Assembly: GCA_965279515.1 (NCBI GenBank)
Contig: CBDIID010000003.1
Coordinates: forward strand, 2,048,001 to 2,112,000
Source of the DNA: Turneriella sp.
Lineage (GTDB): Bacteria; Spirochaetota; Leptospiria; Turneriellales; Turneriellaceae
Direction of reading: 5' to 3'
Length of the DNA: 64,000 bases
Shown here one piece after another: positions 1 through 64,000 of the stretch. Under the pieces are notes generated by a model. It ran no database searches. It saw only the letters and a list, made by a program, of their open reading frames with translations, and was not told the DNA's origin. A program made the translations under genes and the position numbers. Numbering within the stretch: the stretch's first letter is position 1; every line of letters starts with the position of its first letter.

Positions 1-852
1 AACCTCGGCTATTATAACGTGAAGTTCCTGAAAAATGTCTATCCCGGCGATACGATCACTTCTTTTACCAAGATCGTGGACAAAAAAGAACGCGGCGAAG
101 GCAAACCCGGCATCGTCACCATCAACACCATCGGCAACAACCAGCGCGGCGAGCGCGTTGCGCAGTACATGCGCAAGATCATGGTTCCTCCAGCACCCGC
201 GGGCTACCAGCCACCCAAATTTATTCCTTCAAAGACGGATGTCCCTCCCTACGCCGACAGCGTCGATATCGAGATTCCCGATTTTGACGCGGCTGCGTGG
301 CCTTCGACGGTCACGCGCCCCGACACCTATTATGAGGATTTCAACGTCGGCGACATCATCGTGTCACCCAATGGCCGCACGATCACCGACGAACATTTTG
401 CCTGGACCTACCGCGTCGGCAACACACACCCCCTGCACTTTGACCGCCTCTATTCACAGGGCATGTCAGGCGCGATGAGCGGCGACCCGATCACCTATGG
501 CGGTCTCGTGTTTGCGTGGCTGATGGGCCTTTCGGGCCGCGACGTCTCAGAGAACGCCCTTGCCGATCTCGGCTACACCGAAGGCTACCACACACAGCCG
601 TCAAAATCAGGCGAAACCGTGTACTGCATTCACCGTGTGCTCGCGAAAGAACCGGTGGATGGTAAACTTAAGGCGGGCGCTATTCAGTTGCAAGTGATTG
701 GCCTCAGGGATATCAAACCCAAACCGGCGATTGAAAAATACGGCGCCGATCTCTTTATCAAAGAGAATGACAAAAAAGATCTCGGCAAAGAAAAAATCCC
801 TGAAAAGATTTTTGAAATAGAACGGCGCCTGCTGATTCGATCAAGGGGGTAA
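1..852 (+). CDS. Double MaoC/hot-dog dehydratase (mesaconyl-CoA hydratase-like), 5'-truncated by the window
   Basis: Frame is open from base 1 (NLGYYNVKFLKNVYPGDT). Second MaoC unit has YYEDFNVGD, GRTIT and NTHPLHFD. Confidence 0.8.
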   Translation, partial: NLGYYNVKFLKNVYPGDTITSFTKIVDKKERGEGKPGIVTINTIGNNQRGERVAQYMRKIMVPPAPAGYQPPKFIPSKTDVPPYADSVDIEIPDFDAAAWPSTVTRPDTYYEDFNVGDIIVSPNGRTITDEHFAWTYRVGNTHPLHFDRLYSQGMSGAMSGDPITYGGLVFAWLMGLSGRDVSENALADLGYTEGYHTQPSKSGETVYCIHRVLAKEPVDGKLKAGAIQLQVIGLRDIKPKPAIEKYGADLFIKENDKKDLGKEKIPEKIFEIERRLLIRSRG

Positions 853-857
853 ACCCC

Positions 858-1106
858 ATCAAGCGTTCCGGGATACGCGTTCTTGGTGAAATTGAAGACG
901 AAAAGACCATCGCCGTCGGTTCGCGCATTCGCGAACAAAATCGCCTTAACCGGGCTTATGGGAAGGCGCGTTGGAAAAAACGAAAAGGAATTGCCGTCGT
1001 AATGCTGGGCAACACGCTTGTCGGCAGATGTGAAATCCACTGGTATGAAGCATACAGTATCGGTAAAAAAGAAATCAAGATCAAACGGATTATCGGTGAA
1101 GACTGA
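858..1106 (+). CDS. Small basic toxin-like protein, absent from the ORF track; start uncertain (ATC 858 or ATA 873)
   Basis: Manual translation: IKRSGIRVLGEIEDEKTIAVGSRIREQNRLNRAYGKARWKKRKGIAVVMLGNTLVGRCEIHWYEAYSIGKKEIKIKRIIGED*. Frame is open 816-1106. SD-like AAGGGGGT at 843-850. It overlaps the GTG of the next gene. Confidence 0.65.
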   Translation: MKRSGIRVLGEIEDEKTIAVGSRIREQNRLNRAYGKARWKKRKGIAVVMLGNTLVGRCEIHWYEAYSIGKKEIKIKRIIGED

Positions 1107-1326
1107 CCTGAAAACACGTTTTGCCCTTTGCGTGGATAATGCAGATTTTCCTGCAGGTCTTGAGTTACGCAAGATTTACCGTTTAAAGACAGATAAACAA
1201 GCCGCTTCACGTGGTCTTATCCGTGTTTACGACGAGTCCCAGGAAGATTATCTTTATCCCGCACACCTATTCGTAGAGGTCGGTGTTTCATCTGATCTTC
1301 AAAAAATCCTAAACCGGAAAAATTAA
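1096..1326 (+). CDS. Small putative antitoxin/immunity protein
   Basis: C-terminal part of ORF 1018-1326. GTG 1096 overlaps the upstream gene end. Contains LELRKIY and IRVYDESQEDYLYP. Confidence 0.7.
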   Translation: MKTDLKTRFALCVDNADFPAGLELRKIYRLKTDKQAASRGLIRVYDESQEDYLYPAHLFVEVGVSSDLQKILNRKN

Positions 1327-1334
1327 TCCCCTTA

Positions 1335-2939
1335 GTGAACTTACGCACCAACAACATCGCCAAGCTGCAGAATATCCACTTCGACGTGCTCGTCGTGGGT
1401 GGTGGCATCAATGGCGCCGTTTCTGCGGCAGCGCTTTCGGGCAAGGGCGCGAAGGTCGCGCTCGTCGACCGCCGCGATTTTGCCTCGGAAACAAGCCAGC
1501 AGTCGTCGAACCTGGCCTGGGGCGGTATCAAATATCTTGAAACGCTCGAATTTGGTCTCGTGCGCAAACTCTGCAAATCGCGCAACCATCTCATCCGTAA
1601 TTACCCCTCGGCGGTTGAGGAAATCCGCTTTTTCACAACCATTGAAAAAGGCTTTCGTTTTCCTGTCTGGTTTATCTGGCTCGGCACCTGGTTCTATTGG
1701 CTGATGGGTAATTTTTTCACACGCCGCCCGCGCTATCTGACGCGCCGCCGCATCAACAAAGATGAGCCGACGGTGAACACGGCAAACGCCGTCGGTGGTT
1801 TTGAATATTCCGATGCCTACCTGCACGACAACGACGCGCGTTTTGTCTTTACCTTCATTCGCACCGCGCTCAACAACGGCTGCATTGCGGCGAATTATAC
1901 CGAAGTTCTTTCAGCCAAGCGCAGCAACAACCAGTGGCTCGTCGAAGCGCGCGATACGGTCAGCGGCAAGAAGCTGAAAATTACCGCGGATGTGCTGGTG
2001 AATGCCTGCGGCCCGTTCGCCGACGATTTCAACACTAAAACGAGCATGAAGACTGAACACCAGCACGTGTTCTCCAAGGGCATCCACCTGATCGTCAACC
2101 GCATCTCGAAGGAGCCGCGGGTGCTGACGTTCTTCGCCGACGACGGCCGTCTGTTCTTTGCGATACCGATGGGCGCGAAAACCTGTATCGGCACAACCGA
2201 CACGCGCATGCCTTCGCCTGAATCGCATGTCACGGACGAGGACCGTCAGTTTGTCCTCAACAACATCAACAAACGGCTAAAACTCGATAAACCTCTCAGC
2301 GAAGACGACATCATCGCCGAACGCTGCGGTGTGCGGCCGCTCGTCACAAAAAAGGGCAAAGGCGGTAATAAAGACTGGATGCAGCTCTCGCGCAAGCACG
2401 AGGTCGAGGCCGATCTCGATAAACAATACCTGACCATCTTCGGCGGCAAACTCACCGACTGCCTCAACGTCGGCGACGAAGTGAGCGCGTTCATCGAAGA
2501 CATGGGGATTACCCTGCGTTTCCCCAAGCGGCGCTGGTACGGCGAACCGCACGACTCGGTGCGTAACGATTATTTCCACCAGGCAAAACTGATGGACCTC
2601 GACAGTTATACCTCACCGCAGGCGCATGAAAAACTCTCCACGCGCTTCTGGCGCCGCTATGGCGCCCATGCGCTCGAACTGCTCGAAGAGATCCGCGAAA
2701 ACCCGGCAGAGGCCGAAGTCTTAATCCACGGCGCTGAATACACGCGCTGCGAAATCAAAGAGGCGGCTAGCCGTGAGATGGTGACTAAACTCGAAGACTT
2801 TTTGCGCCGCCGCTCGAAGATCGCACTCGTCATGCGCAAAGACGACATCCGCAAGTCGAAGGGCATACACGAGGCGTGTAAGATTCTGTTTGGCAAAGAG
2901 GCGAATAAAAAATTCGCCGAATATTTCGGAAAACGCTAA
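1335..2939 (+). CDS. glpD: FAD-dependent glycerol-3-phosphate dehydrogenase/oxidase
   Basis: DVLVVGGGING FAD motif, GGIKYLE, IGTTD, GVRPL, GGKLT, DFLRRRS. Confidence 0.85.
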   Translation: MNLRTNNIAKLQNIHFDVLVVGGGINGAVSAAALSGKGAKVALVDRRDFASETSQQSSNLAWGGIKYLETLEFGLVRKLCKSRNHLIRNYPSAVEEIRFFTTIEKGFRFPVWFIWLGTWFYWLMGNFFTRRPRYLTRRRINKDEPTVNTANAVGGFEYSDAYLHDNDARFVFTFIRTALNNGCIAANYTEVLSAKRSNNQWLVEARDTVSGKKLKITADVLVNACGPFADDFNTKTSMKTEHQHVFSKGIHLIVNRISKEPRVLTFFADDGRLFFAIPMGAKTCIGTTDTRMPSPESHVTDEDRQFVLNNINKRLKLDKPLSEDDIIAERCGVRPLVTKKGKGGNKDWMQLSRKHEVEADLDKQYLTIFGGKLTDCLNVGDEVSAFIEDMGITLRFPKRRWYGEPHDSVRNDYFHQAKLMDLDSYTSPQAHEKLSTRFWRRYGAHALELLEEIRENPAEAEVLIHGAEYTRCEIKEAASREMVTKLEDFLRRRSKIALVMRKDDIRKSKGIHEACKILFGKEANKKFAEYFGKR

Positions 2940-2942
2940 AGC

Positions 2943-4871
2943 CTAATCCCGGTACGGCCGGGATTGCAGAATATAGATCTTCCCTTTCCAGATTCCCCAT
3001 TCGATATCCTGCTCGGCCTTTTCAGCGAAGGCCTCGCGGATCTTAAGCGCTAAAACCGCCAGCGAGCGGGCTTTCGCATCGTCGAGAATACGGCCGTTGG
3101 CATCGGCGCAGGTGACGGGTGTTGGTTTGAGCTCGCCTTTTTTATCAAAGCGTAACGCGCTCTCTTGCTGCGAGCGTGTCCACACGACAACAGCATTCGA
3201 TTCATAATTTACGAGAATCTGCTCCGGCATGCCGCGGTTATCGGCGATCTGTGAATTGTGCCCGCAGACTGTTGAGATCAATACGGCATCGTTCACAGTT
3301 TTGAGATAGGGATTGCGCGTAATGAGTACACCGCCGAGGTCCATATCGATCCCCGTCTGGATGATGACAGCCATGTAGATATGCGTCTGGTCGACACCAA
3401 AGTGCCGGCGGGCCTCGAAGGCCTCGAAGTTATAGAGCGAGGCCCAGACCTTTTTAACGGATGCGGAGATATCTTTCGCACTGGTCTGGTTGGCAGCCGA
3501 GAAGTAGAGCCCTGCGCCGCTAAAGTTACTGAGATCTTCGAGATTCGACGAGCTGCGTACAAAAACCGGCTTTGATTTCAGCGCGTTTTTCCAGCGCGTT
3601 TGGATTTCCTTTTGCAGGTTTGGGCTTAACGGGGCTGCTTCGAGTTTTTTTCGCAATGCGTCGAGCAGGCTTTTGCGCATGGCTTTCTCTTCGTTAAACC
3701 CTTTCGTCGCCAGCATTTGCATAAGTTTCTTATCGAGCCCGTGCTCGCGCATATGGCGCTCGAAATAGTGAAACGGGATAACGAAACCTTCGGGAATATT
3801 CACTTCACCTTTGAGTTTGTTAAAGACTTCGCCCAAATTGGCGGCCTTCGCGCCATACGCGACAGACCAGGTTTTCGATAGGTCGGTGAGAGGCAGAATG
3901 TCGTTGCGCATTATATCAGCTGCGGGCGCAACAGGCGCGACGCGGGCTTCTGTTTTCACCGCCGGTTGTGCGGATTTCCAGCTGTACTTGCGGTCGCCCG
4001 CCGTAAGCTCAATCCACTGGTTTTCTAACGGTGTAAAAATCGCCGCGGCGTCCTGGACATAGACATTGGGTATGCCCCAGCCGTGCGCGAGAATATTGAT
4101 GTGCGACAGCGGGGTCGACGGCATCGTCACGACGATGCCGCGCACGGGTGTCAGTTTCAGCGGGAGAAAATTCAGTACCACGATGTCATAGTGCTCGACC
4201 GTTTCTAAATCCGCCTCGTTCTGGATGAAACGCACGCGCCCAACCGCCTTACCGGTGTTGAGGGCGAGATAGGTTTGTTTACCTGCCAGTTCTGCCTGCG
4301 TGACATGCGCAAGATTCAGCGCTTTTGCAGACGCCTCTTGCCGCGAAGAATTCGGCTTATAGAGAAGTTTCTCATAAAAGGTAGCGGCAAGACGCTCATT
4401 CACTTCGCCGATCTGCGCTTCGGGTAAAAGGTCGCCTTCCCAGAGCTCCCATGTCCACGCGGGAATCGACGCCTGCCAGGCAATCGTGCCGATCATGAAG
4501 CGGCGCTCCTGTTTGAAGTACAACTCGTTGTCGAGCTTGGCTCCCATCGGAGCCAGCTGCGCGGCATAGAGGAAATCCTTATGGAAACGAAACTTCTGCG
4601 AATTTACAAAATGTACCTGCCCGCCGGCATTACGGTCGACGACGAACATGAGGTGCGGTATCGCATAACGCGTGCCGGCATAATACGTGCGCTGCAGCAG
4701 ATCAAAATCGGCGCGGCTTTTGATCTGCGTGAGAGCATCGCGCTCCGTCGCCGGTTTATCGGGGCGGCCATTTTTAGGCTCGCGTAATGGCGACGGCTTC
4801 TGCTGCAGCTGGGCAAAGAGGGGGATTACCCCCGCGGAAAAAAGCACACAGCGAACAAGAGCCCGCGGCAC
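2943..4871 (-). CDS. PEP/pyruvate-dikinase-like protein (phospho-His swivel domain, then C-terminal ATP-grasp) with putative signal peptide
   Basis: LSHINILAHGWGIP His motif; GAKAANLG, VRSSSNLED, SGAGLY, QDIEWG, ILQSRP; hydrophobic N-terminus ending PLFA-Q. Confidence 0.8.
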   Translation of the reverse strand: MPRALVRCVLFSAGVIPLFAQLQQKPSPLREPKNGRPDKPATERDALTQIKSRADFDLLQRTYYAGTRYAIPHLMFVVDRNAGGQVHFVNSQKFRFHKDFLYAAQLAPMGAKLDNELYFKQERRFMIGTIAWQASIPAWTWELWEGDLLPEAQIGEVNERLAATFYEKLLYKPNSSRQEASAKALNLAHVTQAELAGKQTYLALNTGKAVGRVRFIQNEADLETVEHYDIVVLNFLPLKLTPVRGIVVTMPSTPLSHINILAHGWGIPNVYVQDAAAIFTPLENQWIELTAGDRKYSWKSAQPAVKTEARVAPVAPAADIMRNDILPLTDLSKTWSVAYGAKAANLGEVFNKLKGEVNIPEGFVIPFHYFERHMREHGLDKKLMQMLATKGFNEEKAMRKSLLDALRKKLEAAPLSPNLQKEIQTRWKNALKSKPVFVRSSSNLEDLSNFSGAGLYFSAANQTSAKDISASVKKVWASLYNFEAFEARRHFGVDQTHIYMAVIIQTGIDMDLGGVLITRNPYLKTVNDAVLISTVCGHNSQIADNRGMPEQILVNYESNAVVVWTRSQQESALRFDKKGELKPTPVTCADANGRILDDAKARSLAVLALKIREAFAEKAEQDIEWGIWKGKIYILQSRPYRD

Positions 4872-4874
4872 AGG

Positions 4875-5684
4875 TTAGCCAGTTTTCTTTTTCTGGCGCG
4901 CGGCGAAACCCTTCACCATTTCGACAAATTCTTTTGACTGCAGATAGCCACTGTTGTACAGCGCGACGAGATCGAGCGCGCGGTCGATATCCATGCCGCG
5001 CTGTTTGTTCATGATATATTTTACACCGCGCGTGACAATCGCCGAGTTCTGGCACATCTCTTCGGCTGTTTTCATCGCGGCCGCATAGAGCGCCTCTTTT
5101 TCGGGCAACACCTGCGTCACGAGACCCATGCGCAGTGCCTCTTCAGCGCCGAAATCGCGGCCCGTCAGCGCGAGTTCGCGCGTGATGCCCTCGCCGATGA
5201 TGTAGGGCAGGCGTTGCAGCGAACCCATGTCGGCGACAATCGCCACCTTAACCTCGCGGAGAGAGAAGATAGCGTCGGCTGCTGCATAACGAATGTCACA
5301 GGCAGAGATCAGGTCGAGCGCGCCGCCGATACAGTGCCGGTGGATGGCAGCGATCGAGGGTTTGGGCGAATCGCCGAGAGCCCGCATGCCCTTTTGCAGC
5401 GTCAGGATGAAATGGTGGAGTTTTTCATTCGCCTCGGCGCCGCCTGAGTCGCCTAGCCAGGCAAAACGTTCGACAAAATCGGGCAGATCGATGCCGATCG
5501 AAAAACTTGCGCCCTTCGCGGCCACGATAAAGGCTTTTACCGATTCGTCCGCATTGATCTCTTCGACGACCAAAGGCAGTTCACGCCAGAAATCCCAGCT
5601 CATAAAATTGCGTTTTTCGGGACGGTTCAGCCACAGCGTCGCAACGGGGCCTGATTTTTCGATCAGGAAAAAATTGTAACTCAC
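4875..5684 (-). CDS. Crotonase/enoyl-CoA hydratase family (dienoyl-CoA isomerase-like)
   Basis: LNRPEKRN, CIGGALDLISACDIRY, ADMGSLQRLP. GTG 5684 overlaps the upstream stop (GTGA). Confidence 0.88.
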   Translation of the reverse strand: MSYNFFLIEKSGPVATLWLNRPEKRNFMSWDFWRELPLVVEEINADESVKAFIVAAKGASFSIGIDLPDFVERFAWLGDSGGAEANEKLHHFILTLQKGMRALGDSPKPSIAAIHRHCIGGALDLISACDIRYAAADAIFSLREVKVAIVADMGSLQRLPYIIGEGITRELALTGRDFGAEEALRMGLVTQVLPEKEALYAAAMKTAEEMCQNSAIVTRGVKYIMNKQRGMDIDRALDLVALYNSGYLQSKEFVEMVKGFAARQKKKTG

Positions 5685-5992
5685 GGGCGGGCGACCTGGA
5701 ATTTGACGTAAGCGATAGCGGCTACGACAATGATAATAAAACAAACAGCCAGTATCAGCAGCATTTTTTTGAATGATGCTTCTTTCAGCACCAGGGATCC
5801 AATGAGCCCAACCACTGCACCCACGGGGGCCAAATAGATCGCGCCGATGATGGCAATCATCAACGCCCCCGGGCCATGCGGGTGCTGGTTGCCTGTCGAA
5901 CCTAGAATGAAGCCTGTGAGAAATCCGGCTATGGCAAAAAATAAAATTCCACCGCCGGTTGAAAGAAAGACAAAGCGCGCCTTAGGACTCAT
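5681..5992 (-). CDS. Small membrane protein (~3 TM)
   Basis: ATG 5992 is coupled to the upstream TAA (TAATG). Three hydrophobic segments. Confidence 0.65.
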   Translation of the reverse strand: MSPKARFVFLSTGGGILFFAIAGFLTGFILGSTGNQHPHGPGALMIAIIGAIYLAPVGAVVGLIGSLVLKEASFKKMLLILAVCFIIIVVAAIAYVKFQVARP

Positions 5993-6294
5993 TAATACTC
6001 CTGTTTCTTTAAGAGCGCATTCAGCTTCTTGCGGCCTGTGCGCTTCAGCATTTTGGGTGAATCGGAACAGAGATGGCCGCAGGTTTTCTGCCGGCCCTTG
6101 CCCATGAATTCCTGGCCGCAGACGACGCATTTGCGTTTTTCGCGGCGCACGCCGTTCATGACAATCTCCATGGGTTTAAGTGGGATGTCCCCACGGCTGA
6201 GAAAGCCTTTTTCAAATCTGTGGCCTTGTTTCCATTTGTATGTGACATAATCCGAAAATGCTTGCCGTGGCAGATTTTGTGTCAGCACAGACAC
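5992..6294 (-). CDS. Small basic protein with putative Cys4 zinc finger
   Basis: CVVC-x12-CGHLC; stop is coupled to the downstream ATG. Confidence 0.55.
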   Translation of the reverse strand: MSVLTQNLPRQAFSDYVTYKWKQGHRFEKGFLSRGDIPLKPMEIVMNGVRREKRKCVVCGQEFMGKGRQKTCGHLCSDSPKMLKRTGRKKLNALLKKQEY

Positions 6295-6300
6295 AGGGCA

Positions 6301-6975
6301 ATGCGCCTGCGCAACTTTTCACTGCCCGTTTTTTTCATGGCCTTAACGCCACTCGTTGCTGCGCAATACCCGTCAGAGCCGGTCGTACCCACGGTTGCCG
6401 AACCCCAGGTTGAGGGTGCGACAAAGCCGACCCGCGGCAAGAAGACCACAACGCCTGTGAAATCTGTTCCGCTCGCGCAGATGCGCCTGCGGATTCACCT
6501 CGGTGACAAAAGTGTTCTTATCGCAGAGGCAGCTCTGCCCGCCACGTATTCGTTTACACACAAGAAAGGAAATATCCAGTACAACCAGACAATACGCGCG
6601 GAAGATATACGCGAGCTGATGGTTGAAAGTTACCGCGCACACAAAATCGCCGCAGAAAAAGATGGCGAGGTTTTTGAATTTGAGCCCGCGCAGGTACGCA
6701 TCGAACTCAAGGACGGCCAGGTATTCAAACTGCAATACCTTTTTAAAGAACTGCGCAAGATTCGCGCGAAAAATGCCGACGGCAATTTCAGCGTGTTCGC
6801 TTTTTTCGCCGACACCTACAAACAGAAATCGGGCTGGCAAGAGCGCCCGGGCGACAGTTTCACGATGGTCACGCGCCGGGGACACCCTGCGGCGTTCTCA
6901 AAACTCGAATACTTTGAACCCGTCGACAAAGCCGGCAGCGGCGATGCGCAGGAAAAAGAACCCGGTCACAAATGA
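6301..6975 (+). CDS. Hypothetical exported protein
   Basis: ATG 6301 followed by signal peptide MRLRNFSLPVFFMALTPLVAA; ATGA overlap with the next gene. Confidence 0.7.
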   Translation: MRLRNFSLPVFFMALTPLVAAQYPSEPVVPTVAEPQVEGATKPTRGKKTTTPVKSVPLAQMRLRIHLGDKSVLIAEAALPATYSFTHKKGNIQYNQTIRAEDIRELMVESYRAHKIAAEKDGEVFEFEPAQVRIELKDGQVFKLQYLFKELRKIRAKNADGNFSVFAFFADTYKQKSGWQERPGDSFTMVTRRGHPAAFSKLEYFEPVDKAGSGDAQEKEPGHK

Positions 6976-8105
6976 TCGCCCACCTGATGACCTCGGTTTC
7001 GCACGGAGGGCTCGAGCTCTATGTGCGGGAACTCATTTTGAAACTGAACACCGCAGGCCTCAGCCAGGTCGTGATACTCGACGCGAATTCATTTATGGTC
7101 GAAGACTTGCGCGCCCGAAATATACCCGTCGAATTCCTGAAGGGTGGTTCCCGCTACAGTCTTTTCCGCATGGCACGCCTCAGGAAAATCCACCGGCACT
7201 ATGCGGTTCAGATCTGGCAAAGCCACCAGCGCGACGACATGATGGTGGTTGCTTTCGCGTTCTTCTTCAAAAAGATCAGGCACATCTTCAGCCTCTACAT
7301 GGGCTTCGCGAAAAAACGGGACCTGCTACACCGTCTCGTGTATTCACGTATCGAAAAACTAGTCACCACTTCAGAGCTGATGAACGCGCTTGCACTCGAA
7401 CGCCTGCCGGTAAGAGGTGACCAGATTGCCTGCATACGTTATGGCCGTGAAACCGCGGCATTCGAAGTGCCGGCGGCGAAGGTGAAGGCAGTGCGCAAAA
7501 TTGTCGGGGCAAAGCCCGGGCAGAAAATTGTTCTCTCACTGTGCCGCCTCGACCCGATGAAGGGTGTGCGCGAATTTGCCGACGCAGCAAAACTCATCGC
7601 CAAACAACTGCACAATAAATTCATTTTTGTACAAATCGGCGAACGCACAATTCTGGAATTCGACGCGCAGAACCATCCCGTCTACCGGCCCGAGTCTGAG
7701 GCGGTTTTTCAGTATCTGCGCGCGCTGGAAGAGAACCAGCACGGCGGATGCCGCTACGTTCTGTTGCCGTTTCAGAAAGACTTTGTTCCCTACCTCGAAG
7801 CCGCCGATTATTTTGTACTTGCGAGCTACGACGAAATGTATTCGCTTTCGCTGATCGACGCCATGATGGCGCAATGCCTGATTATCGGTACGAATAACGG
7901 CGGTACGACGGAACAACTAGCGGAAAACCGGGGCATGCTGATCGAAACGAAGAGCGCCGCCGCCATCAGCGAAGCCATCGCCCTCGCCGGGGGAAATCCC
8001 ACTGCCGGTAAAAAAATGCAAAGGGCAGCCTATAATTGGGTCATGCGGGAGCATAGCTGGAAAAATGTGCTGCCACAGTGGCTGAAGCTTTACAATCTGA
8101 GATAG
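6972..8105 (+). CDS. Glycosyltransferase family 4 (GT-B)
   Basis: GGLE, RLDPMKG, EMYSLSLIDAM, IGTNNGG. Confidence 0.88.
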   Translation: MIAHLMTSVSHGGLELYVRELILKLNTAGLSQVVILDANSFMVEDLRARNIPVEFLKGGSRYSLFRMARLRKIHRHYAVQIWQSHQRDDMMVVAFAFFFKKIRHIFSLYMGFAKKRDLLHRLVYSRIEKLVTTSELMNALALERLPVRGDQIACIRYGRETAAFEVPAAKVKAVRKIVGAKPGQKIVLSLCRLDPMKGVREFADAAKLIAKQLHNKFIFVQIGERTILEFDAQNHPVYRPESEAVFQYLRALEENQHGGCRYVLLPFQKDFVPYLEAADYFVLASYDEMYSLSLIDAMMAQCLIIGTNNGGTTEQLAENRGMLIETKSAAAISEAIALAGGNPTAGKKMQRAAYNWVMREHSWKNVLPQWLKLYNLR

Positions 8106-8129
8106 CCGCCCAATTTGCCCCCCGGCAGT

Positions 8130-9419
8130 ATGCGTTTTAGCTCGAAAGTTTTTATATTTCTGGTACCCGGTTTTATGGCAGGGGCATGCCATAAAACGAC
8201 CAGCCCCCTCAAACAACGGCTGTCGCATCTCGATAAGATCGTCGACCCTTACATTAAAGAAGAGAAAGTCGCAGGTTTTGTCGGTTTGATTCTGCACGAC
8301 GGCGAACCCGTCTATGAGCGCGCTGCAGGCTGGGCCGACCGTGAAGCAAAAAGGCCCATGCAGACAGATACAATTTTCCGTATCGCATCGCTGACCAAGG
8401 CAATGACCACTGCAGCGGCGCTGATGCTCGTCGAAGAAGGTAAGCTGAACCTCGACGACCCGCTGGGAAAATACGTTCCATCTTTTTATTACGTGAAGGT
8501 CGCTCAAAAAGATGAAACGGTGCCGCCTGACCCGGTAACGAAAAAGAATACCATGAAGCTCGAGCGGCCGCACCGCCAGATCACGATCAGGCAACTGCTC
8601 GATCATACCGCGGGCCTCTCTTATGGCATGCACCGCGATCTGCAGGACGAATTTAAAAAGGTGAATCTCGGCATCGGCGGTCTGCCGGGTTGGTACCTCG
8701 CCGGCAGCCCTGACACCATCTGCCGCACTGCATACAAGCTCGGCAAAACGCCGCTCGTCACACACCCCGGCAATGCCTGGGTTTATGGTTACAGCACAGA
8801 CGTATTAGGCTGCGTCATAGAAAAAGTCTCGGGCATGAAGCTCGATGAATTTCTCCGGAAACGTATCACCGAAAAGCTCGGCATGGTCGACACGCATTTT
8901 TACCTGCCTAAGGAAAAAAAAGACCGCCTCGCCGTGCTCTATGGCAGCAACGGCGGTGGTAAGGTATCACGCTCGCCGTACCAGGGTGCTTACGTCGACG
9001 GGCCACGGATGAATTTCAGCGGCGGCGCTGGCCTGCTCTCCACAATCCGCGATTATGCACGTTTTATCGAGATGATACGCAACGACGGCGAATACGAGGG
9101 TGTGCGCTATCTCAAAGCCGAATCCGTAAAACTCATGACAACGAACCAGGTGGGCGAACGCTACGGCAACAAAGGTTATGGCTTCAGTTATGGCTTCGAG
9201 GTCGTCGACCGTTCGTATGAAATGCCCTATGGCGAAGTTTCGTATGGCTGGTTCGGCGCCTATGGCCCTTACCTGCGTGTCTATCCGCGCGAAAAGATCG
9301 TGATGATACAGATGACGCAGCTTTTCCCCAACGGTGCTGACATGCGCGAAAAAATTATCGCCGAGGTGCAGGTCGCCGCAGCCGAACACCATCGCGGAAC
9401 TCCCGTCTCCAGCCGATAA
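8130..9419 (+). CDS. Serine hydrolase, beta-lactamase/class C-like esterase family; probable lipoprotein
   Basis: FRIASLTK (SxxK), LLDHTAG, WVYGYS, GGAGLLST; MAGAC lipobox-like. Confidence 0.9.
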   Translation: MRFSSKVFIFLVPGFMAGACHKTTSPLKQRLSHLDKIVDPYIKEEKVAGFVGLILHDGEPVYERAAGWADREAKRPMQTDTIFRIASLTKAMTTAAALMLVEEGKLNLDDPLGKYVPSFYYVKVAQKDETVPPDPVTKKNTMKLERPHRQITIRQLLDHTAGLSYGMHRDLQDEFKKVNLGIGGLPGWYLAGSPDTICRTAYKLGKTPLVTHPGNAWVYGYSTDVLGCVIEKVSGMKLDEFLRKRITEKLGMVDTHFYLPKEKKDRLAVLYGSNGGGKVSRSPYQGAYVDGPRMNFSGGAGLLSTIRDYARFIEMIRNDGEYEGVRYLKAESVKLMTTNQVGERYGNKGYGFSYGFEVVDRSYEMPYGEVSYGWFGAYGPYLRVYPREKIVMIQMTQLFPNGADMREKIIAEVQVAAAEHHRGTPVSSR

Positions 9420-9426
9420 TCGCATC

Positions 9427-10671
9427 ATGCGCATCCTGTTTTTTTCCATTACCGCGCTGGCGCTCGGCTGTAGCGACCCGTTCAGGCAGCGGCTGTTACG
9501 CATCGACGCCGCGATCGATCCGTTTGTTGCGGAAGGTAAGGTACCAGGCTTCGTGGCTCTGGTGTTGCGTGACGGGCGCCCCGTCTACGAACGCGCTGTA
9601 GGTTGGGCCGACCGGGAAGCAAAAAAACCGATGCAGATGGATACCATCTTTCGCGTGGCCTCGCATACGAAGGCGCTCACCACCGTCGCCGCGCTGATGC
9701 TGATCGAAGAAGGCAAACTTTCTCCCGATACCCGGGTCGGTAAATATCTACCCTCATTCTATTACACCCGCGTCGCCGAACCCATACCGGGCGCGCCGCC
9801 CATACCCGATAAGCCGGGCAAACACCAGACGCGCCTGGTAGGCCTGCACCGCCCGATCACCGTCCACCATCTCTTGACACACACCTCGGGCATTACCTAT
9901 GGCGGTCACCCCGATATTGCCGACCAGTACAAGCAGGCAGGCTTCGGTGGCGCGATGGGGCATGCATGGAACGTCGCCAGCCGTTACGATACGATCTGCG
10001 AAGCGGCGATGAAGATCGGCGGATTACCCCTGCTCGCGCAGCCCGGCACGCGCTGGATGTACGGCTACAGCACAGATGTTTTGGCATGCATCGTCGAAAA
10101 AGTTTCGGGGATGAAACTCGACGAATTTTTTCGCACGCGCATCATCGATAAACTGGCCATGAAAGATACCGCCTTCGACGTACCCGCGGAAAAATCCGGT
10201 CGTCTCGCGGTGCAATACGACCGCGTGAAAGGCGAACTGAAGCGCTCTGCGTTTCAGGGCAACTACACGAAGGGAACCCCGCGTAATTTTTCGGGTGGTG
10301 CGGGCCTCGTTTCCACCGTGCATGATTACGCACGTTTTCTCGAAATGATTCGCCGCGAAGGAACCTATGAAGGCGAACAGTTTCTGAAGCCGGCATCTGT
10401 ACATCTCATGACGACCAACCAGGTCGGTGAACGTTATGAAATTGGCGGCGCGGGTTTTGGTTATGGTTTTGAAATCGCCGGCCCCGTCACGGTCGAATAC
10501 CCGCAGCCCGAGGGCGCGTATGGCTGGTATGGAATCCTGGGAACCTTCTACCGTGTTTATCCTAAAGAGCGGCTGGTGATTCTGCTCTATACGCAGCTGT
10601 TTCCGCGCGACGCTGACCTCAGATCGCGCTTTCTGGCTGAAATCGACGCAGCTTTAAAACAGACGGATTAA
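9427..10671 (+). CDS. Serine hydrolase, tandem paralog of the previous gene; probable lipoprotein
   Basis: FRVASHTK, LLTHTSG, WMYGYS, GGAGLVST; lipobox LALGC. Confidence 0.9.
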   Translation: MRILFFSITALALGCSDPFRQRLLRIDAAIDPFVAEGKVPGFVALVLRDGRPVYERAVGWADREAKKPMQMDTIFRVASHTKALTTVAALMLIEEGKLSPDTRVGKYLPSFYYTRVAEPIPGAPPIPDKPGKHQTRLVGLHRPITVHHLLTHTSGITYGGHPDIADQYKQAGFGGAMGHAWNVASRYDTICEAAMKIGGLPLLAQPGTRWMYGYSTDVLACIVEKVSGMKLDEFFRTRIIDKLAMKDTAFDVPAEKSGRLAVQYDRVKGELKRSAFQGNYTKGTPRNFSGGAGLVSTVHDYARFLEMIRREGTYEGEQFLKPASVHLMTTNQVGERYEIGGAGFGYGFEIAGPVTVEYPQPEGAYGWYGILGTFYRVYPKERLVILLYTQLFPRDADLRSRFLAEIDAALKQTD

Positions 10672-10715
10672 TTCCGGTAAGGCTTCCCGCCGGATCGCAC
10701 CGCGGAAAAAGAGTT

Positions 10716-11726
10716 ATGCGCTACCTTGTTTCAGGGCTATTGCTTTTATGCCAGTGCAGCGGCGGCAAAGTGAGGCCACCCGCTGCCGACGATTACGTCA
10801 TCGCCTTTTCTTCGTGCCTGAACCAGTACCAGGATACCAGCATCTGGGACCGCATCCGGGAACAGAACCCCGCGCTGTTTTTATTCATGGGTGATACCAT
10901 CTATGCGGATACGCATAATATGGCCGTTAAAAGGCAGGCCTTTGCGAAGCTCAACGCTGACAAACATTACCGCGAGTTTAAAAAGAACTCGCGTATTCTC
11001 GCCGTCTGGGATGACCACGACTACGGCCTCAACGACGCCGGTGGAAGTTATGGCGAAAAACGCCAGATGCAGAAAATTTTTCTCGATGCCTTCGACGAAC
11101 CCAAAGATTCACCGCGCCGCACGCAGGAAGGCATTTACACAGCAGAAGAACTGAACATCAACGGAAAGATCGTACAGATTCTGGTTGTGGATGTCCGCTA
11201 TTTCAGGACCAGTTGGACGTATGGGCCCAAGGACCCGCCCTACTCCCGCACCTATACCGAAGACGACAGGGAGGCATCCACCATGCTGGGCGAAGCGCAG
11301 TGGCAGTGGCTGCGCGAACAGACCAGGCGCAAGGCCGACCTGCGCCTCTTTGTCACCTCGACACCCGCGCTCTCAGACGACTACAAGGGCGAGCGTTGGG
11401 GAGCTTTTCCCAGGGAGCGCGCCCGTCTTTTTGAGACCATGGCGGCCACGAGCGGCAAATGGGTTATCATCACCGGCGACCGTCATTTTGCGCAGGTATC
11501 GAAGCGAAACGATATTCTGAATTATCCGCTGGTCGAGCTTTTGGCCAGCGGCATGAATACGGTCTGGGAAGACGGCGCGAAAGAGGCGGATCGCTACCGT
11601 GAGGGTGAGACGCTGGCCGATTACAATTTCGGCGTGCTGCGCATCAACGGCCAAAAGGGTTCCCTGCGCTATGCGCTGCACGCCGGTGACGGGCGCGAGT
11701 GGAAGACGGGCGAAATCGATTTCTAA
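10716..11726 (+). CDS. phoD: Alkaline phosphatase D family metallophosphoesterase
   Basis: FMGDTIYAD, WDDHDY, TMLGEAQWQWL, TGDRH. Confidence 0.88.
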   Translation: MRYLVSGLLLLCQCSGGKVRPPAADDYVIAFSSCLNQYQDTSIWDRIREQNPALFLFMGDTIYADTHNMAVKRQAFAKLNADKHYREFKKNSRILAVWDDHDYGLNDAGGSYGEKRQMQKIFLDAFDEPKDSPRRTQEGIYTAEELNINGKIVQILVVDVRYFRTSWTYGPKDPPYSRTYTEDDREASTMLGEAQWQWLREQTRRKADLRLFVTSTPALSDDYKGERWGAFPRERARLFETMAATSGKWVIITGDRHFAQVSKRNDILNYPLVELLASGMNTVWEDGAKEADRYREGETLADYNFGVLRINGQKGSLRYALHAGDGREWKTGEIDF

Positions 11727-11735
11727 GTCAGCCCC

Positions 11736-12545
11736 ATGCGCATTCTGCTTCTGACCTGCTGCATCTCCATCTTATCTTGCGGTAAGAAACCCGCGACCCT
11801 GACTGAACTCTTTGCCGGCAAAGACGGCTGTATCTTAGTGATGAATGCAAAATCCGGCGCATTCGAACACACCTGGAATGCTGAGCGTTGCCGTGTGCGT
11901 TTTCCCGCATGCTCAACCTTCAAGGTGCCACTTGCGCTCATGGCATTCGATGCCGGGGTTTTGAAAGACGAAAAACAGGTTTTGAAATGGGATGGAACAA
12001 AGCGCATGCTCGATGCGTGGAACCGCGACCACAATGCGGCGACGTGGATGCAGGAATCGGTCGTCTGGTTCTCACAGCGCCTGACACCGATGTTGGGAGA
12101 GCCGCGCGTGAAAAAATACCTGCACGATTTCCACTACGGTAACGAAGATTTGTCCGGCGGCCTCACCGATGCCTGGCTACATTCTCCCGATTCGGGAAAG
12201 ACCGCCCTGAGTATCTCGGCCTATGAACAGGTCGATTTTATGCGTGCATTCTGGAAAAATCGCCTGCAGGTAAGCCCTGCCGCCGTAGCCTTAACGAAGC
12301 AGATTACCTTTCTGGAGAAATCACCGAAGGGATACCTGTTCAGCGGCAAGACGGGATCGAACTTTTACGGCGCGGATAAAAAGAAGCGACTAGGCTGGTT
12401 TATCGGACATCTGGAAAAGGACGATGAGGAATACATCGTCGTCACCAACTTCAGCGACACGGAAACTCCCTCAGAAACAATGTTCGGCGGAAAAAAAGCC
12501 AAAGAGATTACCAAGGCATTCCTCGAGTCTATCCGCCTGTGGTAA
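11736..12545 (+). CDS. blaOXA: Class D (OXA-type) beta-lactamase, probable lipoprotein
   Basis: PACSTFK, SVVW, YGN and KTG motifs; LSC lipobox. Confidence 0.85.
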   Translation: MRILLLTCCISILSCGKKPATLTELFAGKDGCILVMNAKSGAFEHTWNAERCRVRFPACSTFKVPLALMAFDAGVLKDEKQVLKWDGTKRMLDAWNRDHNAATWMQESVVWFSQRLTPMLGEPRVKKYLHDFHYGNEDLSGGLTDAWLHSPDSGKTALSISAYEQVDFMRAFWKNRLQVSPAAVALTKQITFLEKSPKGYLFSGKTGSNFYGADKKKRLGWFIGHLEKDDEEYIVVTNFSDTETPSETMFGGKKAKEITKAFLESIRLW

Positions 12546-12546
12546 C

Positions 12547-12882
12547 TTAGGTTGCGCGCAGCTTGCGGATAGCCTCGTCGCGCGAGGCGACAAAGAAGAT
12601 ATTGCCGCGTTTGTTGCTTTCGTAGATAAAGTCACGCAGGCTCTTGCTTTCCGGATTCGCAAAATCTCCGATCACCGCTATGCGGCGGCGGTAGTTGACG
12701 AGTTTCTGAACGACATCTCCGGCCACACCTGTCGAGAGGTCGAAGAAGGCAGGTGCAAGATTCTTCTGCGCGAGAATAATATTATCCTCCTCATAACTAT
12801 AGATCAGCCCCAGCACATCGGCGCCGTTTGAAACCAGGATTTCATCGGATGCAACTTCGGCAATCCCCGGTTCAGTCGGCAT
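12547..12882 (-). CDS. DUF4180-like protein
   Basis: FFDLSTGVAGDVVQKLVNY and SKSLRDFIYESNKRG. Confidence 0.8.
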   Translation of the reverse strand: MPTEPGIAEVASDEILVSNGADVLGLIYSYEEDNIILAQKNLAPAFFDLSTGVAGDVVQKLVNYRRRIAVIGDFANPESKSLRDFIYESNKRGNIFFVASRDEAIRKLRAT

Positions 12883-13807
12883 TGTTATACTGTGCTATAA
12901 AAGTAATAAACCGCATCGCTTCGATGATATCCTTGCCGATAAAACGAATCGTCGCACCGTCGATGCGCTCGACGATCGGCAGCAGCGAAAGAATCTCGGC
13001 GTTCAGCATATTCTTAAAGGCAATTTCGAGTTTCACCGGTTTAGCCAGCGTATACGGCTTGAAATCCCCGAGGCGCATCAGCGCCGCCTTGGTCTGCGCC
13101 GCAATGAGGGCCCGCGCCGCCTGGGGCGAAATGTTATCGGCAGAATGGTAGCCAATCGCGCGTTTCACAACCACGCCGGCAATCTTCGGATCGATCGTTT
13201 TCTGAATTTCTTCGACCGCCTTGTCGTCGCCCGAGACCAGTACCACGGGCACACCATAATGCCCTGCCATCGCCGCACTCAGCATCGCTTCGCTTGCATG
13301 TTTGCCGTTGAGGCGCATGTCATAAAAGCGCTTCGACGACATCGTGTGCGCGCGCACCGCGCCGGGCGTACCGATCGAAGCATGATAACCCAGGAGAATC
13401 GCCGCGTCGAAGCCGCCATCGATGCCATCCATCATTTCGAGCGGGCGTGGCCATGAACGGATAAGCCGCACTTTCGGATTTAATTCTTCGGGCAAAAGCG
13501 AAAGTCCATTGCCATGCGAATCTGAAACCGTGATCTTTGTCGCTCCCGCAGCGAATGCGCCTTCGATGCAGGCATTGGCTTCGGCAGTCATCAGGCGACG
13601 GAATTTTTCGTATTCGAATTCACCCGGCGCGAGCTGTGCGCCGTTGACAACGCCGGCGATCCCTTCCATGTCGACAGAGATGAAGACGCGTAACTCCTTT
13701 GCCTGCAATGATGAAACCGGAATTATGCACAGATAGAAAGCAGCGAGGGGCAAAAATAGGATTTTCATCCCGTTAACCATGAGGGTTTTCAGCGCATACA
13801 AGAACAT
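12872..13807 (-). CDS. dppA: D-aminopeptidase, peptidase M55 family, with signal peptide (alternative start 13768)
   Basis: ISVDMEGIAG, DSHG, GYHA, HTMS, VSGD. Confidence 0.88.
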   Translation of the reverse strand: MFLYALKTLMVNGMKILFLPLAAFYLCIIPVSSLQAKELRVFISVDMEGIAGVVNGAQLAPGEFEYEKFRRLMTAEANACIEGAFAAGATKITVSDSHGNGLSLLPEELNPKVRLIRSWPRPLEMMDGIDGGFDAAILLGYHASIGTPGAVRAHTMSSKRFYDMRLNGKHASEAMLSAAMAGHYGVPVVLVSGDDKAVEEIQKTIDPKIAGVVVKRAIGYHSADNISPQAARALIAAQTKAALMRLGDFKPYTLAKPVKLEIAFKNMLNAEILSLLPIVERIDGATIRFIGKDIIEAMRFITFIAQYNNAD

Positions 13808-13845
13808 AAACGTCAGCGCAATATACCAAGCTCCGCTGTAAACCG

Positions 13846-14601
13846 ATGTACACCTTTGACATGAGAATCATAATGCCGCTGAGTATGCGATCCAATCCCG
13901 TAACCCTTTCAGAAAAAATTATCGAGGTTGCAAACAAGACCATCGCCGCCGAAGATCGCCTGATTGTGAAAGCTTATGGTTTTATTCCCGTCACCGAATT
14001 TTTCATGCGCGATTTCATCAAGAAGATACTCACTAAATTCAAACGCCCCGAACTCGCATCGGCCGTTTCGATGCTCATCAAAGAGCTCACGGTGAATGCC
14101 GCAAAGGCGAATTTTAAAAAACTTTTATTTCTCGAGAACAGCATCGACGTTGAAAACCCGACGGATTACGAACGCGGCATGAAACTTTTCCGTGAGGCTA
14201 TCACCGATACGATGCCCTTCGAATACGGCGCGAAGGCGAAACAGGCCAGCCTCAACGTGCAGACGTCCTTTGATTTTGACGCCGACCGCATCATCATCGA
14301 GGTCAGAAATAACCTGCCGATGTCTGAGATCGAAGAGACCCGCGTGCGCGAAAAACTGCGCCAGGCGATGGAATGCGAAGATATTGCAGATTTTATGATG
14401 GAAAATGTCGACGAAACCGAAGGTGCGGGTCTCGGTATTATCCTGAGTCTTATGGCGCTCAAATCTTCTTCCATCGACCCACATGCCTTGACGATATCCA
14501 CCGACTTCAAAAATGAAACGATTGCCCGCGTAGAGATTCCGCTTACCGGCAGCTATAAGCCGAACACGCGGCGCGCACACGACGCCACGGTCGCGAGCTG
14601 A
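13846..14601 (+). CDS. Stand-alone GHKL/HATPase-like protein (anti-sigma or Ser/Thr-kinase-like)
   Basis: N-box-like KELTVNAAKAN and G2-box EGAGLG; no sensor or His-dimerisation domain seen. Confidence 0.6.
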   Translation: MYTFDMRIIMPLSMRSNPVTLSEKIIEVANKTIAAEDRLIVKAYGFIPVTEFFMRDFIKKILTKFKRPELASAVSMLIKELTVNAAKANFKKLLFLENSIDVENPTDYERGMKLFREAITDTMPFEYGAKAKQASLNVQTSFDFDADRIIIEVRNNLPMSEIEETRVREKLRQAMECEDIADFMMENVDETEGAGLGIILSLMALKSSSIDPHALTISTDFKNETIARVEIPLTGSYKPNTRRAHDATVAS

Positions 14602-14625
14602 TAGGTCTATACTTCGCAGCCGCTT

Positions 14626-15210
14626 TCAGGCTGCGGTGTGCATTAAATCCCAAATTTGCATGGGCGATAACCCGATTTTGTAGATAATTTCTGTTTTTTG
14701 CGAATATTCGAGATTGGCCACCCGATTATGGTGTGTCTTACATCCATAGTTAATGAAAAAGTCAGAATACTTGCGCCCTCTCTTGTCATAACGAGCCGCC
14801 CAATATTTAGCATTTAAGGGCCTGGGGGTAGCTGGGTGCGACGCGCGCAAAAGCTCCTCGACAAGCCGAGGCAAATAAACCCGAATCGCCACATCCAACA
14901 TGCGCGAAACAGACTCACCCGAATGGAGCGCACGCTGCCAAAGCGCCGCATAAAGCACCTGATTGATATACAGCGGGTGAATTTCATAAGCTTTCCCACC
15001 AGCATTATAGCGGCGCAGGCCGTTGGATTTCTTCCCGCTCCCCCGCCAGTTCTTCAGGAATAGCTTCAGGAGATGACGATAGATTTCTTGTTCCGAAAAC
15101 TGAATACCATTCCTGGCAAAGATCTTCCTGGCCGCGCATAAGCGACGATATGAGTGAGCCGGCAGGGAAACAGATGTTTTCCGATGCGTTAAGGGATGGA
15201 TGTTTTTCAA
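14626..15210 (-). CDS. Hypothetical basic protein, possibly RHH/DUF1564-like DNA binder
   Basis: 194-aa ORF with RHH-like segments (TSVSLP; ESVSRMLDVAIRVYL). Confidence 0.5.
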   Translation of the reverse strand: MKNIHPLTHRKTSVSLPAHSYRRLCAARKIFARNGIQFSEQEIYRHLLKLFLKNWRGSGKKSNGLRRYNAGGKAYEIHPLYINQVLYAALWQRALHSGESVSRMLDVAIRVYLPRLVEELLRASHPATPRPLNAKYWAARYDKRGRKYSDFFINYGCKTHHNRVANLEYSQKTEIIYKIGLSPMQIWDLMHTAA

Positions 15211-15349
15211 ATATGCCTCTATAGCTAAATACCAGAATCCTCCGTTTTTTTCTCACTTTCAATAACTGATCCAAAATTTCTCATTGGTAGCAAGCGAACA
15301 CATCAGCCACTTCTCCTTGACACGGCCTCTTTGCCTCTGATTTAGATTT

Positions 15350-15673
15350 ATGGCTGAAAGACACGAAGGTACTGTAATCTCTGACGACATGATTTTTCGC
15401 GGTACCGTCGAAACAGACCACGCGGTGACCGTCGAAGGCAAACTTTCAGGCACCCTCATCGCCCGCGGCAAGGTGAGCATCGTCACCGGCGCGGAAGTCA
15501 CGGCCAATGTTAGTGCCCGCGAGCTCGATCTCGAAGGCATGCTGCAAGGTAACGTCCTCCATGCAGACACGGTTGTGCTGCATAGCGCGGCGCGCCTCAC
15601 CGGCGACATCAGCTGCGCGCAGCTTGAAATACAGCGCGGCGCCAAGCACACCGGCACCACGGTAATGAAATAA
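15350..15673 (+). CDS. Bactofilin (polymer-forming cytoskeletal protein)
   Basis: Beta-helix repeats TVI, VEGKLSG, LEGMLQGNV, LTGDI, LEIQRGA. Confidence 0.9.
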   Translation: MAERHEGTVISDDMIFRGTVETDHAVTVEGKLSGTLIARGKVSIVTGAEVTANVSARELDLEGMLQGNVLHADTVVLHSAARLTGDISCAQLEIQRGAKHTGTTVMK

Positions 15674-15681
15674 GGTCAACT

Positions 15682-17748
15682 GTGGCTAATGCAGAGCCGG
15701 GCGCCGGGTCGGTGGCCGAATGGTATAGCCTCGTTTTCGAACGCAAATCGCCCTACGCTGAAACCATCTACCGCCGTTTTCTCGAACGCCTTGAAACCTA
15801 TACCGAAGGCCGTTTAACGGGTGACCTGAGACGCCAGCATGCGCTACGCTATCTTGCCCCGTCGCTGCATCTCTTAAAAAGCCCTTTTGAGTTCCCTGGC
15901 ATGGCGACGGCTGTCGACCTCATGCGTGAGCATGCTGCTAAAACGGATGCCCGCGTGGTCATCTACGGCGACCGCGACGCCGATGGCGTGACCTCTGCCT
16001 CACTCCTGACGTTGTTTTGCCGCGAGCAGCTGAAAATTGGCCGCGAACGGCTTGTGACACTCGTGCCGCGCGAAGAAGATAAATACGGCATTACTCCCGA
16101 GGTCGGCGCGCGTATCATTGCCGAAAAACCCGATCTTCTGATCACCCTTGACTGCGGTTCATCTAACCGAACCGAGCTACTCGAGGTGCAAAAAGCGACG
16201 GGTTGCAAAACGATTATCATAGACCACCACTTTATTCCGCCCGATGCCGCCGACTACCCTGCCGTCGAAGCGTTTATCAACCCGAAATTACTGGCCGAAT
16301 TTGAATTTGCCCGCGACTATTGTACCGCGGCAATCACGCTGCGCTTCGTGCAGGCCATACTCTACTCTTACAGCCGCGAATACAATGAGAGTATTGGCAT
16401 CAAGACAGACACCGGTGAAATTATCATCCGTAACGGCATATTGGTTGAGGGGGATTTCCACAAGTGCGCGCGGCATTATACCCTGGCGCAAACCCACGCC
16501 GATGAGGTGCATGTTGAAAAACACGATCTCGTAAAAATTTTCGAGCACACAGCCCGGGAAAATTTCGAAATGAAACGGCTCTGGAGTTTATACAGTAAAA
16601 AACCTGAAGCGCTTTCTGCGCTTGAGATTTTCAACGCCATTCAATCTGCGAGCTTCCGCAAGTCGCATGCCGTGCTGGCGCAGTACATTCCCTTCGCAGC
16701 GATCGGTCTTGTCGCCGACCTCATGCCCGTCTATGCCGATAACCGCATTCTTGTGCGCGAGGGGCTTAGCGTCATGGCCCGGCAGATGGATACGCTGCCG
16801 ATGGGGCTTGCGGCGCTGCTCAAAAAACTCAACCTTGCGGGTTCTGTTGCAGAACAAGATCTGGGTTTTTCCGTCTGCCCTGTCATCAACGCTGCAGGCC
16901 GCATGGGTAATGCCACGCTCGCGCTCACCGCACTCACGGAAACCGATCCATTGGCCGCGGCAAAGGCTGTCTTTGCGCTGACCCAGATTAATGAGGCGCG
17001 CAAAGAGGCGTCACAGTCATCGCTCGACCTTCTGGACGAAGCGCTCGACGCGCGATCGCATGACGCGCCCGTCGCGGTGGCGGTCCATGAGAATTTCCAC
17101 CGTGGTATTTCAGGGCTCATTGCCTCGAAGATCGCCGAGCGGCTGACGAAACCGGCCCTGGTTCTCGTGCCCGACGGCGACTGTTACCGCGGCTCAGGGC
17201 GCGCCTTCCGCAATGAAAATGTGCACGGGCTGATCGACTCCCTGGGCGCGCACCTGATCCAGTATGGCGGGCACCGCCAGGCCGCGGGCTTCTCGGTCGC
17301 GAAAGAAAACATCGGCGCATTCGTCGATGCCATCTTTGCCGCCGCTGCCGGACATTTTGCCGCAGCTGGGGGAGAGTCCGGGCAAACGGCTGTCGATCCT
17401 TTCCGCAATTTTAATCCGCCTTTGGAAATTGAGGCCGCCAGCATGCGTATGCCGCTTTGGGATGAACTGCTGCTGCATGCCCCCTATGGCGTGATGAACC
17501 CCCACCCCGTTGTCGCCGTGCAGAAGCCCGGTAAGGTCGAGGTCGCAAACCTCGGCAAAACGGGTGCGCATGTTAAAATCAAGTTCAGCGCACCGGCCGA
17601 CCGCAACATCGAAGGTGTCTGGTTTTTCCACGGCGGTGCAGCAGAGGGCGTTGGTGAGCGCACCGACCTCGTGGTCAGCGGCGAGCCGCAGGTCGGCAAA
17701 TTCATGGGGCGTACGCAGTACCGGCTGAAAATTACGAAGATCACATAG
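15682..17748 (+). CDS. recJ: ssDNA-specific exonuclease RecJ (DHH/DHHA1)
   Basis: YGDRDADG, TLDCG, IIDHH, VADLMP, INAAGRM, GSGR, GGHRQAAG. Confidence 0.9.
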   Translation: MANAEPGAGSVAEWYSLVFERKSPYAETIYRRFLERLETYTEGRLTGDLRRQHALRYLAPSLHLLKSPFEFPGMATAVDLMREHAAKTDARVVIYGDRDADGVTSASLLTLFCREQLKIGRERLVTLVPREEDKYGITPEVGARIIAEKPDLLITLDCGSSNRTELLEVQKATGCKTIIIDHHFIPPDAADYPAVEAFINPKLLAEFEFARDYCTAAITLRFVQAILYSYSREYNESIGIKTDTGEIIIRNGILVEGDFHKCARHYTLAQTHADEVHVEKHDLVKIFEHTARENFEMKRLWSLYSKKPEALSALEIFNAIQSASFRKSHAVLAQYIPFAAIGLVADLMPVYADNRILVREGLSVMARQMDTLPMGLAALLKKLNLAGSVAEQDLGFSVCPVINAAGRMGNATLALTALTETDPLAAAKAVFALTQINEARKEASQSSLDLLDEALDARSHDAPVAVAVHENFHRGISGLIASKIAERLTKPALVLVPDGDCYRGSGRAFRNENVHGLIDSLGAHLIQYGGHRQAAGFSVAKENIGAFVDAIFAAAAGHFAAAGGESGQTAVDPFRNFNPPLEIEAASMRMPLWDELLLHAPYGVMNPHPVVAVQKPGKVEVANLGKTGAHVKIKFSAPADRNIEGVWFFHGGAAEGVGERTDLVVSGEPQVGKFMGRTQYRLKITKIT

Positions 17749-17782
17749 TGTTGTGGCCCGGGGCATTCGGCAGGCAACGAAC

Positions 17783-18643
17783 ATGAGTCTTGTTCGTATC
17801 TGGAGCTTTACCTTTTTTGCAGTCGGCGCTTTCGCCGCAAATTCTGTCATCTGCCGTCTCGCGTTAGGGCAAAAGGCCATTGATGCCGGCAGTTTTACGG
17901 CGATTCGTCTGATATCCGGTGCGCTGACGCTGATCCTCATCACCTCTTTGCGCGCGAAGCCATATGCTGCGCTCAAACATGGCAGACTCGTCTCGGCGAT
18001 CGCACTCTTCGTCTATGCCATCGCTTTTTCCTTCGCCTACCTAACTCTCGACACGGGTACGGGCGCTGTCATCCTCTTTGGCTGCGTGCAGATCACGATG
18101 ATTTTCTACTCACTGTTCAAAGGAAACAGGTTAACTATTCTGGAATGGTTAGGTCTGTGCACAGCGCTCGCTGGTTTCATCTATCTGGTTTCACCGCGTA
18201 TCTCAACACCTGCAGCTTTCGGATTTATGCTGATGGCACTCGCTGGCCTCGCATGGGCCGTGTACACACTGCGCGGTAAAACTGCGCAGAACCCGCTGCT
18301 TTCTACAACAGGGAATTTTGTTCTTACTGTACCGCTGGCTATGGTACTATTTTTTCTGGTGCGCGACAATTTGCAATTTTCACAGGCGGGAATTCTACTC
18401 GCCATACTCTCGGGCTGCGTTGCTTCGGGCTTAGGCTACACCATTTGGTATCATGTTCTGCCGCACCTCTCGGTGACGGAGGCCGCCGTCGTCCAGCTGG
18501 CCGCCCCCGCGCTCGCTGCACTCGGCGGCATTGTCTTTATGTCCGAAGTAGCGACGCTGCGCTTGGGTATTTCATCGCTGGCGATTCTGGGCGGCATATT
18601 TGCGGTGATCTTAGGTCGGCGCAGCACGAACCGCAAAGCCTGA
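17783..18643 (+). CDS. DMT/EamA family transporter
   Basis: About 10 TM segments; AFAANSVICRLAL, YAIAFSFAYL, GLGYTIWY. Confidence 0.88.
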   Translation: MSLVRIWSFTFFAVGAFAANSVICRLALGQKAIDAGSFTAIRLISGALTLILITSLRAKPYAALKHGRLVSAIALFVYAIAFSFAYLTLDTGTGAVILFGCVQITMIFYSLFKGNRLTILEWLGLCTALAGFIYLVSPRISTPAAFGFMLMALAGLAWAVYTLRGKTAQNPLLSTTGNFVLTVPLAMVLFFLVRDNLQFSQAGILLAILSGCVASGLGYTIWYHVLPHLSVTEAAVVQLAAPALAALGGIVFMSEVATLRLGISSLAILGGIFAVILGRRSTNRKA

Positions 18644-18734
18644 AAACCGCTTGCCACAAGGCGGCGGCGCCTGGTGCTTGTGCCGTCAGGAAACTGGCAT
18701 ACAAATAGCTGAACACTTCATAAGCCGATCAAAA

Positions 18735-20300
18735 ATGCCTATCGATTCATTTAAAAAGAAGAAGATTTTCCAAATTTTTGCAATTCCCGTTATACTTATA
18801 CCCTTAATTGCGGCGACAGATGCAATGGCAGTCTCGCCCGAAAGCGCAGGGCAGCCAAAACCTAAAATCTTCAATGGTCAGATAGAATTGCGGCCCTTTA
18901 AAATCTCAATACAAAATCCGCGCGATAACTGGCTCGTCGAATATGTCACGCATAACCTGCGGCGCGACCTTTCGCGCATTCCCGGTATTCTCTTTCAGGC
19001 TCGCGAGAACAAAGCAGGGATTCCCGCAAACGAAACTGAATACGGTGGTTCTGTTGAAGGCACCATCGACATCGATGCCGAGGAAATCAAGGTTGAAATC
19101 CTCGTGCTCGATGCCACCACACAGAAACTGCTTCTGCGGGAAAAGGGGCAGTGGAAAAAGGACGAAGGCTTGTTCAAAAAAATGGATCAGCTTTCGACCC
19201 GTATAGTGGGTTTCATGGAGAAAAGCCTCCCAGAAACGAAAAAGCCGGCTCCGGGTGGCGAGGTAAAACCGCAGGCGCAGCGCCAAATCCGCATGCTGCT
19301 TTTGCCATTTGAAAATCTGACCGGACAAAAAAAATACGCATGGCTGCGCAGTTCGCTTCGCGACTGGATGCGTCGCCGGCTTGAGGGCGACGACAGATTC
19401 CGCGCTTATTTTCTCAGCAAAGCACAGAAAAAAGCCCTCGATGCGGGTGAAAATCCACTGATCATCGCACGGGGCGCGGGGTATGACGGCATCATCGTCA
19501 CCAAATATGCCGTGATCGGCAAAACGATGCGGATGGAAACCACGGTGATCGCTGTCGACGAAGGACAGGTGCTGCATGTCGAAGTTGTCGATGGCCCTGT
19601 CGACAGCGACATTTTCAGTAAGATCGACAGCACATCAACGGTGCTTATTACCGAAATTCCGAAAAAAATCCGCATCAAGGCAAAACCTGAAACTGTCGAA
19701 GAAGCAGACGAGGACGATAGCGACGTTGCCGGGACGCCGCCCCCGCAGGCTGAGATTCCACCCAACCCCGTGAAACCCACCGTTGCGGAAGAAACGCCAG
19801 CTGAGCCCGCTGCGGAAAAAAGCAAACGCAGTTTTCCCGAATTGCCGGTTAACTTTTATCTCACCAACGCGCTGCCGTTGGCAGAAGTTTCAAACCATTT
19901 GGGTTACAGCATGGGGCTGCGCTCAGATGCGCGGCTACGTCCCTTTAACTGGATGGGAAACTTTTATTCCTATGCCGCGCTGCAGGGTTTTTATTCCGGC
20001 GGCAAAACGGTGAGTGGCATGTTCTTTTTTGCCGCGAACCTGGGCCTCACGTATCCCGTGCGAATCGAACAGAAATATGCCCTTTTACCGCACGCAGCCA
20101 TCGGCTATTCAACGGGCCGTCTGTCTTACGAAGCGGGATATCCCTTTCTTTTACCCTCGCTCGACCTGGGTGTTACCGGCGAGATGCCGCTCTTCAAAGA
20201 CTGGCACCTTGCCGTTTCGCTTACCTATTACAAGCTGCTCGATAAATACATGAATATATCCTTCGTGCAACTGCATATCGGGCTGGGGATGGTTTTTTGA
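18735..20300 (+). CDS. Exported protein: two FlgO/TolB_N/CsgG-like alpha-beta domains, acidic Pro-rich linker, C-terminal beta-barrel
   Basis: Signal peptide; LLLPFENLTGQKKYAWL; amphipathic strands ending LHIGLGMVF. Confidence 0.6.
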   Translation: MPIDSFKKKKIFQIFAIPVILIPLIAATDAMAVSPESAGQPKPKIFNGQIELRPFKISIQNPRDNWLVEYVTHNLRRDLSRIPGILFQARENKAGIPANETEYGGSVEGTIDIDAEEIKVEILVLDATTQKLLLREKGQWKKDEGLFKKMDQLSTRIVGFMEKSLPETKKPAPGGEVKPQAQRQIRMLLLPFENLTGQKKYAWLRSSLRDWMRRRLEGDDRFRAYFLSKAQKKALDAGENPLIIARGAGYDGIIVTKYAVIGKTMRMETTVIAVDEGQVLHVEVVDGPVDSDIFSKIDSTSTVLITEIPKKIRIKAKPETVEEADEDDSDVAGTPPPQAEIPPNPVKPTVAEETPAEPAAEKSKRSFPELPVNFYLTNALPLAEVSNHLGYSMGLRSDARLRPFNWMGNFYSYAALQGFYSGGKTVSGMFFFAANLGLTYPVRIEQKYALLPHAAIGYSTGRLSYEAGYPFLLPSLDLGVTGEMPLFKDWHLAVSLTYYKLLDKYMNISFVQLHIGLGMVF

Positions 20301-20310
20301 GGACGCCATT

Positions 20311-21681
20311 ATGAAACTATCGATTCTGATGCTTCTTGCACTACCAGGATTTCGCTGCGTCTATATCGGTGATAAGTTTCCAAAAAATGGTTCGTCGGAT
20401 AATGGAACAGCGAACGTGGCCGCGCAGCTCATTACCAATAACGGTGTAAAGCAATGGGCCGCACTCGACGGGGTTGCGGCAAAGAACACGAGTGGTTTTG
20501 CAACGGCAACGGATAGTACCGGTAACGTATTCGTAACCGGAAGCACGGCTGGAGGCGGCGGTCTCGGCGGCCAGGCAGGAGTTTCCTCCGCGGGTGATAC
20601 CTTTATTGCAAAATACGATACGAATGGCACGCCGTTATGGACGCGTCTTTTCGGAGCTGCCCCAAATAGTCTCAGTACACCCAGCGGAATCTGTACCGAT
20701 TCTTCCGGAAACGCATATATTACCGGAGTTTCACTCGGGGATTTTCAAGGGGAAATTAAAACCGGAGCACAGGATACCTTTGTGATGAAGGTCGATGGTA
20801 GTGGCACCATGGCCTGGGCACGCATGCGCGGCGTCACGGGACAAATCATGCCCGGAAACGGACTCGCCTGCGACGGCGCGGGTAATACCTATATCGTCGC
20901 AACGCTAAATGGTACGGGTTTGACACTCGATAGCTACACCAGCGTCGGCTCTCAGGATCTGATTCTGCTCAAATATGATACAGCGGGAACCTGGCTCTGG
21001 ACTCAGGGCGAGGGAGTTGTAGGGAACGCAACCGTTGGCAGTGGCGTTGCCCTCGACGCAGCGGGCAATATCTATGCGACCGGATCTACCCGCGGCGCCC
21101 TGAACGGCGAAACCTATACGGGTGGCGGTGGAGATAATCCCTTTATTATCCAATACGATTCCGCCGGCAGCCGCCAATGGACCCGATTAAGCGCCTTGAC
21201 TGCCGCAGCCTCTGCGAACGCAATCGCCGTGGACGCCGCGGGTTATCCGGTAATGGCCGGATCGACAACCGGTAATATGGACGGCGTTGCGCTGACGGGC
21301 AGTACCGATGTTTTTGTTTCGAAATACTCCCCTACCGGTGTAAGGCAGTGGACCAGTCTCAGCGGTGTTAGTCCCGCAAACACACAGGGCACAGGCATCA
21401 TAGCGGATGCAGCGAATAATGTCTATGCCACAGGTTCCACGACAGGCAATTTGGGGGGAAGCACGAAGACGGGCACTCAGGATCTATTTGTTCAGCGTTA
21501 CGACTCCACTGGAGCGCTGCAATGGACTCGCCTGCTCGGAAAGACCGGCTCTACGATCCAAACCAAAGGTTCGGCTTACCATGCAAGCGGAGCGCTCTAC
21601 GTGACGGGGTCCGCAAATCTGGGAATCGATACCGCGAATAGCATAGGTAGCATGGATTATTTTGTTACGGCTTACCGTTGA
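20311..21681 (+). CDS. SBBP-repeat beta-propeller lipoprotein
   Basis: About 7 repeats of DxxGNxYxTGST..D.F..KYD..G...WTR; N-terminal hydrophobic stretch plus Cys. Confidence 0.85.
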   Translation: MKLSILMLLALPGFRCVYIGDKFPKNGSSDNGTANVAAQLITNNGVKQWAALDGVAAKNTSGFATATDSTGNVFVTGSTAGGGGLGGQAGVSSAGDTFIAKYDTNGTPLWTRLFGAAPNSLSTPSGICTDSSGNAYITGVSLGDFQGEIKTGAQDTFVMKVDGSGTMAWARMRGVTGQIMPGNGLACDGAGNTYIVATLNGTGLTLDSYTSVGSQDLILLKYDTAGTWLWTQGEGVVGNATVGSGVALDAAGNIYATGSTRGALNGETYTGGGGDNPFIIQYDSAGSRQWTRLSALTAAASANAIAVDAAGYPVMAGSTTGNMDGVALTGSTDVFVSKYSPTGVRQWTSLSGVSPANTQGTGIIADAANNVYATGSTTGNLGGSTKTGTQDLFVQRYDSTGALQWTRLLGKTGSTIQTKGSAYHASGALYVTGSANLGIDTANSIGSMDYFVTAYR

Positions 21682-21729
21682 TCTCCGAAAAGTGGATTTC
21701 GCCCTGATTTCTTCATAGATTATAGACCC

Positions 21730-24135
21730 GTGCCAGAAAATAAACAGCCACTGATTGTCCCGATTAACCAGCTATTGCCCCCCGAGCTGTTTATACTGCC
21801 TGTGCGGCACCGCCCGGTTTTTCCCGGCATGGTGACGCCGCTGGTCATTGCCGAGGGTAAGCTCGCCGAGGCGATCGAGACCGTACACAAATCGAACCAG
21901 TACCTGGGCCTCGTCATGCAGCACGACGACACGCAGAGCGAGGTCGGGCCCGAGAATCTCTTCAAGGTCGGCACTGCTGCGAAAATCTTAAAACGCATCA
22001 ATCTGCCCGAGGGGGGGATGCACCTGCTCGTCAACTCCCTCGAACGCTTCAAAATTCATTCTTTCCTGCAGACGCAGCCGCAACTGCAGGCGAAAGTCGA
22101 ATACCAGATCGAACAGACCGAGGTGCGCGACAAAGAACTCATCGCGCTGATGCGCAGCGTTCTCAACCAGGCAAAAGAGATGATGGCGGAGAACCCCTAC
22201 TTCACCGAAGAGATGAAACTCACGCTCATCAACGTCGAAGAACCCGGCAAGATCGCCGATTTCGTCTGCAGCGTACTCAATCTTAAACGCGAAGAGTTCC
22301 AGGAAATTCTCGAAACCTTTGACATACGCCGCCGCCTCGAGCGCACACTGCAGTTTCTCGCGCGCGAACTCGATCTCGTCAAGCTGCAACGCAAGATTCA
22401 GGGCAAGGTTAACCAGAGCGCCGAGACCAACCAGCGCGAATATTACCTGCGCGAACAACTCAAAGCCATCAAGACTGAGCTGCGCGGTCCTGAGACCAAA
22501 GACAAGGACGGCGAGTATTACCGCCAGAAAATCGAAGCGGCCAAACTGCCCGCCGAAGCGAATGAGAAGGCGCTCGACGAATGTTCGAAGCTTGATTATG
22601 TCGAGCCGAGCTCGCATGAATACACCGTCATCCGTAACTATCTCGATACCTTGCTCGACCTGCCATGGAATGTCGAAGCCGTCGATCACATCGACCTTCC
22701 CCATGCGCGCCAGATTCTGAACCGCGACCACTACGGCCTGGGCGATGTCAAAACGCGCATTCTCGAATACCTCGCCGTGCGCTCTCTTAAAAAAGATGTC
22801 AAAGGGTCGATTATCTGCCTCGTCGGTCCGCCCGGCGTCGGCAAGACCTCGCTCGGCCGCTCGATCGCCGCAGCGATGAAAAAGAAATTTTTCCGCTTCT
22901 CATTGGGTGGCATGCGCGACGAAGCCGAGATCAAAGGCCACCGCCGTACCTATATCGGCGCGATGCCCGGCAAGATTATCCAGGGCCTCAAAACCACCAA
23001 GGCGAAAGACATGGTGCTGATGCTCGACGAAATCGATAAGCTCGGTCGTTCTTTCCACGGCGACCCTGCATCCGCACTGCTCGAGGTGCTCGACCCGCAG
23101 CAGAATTTTGAATTCCGCGATCATTTTCTTGATCTGCCCTTCGATCTCTCGAAGATCACGTTTATCACCACGGCAAATACGCTCGATTCCATTCCCGAAC
23201 CGCTGATCGACCGTATGGAAATCATCCGCCTGCCGGGTTATATTCTCGAAGAGAAGATGCAGATCGCAAAAAAATACCTGGTCGGCCGCGCAGTGGCCGA
23301 TTCGGGCCTCACGAAAAAAAATGCCCCGGCACTTTCGACAGCCGGCCTGCGGTTTGTCATCGATTCATATGCCCGCGAGGCGGGTGTACGGCGCCTCGAA
23401 AAAGAAATTCAGAAACTCTACCGCAAGGCGGCGACGGCGCTTGTCGAAAAGAAATCCTTCCCGAAAACCCTGACACCGAAAGAAATCCCCACCTATTTGG
23501 GTAAGCCTGTTTTCACGAAGGCCGACGATTTTACCACGCTCGCCATCGGCAGCGCGATCGGCCTCGCCTATACTTCGATGGGCGGCGCGACTCTGACCAT
23601 CGAATCGCGCAAGTTTCCGGGTCGCGGCCGCGTTAAATTTACCGGCCAGATCGGTAAGGTCATGAGTGAAAGTGCAGAGATCGCCGTGACGTACGCGCGC
23701 TCGCTCGAACCCGATGACAAGTTCTGGTCCAAACACGACATCCACATCCACGTACCTGACGGAGCAACACCCAAGGATGGCCCATCGGCCGGCATCACGA
23801 TTACGACCGCGCTGTTGTCGCTGCTACGCGATAAGAAAATCAAGGCCGGCTATGCGATGACCGGTGAAATTCGTCTCTCGGGCGATGTGCTGCCCATTGG
23901 CGGCCTGCGCGAGAAGATTGTCGCGGCGCGCCGCGTCGGCATCCGTAACGTGATTTTCCCGTTCGATAACCTGCGTGATTTTGAAGAACTGCCCAAGGAA
24001 CTCAAGACCGGGCTGAAGGTTTTTCCGACAAAACACTATAGCGAGATCGAAGCGTTATTGTTCGGCGCTGCGAAGCCAAAAGCCGCCCCGAAAAAGAAGC
24101 CCCGCATCCTGCTGAAAAAATCCCGGGCGGCGTGA
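21730..24135 (+). CDS. lon: ATP-dependent Lon protease
   Basis: GPPGVGKT Walker A, HRRTYIGAMPG, LDEIDK, PKDGPSAG, IGGLREK. Confidence 0.97.
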   Translation: MPENKQPLIVPINQLLPPELFILPVRHRPVFPGMVTPLVIAEGKLAEAIETVHKSNQYLGLVMQHDDTQSEVGPENLFKVGTAAKILKRINLPEGGMHLLVNSLERFKIHSFLQTQPQLQAKVEYQIEQTEVRDKELIALMRSVLNQAKEMMAENPYFTEEMKLTLINVEEPGKIADFVCSVLNLKREEFQEILETFDIRRRLERTLQFLARELDLVKLQRKIQGKVNQSAETNQREYYLREQLKAIKTELRGPETKDKDGEYYRQKIEAAKLPAEANEKALDECSKLDYVEPSSHEYTVIRNYLDTLLDLPWNVEAVDHIDLPHARQILNRDHYGLGDVKTRILEYLAVRSLKKDVKGSIICLVGPPGVGKTSLGRSIAAAMKKKFFRFSLGGMRDEAEIKGHRRTYIGAMPGKIIQGLKTTKAKDMVLMLDEIDKLGRSFHGDPASALLEVLDPQQNFEFRDHFLDLPFDLSKITFITTANTLDSIPEPLIDRMEIIRLPGYILEEKMQIAKKYLVGRAVADSGLTKKNAPALSTAGLRFVIDSYAREAGVRRLEKEIQKLYRKAATALVEKKSFPKTLTPKEIPTYLGKPVFTKADDFTTLAIGSAIGLAYTSMGGATLTIESRKFPGRGRVKFTGQIGKVMSESAEIAVTYARSLEPDDKFWSKHDIHIHVPDGATPKDGPSAGITITTALLSLLRDKKIKAGYAMTGEIRLSGDVLPIGGLREKIVAARRVGIRNVIFPFDNLRDFEELPKELKTGLKVFPTKHYSEIEALLFGAAKPKAAPKKKPRILLKKSRAA

Positions 24136-24159
24136 TTTAATGGTCCCGGCGGCATAACG

Positions 24160-25122
24160 GTGGATTTCCCCTGGGAAAAAGTTTCTATTGCACCGATGAT
24201 GGATATCACCGACAGGCGTTTCCGCTACTTCATGCGCCTGATCAATCCGCGCGTGCGCCTCTATACCGAAATGATCGTCTGCCACGCAATTGTGCGCGGC
24301 GACCGCAACCGCCTGCTGCAATTCGACGCCAGCGAACATCCGGTGACGCTGCAACTGGGCGGGGATAATCCGCAGCTTGTCGCTGAAGCCGCAAAGATCG
24401 GCGAAGATTTCGGTTATGACGCGATCGATCTCAATTGCGGCTGCCCGTCTGACCGCGTCGAGAGCGGCAATTTCGGCGTCTGCCTGATGCGCGAACCGCA
24501 AAAAGTCGCTGCCATTGTTGAAAGCGTGCAGGCCGCCTGCAAAATTCCGGTAAGAGTCAAATGCCGTATCGGCATCACAGGCGAAGAGAGCGAAGTGGGA
24601 TTGCTGAATTTCGCGACCCTGGTATTCGATGCCGGGGCGGCTTCACTGACTGTGCACGCGCGCACGGCGACACTGGGAGGATTTTCCCCGAAGCAGAATC
24701 GTGAAATTCCACCGCTCGACTATGACATCGTATACCGCTTGAAAGAAAAATTTCCGCAGAGACCGATCGAAATCAACGGTGGTATCAAGACCCGCGAACA
24801 GATTGTATCCCATTTGGATAAAGTCGACCGCGTGATGATCGGCCGCCTCGCGCACGAAGATCCTTTTTTCTTCGCGACGGGCGATACCGGGTTGGACGCC
24901 CGGCTGGCCGTCCTGGACGCCATGGCTGAGTATGCCGGCCGTTTCGAAAAACCGGATATCACCGCCGCAAAATTCTATCCGAACATGCTGAACATTCTGC
25001 ACGGCTTACCGGGTGCGCGGCTGATGCGGCGATTTTTGTGCGAAGATGGCAGAAAACTCTCTCCCGCCAAAGCGATGGCGGCGCTCAGGGACCAGTCACA
25101 CAACATATTCCAGCCGGCATAG
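24160..25122 (+). CDS. dusA: tRNA-dihydrouridine synthase
   Basis: APMMDITD, NCGCPS, VHAR, NREIPPL, INGGI. Confidence 0.9.
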   Translation: MDFPWEKVSIAPMMDITDRRFRYFMRLINPRVRLYTEMIVCHAIVRGDRNRLLQFDASEHPVTLQLGGDNPQLVAEAAKIGEDFGYDAIDLNCGCPSDRVESGNFGVCLMREPQKVAAIVESVQAACKIPVRVKCRIGITGEESEVGLLNFATLVFDAGAASLTVHARTATLGGFSPKQNREIPPLDYDIVYRLKEKFPQRPIEINGGIKTREQIVSHLDKVDRVMIGRLAHEDPFFFATGDTGLDARLAVLDAMAEYAGRFEKPDITAAKFYPNMLNILHGLPGARLMRRFLCEDGRKLSPAKAMAALRDQSHNIFQPA

Positions 25123-25159
25123 CGGTAGTCGTTATGTCTCATTACGCTGTAATGGCGCG

Positions 25160-25891
25160 GTGCGCCGATCGTCGCTGTCCATTCCGCTTTTTCTTCTAGG
25201 TATCCTTTTTACCGCTACCAGGTTGAGAGCCGAAACACGCAGCTTTGCCTGCAAAGCCACAGACCCGGCGAGTAAAAAAGCTGTCTTTAAGTGCACCGGG
25301 GCAGAAATGCGCCACAATGGCAAACTGATCAGCGCTGAAATAACATACCGCCTGCCGAATGGCAAAATTCTCGGCCGGGAAAAAATCAACTTCCGTAAAA
25401 ACGCGAAATCCCCCGACCTGTCGCTGTCCGATGAGCGTGACGGCAGGCGTGAAATGATTGAACGCACCGGCGCCGGCTTTAACATTCTGATGCAGGATAA
25501 CAAAAAAGCAACACCGGAATTCACCAGGCTCAATCATAACGATCAGGATCACGAGGCCCTGACGATTCCCGGTATGCCCCAGTACATCGCCGAAAACTGG
25601 AATAAAATTCTCTCCGGTGAGCGATTGATATTTTTTTGCGCTTTCCCGGCGCAGAAAAAGCTGCTGCGGCTGAGGGTGCAGTTTGTCCACAAATTCAAAT
25701 ACGGCAAGACCGACGCCGTGTTACTGCGCATTCAGCCCGATAATTTTGTCTACCGCTGGTTCTCTGACCCGGTCTTTCTGACCTTCCGGTTGCGCGATCA
25801 GAAATTATTGCGCTACCAGGGATTGCATTATATCCGCGACGGGAAAACCGGCGGCGGCAGTATTCTCGATCTTGCCTTCGAATGGTATTGA
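25160..25891 (+). CDS. Hypothetical exported protein
   Basis: GTG 25160 followed by a signal peptide; beta-rich body. Confidence 0.65.
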   Translation: MRRSSLSIPLFLLGILFTATRLRAETRSFACKATDPASKKAVFKCTGAEMRHNGKLISAEITYRLPNGKILGREKINFRKNAKSPDLSLSDERDGRREMIERTGAGFNILMQDNKKATPEFTRLNHNDQDHEALTIPGMPQYIAENWNKILSGERLIFFCAFPAQKKLLRLRVQFVHKFKYGKTDAVLLRIQPDNFVYRWFSDPVFLTFRLRDQKLLRYQGLHYIRDGKTGGGSILDLAFEWY

Positions 25892-25893
25892 GA

Positions 25894-25916
25894 CGCCGCT
25901 CCCAAAGGGAGCGGCG
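25894..25916. terminator. GC-rich hairpin between convergent genes
   Basis: CGCCGCTCCC-AAA-GGGAGCGGCG, perfect 10-bp stem. Confidence 0.6.
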
Positions 25917-25927
25917 CGTTATACCGG

Positions 25928-27061
25928 TCAGGCAGACGCCAGTTGAAAAACTTCTCTTTCGACGGCAAGTTCGGCTTCACCCAGCGTTGCCTCGGCATCG
26001 AGAAATTCGCGGTGCACATGGCCTTCGCGCGTCGCACTGCAATAAGCGTTGAACAGGAAGTTGATCAGCTGTTTCATTTTCTCCTGCGGTAACGGCAGGT
26101 TAAAACCCACGCGGTATGACAGGTTAATCACCTTGCGCACCAGCGAACCGCCGAATTCAAAGACATCGATACCGAGTTCTGCAAAATCCGGTTCCATCTT
26201 CATCGCCAGGGGAATCGCGGGCAATACCAGCATAAAACGTTTAACCGTCGCTGCGGGATTATTTTTCTCCCACCATGTCAGCGGCTGCGTTTTGAGATAA
26301 TTCGTCGGCAGCGCGCAATGGCGCGATTCATCGAGGTGGAACATCTGCAGAATCTCAAGGCCGGGAAATTTACTGAGCGCGCCGAAGATACTCAGTGCAA
26401 TCCCTTCGACCAGGACATTCATGCCAAAGAATTTTTCGAGCCCCTTGGAGCGCAGCGTGCCTTCGAGAATGACATATTCCCAGACCGGAAGCCGCGGAAT
26501 TTCCATGCCGAAGGCATGGATCAGTTCGCGCAACACCACGAAGTGTTTGGCTTCTTCAAGCACCTGCATGGTCAGCGCCGCCTTGGCGCCCGTGCTTTTC
26601 ACGTCGCGCAAGACTTCGTTCGACACCAGCCAGGCATAGGCCTCACCATGGCCGATCATCGCCAAAATATTGACAATCGCCTGTTTCTGCGCCGGTGTGT
26701 ATTCACGGTCGAGCAGCGCACGAAATTCTGCGGACTGCATTCTTTCCATCTGCGTCCGTTCGGCTGCATTCAGGGATTGATCCGCCATCTGCGCCAGCAA
26801 CTCTTCGTCTTTGCTGAGATCGTGGAAACTTGACCAGGAAGCATGCTGCTCCGCCTTCCACAACAGGCGCAGGCTCTTGTCATAATGCTTTTTGCGCAAT
26901 TCATCGTTGGGGCCGCCGATAAACTCGTAGTGTTCATCGTCATAATCGGCCTTTCTGCCCCGCACCATGTCGAGGCCGCGGATGGCGGAATTCAGGTATT
27001 TCTCAATCGTGTCATTCCATTGCCCCGCGGCGGCATTGGTTTTAAGCTTATTCAATTTCAT
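25928..27061 (-). CDS. Ferritin-like di-iron carboxylate protein
   Basis: E..EEAKH and E..DESRH ligand pairs; SD AGGAGG upstream. Confidence 0.8.
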   Translation of the reverse strand: MKLNKLKTNAAAGQWNDTIEKYLNSAIRGLDMVRGRKADYDDEHYEFIGGPNDELRKKHYDKSLRLLWKAEQHASWSSFHDLSKDEELLAQMADQSLNAAERTQMERMQSAEFRALLDREYTPAQKQAIVNILAMIGHGEAYAWLVSNEVLRDVKSTGAKAALTMQVLEEAKHFVVLRELIHAFGMEIPRLPVWEYVILEGTLRSKGLEKFFGMNVLVEGIALSIFGALSKFPGLEILQMFHLDESRHCALPTNYLKTQPLTWWEKNNPAATVKRFMLVLPAIPLAMKMEPDFAELGIDVFEFGGSLVRKVINLSYRVGFNLPLPQEKMKQLINFLFNAYCSATREGHVHREFLDAEATLGEAELAVEREVFQLASA

Positions 27062-27136
27062 TTTTCCTCCTAACCCGGGTCCCCCCGGGTTTAAACTAGG
27101 GATAAAATGATCTTTTTATAATCTATTATATCTTGT

Positions 27137-27176
27137 CTAGCAGAAAACTATACTCTGATGTATAGTTTTCTGCTAG
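27137..27176. promoter_or_regulatory. 17-bp perfect inverted repeat (operator or terminator)
   Basis: CTAGCAGAAAACTATAC-N6-GTATAGTTTTCTGCTAG; minus-strand TATAAT at 27125-27130. Confidence 0.6.
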
Positions 27177-27205
27177 GTGCCATCGCTTTTCTGACTTTGT
27201 TGCGG

Positions 27206-28531
27206 TTATTCCGGCTTTCTCAGATCCCGCGATAAAGGGATAAACAAAACCTTATCGATTCGCGGGCCATCCATATCGAGAATTTCCAGCCTGCCTTGCG
27301 GAATATCGATATCTTTCCCTTCAGCGGTGATACTTTGAAGCTCAGCCGCCAGAAAACCAGCGACAGTTGAAAAAGGTAAGGCTATCCCGGTATCTTTAAC
27401 GAGACCGAAACCGAAGGCGGTATGGAACTCACCGAGCGGCAGGGTACCATCGAGCACAAAATTTCCATCGTCGCGGCGGCGAATGCGTTGTTCCATTGTT
27501 CCTTCCATCGGCGGCAAATCGCCCACGATCGCTTCGAGTATATCATGGAGCGTTGCGACGCCCTGTATCCCGCCGAATTCATCGGTGACGATGGAAAAAT
27601 GTTTTTTCGTCTGTTTGAACACTTCGAGTAATTTCGAAGCCTTCATTGTTTCGGGAACAAAGAGTGGCGCGATCAGGTATTCGCGCAGGTTTTTTACGGA
27701 ATTCTGGCTGATATCAACAAGAAGGGGGCGCACAGGCAAAACCCCGACGATGCTATCCAACGAGCCCCTTGCCACCGGAAAATAGGAATGACTCTTTACC
27801 CGGATAACATCCAGGTTCTCCGCGAGATCCGCCGAAATGTCGAGCCAGACCAGGGCGGGCCGGGGTGTCATGAGGGTAACCACTGCAATATCATTAAGGT
27901 TGAATACATTCTCAACCATATGTTTCTCGGAAGATAACACTGCGCCGGTTTCATGCCCTTCGCGGATCATCATGCGGATTTCCTCTTCGGTAACCTTTGT
28001 TCTCGCCATCTTCGGAACGCCCATAAGTTTTAACAGTATTTTTGCCGAAAAGCTGAGTATTGCTGAGAACGGCATTAAGAGTGTGGTAACCATTTTCAGG
28101 GGGTGGGCAAGGACTACCGCGATGGCCTCCGGGTGTCTCACCGCGAGGCTCTTGGGCACAAGTTCGCCGATAACGACGGAAAAGTAGGTGACAATAAACA
28201 CGACGAGAAGGAATGCCGACGATCCGGCATGGTCGGCAAACGCCGGGAATTTGTCCTTCAAAAACCCGGCGAGCGCTTCGGCGGCGGCGGCACCACTCAA
28301 TACGCCCGTCAAAATGGACATAAGGGTAACCGCAATCTGGATCGTGGAAAAAAATCGCTCGGGATCCTTGAGAATCCGCAGAACAACCTTTGCGCCGCTT
28401 CTGCCCTTATCGGCCATGACCTGCAGGCGCGCCGTGCGGCACGACACCACCGCCATTTCAGCCAACGAAAAAATACCGTTCAATAGGATCAGAACGGGGA
28501 TAAGAATGAGTTCAAGGAGTGCCTGATTCAC
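27206..28531 (-). CDS. CNNM/HlyC-CorC family protein (DUF21, 2xCBS, CorC)
   Basis: NGIFSLAEMAVVS, VIGELVPK, MTPR, DEFGGIQG. Confidence 0.92.
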   Translation of the reverse strand: MNQALLELILIPVLILLNGIFSLAEMAVVSCRTARLQVMADKGRSGAKVVLRILKDPERFFSTIQIAVTLMSILTGVLSGAAAAEALAGFLKDKFPAFADHAGSSAFLLVVFIVTYFSVVIGELVPKSLAVRHPEAIAVVLAHPLKMVTTLLMPFSAILSFSAKILLKLMGVPKMARTKVTEEEIRMMIREGHETGAVLSSEKHMVENVFNLNDIAVVTLMTPRPALVWLDISADLAENLDVIRVKSHSYFPVARGSLDSIVGVLPVRPLLVDISQNSVKNLREYLIAPLFVPETMKASKLLEVFKQTKKHFSIVTDEFGGIQGVATLHDILEAIVGDLPPMEGTMEQRIRRRDDGNFVLDGTLPLGEFHTAFGFGLVKDTGIALPFSTVAGFLAAELQSITAEGKDIDIPQGRLEILDMDGPRIDKVLFIPLSRDLRKPE

Positions 28532-28568
28532 GTTTAATCCACCTGATCAATGGATTACCATCAGGTGC

Positions 28569-31500
28569 TTAAACGCGCCGCTTTTTCCGTTTCTTTTTCG
28601 GCGACTCTTCAGCGTCTTCGGCAAAGCCAATTTCAACCGTAGCAGCCGGCAACGCGGGATACGCCGGTGCTGAAGACGTAAGCGGCGGCGGAACCGGGCC
28701 GCGTCTGGAGAAAATCATCGTGTAGAGTGCAGGCAGAAGCAGCGCAGTGAGCATCGTCGCAATAATAAGACCGCCGATCACCACACTCGCCAGGGGTTTT
28801 TGAACCTCAGAACCCAGTCCCGAGTTGATCGCCATCGGCAGAAAACCGAGGCCGGCCACAAGAGTTGTGATGATCACGGGCCTGAAACGATCGAGAGTGC
28901 CTTCGAGTACGAGTTTCTTTACATCCGCGTCGGGGAATTTCTCTCGTTGTTCATCATAATGGCTTACGAGAACGAGACTGTTGAGAATCGCAATGCCCAT
29001 AAGAGCAATAAATCCCACACCCGCTGAGATACTGAAATTAATACCGATCGCGTTGAGAGTCAAAACCCCGCCAACGATCGCCGTCGGTATGCCCATAAAA
29101 ACGAGCAGCGACTGCTTATAGCTGCCGAAATAACGGATCAGCAGCAAAAAGATGGCGGCGAGCGTAATCGGAACGATGATCGCGAGGCGAGCCTTGGCGC
29201 GCTGCAAATTCTTAAACTGCCCGCCCCAGGTGATCTGATAAAACTCGGGCAACTGCAGTTCCTGGCTGATCGCCGCTTTGGCATTTCTCACAAATGTCTC
29301 AACGTCGATGTCGCCGAGGTTAATCGACAGCGCAGCATAACGACGTCCCTGGCTGCGCGCAATCGTTGAAACCTGATCCCGTTCTTCAATATTCGCGACC
29401 TTGTAGAGCGGCACGCTGCCGCCGGCATCGAGGCCAACCGGAATATTACGGATCTGTTTCACATCGTTGCGCAATTTAGGATCGAGCCGCGTGATGATGG
29501 GAAACCGGAACGCCCCCTCGTAGAGATTGCCGATCTTATGCCCGCTCATCGCCATTTCGACGACCCGGTTGACGTCTTGTAAGGCGAGGCCGTAGTATGA
29601 AATCGCGTTATAGTTGAGCTCAATGTCGAGTACCGGGCTTTTTGTCAGCGCAATAATCGGGTCGGATTGTACGCTGGCGACACCCTTGATTTTTTCGACG
29701 ATCGCTTTTCCCTTATCGGAAAGTTCTGCGAGTTTATCGATGTCGAGACCATAGATCCTCATCGTGACATCAGCGCGCGAGCCCTCTAGCATTTCGTTGA
29801 AACGCATCTCGATGGGCTGGGTTTTTGAGGCTTCCTGCTGGCCGATAGATTTATCGGCTGCGATGGCATCGATCATTTCCTGGTATAACGCGTCTTTGCT
29901 GATAGTTTTTCCGTTTTTCTTTCTCCACTTAGAGAGATCTTTTTCGAGAATAACGAAGGTGTCTGAGAAAAACACACCCGCGGGGTCGGTTGCCGACTGC
30001 GGAGTACCAAAGCGGCTAAAAACCTCTTTCACCTCGGGAAAACTCTTGATGATGTCGTCGGATTTTTTCTGCGTGGCCAGAACAGAATCATAGCCCGCAT
30101 AGACCGGCCGGCTGAAGTTGATGACCATATCACCTTCGTTGAGCTGAGGAATAAAATCTCCACCCATGCGGAAAAACAAACCGACCGAAAGGACAGTGAG
30201 TGCCAGGGTGGGTAAGATAATCGGCCAGGGCCGGTTCAGGGCAAAATTCAGCAGCGGCTCATAACCCTTAAGTATATAACGCAGGATAAAGGGGGTCGGA
30301 TGCCCACCGGTGTGGGAATCTTTATGCACTTTCAGCTTGAAAAACATGTACCCGAGTACGGGCATCAGTACAATTGCCAGCACGAGACTCGCCGCAATCG
30401 CGAGCAGCACCGTCTGCGCCATGGGCCTGAACATTTTGCCTTCGACGCCTTCGAGCGCAAAAAGCGGAATGAACACACCCATGATGATGACAAGCGCAGT
30501 AATAATAGGCTTCAATACCTCGATTGAAGATTCGAGAATCAGGTTGCGCTTTCGGTGTCCCTCGAGCGGCAGCGACCAGTCATGCTCTTCCATGCGCCGT
30601 ATCATGTTTTCGAACATCACCACGGAACCATCGACCAAAAGACCAAAGTCGATGGCGCCAAGGCTCATCAGGTTACCCGAAACGTTAAAGTAGTTCATCC
30701 CGATCACGGCAATCAGCATTGAAATCGGAATCGCCAGCGAAACGAGAATCGCGGCCCGCACATTGCCGAGAATCATTAATAATACAACAACGACAAACCC
30801 GGCACCCTCGGCGAGATTCTTAAAGACGGTCTTGATTGTTGCATTCACGAGGTAGTCGCGCGAATAAAGCGCACGTACCTGGACATCCTGAGGCAGATCG
30901 AGCTCCTTGAAGGCTTCGCCGATCGCCGCGGCAACGTTGCGGCTATTGGCACCGGCAAGCATCATCGGCATACCGATCACGGCTTCTTCACCGCGGTAAG
31001 TCGCACCGCCGAGCGGCTGCGGATGATGAATGGTCACTTCGCAAATCTCGCCCAATTTAACAGGTGCACCAAAAAACGAGCGTTTGACCGGCACTTTTCG
31101 GATTTTGTCGAGATCGGTCACACGCCCGAGCGTACGGATGACAATCTGCTTTCCGTCGCGCTGGATATAGCCGCCGCCATAATTCTCACCGATCGTGTTG
31201 AGACGTTCTGCCACCTGTTCAATCGTCAGGCCGTATTGCTCGAGCTTCTTGGTATTGATGTTAACGTGGATTTCTTTCGGATAGCCGCCAAAGGTATCGA
31301 CATCGGCCACACCTTTGACGCCTTTGAGCTGCCGTTTAATCGTGTAATCCTGAACGGTTCGCAGGTAGATGAGGCGATCTTTCGCCGGCTTTTTCGCCAT
31401 CTCGCTGCCGGGCTTTGCTTCGACAACGTAGAAAAAAACTTCCCCGAGGCCTGTCGAAAGCGGGGCAAGCTCAGGTACGATGCCGGCGGGCAGTGAATCC

Positions 31501-31853
31501 TGAACCTGGTTCAGGCGTTCGCTGATTTGTTGCCGGGCTAGATAGACATTCGTGTCTTCTTCGAAAACGATTGTAATCAGGGAGAGACCATACTTGGAGA
31601 TCGAACGTATCTCCTCCACTTTGGGAATCCCCTGTAATTCGGTTTCAATGATATAGGTAACGGTGGATTCCACCTTTTGCGGATCGAGCGCGCCTGTTTT
31701 TGTAATCACCATCGACTGGACGTTCGTGATATCCGGCACCGCATCGACGGGCAGCCGCAGCGCCGAAAACACGCCGGCGATACAGAGCATGACAACCGCG
31801 CCGAGCAGAATCGGGCGGTTATTCAGCGCGCCATCAATGATTTTGGAAAACAT
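28569..31853 (-). CDS. czcA: CusA/CzcA family heavy-metal RND permease
   Basis: DAVPDITNVQ, NLMSLGAIDFGLLVDG, EGKMFRPMA, GSEVQKPLA. Confidence 0.93.
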   Translation of the reverse strand: MFSKIIDGALNNRPILLGAVVMLCIAGVFSALRLPVDAVPDITNVQSMVITKTGALDPQKVESTVTYIIETELQGIPKVEEIRSISKYGLSLITIVFEEDTNVYLARQQISERLNQVQDSLPAGIVPELAPLSTGLGEVFFYVVEAKPGSEMAKKPAKDRLIYLRTVQDYTIKRQLKGVKGVADVDTFGGYPKEIHVNINTKKLEQYGLTIEQVAERLNTIGENYGGGYIQRDGKQIVIRTLGRVTDLDKIRKVPVKRSFFGAPVKLGEICEVTIHHPQPLGGATYRGEEAVIGMPMMLAGANSRNVAAAIGEAFKELDLPQDVQVRALYSRDYLVNATIKTVFKNLAEGAGFVVVVLLMILGNVRAAILVSLAIPISMLIAVIGMNYFNVSGNLMSLGAIDFGLLVDGSVVMFENMIRRMEEHDWSLPLEGHRKRNLILESSIEVLKPIITALVIIMGVFIPLFALEGVEGKMFRPMAQTVLLAIAASLVLAIVLMPVLGYMFFKLKVHKDSHTGGHPTPFILRYILKGYEPLLNFALNRPWPIILPTLALTVLSVGLFFRMGGDFIPQLNEGDMVINFSRPVYAGYDSVLATQKKSDDIIKSFPEVKEVFSRFGTPQSATDPAGVFFSDTFVILEKDLSKWRKKNGKTISKDALYQEMIDAIAADKSIGQQEASKTQPIEMRFNEMLEGSRADVTMRIYGLDIDKLAELSDKGKAIVEKIKGVASVQSDPIIALTKSPVLDIELNYNAISYYGLALQDVNRVVEMAMSGHKIGNLYEGAFRFPIITRLDPKLRNDVKQIRNIPVGLDAGGSVPLYKVANIEERDQVSTIARSQGRRYAALSINLGDIDVETFVRNAKAAISQELQLPEFYQITWGGQFKNLQRAKARLAIIVPITLAAIFLLLIRYFGSYKQSLLVFMGIPTAIVGGVLTLNAIGINFSISAGVGFIALMGIAILNSLVLVSHYDEQREKFPDADVKKLVLEGTLDRFRPVIITTLVAGLGFLPMAINSGLGSEVQKPLASVVIGGLIIATMLTALLLPALYTMIFSRRGPVPPPLTSSAPAYPALPAATVEIGFAEDAEESPKKKRKKRRV

Positions 31854-33123
31854 AGAGATCCCCTTGATATATCACACTGTCGCCCATAAGATAAATCATC
31901 TGCGCAATGACCTTGACGAGTTCGAGCTGGGTTTCATAATAAGAACTAAGCGCTTCATGCGTTTTCAGCTCCAGTTCAAGATACGAAAGCAGGTCGATGC
32001 GGCCAAGTTTCAGCTCACGATCGGCAAATTGCATCTGTTTCTCCAGCACGGGAAGCTGGTCGGCCTTAAAGTCATCAAACAGTTTTTTCTTCTGCATATA
32101 TTCGGCATGCGCAGCGCGGGCCAGTTGTAATACTTCGCGTTGCGTGTACTTGCCTTCATTGCGCGCCGCATCAAGCCTTTTCTCTGCGGCTTCGACCCCG
32201 GCTCGATTGGCATTCAAAACAGGAATCGGCACTGTGACCGCGCCTCCATAAAACTGGTTTGCTCCTGGAGTTTCAATGGCCTCCCGCCGGTAAAAAGCAC
32301 TGACGCTAACGTCTGGTAAGGGCACACGTTTCTGAAAAGAGACTTCAGCCTCAATACGCGCAAGCAAAACTTTCCTCGATTTGAGGCGACGGTTTCCTTC
32401 TCGTACCTTGTTGATAAAATCCACGATATCGATATCGCGCAGGTCAGAAAGCCAGGGTGTAATGACCTTTACCTTTTCTCTTTGATTCAGGTAAACATTC
32501 AGCTTTTGCCATGAACTTTCGGATTCCGCAAGCTCCTGATTCAGGGTTTTCTGCAAGGCAATGAGCTGGCTGGAAACAATGTTACGCTGAATGATCTTTG
32601 CGGGCGAAGCATAAGCCTGGGCGCGCATATACGTGCGCATAAGAGACATGCGTTTAATGCGCTCTTTGCTATGCGAAGCGCGTAACTCTGCAATTGAAAA
32701 AGCATATGCGTAGTACGCCGCCTCGAGCGAGAGCGATTCCGCAAGATCATCGCCTTCAATTTTCTGAATCTCAGCCTCACGCTCGTAAACTTCCAGCTGC
32801 TTGCTCATCTTTCCCGGAAAATAAATCGGCTGCGTCACGCGGAAGTCATAGGTCATGTTATTGTTCTGCGTGTCTTTGAGACGCCCCAACTCGGCAGAAA
32901 CGATCGGATTCTGCCATGCGGTGGCCTGGCGACCCTGCGCTTCAGTACTTTGTACCTTTAAGCGCTGCGCCTGAATCAGTTCGCTGTGCCCGCGCACGCG
33001 CTCGCTGATCTGCAGCAGCGTAAATTCCGCGCGCTCTTCCGCGCCTTCAGTTTCGATGAGCTCGTTTTCCGCAGCGCCAACCGGCGCAATCAGCAAAATG
33101 CACAGGTACTTCGCAAATCTCAT
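31834..33123 (-). CDS. TolC/CzcC family outer-membrane efflux protein
   Basis: Signal peptide; WQNP..TQPIYFPGK; VPIPVLNANR; directly upstream of czcA. Confidence 0.85.
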   Translation of the reverse strand: MRFAKYLCILLIAPVGAAENELIETEGAEERAEFTLLQISERVRGHSELIQAQRLKVQSTEAQGRQATAWQNPIVSAELGRLKDTQNNNMTYDFRVTQPIYFPGKMSKQLEVYEREAEIQKIEGDDLAESLSLEAAYYAYAFSIAELRASHSKERIKRMSLMRTYMRAQAYASPAKIIQRNIVSSQLIALQKTLNQELAESESSWQKLNVYLNQREKVKVITPWLSDLRDIDIVDFINKVREGNRRLKSRKVLLARIEAEVSFQKRVPLPDVSVSAFYRREAIETPGANQFYGGAVTVPIPVLNANRAGVEAAEKRLDAARNEGKYTQREVLQLARAAHAEYMQKKKLFDDFKADQLPVLEKQMQFADRELKLGRIDLLSYLELELKTHEALSSYYETQLELVKVIAQMIYLMGDSVIYQGDLYVFQNH

Positions 33124-33153
33124 AACGGCATACCCCCATGGTCAGACATGCTG

Positions 33154-33912
33154 TTAACCAATTCCGGGGCGCTCACCCACACCCTCGAAATAATCGTGAA
33201 AACGTGGGCTAAACCCGGCGCTGGATATTTTTTCATTGCTGATAACTCTCGACCTATCTTTTGCTGCGGGCACAGAGACTCCAAAACGGGCGAGAATCGT
33301 GCTGCGCCATTGCGGTCTGCCGTCGTGGATGTTATAGACACCTGACAGATTCCCGGTAATACATTGCGCTATTGCCGCCACCGCATCGTCCCTGTGGATA
33401 AAATGAATCAATTTATCTTCTTCGTACTTCAGACTATGCTGCCCATAGATTGGCCGGTCGTGGCTATAGAGCCCGGCCAGGCGCAAGACCACCGACTGCG
33501 GTTGCGAGAGAGCAACCGCTTCCGCTTCGAGCAGAATTCGGGCTCTCTCTGTATGAGCTGACCCTGCTTCTTCAGAATAGGTTCCAGGCGCATCGGGATA
33601 TACTGCAGTGCTGGATATATATATATACTGGCGTGCATGTAGTGACTGCAGAAAGTTTTTCTGCGCCGCGACATAGGTCTGCTCATACAGCACGCCGGAT
33701 CTGCTTCCCGGAGCCAGGCAAAAAACTGCGACATCAAAATCGTAGCTGCTGAGCTGCGGCGGCGCCATGATCAGATCACCTTTAACAAATTCAATGCCAT
33801 TCACAGCCTGCGCCGCGGAACGTCTTAAAACAGTGACATGGTGGCCTGCTGCGGCAAATTTTTCCGCAATTTTTGCCCCCAGATAACCATAACCTGCCAG
33901 CAGAATCCGCAC
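33154..33912 (-). CDS. Atypical SDR / NAD-dependent epimerase (YeeZ-like)
   Basis: GYGYLG, ISSTAVY, LRLAGLY, IHRDD. Confidence 0.85.
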   Translation of the reverse strand: MRILLAGYGYLGAKIAEKFAAAGHHVTVLRRSAAQAVNGIEFVKGDLIMAPPQLSSYDFDVAVFCLAPGSRSGVLYEQTYVAAQKNFLQSLHARQYIYISSTAVYPDAPGTYSEEAGSAHTERARILLEAEAVALSQPQSVVLRLAGLYSHDRPIYGQHSLKYEEDKLIHFIHRDDAVAAIAQCITGNLSGVYNIHDGRPQWRSTILARFGVSVPAAKDRSRVISNEKISSAGFSPRFHDYFEGVGERPGIG

Positions 33913-33988
33913 GGGAAGTTCTGCAATCCGGAATCAGGCCAGCGAGAAGAAAGTGACGCCGGCGCTCGCGCATGGTTTTGGACTATGC

Positions 33989-35419
33989 GTGTTCGCCCGC
34001 CTCGACTATGATTTTTTCACCGTCGCTTCTGTCTGTGCGTCTGCCAAACCCTCGCCCTACACACCGGACATCCGCCTTTCTTCCGTTACCAATTCATCGC
34101 TCGAAGTGAAGCCGGGTTCGCTCTTTGTGCCCCTCGCCGACCGGCGTGACGGGCATGATTTTATTGCCGACGCTTTGAGCCACGGAGCCGCGGCGTTTTT
34201 TCTCCAGGAAAACCACCCCATAAAAAAGAAACTCGATGCTGCCGCACTCGCGAAAGCGATTATTGTGGCCGACCCTCTTCTCGCGCTGGGTGCCCTTGCA
34301 CGTTTTCACCGCAACCGTTTCTCGCCCTTCGTTATCGCCGTTACCGGTTCCAACGGCAAAACGACCACGAAAGAAATGCTGGCACAGATTTTCCGGCACG
34401 CCCTGGGCAAGCGCTGCATCGCCACCGAAAAAAACTACAATAACCATATCGGTCTGCCGTTTACGCTATTCTCGATCCGGCGCGACACGCGCGTCGCGGT
34501 GCTCGAGATGGGCATGAACCATGCCGGTGAAATCGCGTATCTCTCGCGCCTCGCGCGTCCCGATGCTGCCGTGATATCCAGCATCGGCCATGCGCACATT
34601 GAGTTCTTCCGTTCGCGCGCCGGCATTGCTGCGGCCAAGGCTGAAATAACCGAAGGGATGACCAGGGGGGGATTCCTCTACCTGCCGGAGGAAATTGCCG
34701 AACTCAAAACTCTCGCACATATCGCGGCGGACAAAAAAATCCAGGTTAAGAAAATTTCTCCGAAACGAGACGGCGCGGTGCGCATCTCTTCCGCAACCGC
34801 GCAGGGCTTTGAACTCAAGATCAGCCGCGAATCCGTGCACTTCCCCCACGCGAATGCCGCCTGGGTTTCGAATTTCGCATTAGCCGCGGCAGTGGCTGCT
34901 GACAATGGCATCGGCAGCGAGGTCATCGCAAAGACAGCAAGGAACTTCAAGCCTGCCGCGGGCAGAATGCAGCTGCGAAGGGTACGCGTCGCGGCGATGC
35001 CGGCTGGCAAGGTTGCGATCAGCCTTACCGTCATCGATGACGGTTACAATGCAAACCCGGATTCCGCGGTATCCTCGATCGATGCCGCAATACAGTTGGC
35101 CGACGGCAAACCTGTAATCTGTGTGTTTGGTGATTTTAAAGAGATGGGTAAATTCAGCCGGGCGCTGCATGCCTGGACGGGTGAGCAGGCCGCGAAAAAA
35201 GGTGTGAGTGCATTTTATGGCGTCGGCCGCGATATGACACATGCGGTCAGGGCGTTTGCCAGAACTTCCGGCAAAAAATTGCGCAGCTACAGCTTTGCGC
35301 GCGAAACGCCTGAGAAGCTGTTAACACAACTCAGGCAAGAATCCAGTGGTTCTGTAATTCTCGTCAAAGGTTCGCGGGCCATGAAAATGGAAGAGATCGT
35401 GGCGGCACTCGCCGGCTGA
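33989..35419 (+). CDS. murF: UDP-MurNAc-tripeptide:D-Ala-D-Ala ligase (start uncertain; ORF extends to 33953)
   Basis: TGSNGKTTTK, NNHIGLP, EMGMNHAGEI, DGYNANP, KGSR. Confidence 0.95.
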   Translation: MFARLDYDFFTVASVCASAKPSPYTPDIRLSSVTNSSLEVKPGSLFVPLADRRDGHDFIADALSHGAAAFFLQENHPIKKKLDAAALAKAIIVADPLLALGALARFHRNRFSPFVIAVTGSNGKTTTKEMLAQIFRHALGKRCIATEKNYNNHIGLPFTLFSIRRDTRVAVLEMGMNHAGEIAYLSRLARPDAAVISSIGHAHIEFFRSRAGIAAAKAEITEGMTRGGFLYLPEEIAELKTLAHIAADKKIQVKKISPKRDGAVRISSATAQGFELKISRESVHFPHANAAWVSNFALAAAVAADNGIGSEVIAKTARNFKPAAGRMQLRRVRVAAMPAGKVAISLTVIDDGYNANPDSAVSSIDAAIQLADGKPVICVFGDFKEMGKFSRALHAWTGEQAAKKGVSAFYGVGRDMTHAVRAFARTSGKKLRSYSFARETPEKLLTQLRQESSGSVILVKGSRAMKMEEIVAALAG

Positions 35420-35446
35420 GAAAGATGATACTCGTTCAGCGCTGAT

Positions 35447-35890
35447 ATGGATTCTTTCTCGCGGGCTTTTCTCTACGCGGCTTTGGCTGCGATCGGCAAT
35501 GGCATTTTTGTCTACGGGCAGAAAAAATCCGCCATTTCCGGAAACCCCTTTATCTTTTTGATCTGGTCACTCCTGATTTGCGTCGCACTTCTGGCCTTGT
35601 CTGCGGTATTTTTTCCGAAGGCAGATTATGTCACATACCTCAAAGAAAACTACAAACCCGCGCTGATTTCGGGCGGCGGGCTTTTTCTTACCTATGTGGG
35701 TTTTTATTTTCTCTATGCCGGTTTCGGGGCTTCGTATTATATTCTATACGGCATCCTTTCGATGCTCACAACCTCGATCATCGTCGGCATTGTGGTTTTC
35801 AAAGAGGAATACAACCTGTACTATTTTCTCGCGACCGTCAGTGCGATGGTCACGGTATTTTTGTTCTATCTCGGAAAGAAAGGCCGCTGA
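35447..35890 (+). CDS. Small 5-TM DMT/EamA-like membrane protein
   Basis: Five hydrophobic segments, size of a single EamA unit. Confidence 0.65.
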   Translation: MDSFSRAFLYAALAAIGNGIFVYGQKKSAISGNPFIFLIWSLLICVALLALSAVFFPKADYVTYLKENYKPALISGGGLFLTYVGFYFLYAGFGASYYILYGILSMLTTSIIVGIVVFKEEYNLYYFLATVSAMVTVFLFYLGKKGR

Positions 35891-35908
35891 ACCCGGCAAC
35901 ATCCGGCT

Positions 35909-36934
35909 TTACTTATGTTTTGCCAGGTACCACTCGACGGTCTTTCTGATTCCACTCTCAAAATTCTCCGCCGCTTTCCATCCTAATTGTGATTCAATTT
36001 TTGTAGCGTCGATGGCATAACGCCGGTCATGCCCGGGTCGATCGGCAACAAAACTGATCAGTTCCTTGTAATGTGAAATTTTAAGCCCGCGCCCCGCGGG
36101 CGGCGCGATTTCCTGCAACAGGTCGGTAATCGCGCCGACGATTTGCAGGTTATTGCGCTCGTTGCGGCCGCCGATATTGTACGTTTCTCCCGCTTTACCG
36201 CTATGGAATGCCAGATCGATGCCGGTGCAGTGGTCGCGTACAAACAGCCAATCCCTTACGTTTTTGCCGTCGCCATAGATCGGGATTTTTTCGCCAGCCA
36301 GGGCCTTGCGGATAATCGTCGGAATCAGCTTCTCATCGTGCTGGTGCGGGCCATAGTTATTCGAACAGTTGGTAATCACGGTGTTGAGCCCGTATGTGTG
36401 ATGCCATGCGCGCGCGAGAAAATCACTCCCCGCTTTCGATGCGCTGTAAGGGCTATTCGGCGCATACGACGTATCTTCGCGGAATAAACCCGTTTCGCCG
36501 AGCGAACCATAAACTTCATCTGTGGAAACGTGGAGGAATCTGCAATTCTCTTTACCCGTCTTACTTTTGAAGGGAGTCTCCATCCAGTGAGAGCGCGCTG
36601 CCTCCAGAAGGGCGAGAGTTCCCTTGACGTTGGTCTCGATGAAAACGGCAGGCCCGCTGATGGAATTATCGACGTGAGATTCTGCGGCGAAATGCAAGAC
36701 ACCCGTAATATTTTCTTCCGAAAAAAGTTTGTGGAGCAATGCCTGGTCGAGAATGTCGCCTTTCACGAGGCTGTAATGCGGATTACCCTCGAGCGATGCC
36801 AGATACGACGTGTTGGCAGCATAGGTGAGCTTATCGAGGTTAATAATCCTGTAATCCGGATATTTCTCCACCAGGTGCAAAATAAAATTGGAGCCGATAA
36901 ACCCCGCCCCGCCGGTAACCAGAATCGATCTCAT
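35909..36934 (-). CDS. rmlB: dTDP-glucose 4,6-dehydratase
   Basis: GGAGFIG, HFAAESHVD, STDEVYG, YSASK, DRPGHDRRY. Confidence 0.97.
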   Translation of the reverse strand: MRSILVTGGAGFIGSNFILHLVEKYPDYRIINLDKLTYAANTSYLASLEGNPHYSLVKGDILDQALLHKLFSEENITGVLHFAAESHVDNSISGPAVFIETNVKGTLALLEAARSHWMETPFKSKTGKENCRFLHVSTDEVYGSLGETGLFREDTSYAPNSPYSASKAGSDFLARAWHHTYGLNTVITNCSNNYGPHQHDEKLIPTIIRKALAGEKIPIYGDGKNVRDWLFVRDHCTGIDLAFHSGKAGETYNIGGRNERNNLQIVGAITDLLQEIAPPAGRGLKISHYKELISFVADRPGHDRRYAIDATKIESQLGWKAAENFESGIRKTVEWYLAKHK

Positions 36935-37803
36935 TTTTGTGCTCCTTGAAATGCAACCACAGCATCGGCAAGCGCCGCACGCCAGTGGCGGATGGGAAAA
37001 TCAAATGTGGTGGCAAATTTACGGGACCAGAGTGCGCTATATGCCGGTCGCGGTGTAGGCACGGGATACTCCGAAGTCAGAATAGGTTCAACCGGAGTTT
37101 TAATACCGGCAAACTCCAGAATCGCGCTGGCAAAATCGTACCAGGTCGCGACGCCCGTGTTGCTGAAGTGGAATAATTGCGTTGTCTGCGGTGCAGGTTT
37201 GCCGTGCAGGGCTTGCAGCATATGCCAAAGGCCACGCGCCAGGTCGACAGCATAGGTGGGCGAACCGTGCTGGTCGGCAATGACTGTCAGCTTCGGTTTT
37301 TCTTTGCCCAGCCGTATCATCGTCTTCATAAAGTTTGCGCCGAACTCAGAATAGAGCCAGGCAGTCCTGACAATCGCGCCGGAAACACCCGACTCCATAA
37401 AAGCTTTCTCTCCTGCCGCCTTACTCTCCGCATAGACTCCGATCGGGTGAATAATCTGTGTCTCGTCGATCGGCCGGTTGAAACCGCCATGGAACAGAAA
37501 ATCTGTCGAAATATGGACCAGATATATCTTTTTGTCCGCACAAACTTCCGCGAGATTTTTGACTGCAATACTGTTCACAGCAAAAGCTGCGTCGCGCTGC
37601 TGTTCGGCGAGATCGACCTTTGTGTATGCGGCGGCATTGATGACAAAGTCAACGGGGTGCGCGGAAACAAAATTTGCAATTGCACCCTTAGACTCGAGAT
37701 CGAGTTTATCTTTATCTGCAAAAACAGCCTCGACACCGGGGGCTATTGTCTTGCGCAGACTTGTCCCCAATTGACCATCACCGCCGGTGATCAGAACGCG
37801 CAT
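36931..37803 (-). CDS. rmlD: dTDP-4-dehydrorhamnose reductase
   Basis: GGDGQLG, NAAAYTKVD, HISTD, DQHGSPT. Confidence 0.96.
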   Translation of the reverse strand: MRVLITGGDGQLGTSLRKTIAPGVEAVFADKDKLDLESKGAIANFVSAHPVDFVINAAAYTKVDLAEQQRDAAFAVNSIAVKNLAEVCADKKIYLVHISTDFLFHGGFNRPIDETQIIHPIGVYAESKAAGEKAFMESGVSGAIVRTAWLYSEFGANFMKTMIRLGKEKPKLTVIADQHGSPTYAVDLARGLWHMLQALHGKPAPQTTQLFHFSNTGVATWYDFASAILEFAGIKTPVEPILTSEYPVPTPRPAYSALWSRKFATTFDFPIRHWRAALADAVVAFQGAQK

Positions 37804-37806
37804 AAT

Positions 37807-38343
37807 TCAGCGAAAGTACAAGGCATCTTTGAATAGCGGCAAAATGCGGTCTTTTTCGGAAGTCTGAATTTCCTTGTCCATGATACGCCAGTCAATGCCT
37901 AACGCCGGGTCATTGAAGAGAATGCCGCGCTCGTGTTCTTTCGAATAAAAATTATCCACCTTGTACTGAAAAATCGCTTTCTCAGAAAGAACGACGAATC
38001 CGTGCGCAAAACCACGCGGCACGAACAGCTGGTTTAACTTCTTATCATCCAACACATAGGAATATACGGCACCAAAATACGGCGAACTCTTACGGATATC
38101 AACAGCGATATCCAGCACTTCACCGAGGGCGACACGCACCAGCTTCGCCTGGGCCATGGGTTCCATCTGGTAATGAAGACCGCGGAGTACACCGCGGCGG
38201 GAAAGTGATTCGTTGTCCTGCACGAAATTTTCGTCGATACCCCATTTCTCAACGAATGTTTTACGGTTATAGGGCTCGAAAAAATAACCACGGTCATCGC
38301 CGTGGACAGCAGGTTCAATCAGTATCGGTTTTGGGTATTTCAC
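37807..38343 (-). CDS. rmlC: dTDP-4-dehydrorhamnose 3,5-epimerase
   Basis: [25 protein letters not shown]. Confidence 0.96.
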
Positions 38344-39224
38344 GTCCTTTTGCTCTCGGCCAAACGCAGCAGATATTTACCGTACTCTATTTTTTCCAAT
38401 GGTTTTGCCAGTTTAATAAGTTGGTCTACTGTGATGTAGCCCTTAATAAAAGCAATCTCTTCGATGCAGGCAACTTTAAGCGCCTGGCGTTTTTCAACGA
38501 GGCTTACAAAATGGCTCGCGTCGAGCAGCGAATCGTGCGTACCCGTGTCGAGCCAGGCATAGCCGCGGCCCATAATATTCACGCGCAATTTTTTTTCGTT
38601 CAGATAAACACGGTTAAGATCGGTGATTTCGAGTTCGCCGCGCGGCGACGGCTTTAATGCTTTTGCCTTTGCTACAACGCTATTATCATAAAAATAAAGC
38701 CCGACCACGGCATAATTACTTTTAGGTTTTGCCGGTTTTTCTTCGATCGACAGGGCATTAAAATCTTTATCGAATTCGACAACCCCGTAGCGCTCAGGGT
38801 CATGCACAGGATACGCAAAAACTTCAGCGCCACCATCGCGCTCCGTACGCTGCACCGCCTGGGTTACCAGTTCCGTCAAATGGTGTCCATGGAAGATGTT
38901 ATCCCCCAGTACCAACGCTGCAGCGTCATCGCCAATAAAATCCGCACCGATGACAAACGCCTGGGCCAGGCCGTCAGGCGATGGTTGTTCTGCATAACTG
39001 AATTTAAGACCCAAATCTTCGCCCGTGCCAAGCAGCTCACGAAAGCGCGGCAGATCAGACGGCGTTGAAATTATCAGAATCTCGCGGATACCTGCGAGCA
39101 TGAGGGCTGAAAGCGGATAATAGATCATCGGCTTATCATAAATCGGCATCAGCTGTTTCGAGATGACGCGTGTCACTGGGTAAAGGCGCGTGCCTGATCC
39201 GCCAGCGAGAATAATGCCTTTCAT
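38340..39224 (-). CDS. rmlA: Glucose-1-phosphate thymidylyltransferase
   Basis: [35 protein letters not shown]. Confidence 0.97.
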
Positions 39225-39226
39225 GG

Positions 39227-39712
39227 CTATCGGCCTTTCTTGCGCGCTCTAGTGCTCTTGGCGGTGCTTTTCTGAGGCGCTGCTTCTATGGGGGCTGACC
39301 TGGTGTCTAGCGGGCGTGGCTGCGGATTGATATGCATACGCCGCCTTGCTGATGCATAGGTCAGAGCCGTAAAAAGGCCTATAATGCCAAGCGCGGCCAA
39401 AACGGCATAATAGAGATAACGAATGCGCTCCGCCGCGACACGCTCTGCGTTACGGCGATAAAGCTCTTCGCTAAGCCAGAAAAGCCGCTGGTCCGCCGCC
39501 GAATGCGATTTTTTGAAGCCGTTGGTAATCTTTTGCAGATCTTCGTCGCTGAAGGCTGCCATACCGGCACGAGCCTTGGCGGTATCGGCTTCGAGGAAGT
39601 TTTTTAACGGCGTCGCCAGCGTCTCGGGCAATGATTCGGGCTCAAACTCGGCCCCTATGTTTGCCAAAACGAAGAGCGATGAAAACAGGATTAATTTATG
39701 TATTAAAGCCAT
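39227..39712 (-). CDS. Hypothetical membrane-anchored protein
   Basis: Signal peptide, one C-terminal TM, basic tail; co-oriented in the gene run. Confidence 0.6.
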
Positions 39713-40361
39713 GGGATTGTGACTCCGCCTGTTCCGTACGGAACTTTGCGACCAGAATTGAAACAAAAAGCAGGGTGAAAGCCGAAAAACTGAGCCAGAA
39801 AGCCTTTTTCATCACGGGATCGGCAAGACCCGAGCCGCTCTTTTGCACGAACACGGGCCCCGGATGCGAGGCGGTTTTCCAGATGTAAATTGCCGCAATG
39901 ACCAATACGGCATTCATTACCGCCAGCAACGCCAATACCGCACCGATGCGAGCGCCCTTTTCAAAATCCGATACTGTCGCACGCAGCAATAGATAACCAT
40001 TATACATCATCCACATCACAAAGAAAGAAACAAGCCTTTCATCGCCCCAGTTCCAGAATGTCCCCCACACGGGCTTTGCCCAGAGCGGCCCGGTCACCAG
40101 TACCGTCGTCGTAAACGCCCAGCCGGTTTTGATGAAGGCGCGTGCCCACGCATCGTGGCGCATATTACGGCTGCGCAGGTAACGCACGCTCATCACGGCG
40201 CCACCGATGAATGCGATGAAAGAAACCCAGACGAGCGGCACGTGAAAATAGAAAATGCGCTGCACATTGCCCTGCATGGCGTCGGCAGGTGCCTGCAACA
40301 ACGCAATATTCGCCGCCCACGCACTTAATCCGATGGCTGCAGCCAGAAGCAAATAGTACAT
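39696..40361 (-). CDS. ccmC: Cytochrome c maturation heme exporter C
   Basis: RIFYFHVP, WWD motif WAKPVWGTFWNWGDERL, C-terminal HP; ATG 40361. Confidence 0.88.
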   Translation of the reverse strand: MYYLLLAAAIGLSAWAANIALLQAPADAMQGNVQRIFYFHVPLVWVSFIAFIGGAVMSVRYLRSRNMRHDAWARAFIKTGWAFTTTVLVTGPLWAKPVWGTFWNWGDERLVSFFVMWMMYNGYLLLRATVSDFEKGARIGAVLALLAVMNAVLVIAAIYIWKTASHPGPVFVQKSGSGLADPVMKKAFWLSFSAFTLLFVSILVAKFRTEQAESQSHGFNT

Positions 40362-40398
40362 AATCAGGCCTTCACCGCCGCATTGAACCGTACAGCAA

Positions 40399-41439
40399 TT
40401 ACTCGAGCGTGTCGTCTTCGGAGAAAATTGCTGTGATATTAGCCTGCGGAGTGATGTCGAAGCTGTAATTGACCACGGGCACCTTGGGTGCGATGACGCG
40501 GCCGGCAATTTCAAGCACCTCAAGCGGCGATCTTTCTTCGACGATAATCTTATCGCCATTTTCAATCGAGTTGTCGAACGTAGATTTCGGCGCCACGACG
40601 AAAAACGGGATGCGGTGGGCCTTCGCCAGCACCGACAGTGAATAAGTGCCAATCTTGTTCGCCACGTCGCCGTTGGCTGCGATGCGATCTGCCCCGACAA
40701 AAACAGCGTCGATCAGTTTTTTCTGCATCAGGTAGCCGGCCTGTGAGTCGACGGTCAGCGTTACGGGAATTTTCTCTTTCAGTAATTCGAACGCCGTCAA
40801 CCTTGCGCCCTGCAGATACGGCCGTGTCTCGTCGGCATAGACCATATTGATCTTACCCTTTTCATGCAACAGGCGGATAGCCCCCATTGCCGTACCAATG
40901 CCGCCGGTCGCCAGCGACCCCGTATTGCAATGGGTGAGAATATTGTATTTTTCTTTCGGGTATTTTGTGACAAGATATTTCACCGCATTATTAGACATCG
41001 CAAGGCAACGCTCTGCATCGTCATTATGAATCTCGAGTGCTTTCTCGTAGAGCTTCAGAAGCAGCTTCAGATTCGCGTCTTTCGCTTTTGACACGTCGCC
41101 CGCGAAAAACGCCTGCGCAACAGCCAGCATTTCGCGCGTTGCCCACATCAGGTTGACTGCAGTCGGCCGCGAAGCATCGAGTAATTGTTTTTGTTTTTTG
41201 AAGAGGTCGAGCGTGAGCTTTTTATTTTTTTTCGAAGCTTCCCAGCCTGTCAGATACATGCCGTACGCGGCACTGATGCCGATCGCCGGAGCGCCCCGCA
41301 CGACCATCTCTTTGATTGCCCTTGCGACATCGTTGCCATTGTTGCAGGTAACATAGTCGAGCTTATGCGGCAGCAACTTCTGGTTTAAGAGCTGAATCTT
41401 ATCGCGCGCCGTCTTGATAAAAGAAAGATTTGTTTTCAT
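40399..41439 (-). CDS. mtnA: Methylthioribose-1-phosphate isomerase
   Basis: VRGAPAIG, RPTAVNL, THCNTGSLAT, ETRPYLQGARLT, NKIGTY. Confidence 0.95.
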   Translation of the reverse strand: MKTNLSFIKTARDKIQLLNQKLLPHKLDYVTCNNGNDVARAIKEMVVRGAPAIGISAAYGMYLTGWEASKKNKKLTLDLFKKQKQLLDASRPTAVNLMWATREMLAVAQAFFAGDVSKAKDANLKLLLKLYEKALEIHNDDAERCLAMSNNAVKYLVTKYPKEKYNILTHCNTGSLATGGIGTAMGAIRLLHEKGKINMVYADETRPYLQGARLTAFELLKEKIPVTLTVDSQAGYLMQKKLIDAVFVGADRIAANGDVANKIGTYSLSVLAKAHRIPFFVVAPKSTFDNSIENGDKIIVEERSPLEVLEIAGRVIAPKVPVVNYSFDITPQANITAIFSEDDTLE

Positions 41440-41464
41440 ACTTCTCCTGAAAGGGAACGGTGGG

Positions 41465-42997
<1,533 letters not shown>

Positions 42998-43046
42998 TTA
43001 TGGCCAAAACCGGAATTTTTGACAGGGTGTAAAGGAGGCTTGGCCG

Positions 43047-44561
43047 CTATGTCTTGGCTGACATCTTACTCAGCGTTATGGGCAGATAAAAAAAGTCCTG
43101 CCCCAGGAAGCGCAGAATCTTCACATGGTAGAGGTACGAAATCTCGGTTTCGACAAAATGCCCCAGCGTGCGCACGTCATGGATATTGAGGGCACGCAGC
43201 AGGGCCTGGTCGCGTTTGATCTTAACCAGTAGGCGCAGCTGGTGCTCCTGCCATTCGGAGCGTACATTTTCGAGCAGGCGCTCGTAAGCGGAGAAACTAT
43301 TACGGTCTGTGCGGGTCAGCTGTGTATAGACGTTTTCATCCCACCAGTCCTTGAGCACATATTTGACGTATTCAAATGGCAACTCGCGCACCATCTGGTT
43401 GCGTTTGAGATGCCGGTGCACGTAACCGGTGCGGCCAACGCGCATGAAGTGTGTACAGACCTTCACAAAAAACACAGGGCCGAAGTGGTAGAGAAACAGA
43501 TTGTAGTCGGCCTCGGTGAGATTGTGCTGCTGCATGAGCAAGGTATCGCGGGTGAACTGGAAATAACTCATAAGAAATGTACGATACTCGCCCACCCTGT
43601 CTTTGTTGCGCGCCGCCGAAATAAATTTGCGGATAATGTCCTGGCGCAATGCATCGTCTTCAGCACCGAGATGCGTCTCGACGTAAATGCTGCGTTTAAC
43701 CTTGGCCTCTTCTAGCTGAAAACGCGCTTCACTGATTTCCAGGACATGCGCATGCGTCTGGTTGAAATGTTCACTGCCGCGGGTATCAAGAATATAGGGT
43801 GACTTGATCGCGGTGTCCCGGTGCTCCTTGACGGGTTCGGCCACGCGCGTTTTCGCATCGGCCTTCGGCACCGTTGCAAAACTTTCGATGATTCCTGACA
43901 GATCTTCGCGGAAAATCGCCGAATACGTATATTGAATCTGGCTGGTATATTCGCCGCGGATCGTCACCTTGCCGCCGGTGATTTGCTCAGAACTCGCCTT
44001 GAGCAGGTAAGCGAGACGGCGCAACAGCAGGTTTGTCAGGTTACAGAGATCGATGCGCGGATAAACACGGTAAATCAAAACCTGTTCGAGAAAATGTTTC
44101 TCGCCGCTCGGTGGATTAAAAGCCTCGAAAAGGTTGGCGACTTTCCACCAGTGCTCCGTCACCTCCATATTAAATTCTTTTATGACCTCATAAGAACGGA
44201 TCAGCTTGCAGAACTCCATCTTCGGGTCTTCAATATCCGAATCGGCAAAATGGTTATAATACTCGCGCTGCGCTGAAGATTCGAGAGCGCGACTCGCCAG
44301 CTCGCCTTCGACGTGGCCATAGAGGCGCATGATGCCCACCAGCGCCGCGTCGATTTCTTTGATATTTTTATTGATGTCCTTGCGGGTCTCAGGCGGCGCA
44401 GAGGCGAGAAATTTCTGCACATTGTCCGCATTGACAAGATGTGCCTCGAGGCCCTTGAGAAAACCGCCCTTAAAAGGAAGCAGATGCTTCGCGCACTCGA
44501 CGGAATCTGTGGGGCTTACGGCATCGTAATTAAATTCCGGTTGATAAGAAAACGCGCCCAG
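43047..44561 (-). CDS. Hypothetical helical protein; probable CTG start at 44561 (ORF extends to 44678)
   Basis: Long ORF; GGAGGA-TAAC-CTG immediately after the upstream stop. Confidence 0.65.
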   Translation of the reverse strand: MGAFSYQPEFNYDAVSPTDSVECAKHLLPFKGGFLKGLEAHLVNADNVQKFLASAPPETRKDINKNIKEIDAALVGIMRLYGHVEGELASRALESSAQREYYNHFADSDIEDPKMEFCKLIRSYEVIKEFNMEVTEHWWKVANLFEAFNPPSGEKHFLEQVLIYRVYPRIDLCNLTNLLLRRLAYLLKASSEQITGGKVTIRGEYTSQIQYTYSAIFREDLSGIIESFATVPKADAKTRVAEPVKEHRDTAIKSPYILDTRGSEHFNQTHAHVLEISEARFQLEEAKVKRSIYVETHLGAEDDALRQDIIRKFISAARNKDRVGEYRTFLMSYFQFTRDTLLMQQHNLTEADYNLFLYHFGPVFFVKVCTHFMRVGRTGYVHRHLKRNQMVRELPFEYVKYVLKDWWDENVYTQLTRTDRNSFSAYERLLENVRSEWQEHQLRLLVKIKRDQALLRALNIHDVRTLGHFVETEISYLYHVKILRFLGQDFFYLPITLSKMSAKT

Positions 44562-44562
44562 G

Positions 44563-47500
44563 TTATCCTCCGGCGTTGGCGGCAGGCGCACTGTAAACGC
44601 TGGCCTCGTCAGAGATGCGCTGAAAAAATTCCGGAATATTGATACGCCGGTTTTTGATTTCGTCGGGCGAAGCGGCAAGGTAACCGAAGAATTTCTTACT
44701 CATCGGAATATCCGAATAGACGAAACCATCCCTGAAAACAATGTCCATTTTTTTAGGCACGGTCGTGTTCGCGGCCAATGTATTTACAAGGCCCGAACTC
44801 TTTGGCATGACCGCCTTCATTACTGTATCGGCAAATTCAGGCCCGATTCTGAAAATCGAAATATAACCATTGAGGTTTTCGATAGGTTTATCCAGCCTGT
44901 TCCCCGTAAAAAGCATGTCGATTCTGAGCTTGCCATCGGTAATATTTTCTGCCTTTTCCTTAAGCAACAGCGGCTTTAAATCAATATCTTTGATCTGGAT
45001 AGTCGACGAATATTCCATCTCGCTGGGTCGCAGTCTCCCCAAATTGAACAATGTGTCTGAAATGGTGACGACGCCGTTCAACGTATACATCTGCATTACG
45101 GGCATCACGAAGACATTATCTTTGTACTCCATCGATGCACCGACAGCCGGATAGTTGCCGCGGGGATAAACAAGATTGAGCCATTCTTTTTTATTGTTCG
45201 GATCGGGAATATCAATGCCCGCTATAGAAAAATTGTATTCGCGGTTAAAATTATAGTTCTTTATAATGTGCTCTTTGTTCCCTGCGCGGAGATTCAGCGT
45301 CTTTTTCAGCTTTAGGTCGTGCCTGAACGGAAATATCATGTTGACCTTGTTTATGCGTACGTCCTTATTGCGAAAACTGAGATCTTCGATCTTAATTTTT
45401 CCGTTGACGATAGTGTCCTTGGCTGTACCTGCCAGCGAAAAAACACCGACGAGAAAAGTATCATCGAGAATTTCACTTTCTTCTTTTTTAGAAAGCTCAA
45501 TCTTAAACCGCATATCGGGCACCGGAACGGTGACGCGCCGCTCGCGGCCTGTTTTCGGATCGGTCTCGATATCGACCCCCTGCCGAAGCGCACCGTCGAG
45601 AGAAACCAGCAAAGCCTGCCTGAGCCCCGTGATGGTAAACTGGTCGAGGTAAGTTACCGCGGGGGTCAGGCGCGTCTTAGCGTTAATCACGATATCATCC
45701 AAATGGATGTCAGGAAAAGCGACGTGTGTTGTATGAACAACGGCGGTTTCACCACCCGCAATCGTCACCGCCGTTTCGCCGTCGGCCCTCATGGTGCGCC
45801 CCGGGCTTACGGCGGCGATCTGTGTGCCAATCGTCTCTTGGAGCGCCACCGGCATACTCAGAACCAGAGCCTTAAAACCAATCGTCAACGCATCGAGATT
45901 GTAATTCACTTTGATGCCCTGTGTTTTCTCAATCGTCACGCGCGATTTGAGTTCGACCGCAGGGTTATAATCTTTGTCTTTATCGGTAAATGCAATCACC
46001 GGCAGATTGACCGAGATCTGCTTGAAATCCTCGCTACTCTTAACCGCGCCTTTAACATTGAAATCGATGCGATTGACGCCGGATTTACCCCGGTCAACAA
46101 AATAATATAACTGCGGCGAGAATACGCGCAGGGCAATGGCAAGATTTTGGGGAGATTCGCCGATGGCGCTGAAAGTCGTATTGATCTGGCCCTGGGCATT
46201 GCCCGACGCAAAGGGTGTTAAGTCAAAGCCGCGCAGCGAGAAATTCACTGCGGTCTTTTTCTCTTCGAGCGATGCGTCGAGACCGACACCGGCACCGTTG
46301 ATCACACCCTTGAGTTTTGCTTCTGCTTTTTTAATGGGCAGCGGCTTTCTTTTCTGATCGACAAATGCCGCATGATCAAACTCGAGGGTGGGAATCGAAA
46401 TGTTGAGGTTCCCCTTTCGTACCTGAACACGCTCAAGCATAATGCCGCCCCGATCGTCGACCGTATCGCCGCGGATGACAACGGTGGTTGGCTTCACCGA
46501 AAAATACCCCGAATAGGAAGGATCGCGCTGACCCGTCAGGCCCGACACAACCCTGAAAACTTCGCCGAGATTCACACGCGAGGCTCCCGTCTGAATATCG
46601 ATGCTACGGCCCGGCGTTAAAACCTTCTCGCCGCTACCGGTAAGCGTAAGCAACGTATCACCCAGAAATTTGATGATAAAATTCCCGATCTTCAAACGAT
46701 CTTCTTTGGCATTATACTCTATCTTGTGATCGACGAGAAAGGATAGATTCTGGGCAGCACGGCCCGCAAGCGCCACAGGGATTTTATCCTGAGCAAAATG
46801 CATATTGGAAACGAACTCAGGCCGCTTAGACTGGCCGTCGTAAAACAGCCGCCAGAACAGGTCGAGCTTTGTACTAACCCGCGCGGGCGGGCCCTGGAAT
46901 GAGATATCGATCGTCTTTTGCGGATTCAGCTCGATCACCAGCGCGTTTAACAGCGCTACCGCATCCGCAGGGTTCCGCGTATCGATTTTATTGAAATCCC
47001 GCGTCAGCAGCGAGAAGTTGAAGTTAAAATTTTTGAGATGCGCATACTGCCGCACCTTATTCGAAGCATCCTGGGCATCGAGTGTGAAGTTAAAATTCTC
47101 CAGAATAAAGCGGGCGAAAATCTGCACGTCAAAGAACCAGGAAACGACGGAGTTATTTCCCGGCGGGGACTCTGGTTCTTCTTTCTCAGGCTCTCTCTTT
47201 TTGGACGGCTTCATCAGCGCCTGCACGCTCATGATATTTTTTTTCTGGTCGATAAAGACCTCGGCGTCTTTAAATGCAATTTCATGCACGCCGAATTTAC
47301 CGCGAAAAAACCCGTAGACGTTATAAAGAAGATTAATCTCGCGCGCCTTGAGTATGGGCGTCTGTTTGAAGCCCGCGGGCGGGTGCACCACGACATTACG
47401 GAACTTAAAACCACGAAACAGCGAGGCCTCCTCTATTTTGATTTCAATTTTTCCGTTGGTATTCTCGGCAAATTGTTTTACGATCAGCGGCTCCAGAAAG

Positions 47501-47655
47501 GATGGCCGCATCACATAATTATAACCGGCAATGATTGTTATAAATACCGCGAGAAAAAAATATCCGGCTACTTTGCGCGTAATCCGGAAGATTTTTGAGA
47601 TTTTCCCCCGCGGCTGGGTCGTCGCTGTCACCTCGCCGTCGGGAAATTGCTGCAT
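44563..47655 (-). CDS. Large AsmA/TamB-like envelope protein
   Basis: N-terminal TM anchor followed by about 1000 aa of amphipathic beta-strands. Confidence 0.6.
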   Translation of the reverse strand: MQQFPDGEVTATTQPRGKISKIFRITRKVAGYFFLAVFITIIAGYNYVMRPSFLEPLIVKQFAENTNGKIEIKIEEASLFRGFKFRNVVVHPPAGFKQTPILKAREINLLYNVYGFFRGKFGVHEIAFKDAEVFIDQKKNIMSVQALMKPSKKREPEKEEPESPPGNNSVVSWFFDVQIFARFILENFNFTLDAQDASNKVRQYAHLKNFNFNFSLLTRDFNKIDTRNPADAVALLNALVIELNPQKTIDISFQGPPARVSTKLDLFWRLFYDGQSKRPEFVSNMHFAQDKIPVALAGRAAQNLSFLVDHKIEYNAKEDRLKIGNFIIKFLGDTLLTLTGSGEKVLTPGRSIDIQTGASRVNLGEVFRVVSGLTGQRDPSYSGYFSVKPTTVVIRGDTVDDRGGIMLERVQVRKGNLNISIPTLEFDHAAFVDQKRKPLPIKKAEAKLKGVINGAGVGLDASLEEKKTAVNFSLRGFDLTPFASGNAQGQINTTFSAIGESPQNLAIALRVFSPQLYYFVDRGKSGVNRIDFNVKGAVKSSEDFKQISVNLPVIAFTDKDKDYNPAVELKSRVTIEKTQGIKVNYNLDALTIGFKALVLSMPVALQETIGTQIAAVSPGRTMRADGETAVTIAGGETAVVHTTHVAFPDIHLDDIVINAKTRLTPAVTYLDQFTITGLRQALLVSLDGALRQGVDIETDPKTGRERRVTVPVPDMRFKIELSKKEESEILDDTFLVGVFSLAGTAKDTIVNGKIKIEDLSFRNKDVRINKVNMIFPFRHDLKLKKTLNLRAGNKEHIIKNYNFNREYNFSIAGIDIPDPNNKKEWLNLVYPRGNYPAVGASMEYKDNVFVMPVMQMYTLNGVVTISDTLFNLGRLRPSEMEYSSTIQIKDIDLKPLLLKEKAENITDGKLRIDMLFTGNRLDKPIENLNGYISIFRIGPEFADTVMKAVMPKSSGLVNTLAANTTVPKKMDIVFRDGFVYSDIPMSKKFFGYLAASPDEIKNRRINIPEFFQRISDEASVYSAPAANAGG

Positions 47656-47815
47656 CGTACCGGTTGCCTCAGTGGTTCAGGAACTCTCGGCAAGCTGCGT
47701 TGACGGGGCAGAGGCTAAAAGCGCGAAAAGCCCCGAAAAAAACCACGATTCCGGATTTTTGATGCTGGCTCTTCTTTGATCTGCCGTTCATAAAGATACG
47801 AAGGCTTATATCGTT

Positions 47816-48373
47816 ATGATCGCCTGTAAAGCACGATTCCTCTTCTTCTGCCTGGCCTTTTGGGCTGCGGGCGGAGCTATCGCTGCGCAGGATTATCTGA
47901 TTCCGCCACTCTATGAATTCGACAACCGGGTTCAGGATTACACGCAGAGGCACCTGAGCGACAATGTGCGCTTTCTGCTGTTTCGCTCAGAATTCAGCGT
48001 GCTACAGACGGGTTATGCAAGCAACTCGGGTAACCTGACAAACATCCAGATCAGTTCTGACTTCGCGCAGATGGCTAAGCTGGGCGCGACAGGGCTCATG
48101 CCCGATGGCATCGACCGCGATCTATACAACGCTGAACGTTTTACAGTACGCCTTTACGAGAGCATGGCCCGGCGCTGGGAGAGACTCAACCCGATTCCCG
48201 GGCTCTATTATGACGTGATTATCCGCAGTGCAGCGTACCCGTTTATCTTCATGGAATCCCTCGACCGCTATGCGTTCGATTTCGGCACTTTTCCGTTCAC
48301 GGACGACCTGAAATTCCGGCAGACAAATCTCTACCAACGCCAGTTCGCCTTCGGCTTCAGGATTATTTTTTAG
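47816..48373 (+). CDS. Hypothetical exported / outer-membrane protein
   Basis: Signal peptide (AIAA-Q); C-terminal FAFGFRIIF resembles a beta-signal. Confidence 0.6.
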   Translation: MIACKARFLFFCLAFWAAGGAIAAQDYLIPPLYEFDNRVQDYTQRHLSDNVRFLLFRSEFSVLQTGYASNSGNLTNIQISSDFAQMAKLGATGLMPDGIDRDLYNAERFTVRLYESMARRWERLNPIPGLYYDVIIRSAAYPFIFMESLDRYAFDFGTFPFTDDLKFRQTNLYQRQFAFGFRIIF

Positions 48374-49330
48374 TTAGAAGCTCAGTAAGTCGAGGGCAAA
48401 ACCGCAGGCGCCGGCTTCGACGTTGGCGTAACGTTTTACCAGGTCGTTGTACACGCCGCCGCGCACCATCGGCTCGGTAAAACCTGGCACAAAGGTTTCG
48501 AAATAAATGCCGGTATAATAGCTGCTGCGCGGTTCACAGAGCGGCTGCCAGAATGCTTCGAGTTTTTCTTTTTCGAGGCCAGCGACGATGCCATGCACTG
48601 CATCGGCCACAACATTGAGTATGGCGCGGATTTCCTCTGGTAACGATTTTACCGCCGCAGGGATCTCTTGCCCCGCCGCGGGATAAAATAACCACAGCGC
48701 GAGTTTTTCAGCATCACTTTGGGGAACGCCCAGCTTTTCGGCGAGAAAGCCGCTCAGAAACGGCACATCGCGGCGCCGTTCTCCATCCAGATAGTCTTTT
48801 CCCCCCAGTCGGGCAAAGGCATTGTGCAACCGGACATCACCGATCTGTGTCGCAGATCTCAGGCCAAAAACATCGCTGAGAATTTTACGGCTGATGCGAA
48901 TGAGCTCAGGCAGGGCGTCATCCGCCTTATGCCCTACAACCTCGCAGCCGATCTGGTAAATTTCGCGCGGCAACGGATAGTTTTTACGCACGTCTTTGTA
49001 GACAGGTGCCGCGTAGAAAAATTTGCGCAGGTTCTGGCCTGCCCTGTTCTCAATCTGCCGCACATAGCCTTTAATCACTTGCGCCGTGATATCATTGCGC
49101 AGGGCGAGGCGCTCACCGCTGTTGTCCTTCATGCTGAACATTTCGCTGTGCGTACCCTCGGCGAAGGTTTCGGGAAAATCCACCATCGCCGGCATAATGC
49201 GCTCGAAACCCTGCGCACGCAGAATATCCTGCGCGGCGCGCGACGCCTTTTCGAGCGCTGCCGTCGCTTCGACGTCGTACATACTGAAGCCATAAGGCGA
49301 TGAAACTTTGCGGTAGGCTTCGGTGCTCAT
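48374..49330 (-). CDS. hisZ: ATP phosphoribosyltransferase regulatory subunit
   Basis: HisRS-like LRNDITAQ, REIYQIGCE, YYTG, GGVYNDL, GFAL; no anticodon-binding domain. Confidence 0.82.
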   Translation of the reverse strand: MSTEAYRKVSSPYGFSMYDVEATAALEKASRAAQDILRAQGFERIMPAMVDFPETFAEGTHSEMFSMKDNSGERLALRNDITAQVIKGYVRQIENRAGQNLRKFFYAAPVYKDVRKNYPLPREIYQIGCEVVGHKADDALPELIRISRKILSDVFGLRSATQIGDVRLHNAFARLGGKDYLDGERRRDVPFLSGFLAEKLGVPQSDAEKLALWLFYPAAGQEIPAAVKSLPEEIRAILNVVADAVHGIVAGLEKEKLEAFWQPLCEPRSSYYTGIYFETFVPGFTEPMVRGGVYNDLVKRYANVEAGACGFALDLLSF

Positions 49331-51426
49331 GTCAGTTCCTCGAGGGCAATCAGGTTGCGCACCGCCGAGAGCGTATGGTTGAGTAGTGCCAACCGGTTAT
49401 TGCGGATTTTTGCATCCTCATGGTTCACCATGACCTTATTAAAGAAGGCATCGACCGTCGGCTTACCCGCGGCAAATTCTGCAAAAATCGCGCCGTAATC
49501 GCGCGCCGGTTTTTCAACGAGCGCGTGCAGCCTGGCAGCGAATTCAAAGAGAGTTTTTTCTTCCGGTTCCGCAAAAAGGCCGGTATCGACTTTGAGCGCA
49601 TCTTTCGCTTCAGAAGCAATATTTGCCATCCGCTTGAAAGCTGTAAGCAGGGCATCAAAACCAGCGCGATCTTTTTCGGCGATGCTTTTCAGCGCCGAGG
49701 CCCGGGTAAAGAGATCGTAGGCATCGTCTGATCCCGAGAAAATCGCGGCGCGCGTGAGTTTCTTATCAAAACCCTCGCCCTCGAAGATGGTGACAAGGCG
49801 CGCCTTGAGAAACTGCAGAATCTTCGCCGTATTCTCTTTAATTTCTGCTTCGGATAATTTCCTGTATTCTGTATAGATTTTGAGCGAAGCCGAGATCAGG
49901 CTTTCCAGCGAAAGACTGATCTTTTCAGCGACCAGAATCTGAATGACGTAAAGGCTCTGCCTGCGGATAGCAAACGGGTCGGCGCTTGCTGTCGGTTCCT
50001 TGCCGAGCACGAATGCCGCGAGCATGTTATCCCACTTGTCGGCGAGCGACATGAGGGCGCCGAGGCGGGTCTTCGGCAAATCGTCACCCTGGAAGCGCGG
50101 CAAATAATGCTCGTGAATCGCCGTACAGATGTCATCAGCAACGCCACCGCGCTTTGCATACACTGCACCGATCTCACCCTGAAGGTGATCGAACTCGAAG
50201 ACCAGCGCCGTCGTGAGGTCGGCCTTAATAAGGCGCGCCGCTTCTTGCAACGTCGCTGCCGGCACTGTCTTGCCGCCAAAGAGGCCGGCAAACGCGGCGA
50301 TGCGGTCGACCTTCTCGCGGTAGGTGCCGAGGCCCTCGTGAAAAACAATCTGCTTCAGGTCGTCGACACGTTCGATCAGCGGCCGCTTCAAATCTTCATC
50401 GTAGAAAAACGCGCCGTCTGAAAGCCGCGAGCGCAGCACACGTTCGTTGCCTTCGCGGATATTCTTCACCGCCGCTGCACCCGAGATGTCTGCATTCGTC
50501 ACAACCAGGAATGTATTGCTGAGTTTTCCATCTGAAGTACGCAGACCAAAATAACGTTGGTGCTGGTTCATTTCAGAAAGAATAACACCATCGGGTAACC
50601 GCAGGTTATCGGCGCTGAAAGAGCCGACCACGATGCCAGGGCGCTCGACGAGATAATTCACTTCGTCGAGCAGCGCGCTGTTTTCAACGAGGGCAAGTTT
50701 TTCTTTCGCTGCAGCGTCCCTCAGCAGCCCCAGGATTTTTTCACGGCGCGTGCGCGGTTCAACGTAAATCTGGTGCGTCGCCAGTGTTTCGGCATAGGCA
50801 GAGGCGGCTTTAAGGGGAATCGCTTCCTTATCCAAAATAAAATGCCCGCGCACAGGGCGCTTTGGCACAAACTCAAGCACGGTATCTTTGAGCGCCGTCG
50901 CATCTAAATCCCACTCGGTATTGCCGTATTTCAGGTAATAACCGGCGATCGGCCGCGCGTACACGGTCGGCAAATCGCCCCAGCGCATCGAGCGCGGAAA
51001 ACGGTAACCCGACACGAGATCGTGCAGGAGCTTGGGTAAAACTTCGCGCAGCGATTTACCGGTGCGCGTCACAGTCGCCGTAGCATAGGCACCCTTGCCC
51101 GCATCTTTGAATTCAATCTTCTCGGGCGCAATACCCGCCTTCTTCGCAAAACCGATCAGCGCGGGGGATGGTTTACCGTCGGGGCCGATGGCGACACTTT
51201 GTGCAGGCCCCTGCAGGGTTTCGGTGACATCTTCGCCGCGCTCAGCAATACCCGCCACCGTGAAAGCGATACGGCGCGCAGTGGCAAAAATTTTTACTTC
51301 TTTATAAGATAACGCTGTTGATTTGAGAAGCTGCGGCAACCGCTTTTCCCAATCGGCAAAGAGGTTTTTCTGGTACGCTGCGGGTATCTCTTCAGTGGCG
51401 AGTTCAAAAAGAAGGGTATCTTCCAC
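49327..51426 (-). CDS. glyS: Glycine--tRNA ligase beta subunit
   Basis: ELATEEIP, SMRWG, GNERVLRSRLSD, EHYLP, ADPFAIRR, NNRLALL. Confidence 0.96.
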   Translation of the reverse strand: MEDTLLFELATEEIPAAYQKNLFADWEKRLPQLLKSTALSYKEVKIFATARRIAFTVAGIAERGEDVTETLQGPAQSVAIGPDGKPSPALIGFAKKAGIAPEKIEFKDAGKGAYATATVTRTGKSLREVLPKLLHDLVSGYRFPRSMRWGDLPTVYARPIAGYYLKYGNTEWDLDATALKDTVLEFVPKRPVRGHFILDKEAIPLKAASAYAETLATHQIYVEPRTRREKILGLLRDAAAKEKLALVENSALLDEVNYLVERPGIVVGSFSADNLRLPDGVILSEMNQHQRYFGLRTSDGKLSNTFLVVTNADISGAAAVKNIREGNERVLRSRLSDGAFFYDEDLKRPLIERVDDLKQIVFHEGLGTYREKVDRIAAFAGLFGGKTVPAATLQEAARLIKADLTTALVFEFDHLQGEIGAVYAKRGGVADDICTAIHEHYLPRFQGDDLPKTRLGALMSLADKWDNMLAAFVLGKEPTASADPFAIRRQSLYVIQILVAEKISLSLESLISASLKIYTEYRKLSEAEIKENTAKILQFLKARLVTIFEGEGFDKKLTRAAIFSGSDDAYDLFTRASALKSIAEKDRAGFDALLTAFKRMANIASEAKDALKVDTGLFAEPEEKTLFEFAARLHALVEKPARDYGAIFAEFAAGKPTVDAFFNKVMVNHEDAKIRNNRLALLNHTLSAVRNLIALEELT

Positions 51427-51475
51427 CTAAGCAAAACGGCCTTTCCAGACGACGCGTAAAGTCGAAACATGCCGC

Positions 51476-51865
51476 ATGCCAGATACAGCCAACGTTGCCG
51501 GTAAATCAGAAGGCGCGAAGTACAGGGTGCGCATCGCCGCCGGCAAAAACGAAGTCATCGCCGACGAACCCGTCGAAAAGGGCGGTGGCGATACCGGCAT
51601 GTCACCCTACCAGTTGCTGCTGTCGTCTCTTGCCGCCTGCACCGCCATCACGGTGCGGATGTACGCTGAGCGCAAGGGCTGGGATACCGGAGAAATCGCT
51701 GTCGACGTGGCCTTTGAAACGGAAAAGGGCGACACCAAAATTACCAGAAAACTGACCTTCGGCAAAACCCTCGGCGACGCTGAACACGAACGGCTGATCG
51801 CTGTCGCCAATGCCTGCCCGGTTCATAAAATTCTGACCGGTAAAATCGCGGTTTCCACGAGTTAA
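51476..51865 (+). CDS. OsmC/Ohr family protein
   Basis: ADEPVEKGGGDTG, LAACTAIT, ACPVHK. Confidence 0.9.
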   Translation: MPDTANVAGKSEGAKYRVRIAAGKNEVIADEPVEKGGGDTGMSPYQLLLSSLAACTAITVRMYAERKGWDTGEIAVDVAFETEKGDTKITRKLTFGKTLGDAEHERLIAVANACPVHKILTGKIAVSTS

Positions 51866-51981
51866 AATTCCCGCGTCCGATCCCAGGTTTTCAAACGTAA
51901 TTTATAGGTTGCAGCCCATGTTTATTCCGATAAACCTGCACCAGTTTGGGAAACCCAAATAATATCACAGGAGACACACTA

Positions 51982-52443
51982 ATGAAGAAATTCCAATTTC
52001 TCTCTCGATTGGCCATCGCAGCGGTTTTCGTTGCCGGCGCATCCGCTTTTGCCGACGCCAAAGCAGATGCTAAAGCAGAACGCCGCGCGGCAGCCATCGC
52101 CGAAGTAAAACAGCTTTTAGCTGATTTGACCGGCGAAACCAACAAGCTGAACGATGCACTCGTTGCGGCACAAAAAGGCAAAGAAGTGGTTCAGGCACTC
52201 GACGCATGGGCAAACGCTCTCGACGCTTTCAAAAAAAAGGCGAAAGCCCTGGAATCCAAAAAAGGCTTTAAATTCCTGAAGAAGAAAGAACCACCAGAAG
52301 AAATCAAACCCGACCTCGAAGCATTCATGACATCCGTACAAACAATGTCAGGCAACCTGCAGACAAAAGTGGAACTGTTCAAAGAAAATCCAAAGTTCCA
52401 GAAGCGCATGCAGCAAGTTCTCGCAAAGCTGAAAGATCTCTAA
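51982..52443 (+). CDS. Hypothetical secreted helical, Lys/Ala-rich protein
   Basis: SD AGGAGA; signal peptide ending ASAFA-D. Confidence 0.75.
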   Translation: MKKFQFLSRLAIAAVFVAGASAFADAKADAKAERRAAAIAEVKQLLADLTGETNKLNDALVAAQKGKEVVQALDAWANALDAFKKKAKALESKKGFKFLKKKEPPEEIKPDLEAFMTSVQTMSGNLQTKVELFKENPKFQKRMQQVLAKLKDL

Positions 52444-52449
52444 AACAAC

Positions 52450-52494
52450 TTGCGGGTCGCGGGCCAAAAACCCGCGCGCCGCAAAACTATTTTT
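52450..52494 (+). terminator. Probable intrinsic terminator
   Basis: TTGCGG..CGCGGG / CCCGCG..CCGCAA stem followed by a T run, just after stop 52443. Confidence 0.5.
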
Positions 52495-52573
52495 CCCGAT
52501 TTAGTATTAATTCCGTTCTCCTTTCCCGCACATTTTAGTTTACACACTCTCTCCCGCTCATGTGCTGTTAGGC

Positions 52574-54157
52574 ATGTCAGACGCTGATCAGTACGTTCTT
52601 GCCATCGATTTGGGTACCTCTGGCCCCAAAGTCGCGATTGTCAGCGAGAGCGGCAAGGTCCTGCACTGCGAAGTCGAAGCAACTGAACTCATTCTGCTTG
52701 ATGGCGGCGGCGCCGAGCAAGACCCCGATGACTGGTGGCAAAAGATCTGCGCCGCGTCAAAAAGACTCATCGCCAAAAATCTCGTTCCACTCGATCGCAT
52801 CACTTCTGTCGCCGTTACTTCGCAGTGGTCGGGTACCGTTGCCGTCGATAAATCCGGCAAACATCTCTATAATTCGATCATTTGGATGGATTCCCGCGGC
52901 GCAAAACATGTCGCGCAGGTCATGGACGGCCTCGTCAAATTCCAGGGCTATGACGTCGTCAAGCTCGCGCAGTGGATTCTGCTCACCGCGGGCATGCCTG
53001 GCCTCTCGGGCAAAGATTCGCTCGCCCATGTGCTCTTCATCAAAAATGAAATGCCCGATCTCTACGCGAAGACCTACAAATTTCTCGAACCGAAAGATTA
53101 CCTGAACCTGCGTCTCAGCGGCAAATTTGCTGCTGCTCAGGATTCGATCGCCCTCCACTGGGTTACCGACAACCGCGATCTCAGCAAGGTCCACTACCAT
53201 CCCGGGCTGATACAGACGACCGGCCTCGATGTGAAAAAACTCCCCGATCTCTACAGTTCGACCGATGTGCTGGGAAAAATCTTACCCGATGTCGCCCGTG
53301 AGCTCGGCATCTCTGAGAGCACGATGGTGGTTATGGGTACGCCGGATGTCCAGTCTGCGGCGCTGGGTTCGGGTGCTGTTGAAGATTATGCCGCGCACCT
53401 GTACATCGGTACATCCTCATGGCTCACCTGCCACGTGCCGTTCAAGAAGACATCAGCCGAATACAACATGGCAACGATTCCCTCGGCCGTACCGGGCAGA
53501 TACCTCGTCGGCAATGAACACGAAACCGCGGGGTATTGCCTCACCTACCTGCGCGATAAAATCTTTTATCCCAAAGATGCCATCACACCCGAAGGCGCCC
53601 CGAAAGATGCTTACCAGAAATTCAACGATCTCGCCGCAACGATCGCTCCGGGCAGCGACAAACTGATTTTTACGCCGTGGCTCATCGGCGAACGCACACC
53701 GGTAGAAGACCACACGATACGCGGCGGCTTCTTCAATATGTCGCTCTCAACGACGCGCGCACACATGGTGCGTGCGGTCTTTGAAGGCGTGGCCTACAAC
53801 TCGCGCTGGTTACTTGACGCCGTCGAAGATTTTATCGGCCGCAAGATCGAATATATCAACATGATCGGCGGCGGCGCGCGCTCAGACCTCTGGTGCCAGA
53901 TCCACGCCGACATTCTCAACCGCGAAATACGCCAGGTTGCCGACGCCGTCGAAGCAAATGTGCGCGGTGTCGCATTACTTGCAGGGGTCTCGCAAGGGCG
54001 CTTTAAATTCAAAGACCTTTCGAGCCGCGTGGCAATCGCAAAAACGTATAAACCGATCGCCGCAAACCGCAAGATTTACGACGAGCTTTATACCGAATTT
54101 AAGAATGTCTACACCGCTCACAAGAAAATACATGAGAGAATGAATAAAACACATTAG
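52574..54157 (+). CDS. FGGY family carbohydrate kinase (xylulokinase-like)
   Basis: IDLGTSG, IIWMDSRG, IGTSSW, GERTP, AVFEGVA, GGGARS. Confidence 0.92.
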   Translation: MSDADQYVLAIDLGTSGPKVAIVSESGKVLHCEVEATELILLDGGGAEQDPDDWWQKICAASKRLIAKNLVPLDRITSVAVTSQWSGTVAVDKSGKHLYNSIIWMDSRGAKHVAQVMDGLVKFQGYDVVKLAQWILLTAGMPGLSGKDSLAHVLFIKNEMPDLYAKTYKFLEPKDYLNLRLSGKFAAAQDSIALHWVTDNRDLSKVHYHPGLIQTTGLDVKKLPDLYSSTDVLGKILPDVARELGISESTMVVMGTPDVQSAALGSGAVEDYAAHLYIGTSSWLTCHVPFKKTSAEYNMATIPSAVPGRYLVGNEHETAGYCLTYLRDKIFYPKDAITPEGAPKDAYQKFNDLAATIAPGSDKLIFTPWLIGERTPVEDHTIRGGFFNMSLSTTRAHMVRAVFEGVAYNSRWLLDAVEDFIGRKIEYINMIGGGARSDLWCQIHADILNREIRQVADAVEANVRGVALLAGVSQGRFKFKDLSSRVAIAKTYKPIAANRKIYDELYTEFKNVYTAHKKIHERMNKTH

Positions 54158-54164
54158 GAACACC

Positions 54165-55706
54165 ATGGATCCACAACTCATTGCCGAATACCAAAAGAAA
54201 TTCCCCGAGGTTTTTGCCTTCGTAGAAGGTATCCTCGAACGCTTTCCCGAGCTCGACCGCTTCATTAAATCACAAGGCATTGTGCGCGACCAGATCGATG
54301 CCCAGGCCAAAGAAGTGCTCGAGACGATCGCAAAAGACATGAAACCTTACCGCGACCAGTACGAGGTCCATGCCCGCTTGCCTAAAGAAGGTGTCGCGCG
54401 GCCTGAAGTCCTGAAAGAGCTCAAAGAGATGCGCGATCTAGAGCGTAAAAAATGGAAAGAAGGCTACGTATCGGGCGCTGTCTACCACGGCGACGATGAG
54501 CATATCGAGTATATGAATAACGCCTACACGATACATTCGCAGTCGAATCCCCTGCACTCCGATCTCTGGCCCAGCGCCAGCAAGTTCGAAGCGGAGATCA
54601 TTTCGATGACCGCCGGCATGCTCAGTGAAGGTGCTCCCGAAAGCGTGCGCGCAGGTATCTGCGGTTCGGTATCTTCTGGCGGTACCGAGAGCATCCTTTT
54701 GGCGATGAAAACCTACCGCGATATGGCTTTTGAGGAGCGCGGTGTGCGCAATCCGGAAATGGTGTTGCCGACAACTGCACACGTGGCATTCCACAAAGCG
54801 GCACAATATTTTAAGATCAAGATTCGCTACGTAAACTTTGACAGCAATTTCCGGGCGAACCTCGACGAAGTCAGAAAAGCGATCAATAGTAATACTGTCG
54901 TCGTCGTTGGCTCAGCACCCGCTTTCCCCCATGGCATTGTCGACCCCATCGAAGAGATGTCCAATCTCGCGCTCTCGAAAAAAATTCCGTTCCACACCGA
55001 CGCCTGCCTCGGCGGCTATATTCTGCCTTGGGCAAAAAAACTCGGCTATGATGTGCCTAAATTCGATTTCTCGCTGCCCGGTGTGACATCGATTTCGGTG
55101 GACACACACAAGTACGGTTACGCAGCGAAAGGCACTTCGGTGATTCTCTACCGCAACGCGAAAATCCGCCACCACCAGTTCTTTACCTCAACTAACTGGC
55201 CGGGGGGGATGTACTTCTCACCCACATTCGCCGGTTCACGCCCGGGCGGCCTTTCGGCCGCATGCTGGGCGGCGCTGGTTTCGATCGGTGAAAAGGGTTA
55301 TCTCGACGCTGCGAAAAAAATCATGACAGCCGCCGATTACGTCAAAGCCGAAATCAAAAAAATTCCCGAACTGAAACTCCTCGGCAACCCGCTCTATGTC
55401 ATCGCCTTTGCGTCAGACACCATAGACATCTACAAGGTCATGGAACAGATGACGCATAAGGGTTATTCACTCAACGGTCTGCATCGCCCTGCCTGTGTGC
55501 ATATTGCACTCACACTGCGCCATGCAGAACCCGGTGTAGCAGAACGTTTCATCGAAGACCTCAAGGCTGCCGTAGCTTATGTGAAAGCAAACCCTTCCGA
55601 AAAGGGCAGCTCGGCACCGATCTACGGCATGGCTGCATCACTGCCGGTGCGCAGCGTCGTCGGCGATTTACTGAAAACTTATATGGACGCTTATTATAAA
55701 GTGTAA
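54165..55706 (+). CDS. Sphingosine-1-phosphate lyase-like PLP enzyme
   Basis: GYVSGAVYHG, SNPLH, SGGTESI, AHVAFHKAA, HTDACLGG, DTHKYGY (PLP Lys), GSRPG, PIYG. Confidence 0.88.
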   Translation: MDPQLIAEYQKKFPEVFAFVEGILERFPELDRFIKSQGIVRDQIDAQAKEVLETIAKDMKPYRDQYEVHARLPKEGVARPEVLKELKEMRDLERKKWKEGYVSGAVYHGDDEHIEYMNNAYTIHSQSNPLHSDLWPSASKFEAEIISMTAGMLSEGAPESVRAGICGSVSSGGTESILLAMKTYRDMAFEERGVRNPEMVLPTTAHVAFHKAAQYFKIKIRYVNFDSNFRANLDEVRKAINSNTVVVVGSAPAFPHGIVDPIEEMSNLALSKKIPFHTDACLGGYILPWAKKLGYDVPKFDFSLPGVTSISVDTHKYGYAAKGTSVILYRNAKIRHHQFFTSTNWPGGMYFSPTFAGSRPGGLSAACWAALVSIGEKGYLDAAKKIMTAADYVKAEIKKIPELKLLGNPLYVIAFASDTIDIYKVMEQMTHKGYSLNGLHRPACVHIALTLRHAEPGVAERFIEDLKAAVAYVKANPSEKGSSAPIYGMAASLPVRSVVGDLLKTYMDAYYKV

Positions 55707-55794
55707 GTGTCCCCACCCCCTGCCCCTCCCCGCATGCGGGGAGGGGAGCATGGGGGCCTCCCCCGTTTACGGGGGAGGTTGGGAGGGGGACACT
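55706..55794. repeat. REP-like inverted doublet
   Basis: Hairpins CCCCTCCCCGCATGCGGGGAGGGG and CCTCCCCCGTTTACGGGGGAGG, enclosed by AGTGTCCCC/GGGGACACT. Confidence 0.7.
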
Positions 55795-56723
55795 GAAGCC
55801 GCATCAGCCCTTAAAACGCCCGTTTTGGAAAAAACGCCTCGCGACTTCTTGAATTCCACACCGTCGCCCTCGCCGAGCAGCAGCATATAGTCGCTGCGGC
55901 CTGAGATCGCAATCGAGTCTTTGATCATTTCCATTTCGCGGCCGCCGCGGCGGTAGAAGGTGCTGTGATGTATGGGTATCATGTAACGTGCGCCGCAGTC
56001 GCGGTAGATCTGCAGAGCTCCATAAGGATTCACATGCACGGCATTGCCAATACCCCCTGAAGTAAAACCTCCTGCTGGTCCTACGGGAATTAACGCAACG
56101 TCGATTTTATAATCGCGCTTGAGATTACGGAAATATTCTTCATGGTAACCGGTGTCGCCGGCAAAGAATACCGTGATGCCTTTGTATTCAATGATATAGC
56201 CGGTATAGGGTTCGCCATCCCACAGATTATCGACCAGCATGCGCCCGCCAAAATGCCGCACCGGTACAGAGGTGATTTTCAGACCATTTTCTTCGTGCGA
56301 ATAGCCCGGGCTTGCGGGATGCTCATGACGGGCCACGGAGTGCGGTGTATAATTAAAACCGCTCGGTGGCGCGAACAAGTGCCCCGAGCCGCGCAGCACA
56401 CGCAGCGAAGGCGCGTCGAGATGATCGAAATGGTTGTGCGAGATGACAATCGCATCGACGGGTTTGACCGAGGCGACATCGATGCCAGGCTCGCTGAGAC
56501 GTTTGACAACTGTGCCGGTACGGTCTGAAAAATTCGGGTCGGTGATAATCCACTTATCGTAGAGGCGCATCAGCACCGTCGCATGCCCCACCCAGTAAAA
56601 CTCAATCTTCTCAGGCGCTGAGACCAGCTGCGGTGCGGGTTTACCGGTTTTGACAGTGCCCGAAAAATTGCCGCAGGCGGCCAGAAACGTCAAAAACAGA
56701 GGAGGCCAGCAAAGGTTGCGCAT
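55767..56723 (-). CDS. MBL-fold metallo-hydrolase (NAPE-PLD/RomA-like), probable lipoprotein
   Basis: WVGHAT, TDPNFS, SHNHFDHLD, FAGDTGY, IPIHH; LAAC lipobox. Confidence 0.88.
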   Translation of the reverse strand: MRNLCWPPLFLTFLAACGNFSGTVKTGKPAPQLVSAPEKIEFYWVGHATVLMRLYDKWIITDPNFSDRTGTVVKRLSEPGIDVASVKPVDAIVISHNHFDHLDAPSLRVLRGSGHLFAPPSGFNYTPHSVARHEHPASPGYSHEENGLKITSVPVRHFGGRMLVDNLWDGEPYTGYIIEYKGITVFFAGDTGYHEEYFRNLKRDYKIDVALIPVGPAGGFTSGGIGNAVHVNPYGALQIYRDCGARYMIPIHHSTFYRRGGREMEMIKDSIAISGRSDYMLLLGEGDGVEFKKSRGVFSKTGVLRADAASVSPSQPPP

Positions 56724-56765
56724 ATTGTCTAGACGCAAATATAACAAAAATATTGTATCGGGAAC

Positions 56766-57818
56766 TTATTCGATGCCGATCCGCTGTTCACCGCCATAGC
56801 GGTAAAAGCCTTCGGTCTCTTCCTGGGCAATAGTCTCGGCTTCGGCGCCGAAATATTTCTTCCTTAATGCATCCAGCGCTGCCGCGTCACCGGCAACCTT
56901 CGACCGTTCGGTAAGGTAGGTTTTGCCCTGTGCCCAACGCGACTCGCGGTCGCGGTCGAGTGTCTCCCAGCGTTCGAGCGTCACAGCATCCATGCCCATT
57001 TCGGTGCGCACGGTCCGAAGCGCATGCCGCTGCTGTGTGGGAGAGAGGGCCTTGAGGTCGGCCTGAACCGATTGCAAGAGTGAATTCGTGATTTCCTGCT
57101 GGTGGCGTTCGAGGTAGGCCCTGGCTTCGGCGCCAAAAGTTTCGTTGAGGGTATTTTTGAAATAGCTCAGCTTGGCGTTGATATCCTTCCCCTTCGCATC
57201 GCGTATCTCTTCGAGGGCGTTCTGCATGGTCGTCGCCCTGATCTCGGCGGCGAAAATTTCTTTTGCGTTATCGTCGCCGAATAAACTGGTGCGCATTTCG
57301 GCCAAAGCCTTTTGCCGATCCTTGCGGCTCATCTTGTCGAGCCGGTCTTTGTTGCGCGTGAGCCAGTCGTTGTATTTGACCAGCGATGACAGCTGATCGA
57401 AAAGTTTATTGGCCAGATTCGGGAATGCGGCGCCCGCAAGTTCGTTCACGCAGGCGACCCAATCATTGGGTTGTTCCTTCTGGCAGAGCCGCATGAGATC
57501 TTCGAGCATCTTGATCTGCAGATAGCCGCGGTGGATATTCTTACCCCACTTCTCGCGCAACAGGGCAATTTTCTGTTCGAATGTCAGCTCACCGACGATG
57601 CGCTTCTGGCCCGTCTCCGTAAGTTCGTATTGGATTTTTTCAATCGCCGATTCCTGGTAGGCGCGTATTGCGCGTGGGTGGCTTTGCAGATTTTTTAGCT
57701 GGCGAATAGCGTCGGAATCGCGGTTAGCGAAATAGAAAATGACCGCCCCGACTAACAGGCCGCCCATAATACCAAGCCAAATGGATTTATTCTTCACGGG
57801 GGTTGTTAAGGGGGCCAC
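56766..57818 (-). CDS. Probable lipase chaperone (foldase-like)
   Basis: N-terminal TM, all-helical body, RTSLFG and LRKKYFG segments; directly downstream of the lipase. Confidence 0.6.
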   Translation of the reverse strand: MAPLTTPVKNKSIWLGIMGGLLVGAVIFYFANRDSDAIRQLKNLQSHPRAIRAYQESAIEKIQYELTETGQKRIVGELTFEQKIALLREKWGKNIHRGYLQIKMLEDLMRLCQKEQPNDWVACVNELAGAAFPNLANKLFDQLSSLVKYNDWLTRNKDRLDKMSRKDRQKALAEMRTSLFGDDNAKEIFAAEIRATTMQNALEEIRDAKGKDINAKLSYFKNTLNETFGAEARAYLERHQQEITNSLLQSVQADLKALSPTQQRHALRTVRTEMGMDAVTLERWETLDRDRESRWAQGKTYLTERSKVAGDAAALDALRKKYFGAEAETIAQEETEGFYRYGGEQRIGIE

Positions 57819-57835
57819 AGGCCCCCTTAATCTAA

Positions 57836-58933
57836 TTAGTCTTTCGCCGCGACAAAGTCAATGATCGCCGCGTAGAATTCCATCTCGTCGAATGTGTCAG
57901 GCGGAACGCCCACCACATCGAGATGATCCTGGTTGATGATACTCGAGCTCGATGTCATCTGGATCGACGTCGGGTTATTGAGATCAGACACATAACCTGT
58001 TGTAGAATCCTGGGTGATGTAATCGAGGCAGAGTGTGCATGAATTGTGTTTCAGGCGATAACCCATCTGCTGCGAGTTGATACCGACCAGACCGTCGTCG
58101 TCGAGATCTGTCGCCGTACCGTTACCCTTGCCGGCAGCACCATCGTTGTCGCAGTCATCCACACAATAGCCGTTGCCATCGATGTTGATGAAACCATTAC
58201 GCAGCAAGAACAGCGCCGGGTTCACCGAAACACCTGTCTGTGCTGTGACGAACGAACCGTAGTACGCCGCGTACGTTGCACTGACGGGGTTCGCCACGTT
58301 GAAAGCTTTCGCCCCCGTGGTCACTCCGTCTGTTGCACTGTAGTCGTTATACACGAGCTGCTTCGCACCTGCAAAGGCATCGCTGCCGCTGCGGTAGATG
58401 GTGTTTCCGTAAATCGTTGCCAAAGCCGCCACGACATTCGTGACGCCGGGCTTCAGGTCGAGAATATACTTCGCGACGGGTGATCCGCGGTGGGGAGAAG
58501 AAACAGAAATCAACACTTTGACTACCTGGCGGCCTTTACGTTGGTAAAGAACCTTTGCCGCCTTGCGGATATCCAAACCGCCCTGCGAATGCCCCACGAG
58601 GTTGATGTAACTCACACCCTGCGAAGTCATATACGATTCAATCTGGTTCGCGATGTCGAGACCGCGTACTTCGGAGGACTGAAAAGCGTATGTCGCTGTC
58701 TGGTAAGCCTTTTGCGAGCTGCTTATATTACCGTTGCAGGTAATTTCGAGAAACTCATCACAAGGATCGCCGACAAAAACACCGTAGTCATCCCCCCAAT
58801 AGGAATAGCCCAGAATGTCGTCAAAACCCGCCATGCCATGGGCGAAGACCACCGGGTATGTGGTTTTCGCGGCCGCTGCTGAAACTGCCGCAGGAACTGC
58901 GGCAAAAAGGAATGCGATCAACATTTTTCGCAT
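57836..58933 (-). CDS. Secreted triacylglycerol lipase-like alpha/beta hydrolase
   Basis: YPVVFAHG, GHSQG nucleophile, SPHRGS, DDGLV, QDHLD; signal peptide. Confidence 0.92.
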   Translation of the reverse strand: MRKMLIAFLFAAVPAAVSAAAAKTTYPVVFAHGMAGFDDILGYSYWGDDYGVFVGDPCDEFLEITCNGNISSSQKAYQTATYAFQSSEVRGLDIANQIESYMTSQGVSYINLVGHSQGGLDIRKAAKVLYQRKGRQVVKVLISVSSPHRGSPVAKYILDLKPGVTNVVAALATIYGNTIYRSGSDAFAGAKQLVYNDYSATDGVTTGAKAFNVANPVSATYAAYYGSFVTAQTGVSVNPALFLLRNGFINIDGNGYCVDDCDNDGAAGKGNGTATDLDDDGLVGINSQQMGYRLKHNSCTLCLDYITQDSTTGYVSDLNNPTSIQMTSSSSIINQDHLDVVGVPPDTFDEMEFYAAIIDFVAAKD

Positions 58934-59060
58934 CGGTAAAGTTCTCCCTCACGTATTGGTAACGACAGGGTGCCTAGGCACCGTGGCCAACCAAGCCCCG
59001 AAGGCTTCGGGCTGACCATGTACTATTGGCGGCCTGATAGTTCGCGGGCCAAAATTAAGG

Positions 59061-59074
59061 TGAACGAACGTTCA
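59061..59074. promoter_or_regulatory. Palindromic operator candidate
   Basis: TGAACG-AA-CGTTCA in the divergent intergenic region upstream of the lipase. Confidence 0.4.
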
Positions 59075-59135
59075 TGTCCATAAAAAATTCTCTACTTTAC
59101 GCGCCGTTTCATAGCCGGTCGGCGTCTAAATTAGC

Positions 59136-60326
59136 ATGGTTCGCTTACCGATCGTGAAACTGTACTTATCTGGCCTACTGCTCATCGCTGTGACGGCACT
59201 GGGTGCACAAGCAGCAAAGCCGGATGTAAAACCGGAAACAAAGCCTGCAGCTCCTGCAGTTAAAGAAGTCAAAGCCGAAACAAAACCAGAAGTTAAACCC
59301 GCGGCGAAACCGGAAAATAAACCGGAAACGAAACCGCCTGAAAAAACGGAAGCCAAAACCTTCAAGAGCGACGTGCCCATTGTGATCGAAGCCGATAAGT
59401 CGACCGCAACCGTTGGGCCCGCGATCAAGAAACTGATCTTCATCGATTTTTATAATGAGTCGAACAACCCCAACGCCAAATGGATGGTCGACTCGATCGG
59501 CGAATCGATTTTTGAACTCACGAAAAATAAATATAATTATTCGCGCATTCCCAACAAGGTCTGGCGCGAATACGCGACGCAGAAAAATTTCAAACCCGAA
59601 GACTTTTATAATACCGAAAAACTCCAGGCGATGGGCTATGCGCTGAAGGTGGATGGCATCATTTTCGGAAAGTTTATCACGACCGAAGAAAACATCCAGA
59701 TCAGCGGCAAGATTCTCTCCGTCGTCGACAAAGAAATCATCGCGGAAAAAAACGTCACTGTGCCGTTCTCGAGCCAGATGTTCGAAGATGTGCAGGATGT
59801 CTCGGAGACCCTGGGCAGCCGCATCAAAGACCTGTTCTTCCCGTCAGACCGCGGCGCATTGTGGCGGTCAGCCCTTCTGCCGGGCTGGGGACAATACTAT
59901 AAACAACGCAAAACCTGGGGGTATATCTACGGCGGCGTCATTGGCACGGGTGCAGCGTTCTCACTGTTCTCGCTCATCATGTTACAATCGTCGAAGCGCG
60001 CTTATGAAAATTACAATCCTGACCATGTCGTCACGCCCAACAATGAATTCGGCATCAAAGACCCGGCGGCGGCGCAGGCACAGTTCGCCAAGCTCGAAGA
60101 TACCGCCAACCAATGGTACCAGATTACCATGATCAGCGCCAGCATCACGCTGGGCATCTATCTCTGGCATCTTTTCGATGCCTGGTTCTTCGAAGGCAGT
60201 TATACCGAGATCGCGAAGGGCGGCACTGCACTGAATGGCCGCGGTGGGGATAACCTCCTGGGGGCGAATATCCGCATTAGCAGCGACCGGGATCCCCTGT
60301 CGATCCGCATCGGCTTCGCATTTTGA
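59136..60326 (+). CDS. Exported protein: KPE-rich linker, FlgO/TolB_N-like domain, DUF5683-like membrane segment
   Basis: KPE(T/V/N) repeats; LIFIDFYNESNNPNAKW; WRSALLPGWGQYY; ends IGFAF. Confidence 0.65.
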   Translation: MVRLPIVKLYLSGLLLIAVTALGAQAAKPDVKPETKPAAPAVKEVKAETKPEVKPAAKPENKPETKPPEKTEAKTFKSDVPIVIEADKSTATVGPAIKKLIFIDFYNESNNPNAKWMVDSIGESIFELTKNKYNYSRIPNKVWREYATQKNFKPEDFYNTEKLQAMGYALKVDGIIFGKFITTEENIQISGKILSVVDKEIIAEKNVTVPFSSQMFEDVQDVSETLGSRIKDLFFPSDRGALWRSALLPGWGQYYKQRKTWGYIYGGVIGTGAAFSLFSLIMLQSSKRAYENYNPDHVVTPNNEFGIKDPAAAQAQFAKLEDTANQWYQITMISASITLGIYLWHLFDAWFFEGSYTEIAKGGTALNGRGGDNLLGANIRISSDRDPLSIRIGFAF

Positions 60327-60418
60327 GGATTTTTTGCCGGACGTTTATCCTATAGCCGATAAGATAAGGTGCGGGATGTTACCGATCATCCGCTCCCGCG
60401 TTTTACTGTTATACTAAT

Positions 60419-63400
60419 ATGGAAGTTTTTGGGCGCGGCAGGCGAGTCTTTCGCCCCGTTTTTACGGGGTTTATTATTGTCACATTTGCCGCGTCGTGTT
60501 CCTTCCTTAAACTAGACAAAGATAAGAACTGCCTGAACGAGACCTCGGGCTGTTTTAAGCCTGATAAGACCCCACCTAAACTTGCCCAGGCAATTCCAGA
60601 CCCGGCGCAGAACGTCAACGCGCTGCCAACAGTAGACCTGGTCTTCTCCGAAGAGCCCAAAGACGGTGATAACATCAATAACTACACGCTTGATAAATCA
60701 GGGGGGGCCGTTAACATGCAGCTGCTCTCCGTCGAGAAGGTGAACAGCAACACCTATCGATTGCGCTTTGGTGGATCCGTCAACAACGGCCCCATTACCA
60801 TTGGCTTTGCGGCACTCCGGGACTATGGCGGCAATTCGATGAGCAATCCGGCCATGGTTACCTATACAGGTAACGTTACGATGAGTGTCGATATCACCGT
60901 CGACGGCGACCGCAAAGGTGTCAGCCCAGCAGGCTACCCTAACGTGGTCATGCACTTCAAGCATAACTATTACACCGATGCCAGCAATAACTGGGATATC
61001 CGCTCTGTATCAGGCTCTGTCGCCGATTGTGCACTGGGCACGTCGATCAACAGCGGAACGGGGCTGCCAAACTCACAGACTATCGATCAGACAATTTTGC
61101 AGGCCTCATTCGCGAACGGACAGAACATGATCGTGGTCTGTGTGAAAAATACCGTGAATCCCGCGGCGCAAGCGGTTGGCTACTGGCCGATACTTAAACC
61201 CACAGCTACGTTTACGTGGAATATTACTCCACCCAATGATAGCAGTTTCCGCGACCCCGTTGCCGTCAGCGTCACATGCGGCCCGAATAAAGACAAGATA
61301 ATTATGCGGTCCGCCGTGCAGCAAAACACGAATCCCGCAGACCCTAACCCGCTGCCTTCTTTCAATGCCGACGGCTCCATCAATAACGGTTCGCTTTATG
61401 CCGCGGGACTCATGGCAGAAAATCCCGCAAATCCCACACACAGCAAATTCAGTTTCAGTTGCATCGACATCGCGGGCAGAATAAGCACGCCCCCTTTGGC
61501 TGCTTATCATTATTATATCGACAATACGATACCGGCCGTGAACATGCTGCCCGACCCCAACTATCACGATTTCATTTCATCGGTCGTGGGCTCTTTTAAC
61601 ACCACGACGCTGAAATTCAGCACAGACCAAACGAGCAAAACTTATAACATAAGGAAGGGCGGAACTACCTGCGACTTGGGTGGTGACGGCACACTCATTA
61701 CCTCCGGAACCACAGACCCCACTCCGGGAAATCCAACATCGGTCATACTCGATACCAGTACCGCAAACCATTTCACCACTGCGAACACCACGTACGATGT
61801 GCGTGTCTGCATTGCTGGCACGGGTGTTTCATGGGGCATGGCCTACCTGCAAATTACGCGCGATGACAATGTGCCGACGATTACGCCTAACATCGTCGGT
61901 GGCTCGTACGGGGTCATACAGAGTGTTCTTTTCACATGTACTGATAACCAGAGTATCATGGGTTATGAAAGTACGGAACTGGCAGGCTCCACAGCCCCTG
62001 TCGCACCCTCCGGCCCTGTTTATTCGGGAGGCACTTTTCCGTTGCCGGGTAAGGAATTCACTGGAACATTTACGCCGACGGATGCCAGCACGACCATTAT
62101 CCGTTATATGTGCGTCGACAAAGCCAACAATAAATCCACGATTGGCCAGCAGCAATACAGAGTTGATTCAACCCTGCCGAATGTTAACCTTGTCAGCAAT
62201 GAGCGCACCTCGCTCAGCGGTAACGCGGGTGCATACGCAACGTCGCAGCTCATTTGGAACTCGACAAGAGGATCGCTCCCCTATGAGATCCGGCGTTCCG
62301 GTAACTGCAATGGCGGTCCTGCCGGCGATGCGGCGAACACCATTCTCTCCGGTACGACCCCGGTATCCGTAAGCGGGGTTTATCCCAATGTCATCTCTAC
62401 GCTGACGGCGGCAATGTTTCCCACAAATGCGGTAACCTATAACCTGAAGATATGTGTTTTCAATTACCTCGGTACGCCCAGCTATCAGCCCACAGCGCTC
62501 TCTGTACTCCGGGATGATGGCTATCCAACCTTCGCAGGGCTTACTGCGATCGCATCGACCGGTGGGGCAAATTTCACCGTGAGCTGGAATGCCGCTACGG
62601 ATGCAAACTCCGGACCTGCCTTTTACAACATCTACATAGCCACCGCTCCGGGAGGACCATACAATACTGTCAGTTATACCGCAGCGCATCCCGCCACGAG
62701 CATCAATATCACGGTACCGAATCCAGCGCAGACATACTATCTCATCGCCGGAGCCGTGGATATCGCCGGCAACGAAACCAAGGTCACCGCAGCAGAACTT
62801 TCGTCAAAACCCACCATCACCCTCGTCGTTGCGGGACTCGATACCGCAAACAGCAAGACATTCAGCCTGACCGACGGCAGCGCCTCCCAAACCATTACCA
62901 CAAATGCAACGAGCACATGGGCAACGACGCTCGGCATGAATGCGACCTATAACTTTCAGATTACCGCGCAACCTGTCGGCCAGGTCTGCGGCATAAGACA
63001 AAAACAATTCGGTGCATTGGTTTCTGACCTCACTGTCAACGTCGACTGCACGAACGGCCAGATGGTCGCCGGCCGTTTCCAGCAGGTAAAAGCTTCGAAT
63101 GTCAGCTACATGCTTTACCGCGCATCGAGTACGGCGCTAGCCTCGTCGCAGACCAACCCTACATCACTGATCTATGCCGCGGGTTATATCTTTTACGGAA
63201 ACTACGCCGACTGCGATGGCGGCACTCCGGGAAATCAGTATTGCCTTTTCAAAGTTCCTGCAACATCGGGCTCCGTGGCGACGCATGTTACAGGGATAAC
63301 GGCACCGGTACGCGGTGTAACTACCGACGGCACGAGTATTTATTACAGTGTCGAATCACCCAACAATGGAATATACAAAGTCCCTATCGCAGGCGGAACT

Positions 63401-64000
63401 TCTACCTTGCTGACAAATGCGATCACTTCACCATATGGCATCGCCACGGACGGCAATTATCTCTATGTCTGTGGGGCCGGTGCTCTGACGATTCGCCGCA
63501 TTGACCTTGCTACCGGAACAATCGCAGATATCGCGGGTCCATTGGCAAATTATCCGCTGGGTATCGAAGTCGTCGGCACCGATCTTTATTTTACCACATG
63601 GGGTACGCACGCGATCTACAAGGTGCCCAAATCAGGCGGATCACCCACGGTGGTCTTTGGCAGCTCCGGAACTTCGGGCATGCAGGACGGCAATGGAACC
63701 GGCGCACTCTTAAATCAGCCGCACGACCTTGTCTACGACGGCGTCGATAACCTGTACTTCGCAGAGTACGGCGGCAACCGCATGAAAAAGGCCAAACTCT
63801 CGACGGGCAGGGTGATTACACTTTTAGGCGATGGCTCGGCAGCCTTCTCGCTGGGCGGAGGCGCCTCCGCCAAGGTGCAAAATCCCGTTGGCATCACCAG
63901 CGACGGCAAACGTATCTTTCTGAGTAACCATAACGCCGGTTCGAGCGTGGTGCGTATCGCCGATCAAAATAATGTCGGCTACTGGCCACTCAATGCCCAG
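60419..64000 (+). CDS. Large surface lipoprotein (Ig-like, FN3, NHL repeats, start of LamG-like domain), 3'-truncated; absent from the ORF track
   Basis: ATG 60419 gives MEVFGRGRRVFRPVFTGFIIVTFAAS-C. Spot translations give DKTPP..FSEE..RDYGGN, PTFAGL..VSWNAATD, GMQDGNGTGALLNQP and VGYWPLN. The track lists no closed ORF in this frame, consistent with it staying open to the edge. Confidence 0.85.
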   Translation, partial: MEVFGRGRRVFRPVFTGFIIVTFAASCSFLKLDKDKNCLNETSGCFKPDKTPPKLAQAIPDPAQNVNALPTVDLVFSEEPKDGDNINNYTLDKSGGAVNMQLLSVEKVNSNTYRLRFGGSVNNGPITIGFAALRDYGGNSMSNPAMVTYTGNVTMSVDITVDGDRKGVSPAGYPNVVMHFKHNYYTDASNNWDIRSVSGSVADCALGTSINSGTGLPNSQTIDQTILQASFANGQNMIVVCVKNTVNPAAQAVGYWPILKPTATFTWNITPPNDSSFRDPVAVSVTCGPNKDKIIMRSAVQQNTNPADPNPLPSFNADGSINNGSLYAAGLMAENPANPTHSKFSFSCIDIAGRISTPPLAAYHYYIDNTIPAVNMLPDPNYHDFISSVVGSFNTTTLKFSTDQTSKTYNIRKGGTTCDLGGDGTLITSGTTDPTPGNPTSVILDTSTANHFTTANTTYDVRVCIAGTGVSWGMAYLQITRDDNVPTITPNIVGGSYGVIQSVLFTCTDNQSIMGYESTELAGSTAPVAPSGPVYSGGTFPLPGKEFTGTFTPTDASTTIIRYMCVDKANNKSTIGQQQYRVDSTLPNVNLVSNERTSLSGNAGAYATSQLIWNSTRGSLPYEIRRSGNCNGGPAGDAANTILSGTTPVSVSGVYPNVISTLTAAMFPTNAVTYNLKICVFNYLGTPSYQPTALSVLRDDGYPTFAGLTAIASTGGANFTVSWNAATDANSGPAFYNIYIATAPGGPYNTVSYTAAHPATSINITVPNPAQTYYLIAGAVDIAGNETKVTAAELSSKPTITLVVAGLDTANSKTFSLTDGSASQTITTNATSTWATTLGMNATYNFQITAQPVGQVCGIRQKQFGALVSDLTVNVDCTNGQMVAGRFQQVKASNVSYMLYRASSTALASSQTNPTSLIYAAGYIFYGNYADCDGGTPGNQYCLFKVPATSGSVATHVTGITAPVRGVTTDGTSIYYSVESPNNGIYKVPIAGGTSTLLTNAITSPYGIATDGNYLYVCGAGALTIRRIDLATGTIADIAGPLANYPLGIEVVGTDLYFTTWGTHAIYKVPKSGGSPTVVFGSSGTSGMQDGNGTGALLNQPHDLVYDGVDNLYFAEYGGNRMKKAKLSTGRVITLLGDGSAAFSLGGGASAKVQNPVGITSDGKRIFLSNHNAGSSVVRIADQNNVGYWPLNAQ

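Follow-up and report, generated by a model that had tools for sequence, protein, structure and literature searches.

In eukaryotes, sphingoid bases are broken down by a kinase (Lcb4 and Lcb5 in yeast, SPHK1 and SPHK2 in humans) that phosphorylates the 2-amino-1,3-diol at C1, followed by a PLP-dependent lyase (Dpl1 and SGPL1, respectively) that cleaves the C2-C3 bond to yield phosphoethanolamine and an aldehyde. These kinases are enzymes of the DAG-kinase fold; the lyases carry a membrane anchor. The crystallised enzyme closest to the lyase described here is StSPL of Symbiobacterium thermophilum (PDB 3MAD, 3MAF, 3MAU), a soluble sphingosine-1-phosphate (S1P) lyase (SPL) that breaks down S1P in vitro and in blood and whose natural role is stated as unknown (PMC3148216). 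In SPLs, a narrow hydrophobic tunnel leads to the active site (PMC6148460, PMC10243590). Here we describe a locus of Turneriella sp. in which an SPL gene follows a gene for a kinase of the FGGY (sugar-kinase) fold, the fold of E. coli xylulokinase XylB (2ITM) and glycerol kinase GlpK. The pair resembles the eukaryotic pathway in having a homologous lyase and in the two reactions that we propose for it. It differs in the fold of its kinase, in lacking a membrane anchor on either protein, and in that its genes form an operon.

Within the window (the whole 64,000-nt stretch of DNA that was analysed), the kinase and lyase genes are intact and tightly coupled (Table 1). The initial annotation had described a two-gene unit with a 7-nt gap, and we found the two co-directional open reading frames and the spacing as described. 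It had also placed a promoter-like motif ahead of the pair, which we did not recover: a simple sigma-70 scan detected no sigma-70-like site in 52444-52573, and its four matches elsewhere (at 51804 and 52845 on the + strand, plus two on the - strand) compare with 3.0 expected by chance. That interval instead contains a GC-rich hairpin followed by a T-run, whose stem the scan also flagged on the - strand (52485-52471). The hairpin and T-run are likely the boundary of a transcription unit, which fits a separate transcription unit for the pair. The hairpins reported behind the pair are real, as the region 55700-55805 folds with a minimum free energy of -72 kcal/mol (z -5.12), and none of 200 shuffles folded equally well. 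The palindromic element found there gave 23 blastn matches in the genome, self and partial matches counted, with one copy 89% identical over 85 nt, and it is one member of a dispersed GC-rich repeat family. Because it has no T-run, we do not consider it a canonical intrinsic terminator. The flanking genes encode an OsmC-like protein, a lipase-chaperone-like protein, two hydrolases (one of the MBL fold, one of the alpha/beta type) and a product of 165 aa to which no family was assigned. A profile search of the neighbouring ORFs found no sugar isomerase or transporter adjoining the pair, in agreement with the initial annotation.

Table 1 Features of the kinase-lyase locus, in window coordinates.
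Feature	Coordinates	Strand	Remarks
GC-rich hairpin, then T-run, 3' of the preceding 165-aa ORF	52450..52496	+	sequence read
FGGY kinase gene	52574..54157	+	527 aa; GTG at 52562 is a possible alternative start
Intergenic gap of 7 nt, AGGA RBS over the kinase stop codon	54156..54164	+	sequence read; kinase stop TAG 54155-54157, lyase ATG 54165
SPL (sphingosine-1-phosphate lyase) homologue gene	54165..55706	+	513 aa, soluble StSPL type
GC-rich element of nested palindromes, lying between the SPL gene and the convergent MBL-hydrolase gene	55707..55794	.	folding and blastn

The single-copy lyase gene encodes a protein that, in phmmer searches of the PDB, is ~65% identical to StSPL (3mad; E 3.1e-182, residues 50-513), followed by human SGPL1 (2.4e-129), the Burkholderia enzyme (1e-120) and yeast Dpl1 (4.3e-120); the next family after the SPLs is MfnA, at only 8.8e-25. 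As in StSPL, there is no transmembrane helix. When we mapped the protein by hand from the PDB alignment onto the active-site residues in Table 3 of PMC6148460, 14/14 were present (A105, Y107, N128, H131, G173, T174, H206, D279, C281, H315, K316, K322, S358 and Y487). This set covers the PLP lysine, the PLP phosphate cup, the substrate-phosphate pocket and the 'substrate entry' Tyr. Together with the identity to StSPL and scores under the decarboxylase cut-offs (MfnA, 228.4 vs 299.4; GAD, 111.9 vs 380.4), these residues rule out a plain group II PLP decarboxylase. The PLP enzyme is thus, by sequence, a full member of the S1P-lyase family, as had been proposed.

The kinase has both FGGY domains (FGGY_N, PF00370, 1.1e-40, residues 7-265; FGGY_C, PF02782, 7.1e-29, residues 278-473), and among solved structures its best match is E. 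coli XylB (2itm; 5.5e-42). It shares with XylB and GlpK the fold, the nucleotide motifs D12-G14-T15 (DxGTS) and G432-G433-G434-A435 (GGGA), and the catalytic aspartate, D258, which aligns with XylB D233 and with GlpK D245 (literature numbering). It departs from both enzymes at the acceptor site, where W85, S86 and W283, invariant in its clade, replace R83, E84 and F270 of GlpK and M77, H78 and V258 of XylB. The wider signature of the clade (QWSGTV, W104, D258 and GTSSW283) is invariant in 70/70 relatives assigned by genomic context. Judged from these alignments, the kinase retains the FGGY catalytic apparatus without the acceptor-site residues of GlpK or XylB.

The kinase also falls under every NCBIfam equivalog cut-off for XylB, GntK and GlpK. 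The best curated model is that of XylB (TIGR01312, 285.5 bits against a cut-off of 380.25; NF011601, 174.3 against 912), and the scores for GntK (229 against 649) and GlpK (135 against 590) are likewise too low. It is the sole FGGY kinase of the genome by tblastn, and it has no isomerase or facilitator partner of the kind that accompanies XylB and GlpK. The xylose isomerase model TIGR02630, which has matches in 5/14 control genomes, had none in this 99.99%-complete genome. Public records call the relatives 'xylulokinase' or 'FGGY-family carbohydrate kinase'. The protein, described as xylulokinase-like in the initial annotation, is not a curated xylulokinase, and its genome lacks the isomerase. 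Because of the sub-cut-off scores, the sole FGGY gene, the missing isomerase and the W85/S86/W283 columns, we do not regard it as an ordinary sugar kinase. A profile search for DAGK_cat (PF00781) gave no match on the protein, which places it outside the DAG-kinase-fold family of sphingosine kinases, although it may function like one.

A check set beforehand was whether this FGGY clade co-occurs with S1P lyases, and the association proved strong in both directions. Among the 80 best kinase loci, 48 carry an SPL gene in the same orientation, which lies downstream of the kinase in 45 and directly upstream in 3; 7 of the other 32 are too short to tell. The gap is <300 nt for 43 of the 45 downstream SPLs and 578 nt and 1249 nt for the remaining two (L013 and L075). 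We based these adjacency counts on tblastn because the greedy ORF picker mis-called high-GC loci. The 48 lyase-linked loci carry 7 phylum labels, with 4 loci unlabelled. Starting from the lyase, we found that the kinase adjoins the SPL in 13/13 loci with a 57-60%-identical SPL among 301 Spirochaetota genomes, and that it adjoins 8/10 close SPLs (one of the two misses lies at a contig end) and 2/2 SPLs of 43-46% identity among 301 Chloroflexota genomes. In Spirochaetota, 3/3 fetched loci with a second, 47%-identical SPL adjoin their own 43%-identical kinase, so that kinase and lyase diverge in parallel in this second pair. Furthermore, an adjacent SPL is present in 14/15 Spirochaetota genomes with the kinase (at least 47% identity if adjacent, or at least 51% anywhere). 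The pairing is conserved across at least seven bacterial phyla. Literature searches found no publication on an FGGY kinase paired with an S1P lyase, and no relevant paper linking bacterial sphingolipids or sphingosine kinase to a carbohydrate kinase or xylulokinase, or placing a prokaryotic sphingosine kinase in one operon with an S1P lyase.

ORF clustering over the 80 loci revealed no third gene common to the lyase-linked loci. We also scanned 181 of 200 predicted flanking ORFs, from 44 of the 48 lyase-linked loci, against Pfam; the 19 omitted ORFs belong to L066 (Myxococcus xanthus), L067, L069 and L071, which nearly duplicate other Myxococcota loci. These 181 ORFs have no common theme and include no ceramidase. 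Aldehyde dehydrogenase occurs once among them, and several are sugar-phosphate genes (class-II FBP aldolase, DeoC, Dak1/Dak2 and phosphoglucomutase). The neighbours thus give no consistent lipid signal, which we count against a lipid substrate. In a search for fusions, two proteins of 924-2635 aa reached E 1e-50, and we count neither as a kinase-lyase fusion: one (P0123) has no SPL part, and in the other (P0124, 990 aa, with SPL and FGGY parts) the SPL homology ends at about residue 365 and gives way to an Arg-rich, frameshift-like stretch.

Where the lyase is missing, kinases of the same clade adjoin a RuBisCO-like protein together with either a saccharopine-dehydrogenase-like gene (16 loci) or a GSA-aminomutase-like class-III PLP enzyme (4 loci). 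This sister module, found in Asgard archaea and Deltaproteobacteria, shares the kinase clade with the pair and differs in its partners, which are an amine-handling enzyme and an MtnW-like RuBisCO-like protein in place of the lyase. Its kinases are 51-55% identical, have the identical pocket signature motifs and, in a rooted tree, are nested inside the lyase-linked kinases. The version with the aminomutase-like enzyme also contains a class-II-aldolase-family protein, and a close SPL is present elsewhere in 1/5 of its tested genomes; a literature search found no description of such a module. Because the partners that stand in for the lyase are aminomutase-like or saccharopine-dehydrogenase-like, the comparison suggests that the substrate of the kinase clade bears an amine.

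These results can be accommodated by a two-gene operon that phosphorylates and then cleaves 2-amino-1,3-diols, most probably long-chain sphingoid bases, a reading to which we give an even chance. A free sphingoid base (sphinganine, sphingosine or phytosphingosine) would come from ceramide through two neutral ceramidases or from uptake of detritus, and the FGGY kinase would transfer phosphate from ATP to its C1 primary hydroxyl. With the C2 amine bound as an external aldimine, the PLP lyase would then cleave the C2-C3 bond in a retro-aldol reaction, and the products, phosphoethanolamine and a fatty aldehyde, would enter nitrogen, phospholipid and fatty-acid metabolism. The initial annotation had put forward such a kinase-to-lyase route; the conserved pairing and the genuine lyase bear it out in part, while for the kinase's substrate, given there as sphingosine or an amino-polyol, we infer that the kinase makes the substrate of the lyase and favour a long-chain base over a small amino-polyol. 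A broader and decidedly tentative idea is that this FGGY clade is ancient and dedicated to phosphorylating amino-diols, that it makes a 1-phospho-2-amino-3-hydroxy head group, and that two alternative downstream routes became attached to it in evolution. In bacteria of at least seven phyla, an S1P lyase would split the product by a retro-aldol reaction. Asgard archaea and some Deltaproteobacteria would use an aminomutase-like or saccharopine-dehydrogenase-like enzyme to remove or shift the amine, giving a 1-phospho-2-keto-3-hydroxy compound, which is exactly the head group enolised by RuBisCO-like proteins.

Neutral ceramidase (PF04734) is encoded twice in the genome, at 515 and 512 bits, and in 0/14 control genomes, a lipid context that we count in favour of sphingoid bases. 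Ceramidase occurs in 8/14 pair-bearing Spirochaetota genomes vs 44/287 others, the relatives compared not being independent. It is not an obligate partner of the pair, which is ruled out by a neighbouring family in which 34/45 genomes have ceramidase without any SPL, and by its presence in only 1/4 pair-bearing genomes tested from other phyla. The best AOS protein of the genome scores 381 bits, under the cut-offs for both serine palmitoyltransferase (SPT, 640) and KBL (460).

The evidence on a lipid or a small substrate points both ways. The main rival, which we consider rather unlikely, keeps the same kinase-then-retro-aldol logic and replaces the sphingoid base with a small or medium-sized, water-soluble 2-amino-1,3-diol such as serinol, a 2-amino-2-deoxy-alditol or an amino-sugar acid, giving phosphoethanolamine and a short hydroxy-aldehyde. 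Small polyols and ketoses are what FGGY kinases are known to act on, and to our knowledge all their substrates are small polar sugars or polyols; the RuBisCO-like proteins characterised so far, as far as we know, likewise act on small phosphates. Both points count against a lipid, and the sister module, with its RuBisCO-like, aminomutase-like and class-II-aldolase-family proteins, resembles small ketose-1-phosphate chemistry. In some loci of Chloroflexota the pair directly follows sugar-phosphate genes (L057, Dak1/Dak2; L017 and L028, class-II aldolase; L013, DeoC), and ceramidase is absent from most of the pair-bearing genomes tested outside Spirochaetota. Furthermore, an MFS transporter that adjoins the pair in L010 shares 54% identity with the MFS of the RuBisCO-like-protein loci and resembles anion:sugar-acid carriers, a likeness that favours a small soluble substrate. 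Against this, MFS carriers, namely a Spinster homologue, also transport S1P (PMC10243590). The lyase, moreover, is close to an S1P-cleaving enzyme, and the residue named 'substrate entry' in the hydrophobic tunnel is conserved in it as Y487. We also know of no abundant natural small 2-amino-1,3-diol.

Two other explanations dispense with the FGGY protein as the kinase that feeds the lyase. One assigns the sphingoid bases to a DAG-kinase-fold enzyme encoded elsewhere in the genome and gives the FGGY kinase another job in the same pathway or regulon, such as phosphorylating a co-released polyol (glycerol, or a sugar derived from the head group of a glycosphingolipid). The genome does encode a lipid kinase of the YegS/Rv2252/BmrU family, which scores 174 bits where the cut-off is 118.65, and two further, weaker DAGK_cat proteins, making three DAGK_cat genes in all. 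The DAG-kinase fold is common to every known sphingosine kinase (PMC6148460). A kinase of the YegS/BmrU type could phosphorylate sphingoid bases, which we count against the FGGY kinase in that role. YegS-type kinases are nearly universal, however (13/14 control genomes), so that the presence of one says little, and it is the FGGY gene, not a DAGK gene, that is fixed beside the lyase across phyla and that diverges in parallel with it in the second pair. The FGGY acceptor site unlike that of GlpK or XylB also argues against this explanation, which we regard as improbable. Even less probable, in our judgement, is that the protein is an ordinary kinase of pentuloses or other sugars whose position beside the lyase is metabolically meaningless. 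The rank of XylB among the curated models and the public names would favour this, but the scores are under both XylB cut-offs, the genome lacks xylose isomerase, and adjacency recurs across phyla whether the search starts from the kinase or from the lyase. Moreover, away from the lyase the clade is partnered by enzymes that handle amines instead of by sugar isomerases.

The conserved FGGY kinase beside these lyases offers a testable answer to the question of what soluble bacterial S1P lyases do in nature, and it corrects the widespread annotation of its relatives as 'xylulokinase'. If phosphorylation of sphingoid bases by the FGGY kinase is true, a non-homologous kinase performs the sphingosine-kinase step and would be the first sphingoid-base kinase outside the DAGK family, and the long-orphan bacterial S1P lyases would gain a natural role. 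The two enzymes would then form an oxygen-independent route, through which free-living bacteria might draw carbon, nitrogen and phosphoethanolamine from sphingolipid debris. The shared kinase clade also yields a substrate hypothesis for the RuBisCO-like-protein module of Asgard archaea, and would thereby supply a substrate class for an uncharacterised family of RuBisCO-like proteins.

The FGGY kinase and sphingosine-1-phosphate lyase (SPL) genes are co-directional ORFs with a spacing of 7 nt, the kinase ending in TAG at 54155-54157 and the lyase beginning with ATG at 54165, as the initial annotation had described. An AGGA before the lyase gene overlaps the kinase stop codon, and an alternative GTG start for the kinase is possible at 52562. 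Upstream lie genes for an OsmC-like protein and glyS with a HisZ-like gene; downstream, on the opposite strand, lie genes for an MBL hydrolase, a lipase-chaperone-like protein and an alpha/beta hydrolase, none of them a sugar gene, in agreement with the absence of an adjacent sugar isomerase or transporter in the initial annotation. A 165-aa ORF upstream of the kinase matched no known family, and a GC hairpin with a T-run (about 52450-52496) sits 3' of it, ahead of the kinase gene. A sigma-70 scan of 4.2 kb returned 4 matches vs 3.0 expected by chance, with none suitably placed and no site in the 130-nt spacer before the kinase. The initial observation was real as regards the pair, its gap, its neighbours and the hairpins behind it, which correspond to a nested palindrome, but the promoter-like motif ahead was not recovered.

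Features of the kinase-lyase pair and related loci (plain coordinates are window positions; G000:C3 is the contig in the window's own genome; L003 is the locus of the closest Turneriella MAG)
Feature	Position	Strand	Basis or remark
FGGY kinase, 527 aa from ATG	52574-54157	+	ORF listing, translation
SPL, 513 aa	54165-55706	+	ORF listing, translation
Lyase PLP lysine	K316
Lyase PLP cup	G173, T174, H315, S358
Lyase PLP stacking and PLP aspartate	H206, C281, D279
Lyase substrate phosphate pocket	A105, Y107, N128, H131, K322
Lyase 'substrate entry' tyrosine	Y487
Nested GC-rich palindrome	55707-55794		between lyase and convergent MBL-fold hydrolase gene; fold -72 kcal/mol, z -5.1
MBL-fold hydrolase, lipase-chaperone-like, alpha/beta hydrolase cluster	55767-58933	-	convergent on lyase; alpha/beta hydrolase Palm_thioest / PGAP1-like
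LIC_11026-family protein	44563-47655	-	410 bits, above cut-off
LIC11435-like protein	59136-60326	+
Kinase gene with in-frame stop	L003:5998-7572		reads as two ORFs; lyase intact
Neutral ceramidase 1	G000:C3:4008785-4010245	+	outside window, full-length PF04734
Neutral ceramidase 2	G000:C3:3529247-3530737	-	outside window, full-length PF04734
Unusual alpha-oxoamine synthase (L084)	G000:C3:4123416-4127477
Unusual alpha-oxoamine synthase (L083)	G000:C3:3358893-3362966

The palindrome behind the lyase belongs to a dispersed repeat family with 23 blastn matches in the genome, self and partial matches counted. Its arms are of the GGGGAGGGG type, and copies are spread over the chromosome in a REP-element-like manner (e.g., G000:C3 1480873-1480957, 2564256-2564298 and 3433479-3433776); contig C3 contains 128 occurrences of the GGGGAGGGG word or its complement. 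The three-gene minus-strand set that follows the pair also does so in L003 and is absent there in more distant loci. The in-frame stop in the L003 kinase may reflect misassembly or mark a pseudogene. The LIC_11026-family and LIC11435-like proteins identify the genome as related to Leptospira, and the best kinase matches point to Turneriella.

The lyase, the sole SPL copy in the genome, matched the structure of the Symbiobacterium thermophilum SPL (StSPL) with an E value of 3.1e-182 over residues 50-513, at ~65% identity as read from the printed alignment. Matches to human SGPL1 (2.4e-129), Burkholderia S1P lyase (1e-120) and yeast Dpl1 (4.3e-120) followed, while the nearest non-lyase, MfnA, reached just 8.8e-25, and the protein scored below both the MfnA and the GAD equivalog cut-offs. 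By these scores the protein is the S1P lyase originally called and no plain decarboxylase. Using the alignment with StSPL, we mapped the 14 active-site residues listed in Table 3 of PMC6148460 and found that all 14 are identical in the window lyase. Given this StSPL-level homology and complete residue match, the lyase belongs fully to the S1P-lyase family and is of the soluble bacterial type. According to PMC3148216, StSPL breaks down S1P in blood as well as in vitro, and the authors of that study declare its natural function unknown.

The kinase carries FGGY_N and FGGY_C domains and scored under the cut-off of all 12 curated NCBIfam models it touched (XylB, 285.5 vs 380.25; gluconokinase, 229 vs 649; glycerol kinase, 135 vs 590). 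Its closest solved structure is E. coli XylB (5.5e-42), tblastn found no second FGGY kinase in the genome, and no xylose isomerase was found there. Its relatives form a very large clade in protein searches (57-95% identity), named in their sources only as 'xylulokinase' or 'FGGY-family carbohydrate kinase'. In an alignment of 81 clade kinases with E. coli GlpK and XylB from the K-12 record, the catalytic Asp was kept (kinase D258, XylB D233, GlpK D245). At the columns of GlpK R83, E84 and F270, which bind glycerol in that enzyme, XylB has M77, H78 and V258 and the window kinase W85, S86 and W283. Together with W104, these residues give an aromatic-rich acceptor site, whose tryptophans would be compatible with binding of either an ammonium group or an alkyl chain. 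W85, S86, W104 and W283 were invariant in 49/49 lyase-linked kinases and in 21/21 linked to a RuBisCO-like protein. Unlike sphingosine kinases, which form the DAGK family, the window kinase lies in the FGGY family; it would at most work like a sphingosine kinase.

Co-occurrence of this FGGY clade with S1P lyases, suggested as a check in the initial annotation, was found in both directions. A scan covering one genome per species returned 595 kinase relatives, and among the best 80 loci, tblastn located a same-strand SPL gene in 48, downstream of the kinase in 45 and directly upstream in 3. The downstream gap was < 300 nt in 43 cases, 578 nt in locus L013 and 1249 nt in locus L075. These 48 loci span seven phylum labels (Chloroflexota 16, Myxococcota 14, Spirochaetota 5, Actinomycetota 4, Thermodesulfobacteriota 3, Bacillota 1 and Pseudomonadota 1), with 4 unlabeled; the remaining 32 comprise 7 that end too soon, 21 with other conserved partners (below) and 4 with neither. 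An apparent kinase-lyase fusion protein, better explained by a frameshift, was left out of the counts. Starting from the lyase, SPL-like genes (E 1e-60 or better) were present in 27 of 301 Spirochaetota genomes, and the kinase adjoined all 13 SPLs at 57-60% identity. At the genome level, a kinase was present in 14/14 Spirochaetota genomes with a close SPL; one further genome (89% complete) had a 51%-identical kinase with no SPL found. Across 301 Chloroflexota genomes, the kinase lay beside 8/10 close SPLs (one of the two exceptions is at a contig end) and beside 2/2 SPLs at 43-46% identity. No kinase was found within 1.5 kb of Spirochaetota SPL-like genes at 35-43% identity (0/13; L098-L110) or of more distant Chloroflexota ones (0/17; L143-L159). 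This distant family, 35-43% identical to the window lyase and common in both phyla, may have a different role.

A second Spirochaetota SPL (47% identical) had its own 43%-identical kinase adjacent in 3/3 fetched loci, and this parallel divergence is a sign of co-evolution. The diverged pair occurs in several same-genus genomes (L111-L113; G088, G223, G273, G288 and G296), some of which have an extra FGGY kinase gene ~1.2-1.8 kb past the first lyase, so that a single genome can hold as many as 4 kinases of the clade.

The 21 SPL-less loci with other partners comprise 16 from Asgard archaea (14 labeled as Asgard phyla, 2 titled only 'uncultured archaeon') and 5 Deltaproteobacteria-type MAGs (L079, L072, L068, L051 and L060). 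A saccharopine-dehydrogenase-like gene was present in 16/21, mostly directly upstream of the kinase, and a RuBisCO-like protein in 15/21, closest to MtnW enolase but under its cut-off (324-338 vs 409 bits). Four of the five Deltaproteobacterial loci share the order MFS - (TetR, in three of them) - kinase - class-III PLP enzyme - RuBisCO-like protein. Here the PLP enzyme is closest to glutamate-1-semialdehyde aminomutase, below cut-off, and 2 loci have a class-II-aldolase-family gene close by. The fifth reads kinase - RuBisCO-like protein - saccharopine-dehydrogenase-like gene. Near the Asgard kinases (e.g., L043 and L022), conservation extends to an Old Yellow Enzyme, a PNPOx-like protein and a weakly terpene-cyclase-like protein. 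A close SPL elsewhere in the genome was found in 1 of 5 genomes with this module.

Kinase signature motifs are identical in both contexts, and in a tree of 81 kinases the RuBisCO-like-protein-linked ones formed two clades among the lyase-linked ones. When rooted on the 43%-identical kinases adjoining SPL paralogues (quick search, LG+G4), they were nested and derived inside a 31-row clade (SH-aLRT 95) that includes 8 lyase-linked or cut Desulfobacterota-type rows, with two long outgroup rows placed away from the root. The kinase product would carry the head group P-O-CH2-CH(NH2)-CH(OH)-R, which the lyase would cut; in the other context, partner enzymes would remove or shift the amine to give P-O-CH2-CO-CH(OH)-R. 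This ketose-1-phosphate head group is the target of RuBisCO-like proteins and class-II-aldolase-family enzymes in methionine salvage. The alternative partners thus suggest, independently of the lyase, that the kinase substrate carries an amine.

We consider it probable that kinase and lyase are functionally coupled; whether long-chain sphingoid bases are their substrate is, overall, evenly balanced, the main rival being a small amino-polyol. For a lipid speak the close kinship of the lyase to an S1P-cleaving enzyme, the narrow hydrophobic tunnel into the SPL active site described in parts of PMC6148460 and PMC10243590, and two neutral ceramidase genes in the genome (full-model PF04734 matches of 515 and 512 bits, both below the narrow NCBIfam equivalog cut-off; 0/14 control genomes positive). 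Ceramidase was present in 8/14 pair-bearing Spirochaetota genomes vs 44/287 others, these relatives being non-independent. Against a lipid speak the 34/45 genomes of the neighboring Leptospira-like family, which has no SPL, that carry ceramidase, and its presence in only 1/4 pair-bearing genomes from other phyla; 181 scanned neighbor ORFs held no ceramidase or common lipid theme. Sugar-phosphate genes upstream in some Chloroflexota loci likewise favor a small molecule, as does an MFS carrier, common to locus L010 and the RuBisCO-like-protein loci, that resembles anion/sugar-acid carriers; however, MFS proteins transport S1P too, as a section of PMC10243590 describes. A further point on this side is that the genome encodes, away from the pair, a YegS/BmrU lipid kinase, which could be the actual sphingoid-base kinase. 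As regards sphingolipid synthesis by the organism itself, its best alpha-oxoamine synthase scored equally for serine palmitoyltransferase and KBL, below both cut-offs. Of two unusual alpha-oxoamine synthases, one is 815 aa with its AOS domain within the first 400 residues and a C-terminal half that matched no assigned family; the other, of 462 aa with a 75-aa N-terminal extension, has the equal serine palmitoyltransferase/KBL score.

Full-text literature, which leaves subscription journals mostly uncovered, yielded no published work on the kinase-lyase pairing or the RuBisCO-like-protein link. Kinase action followed by lyase cleavage appears to be the best available interpretation of these sequences. 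Its chemistry would be that of eukaryotic long-chain-base degradation, with a true family member as the lyase, and we propose that the pair represents this known pathway in altered form.
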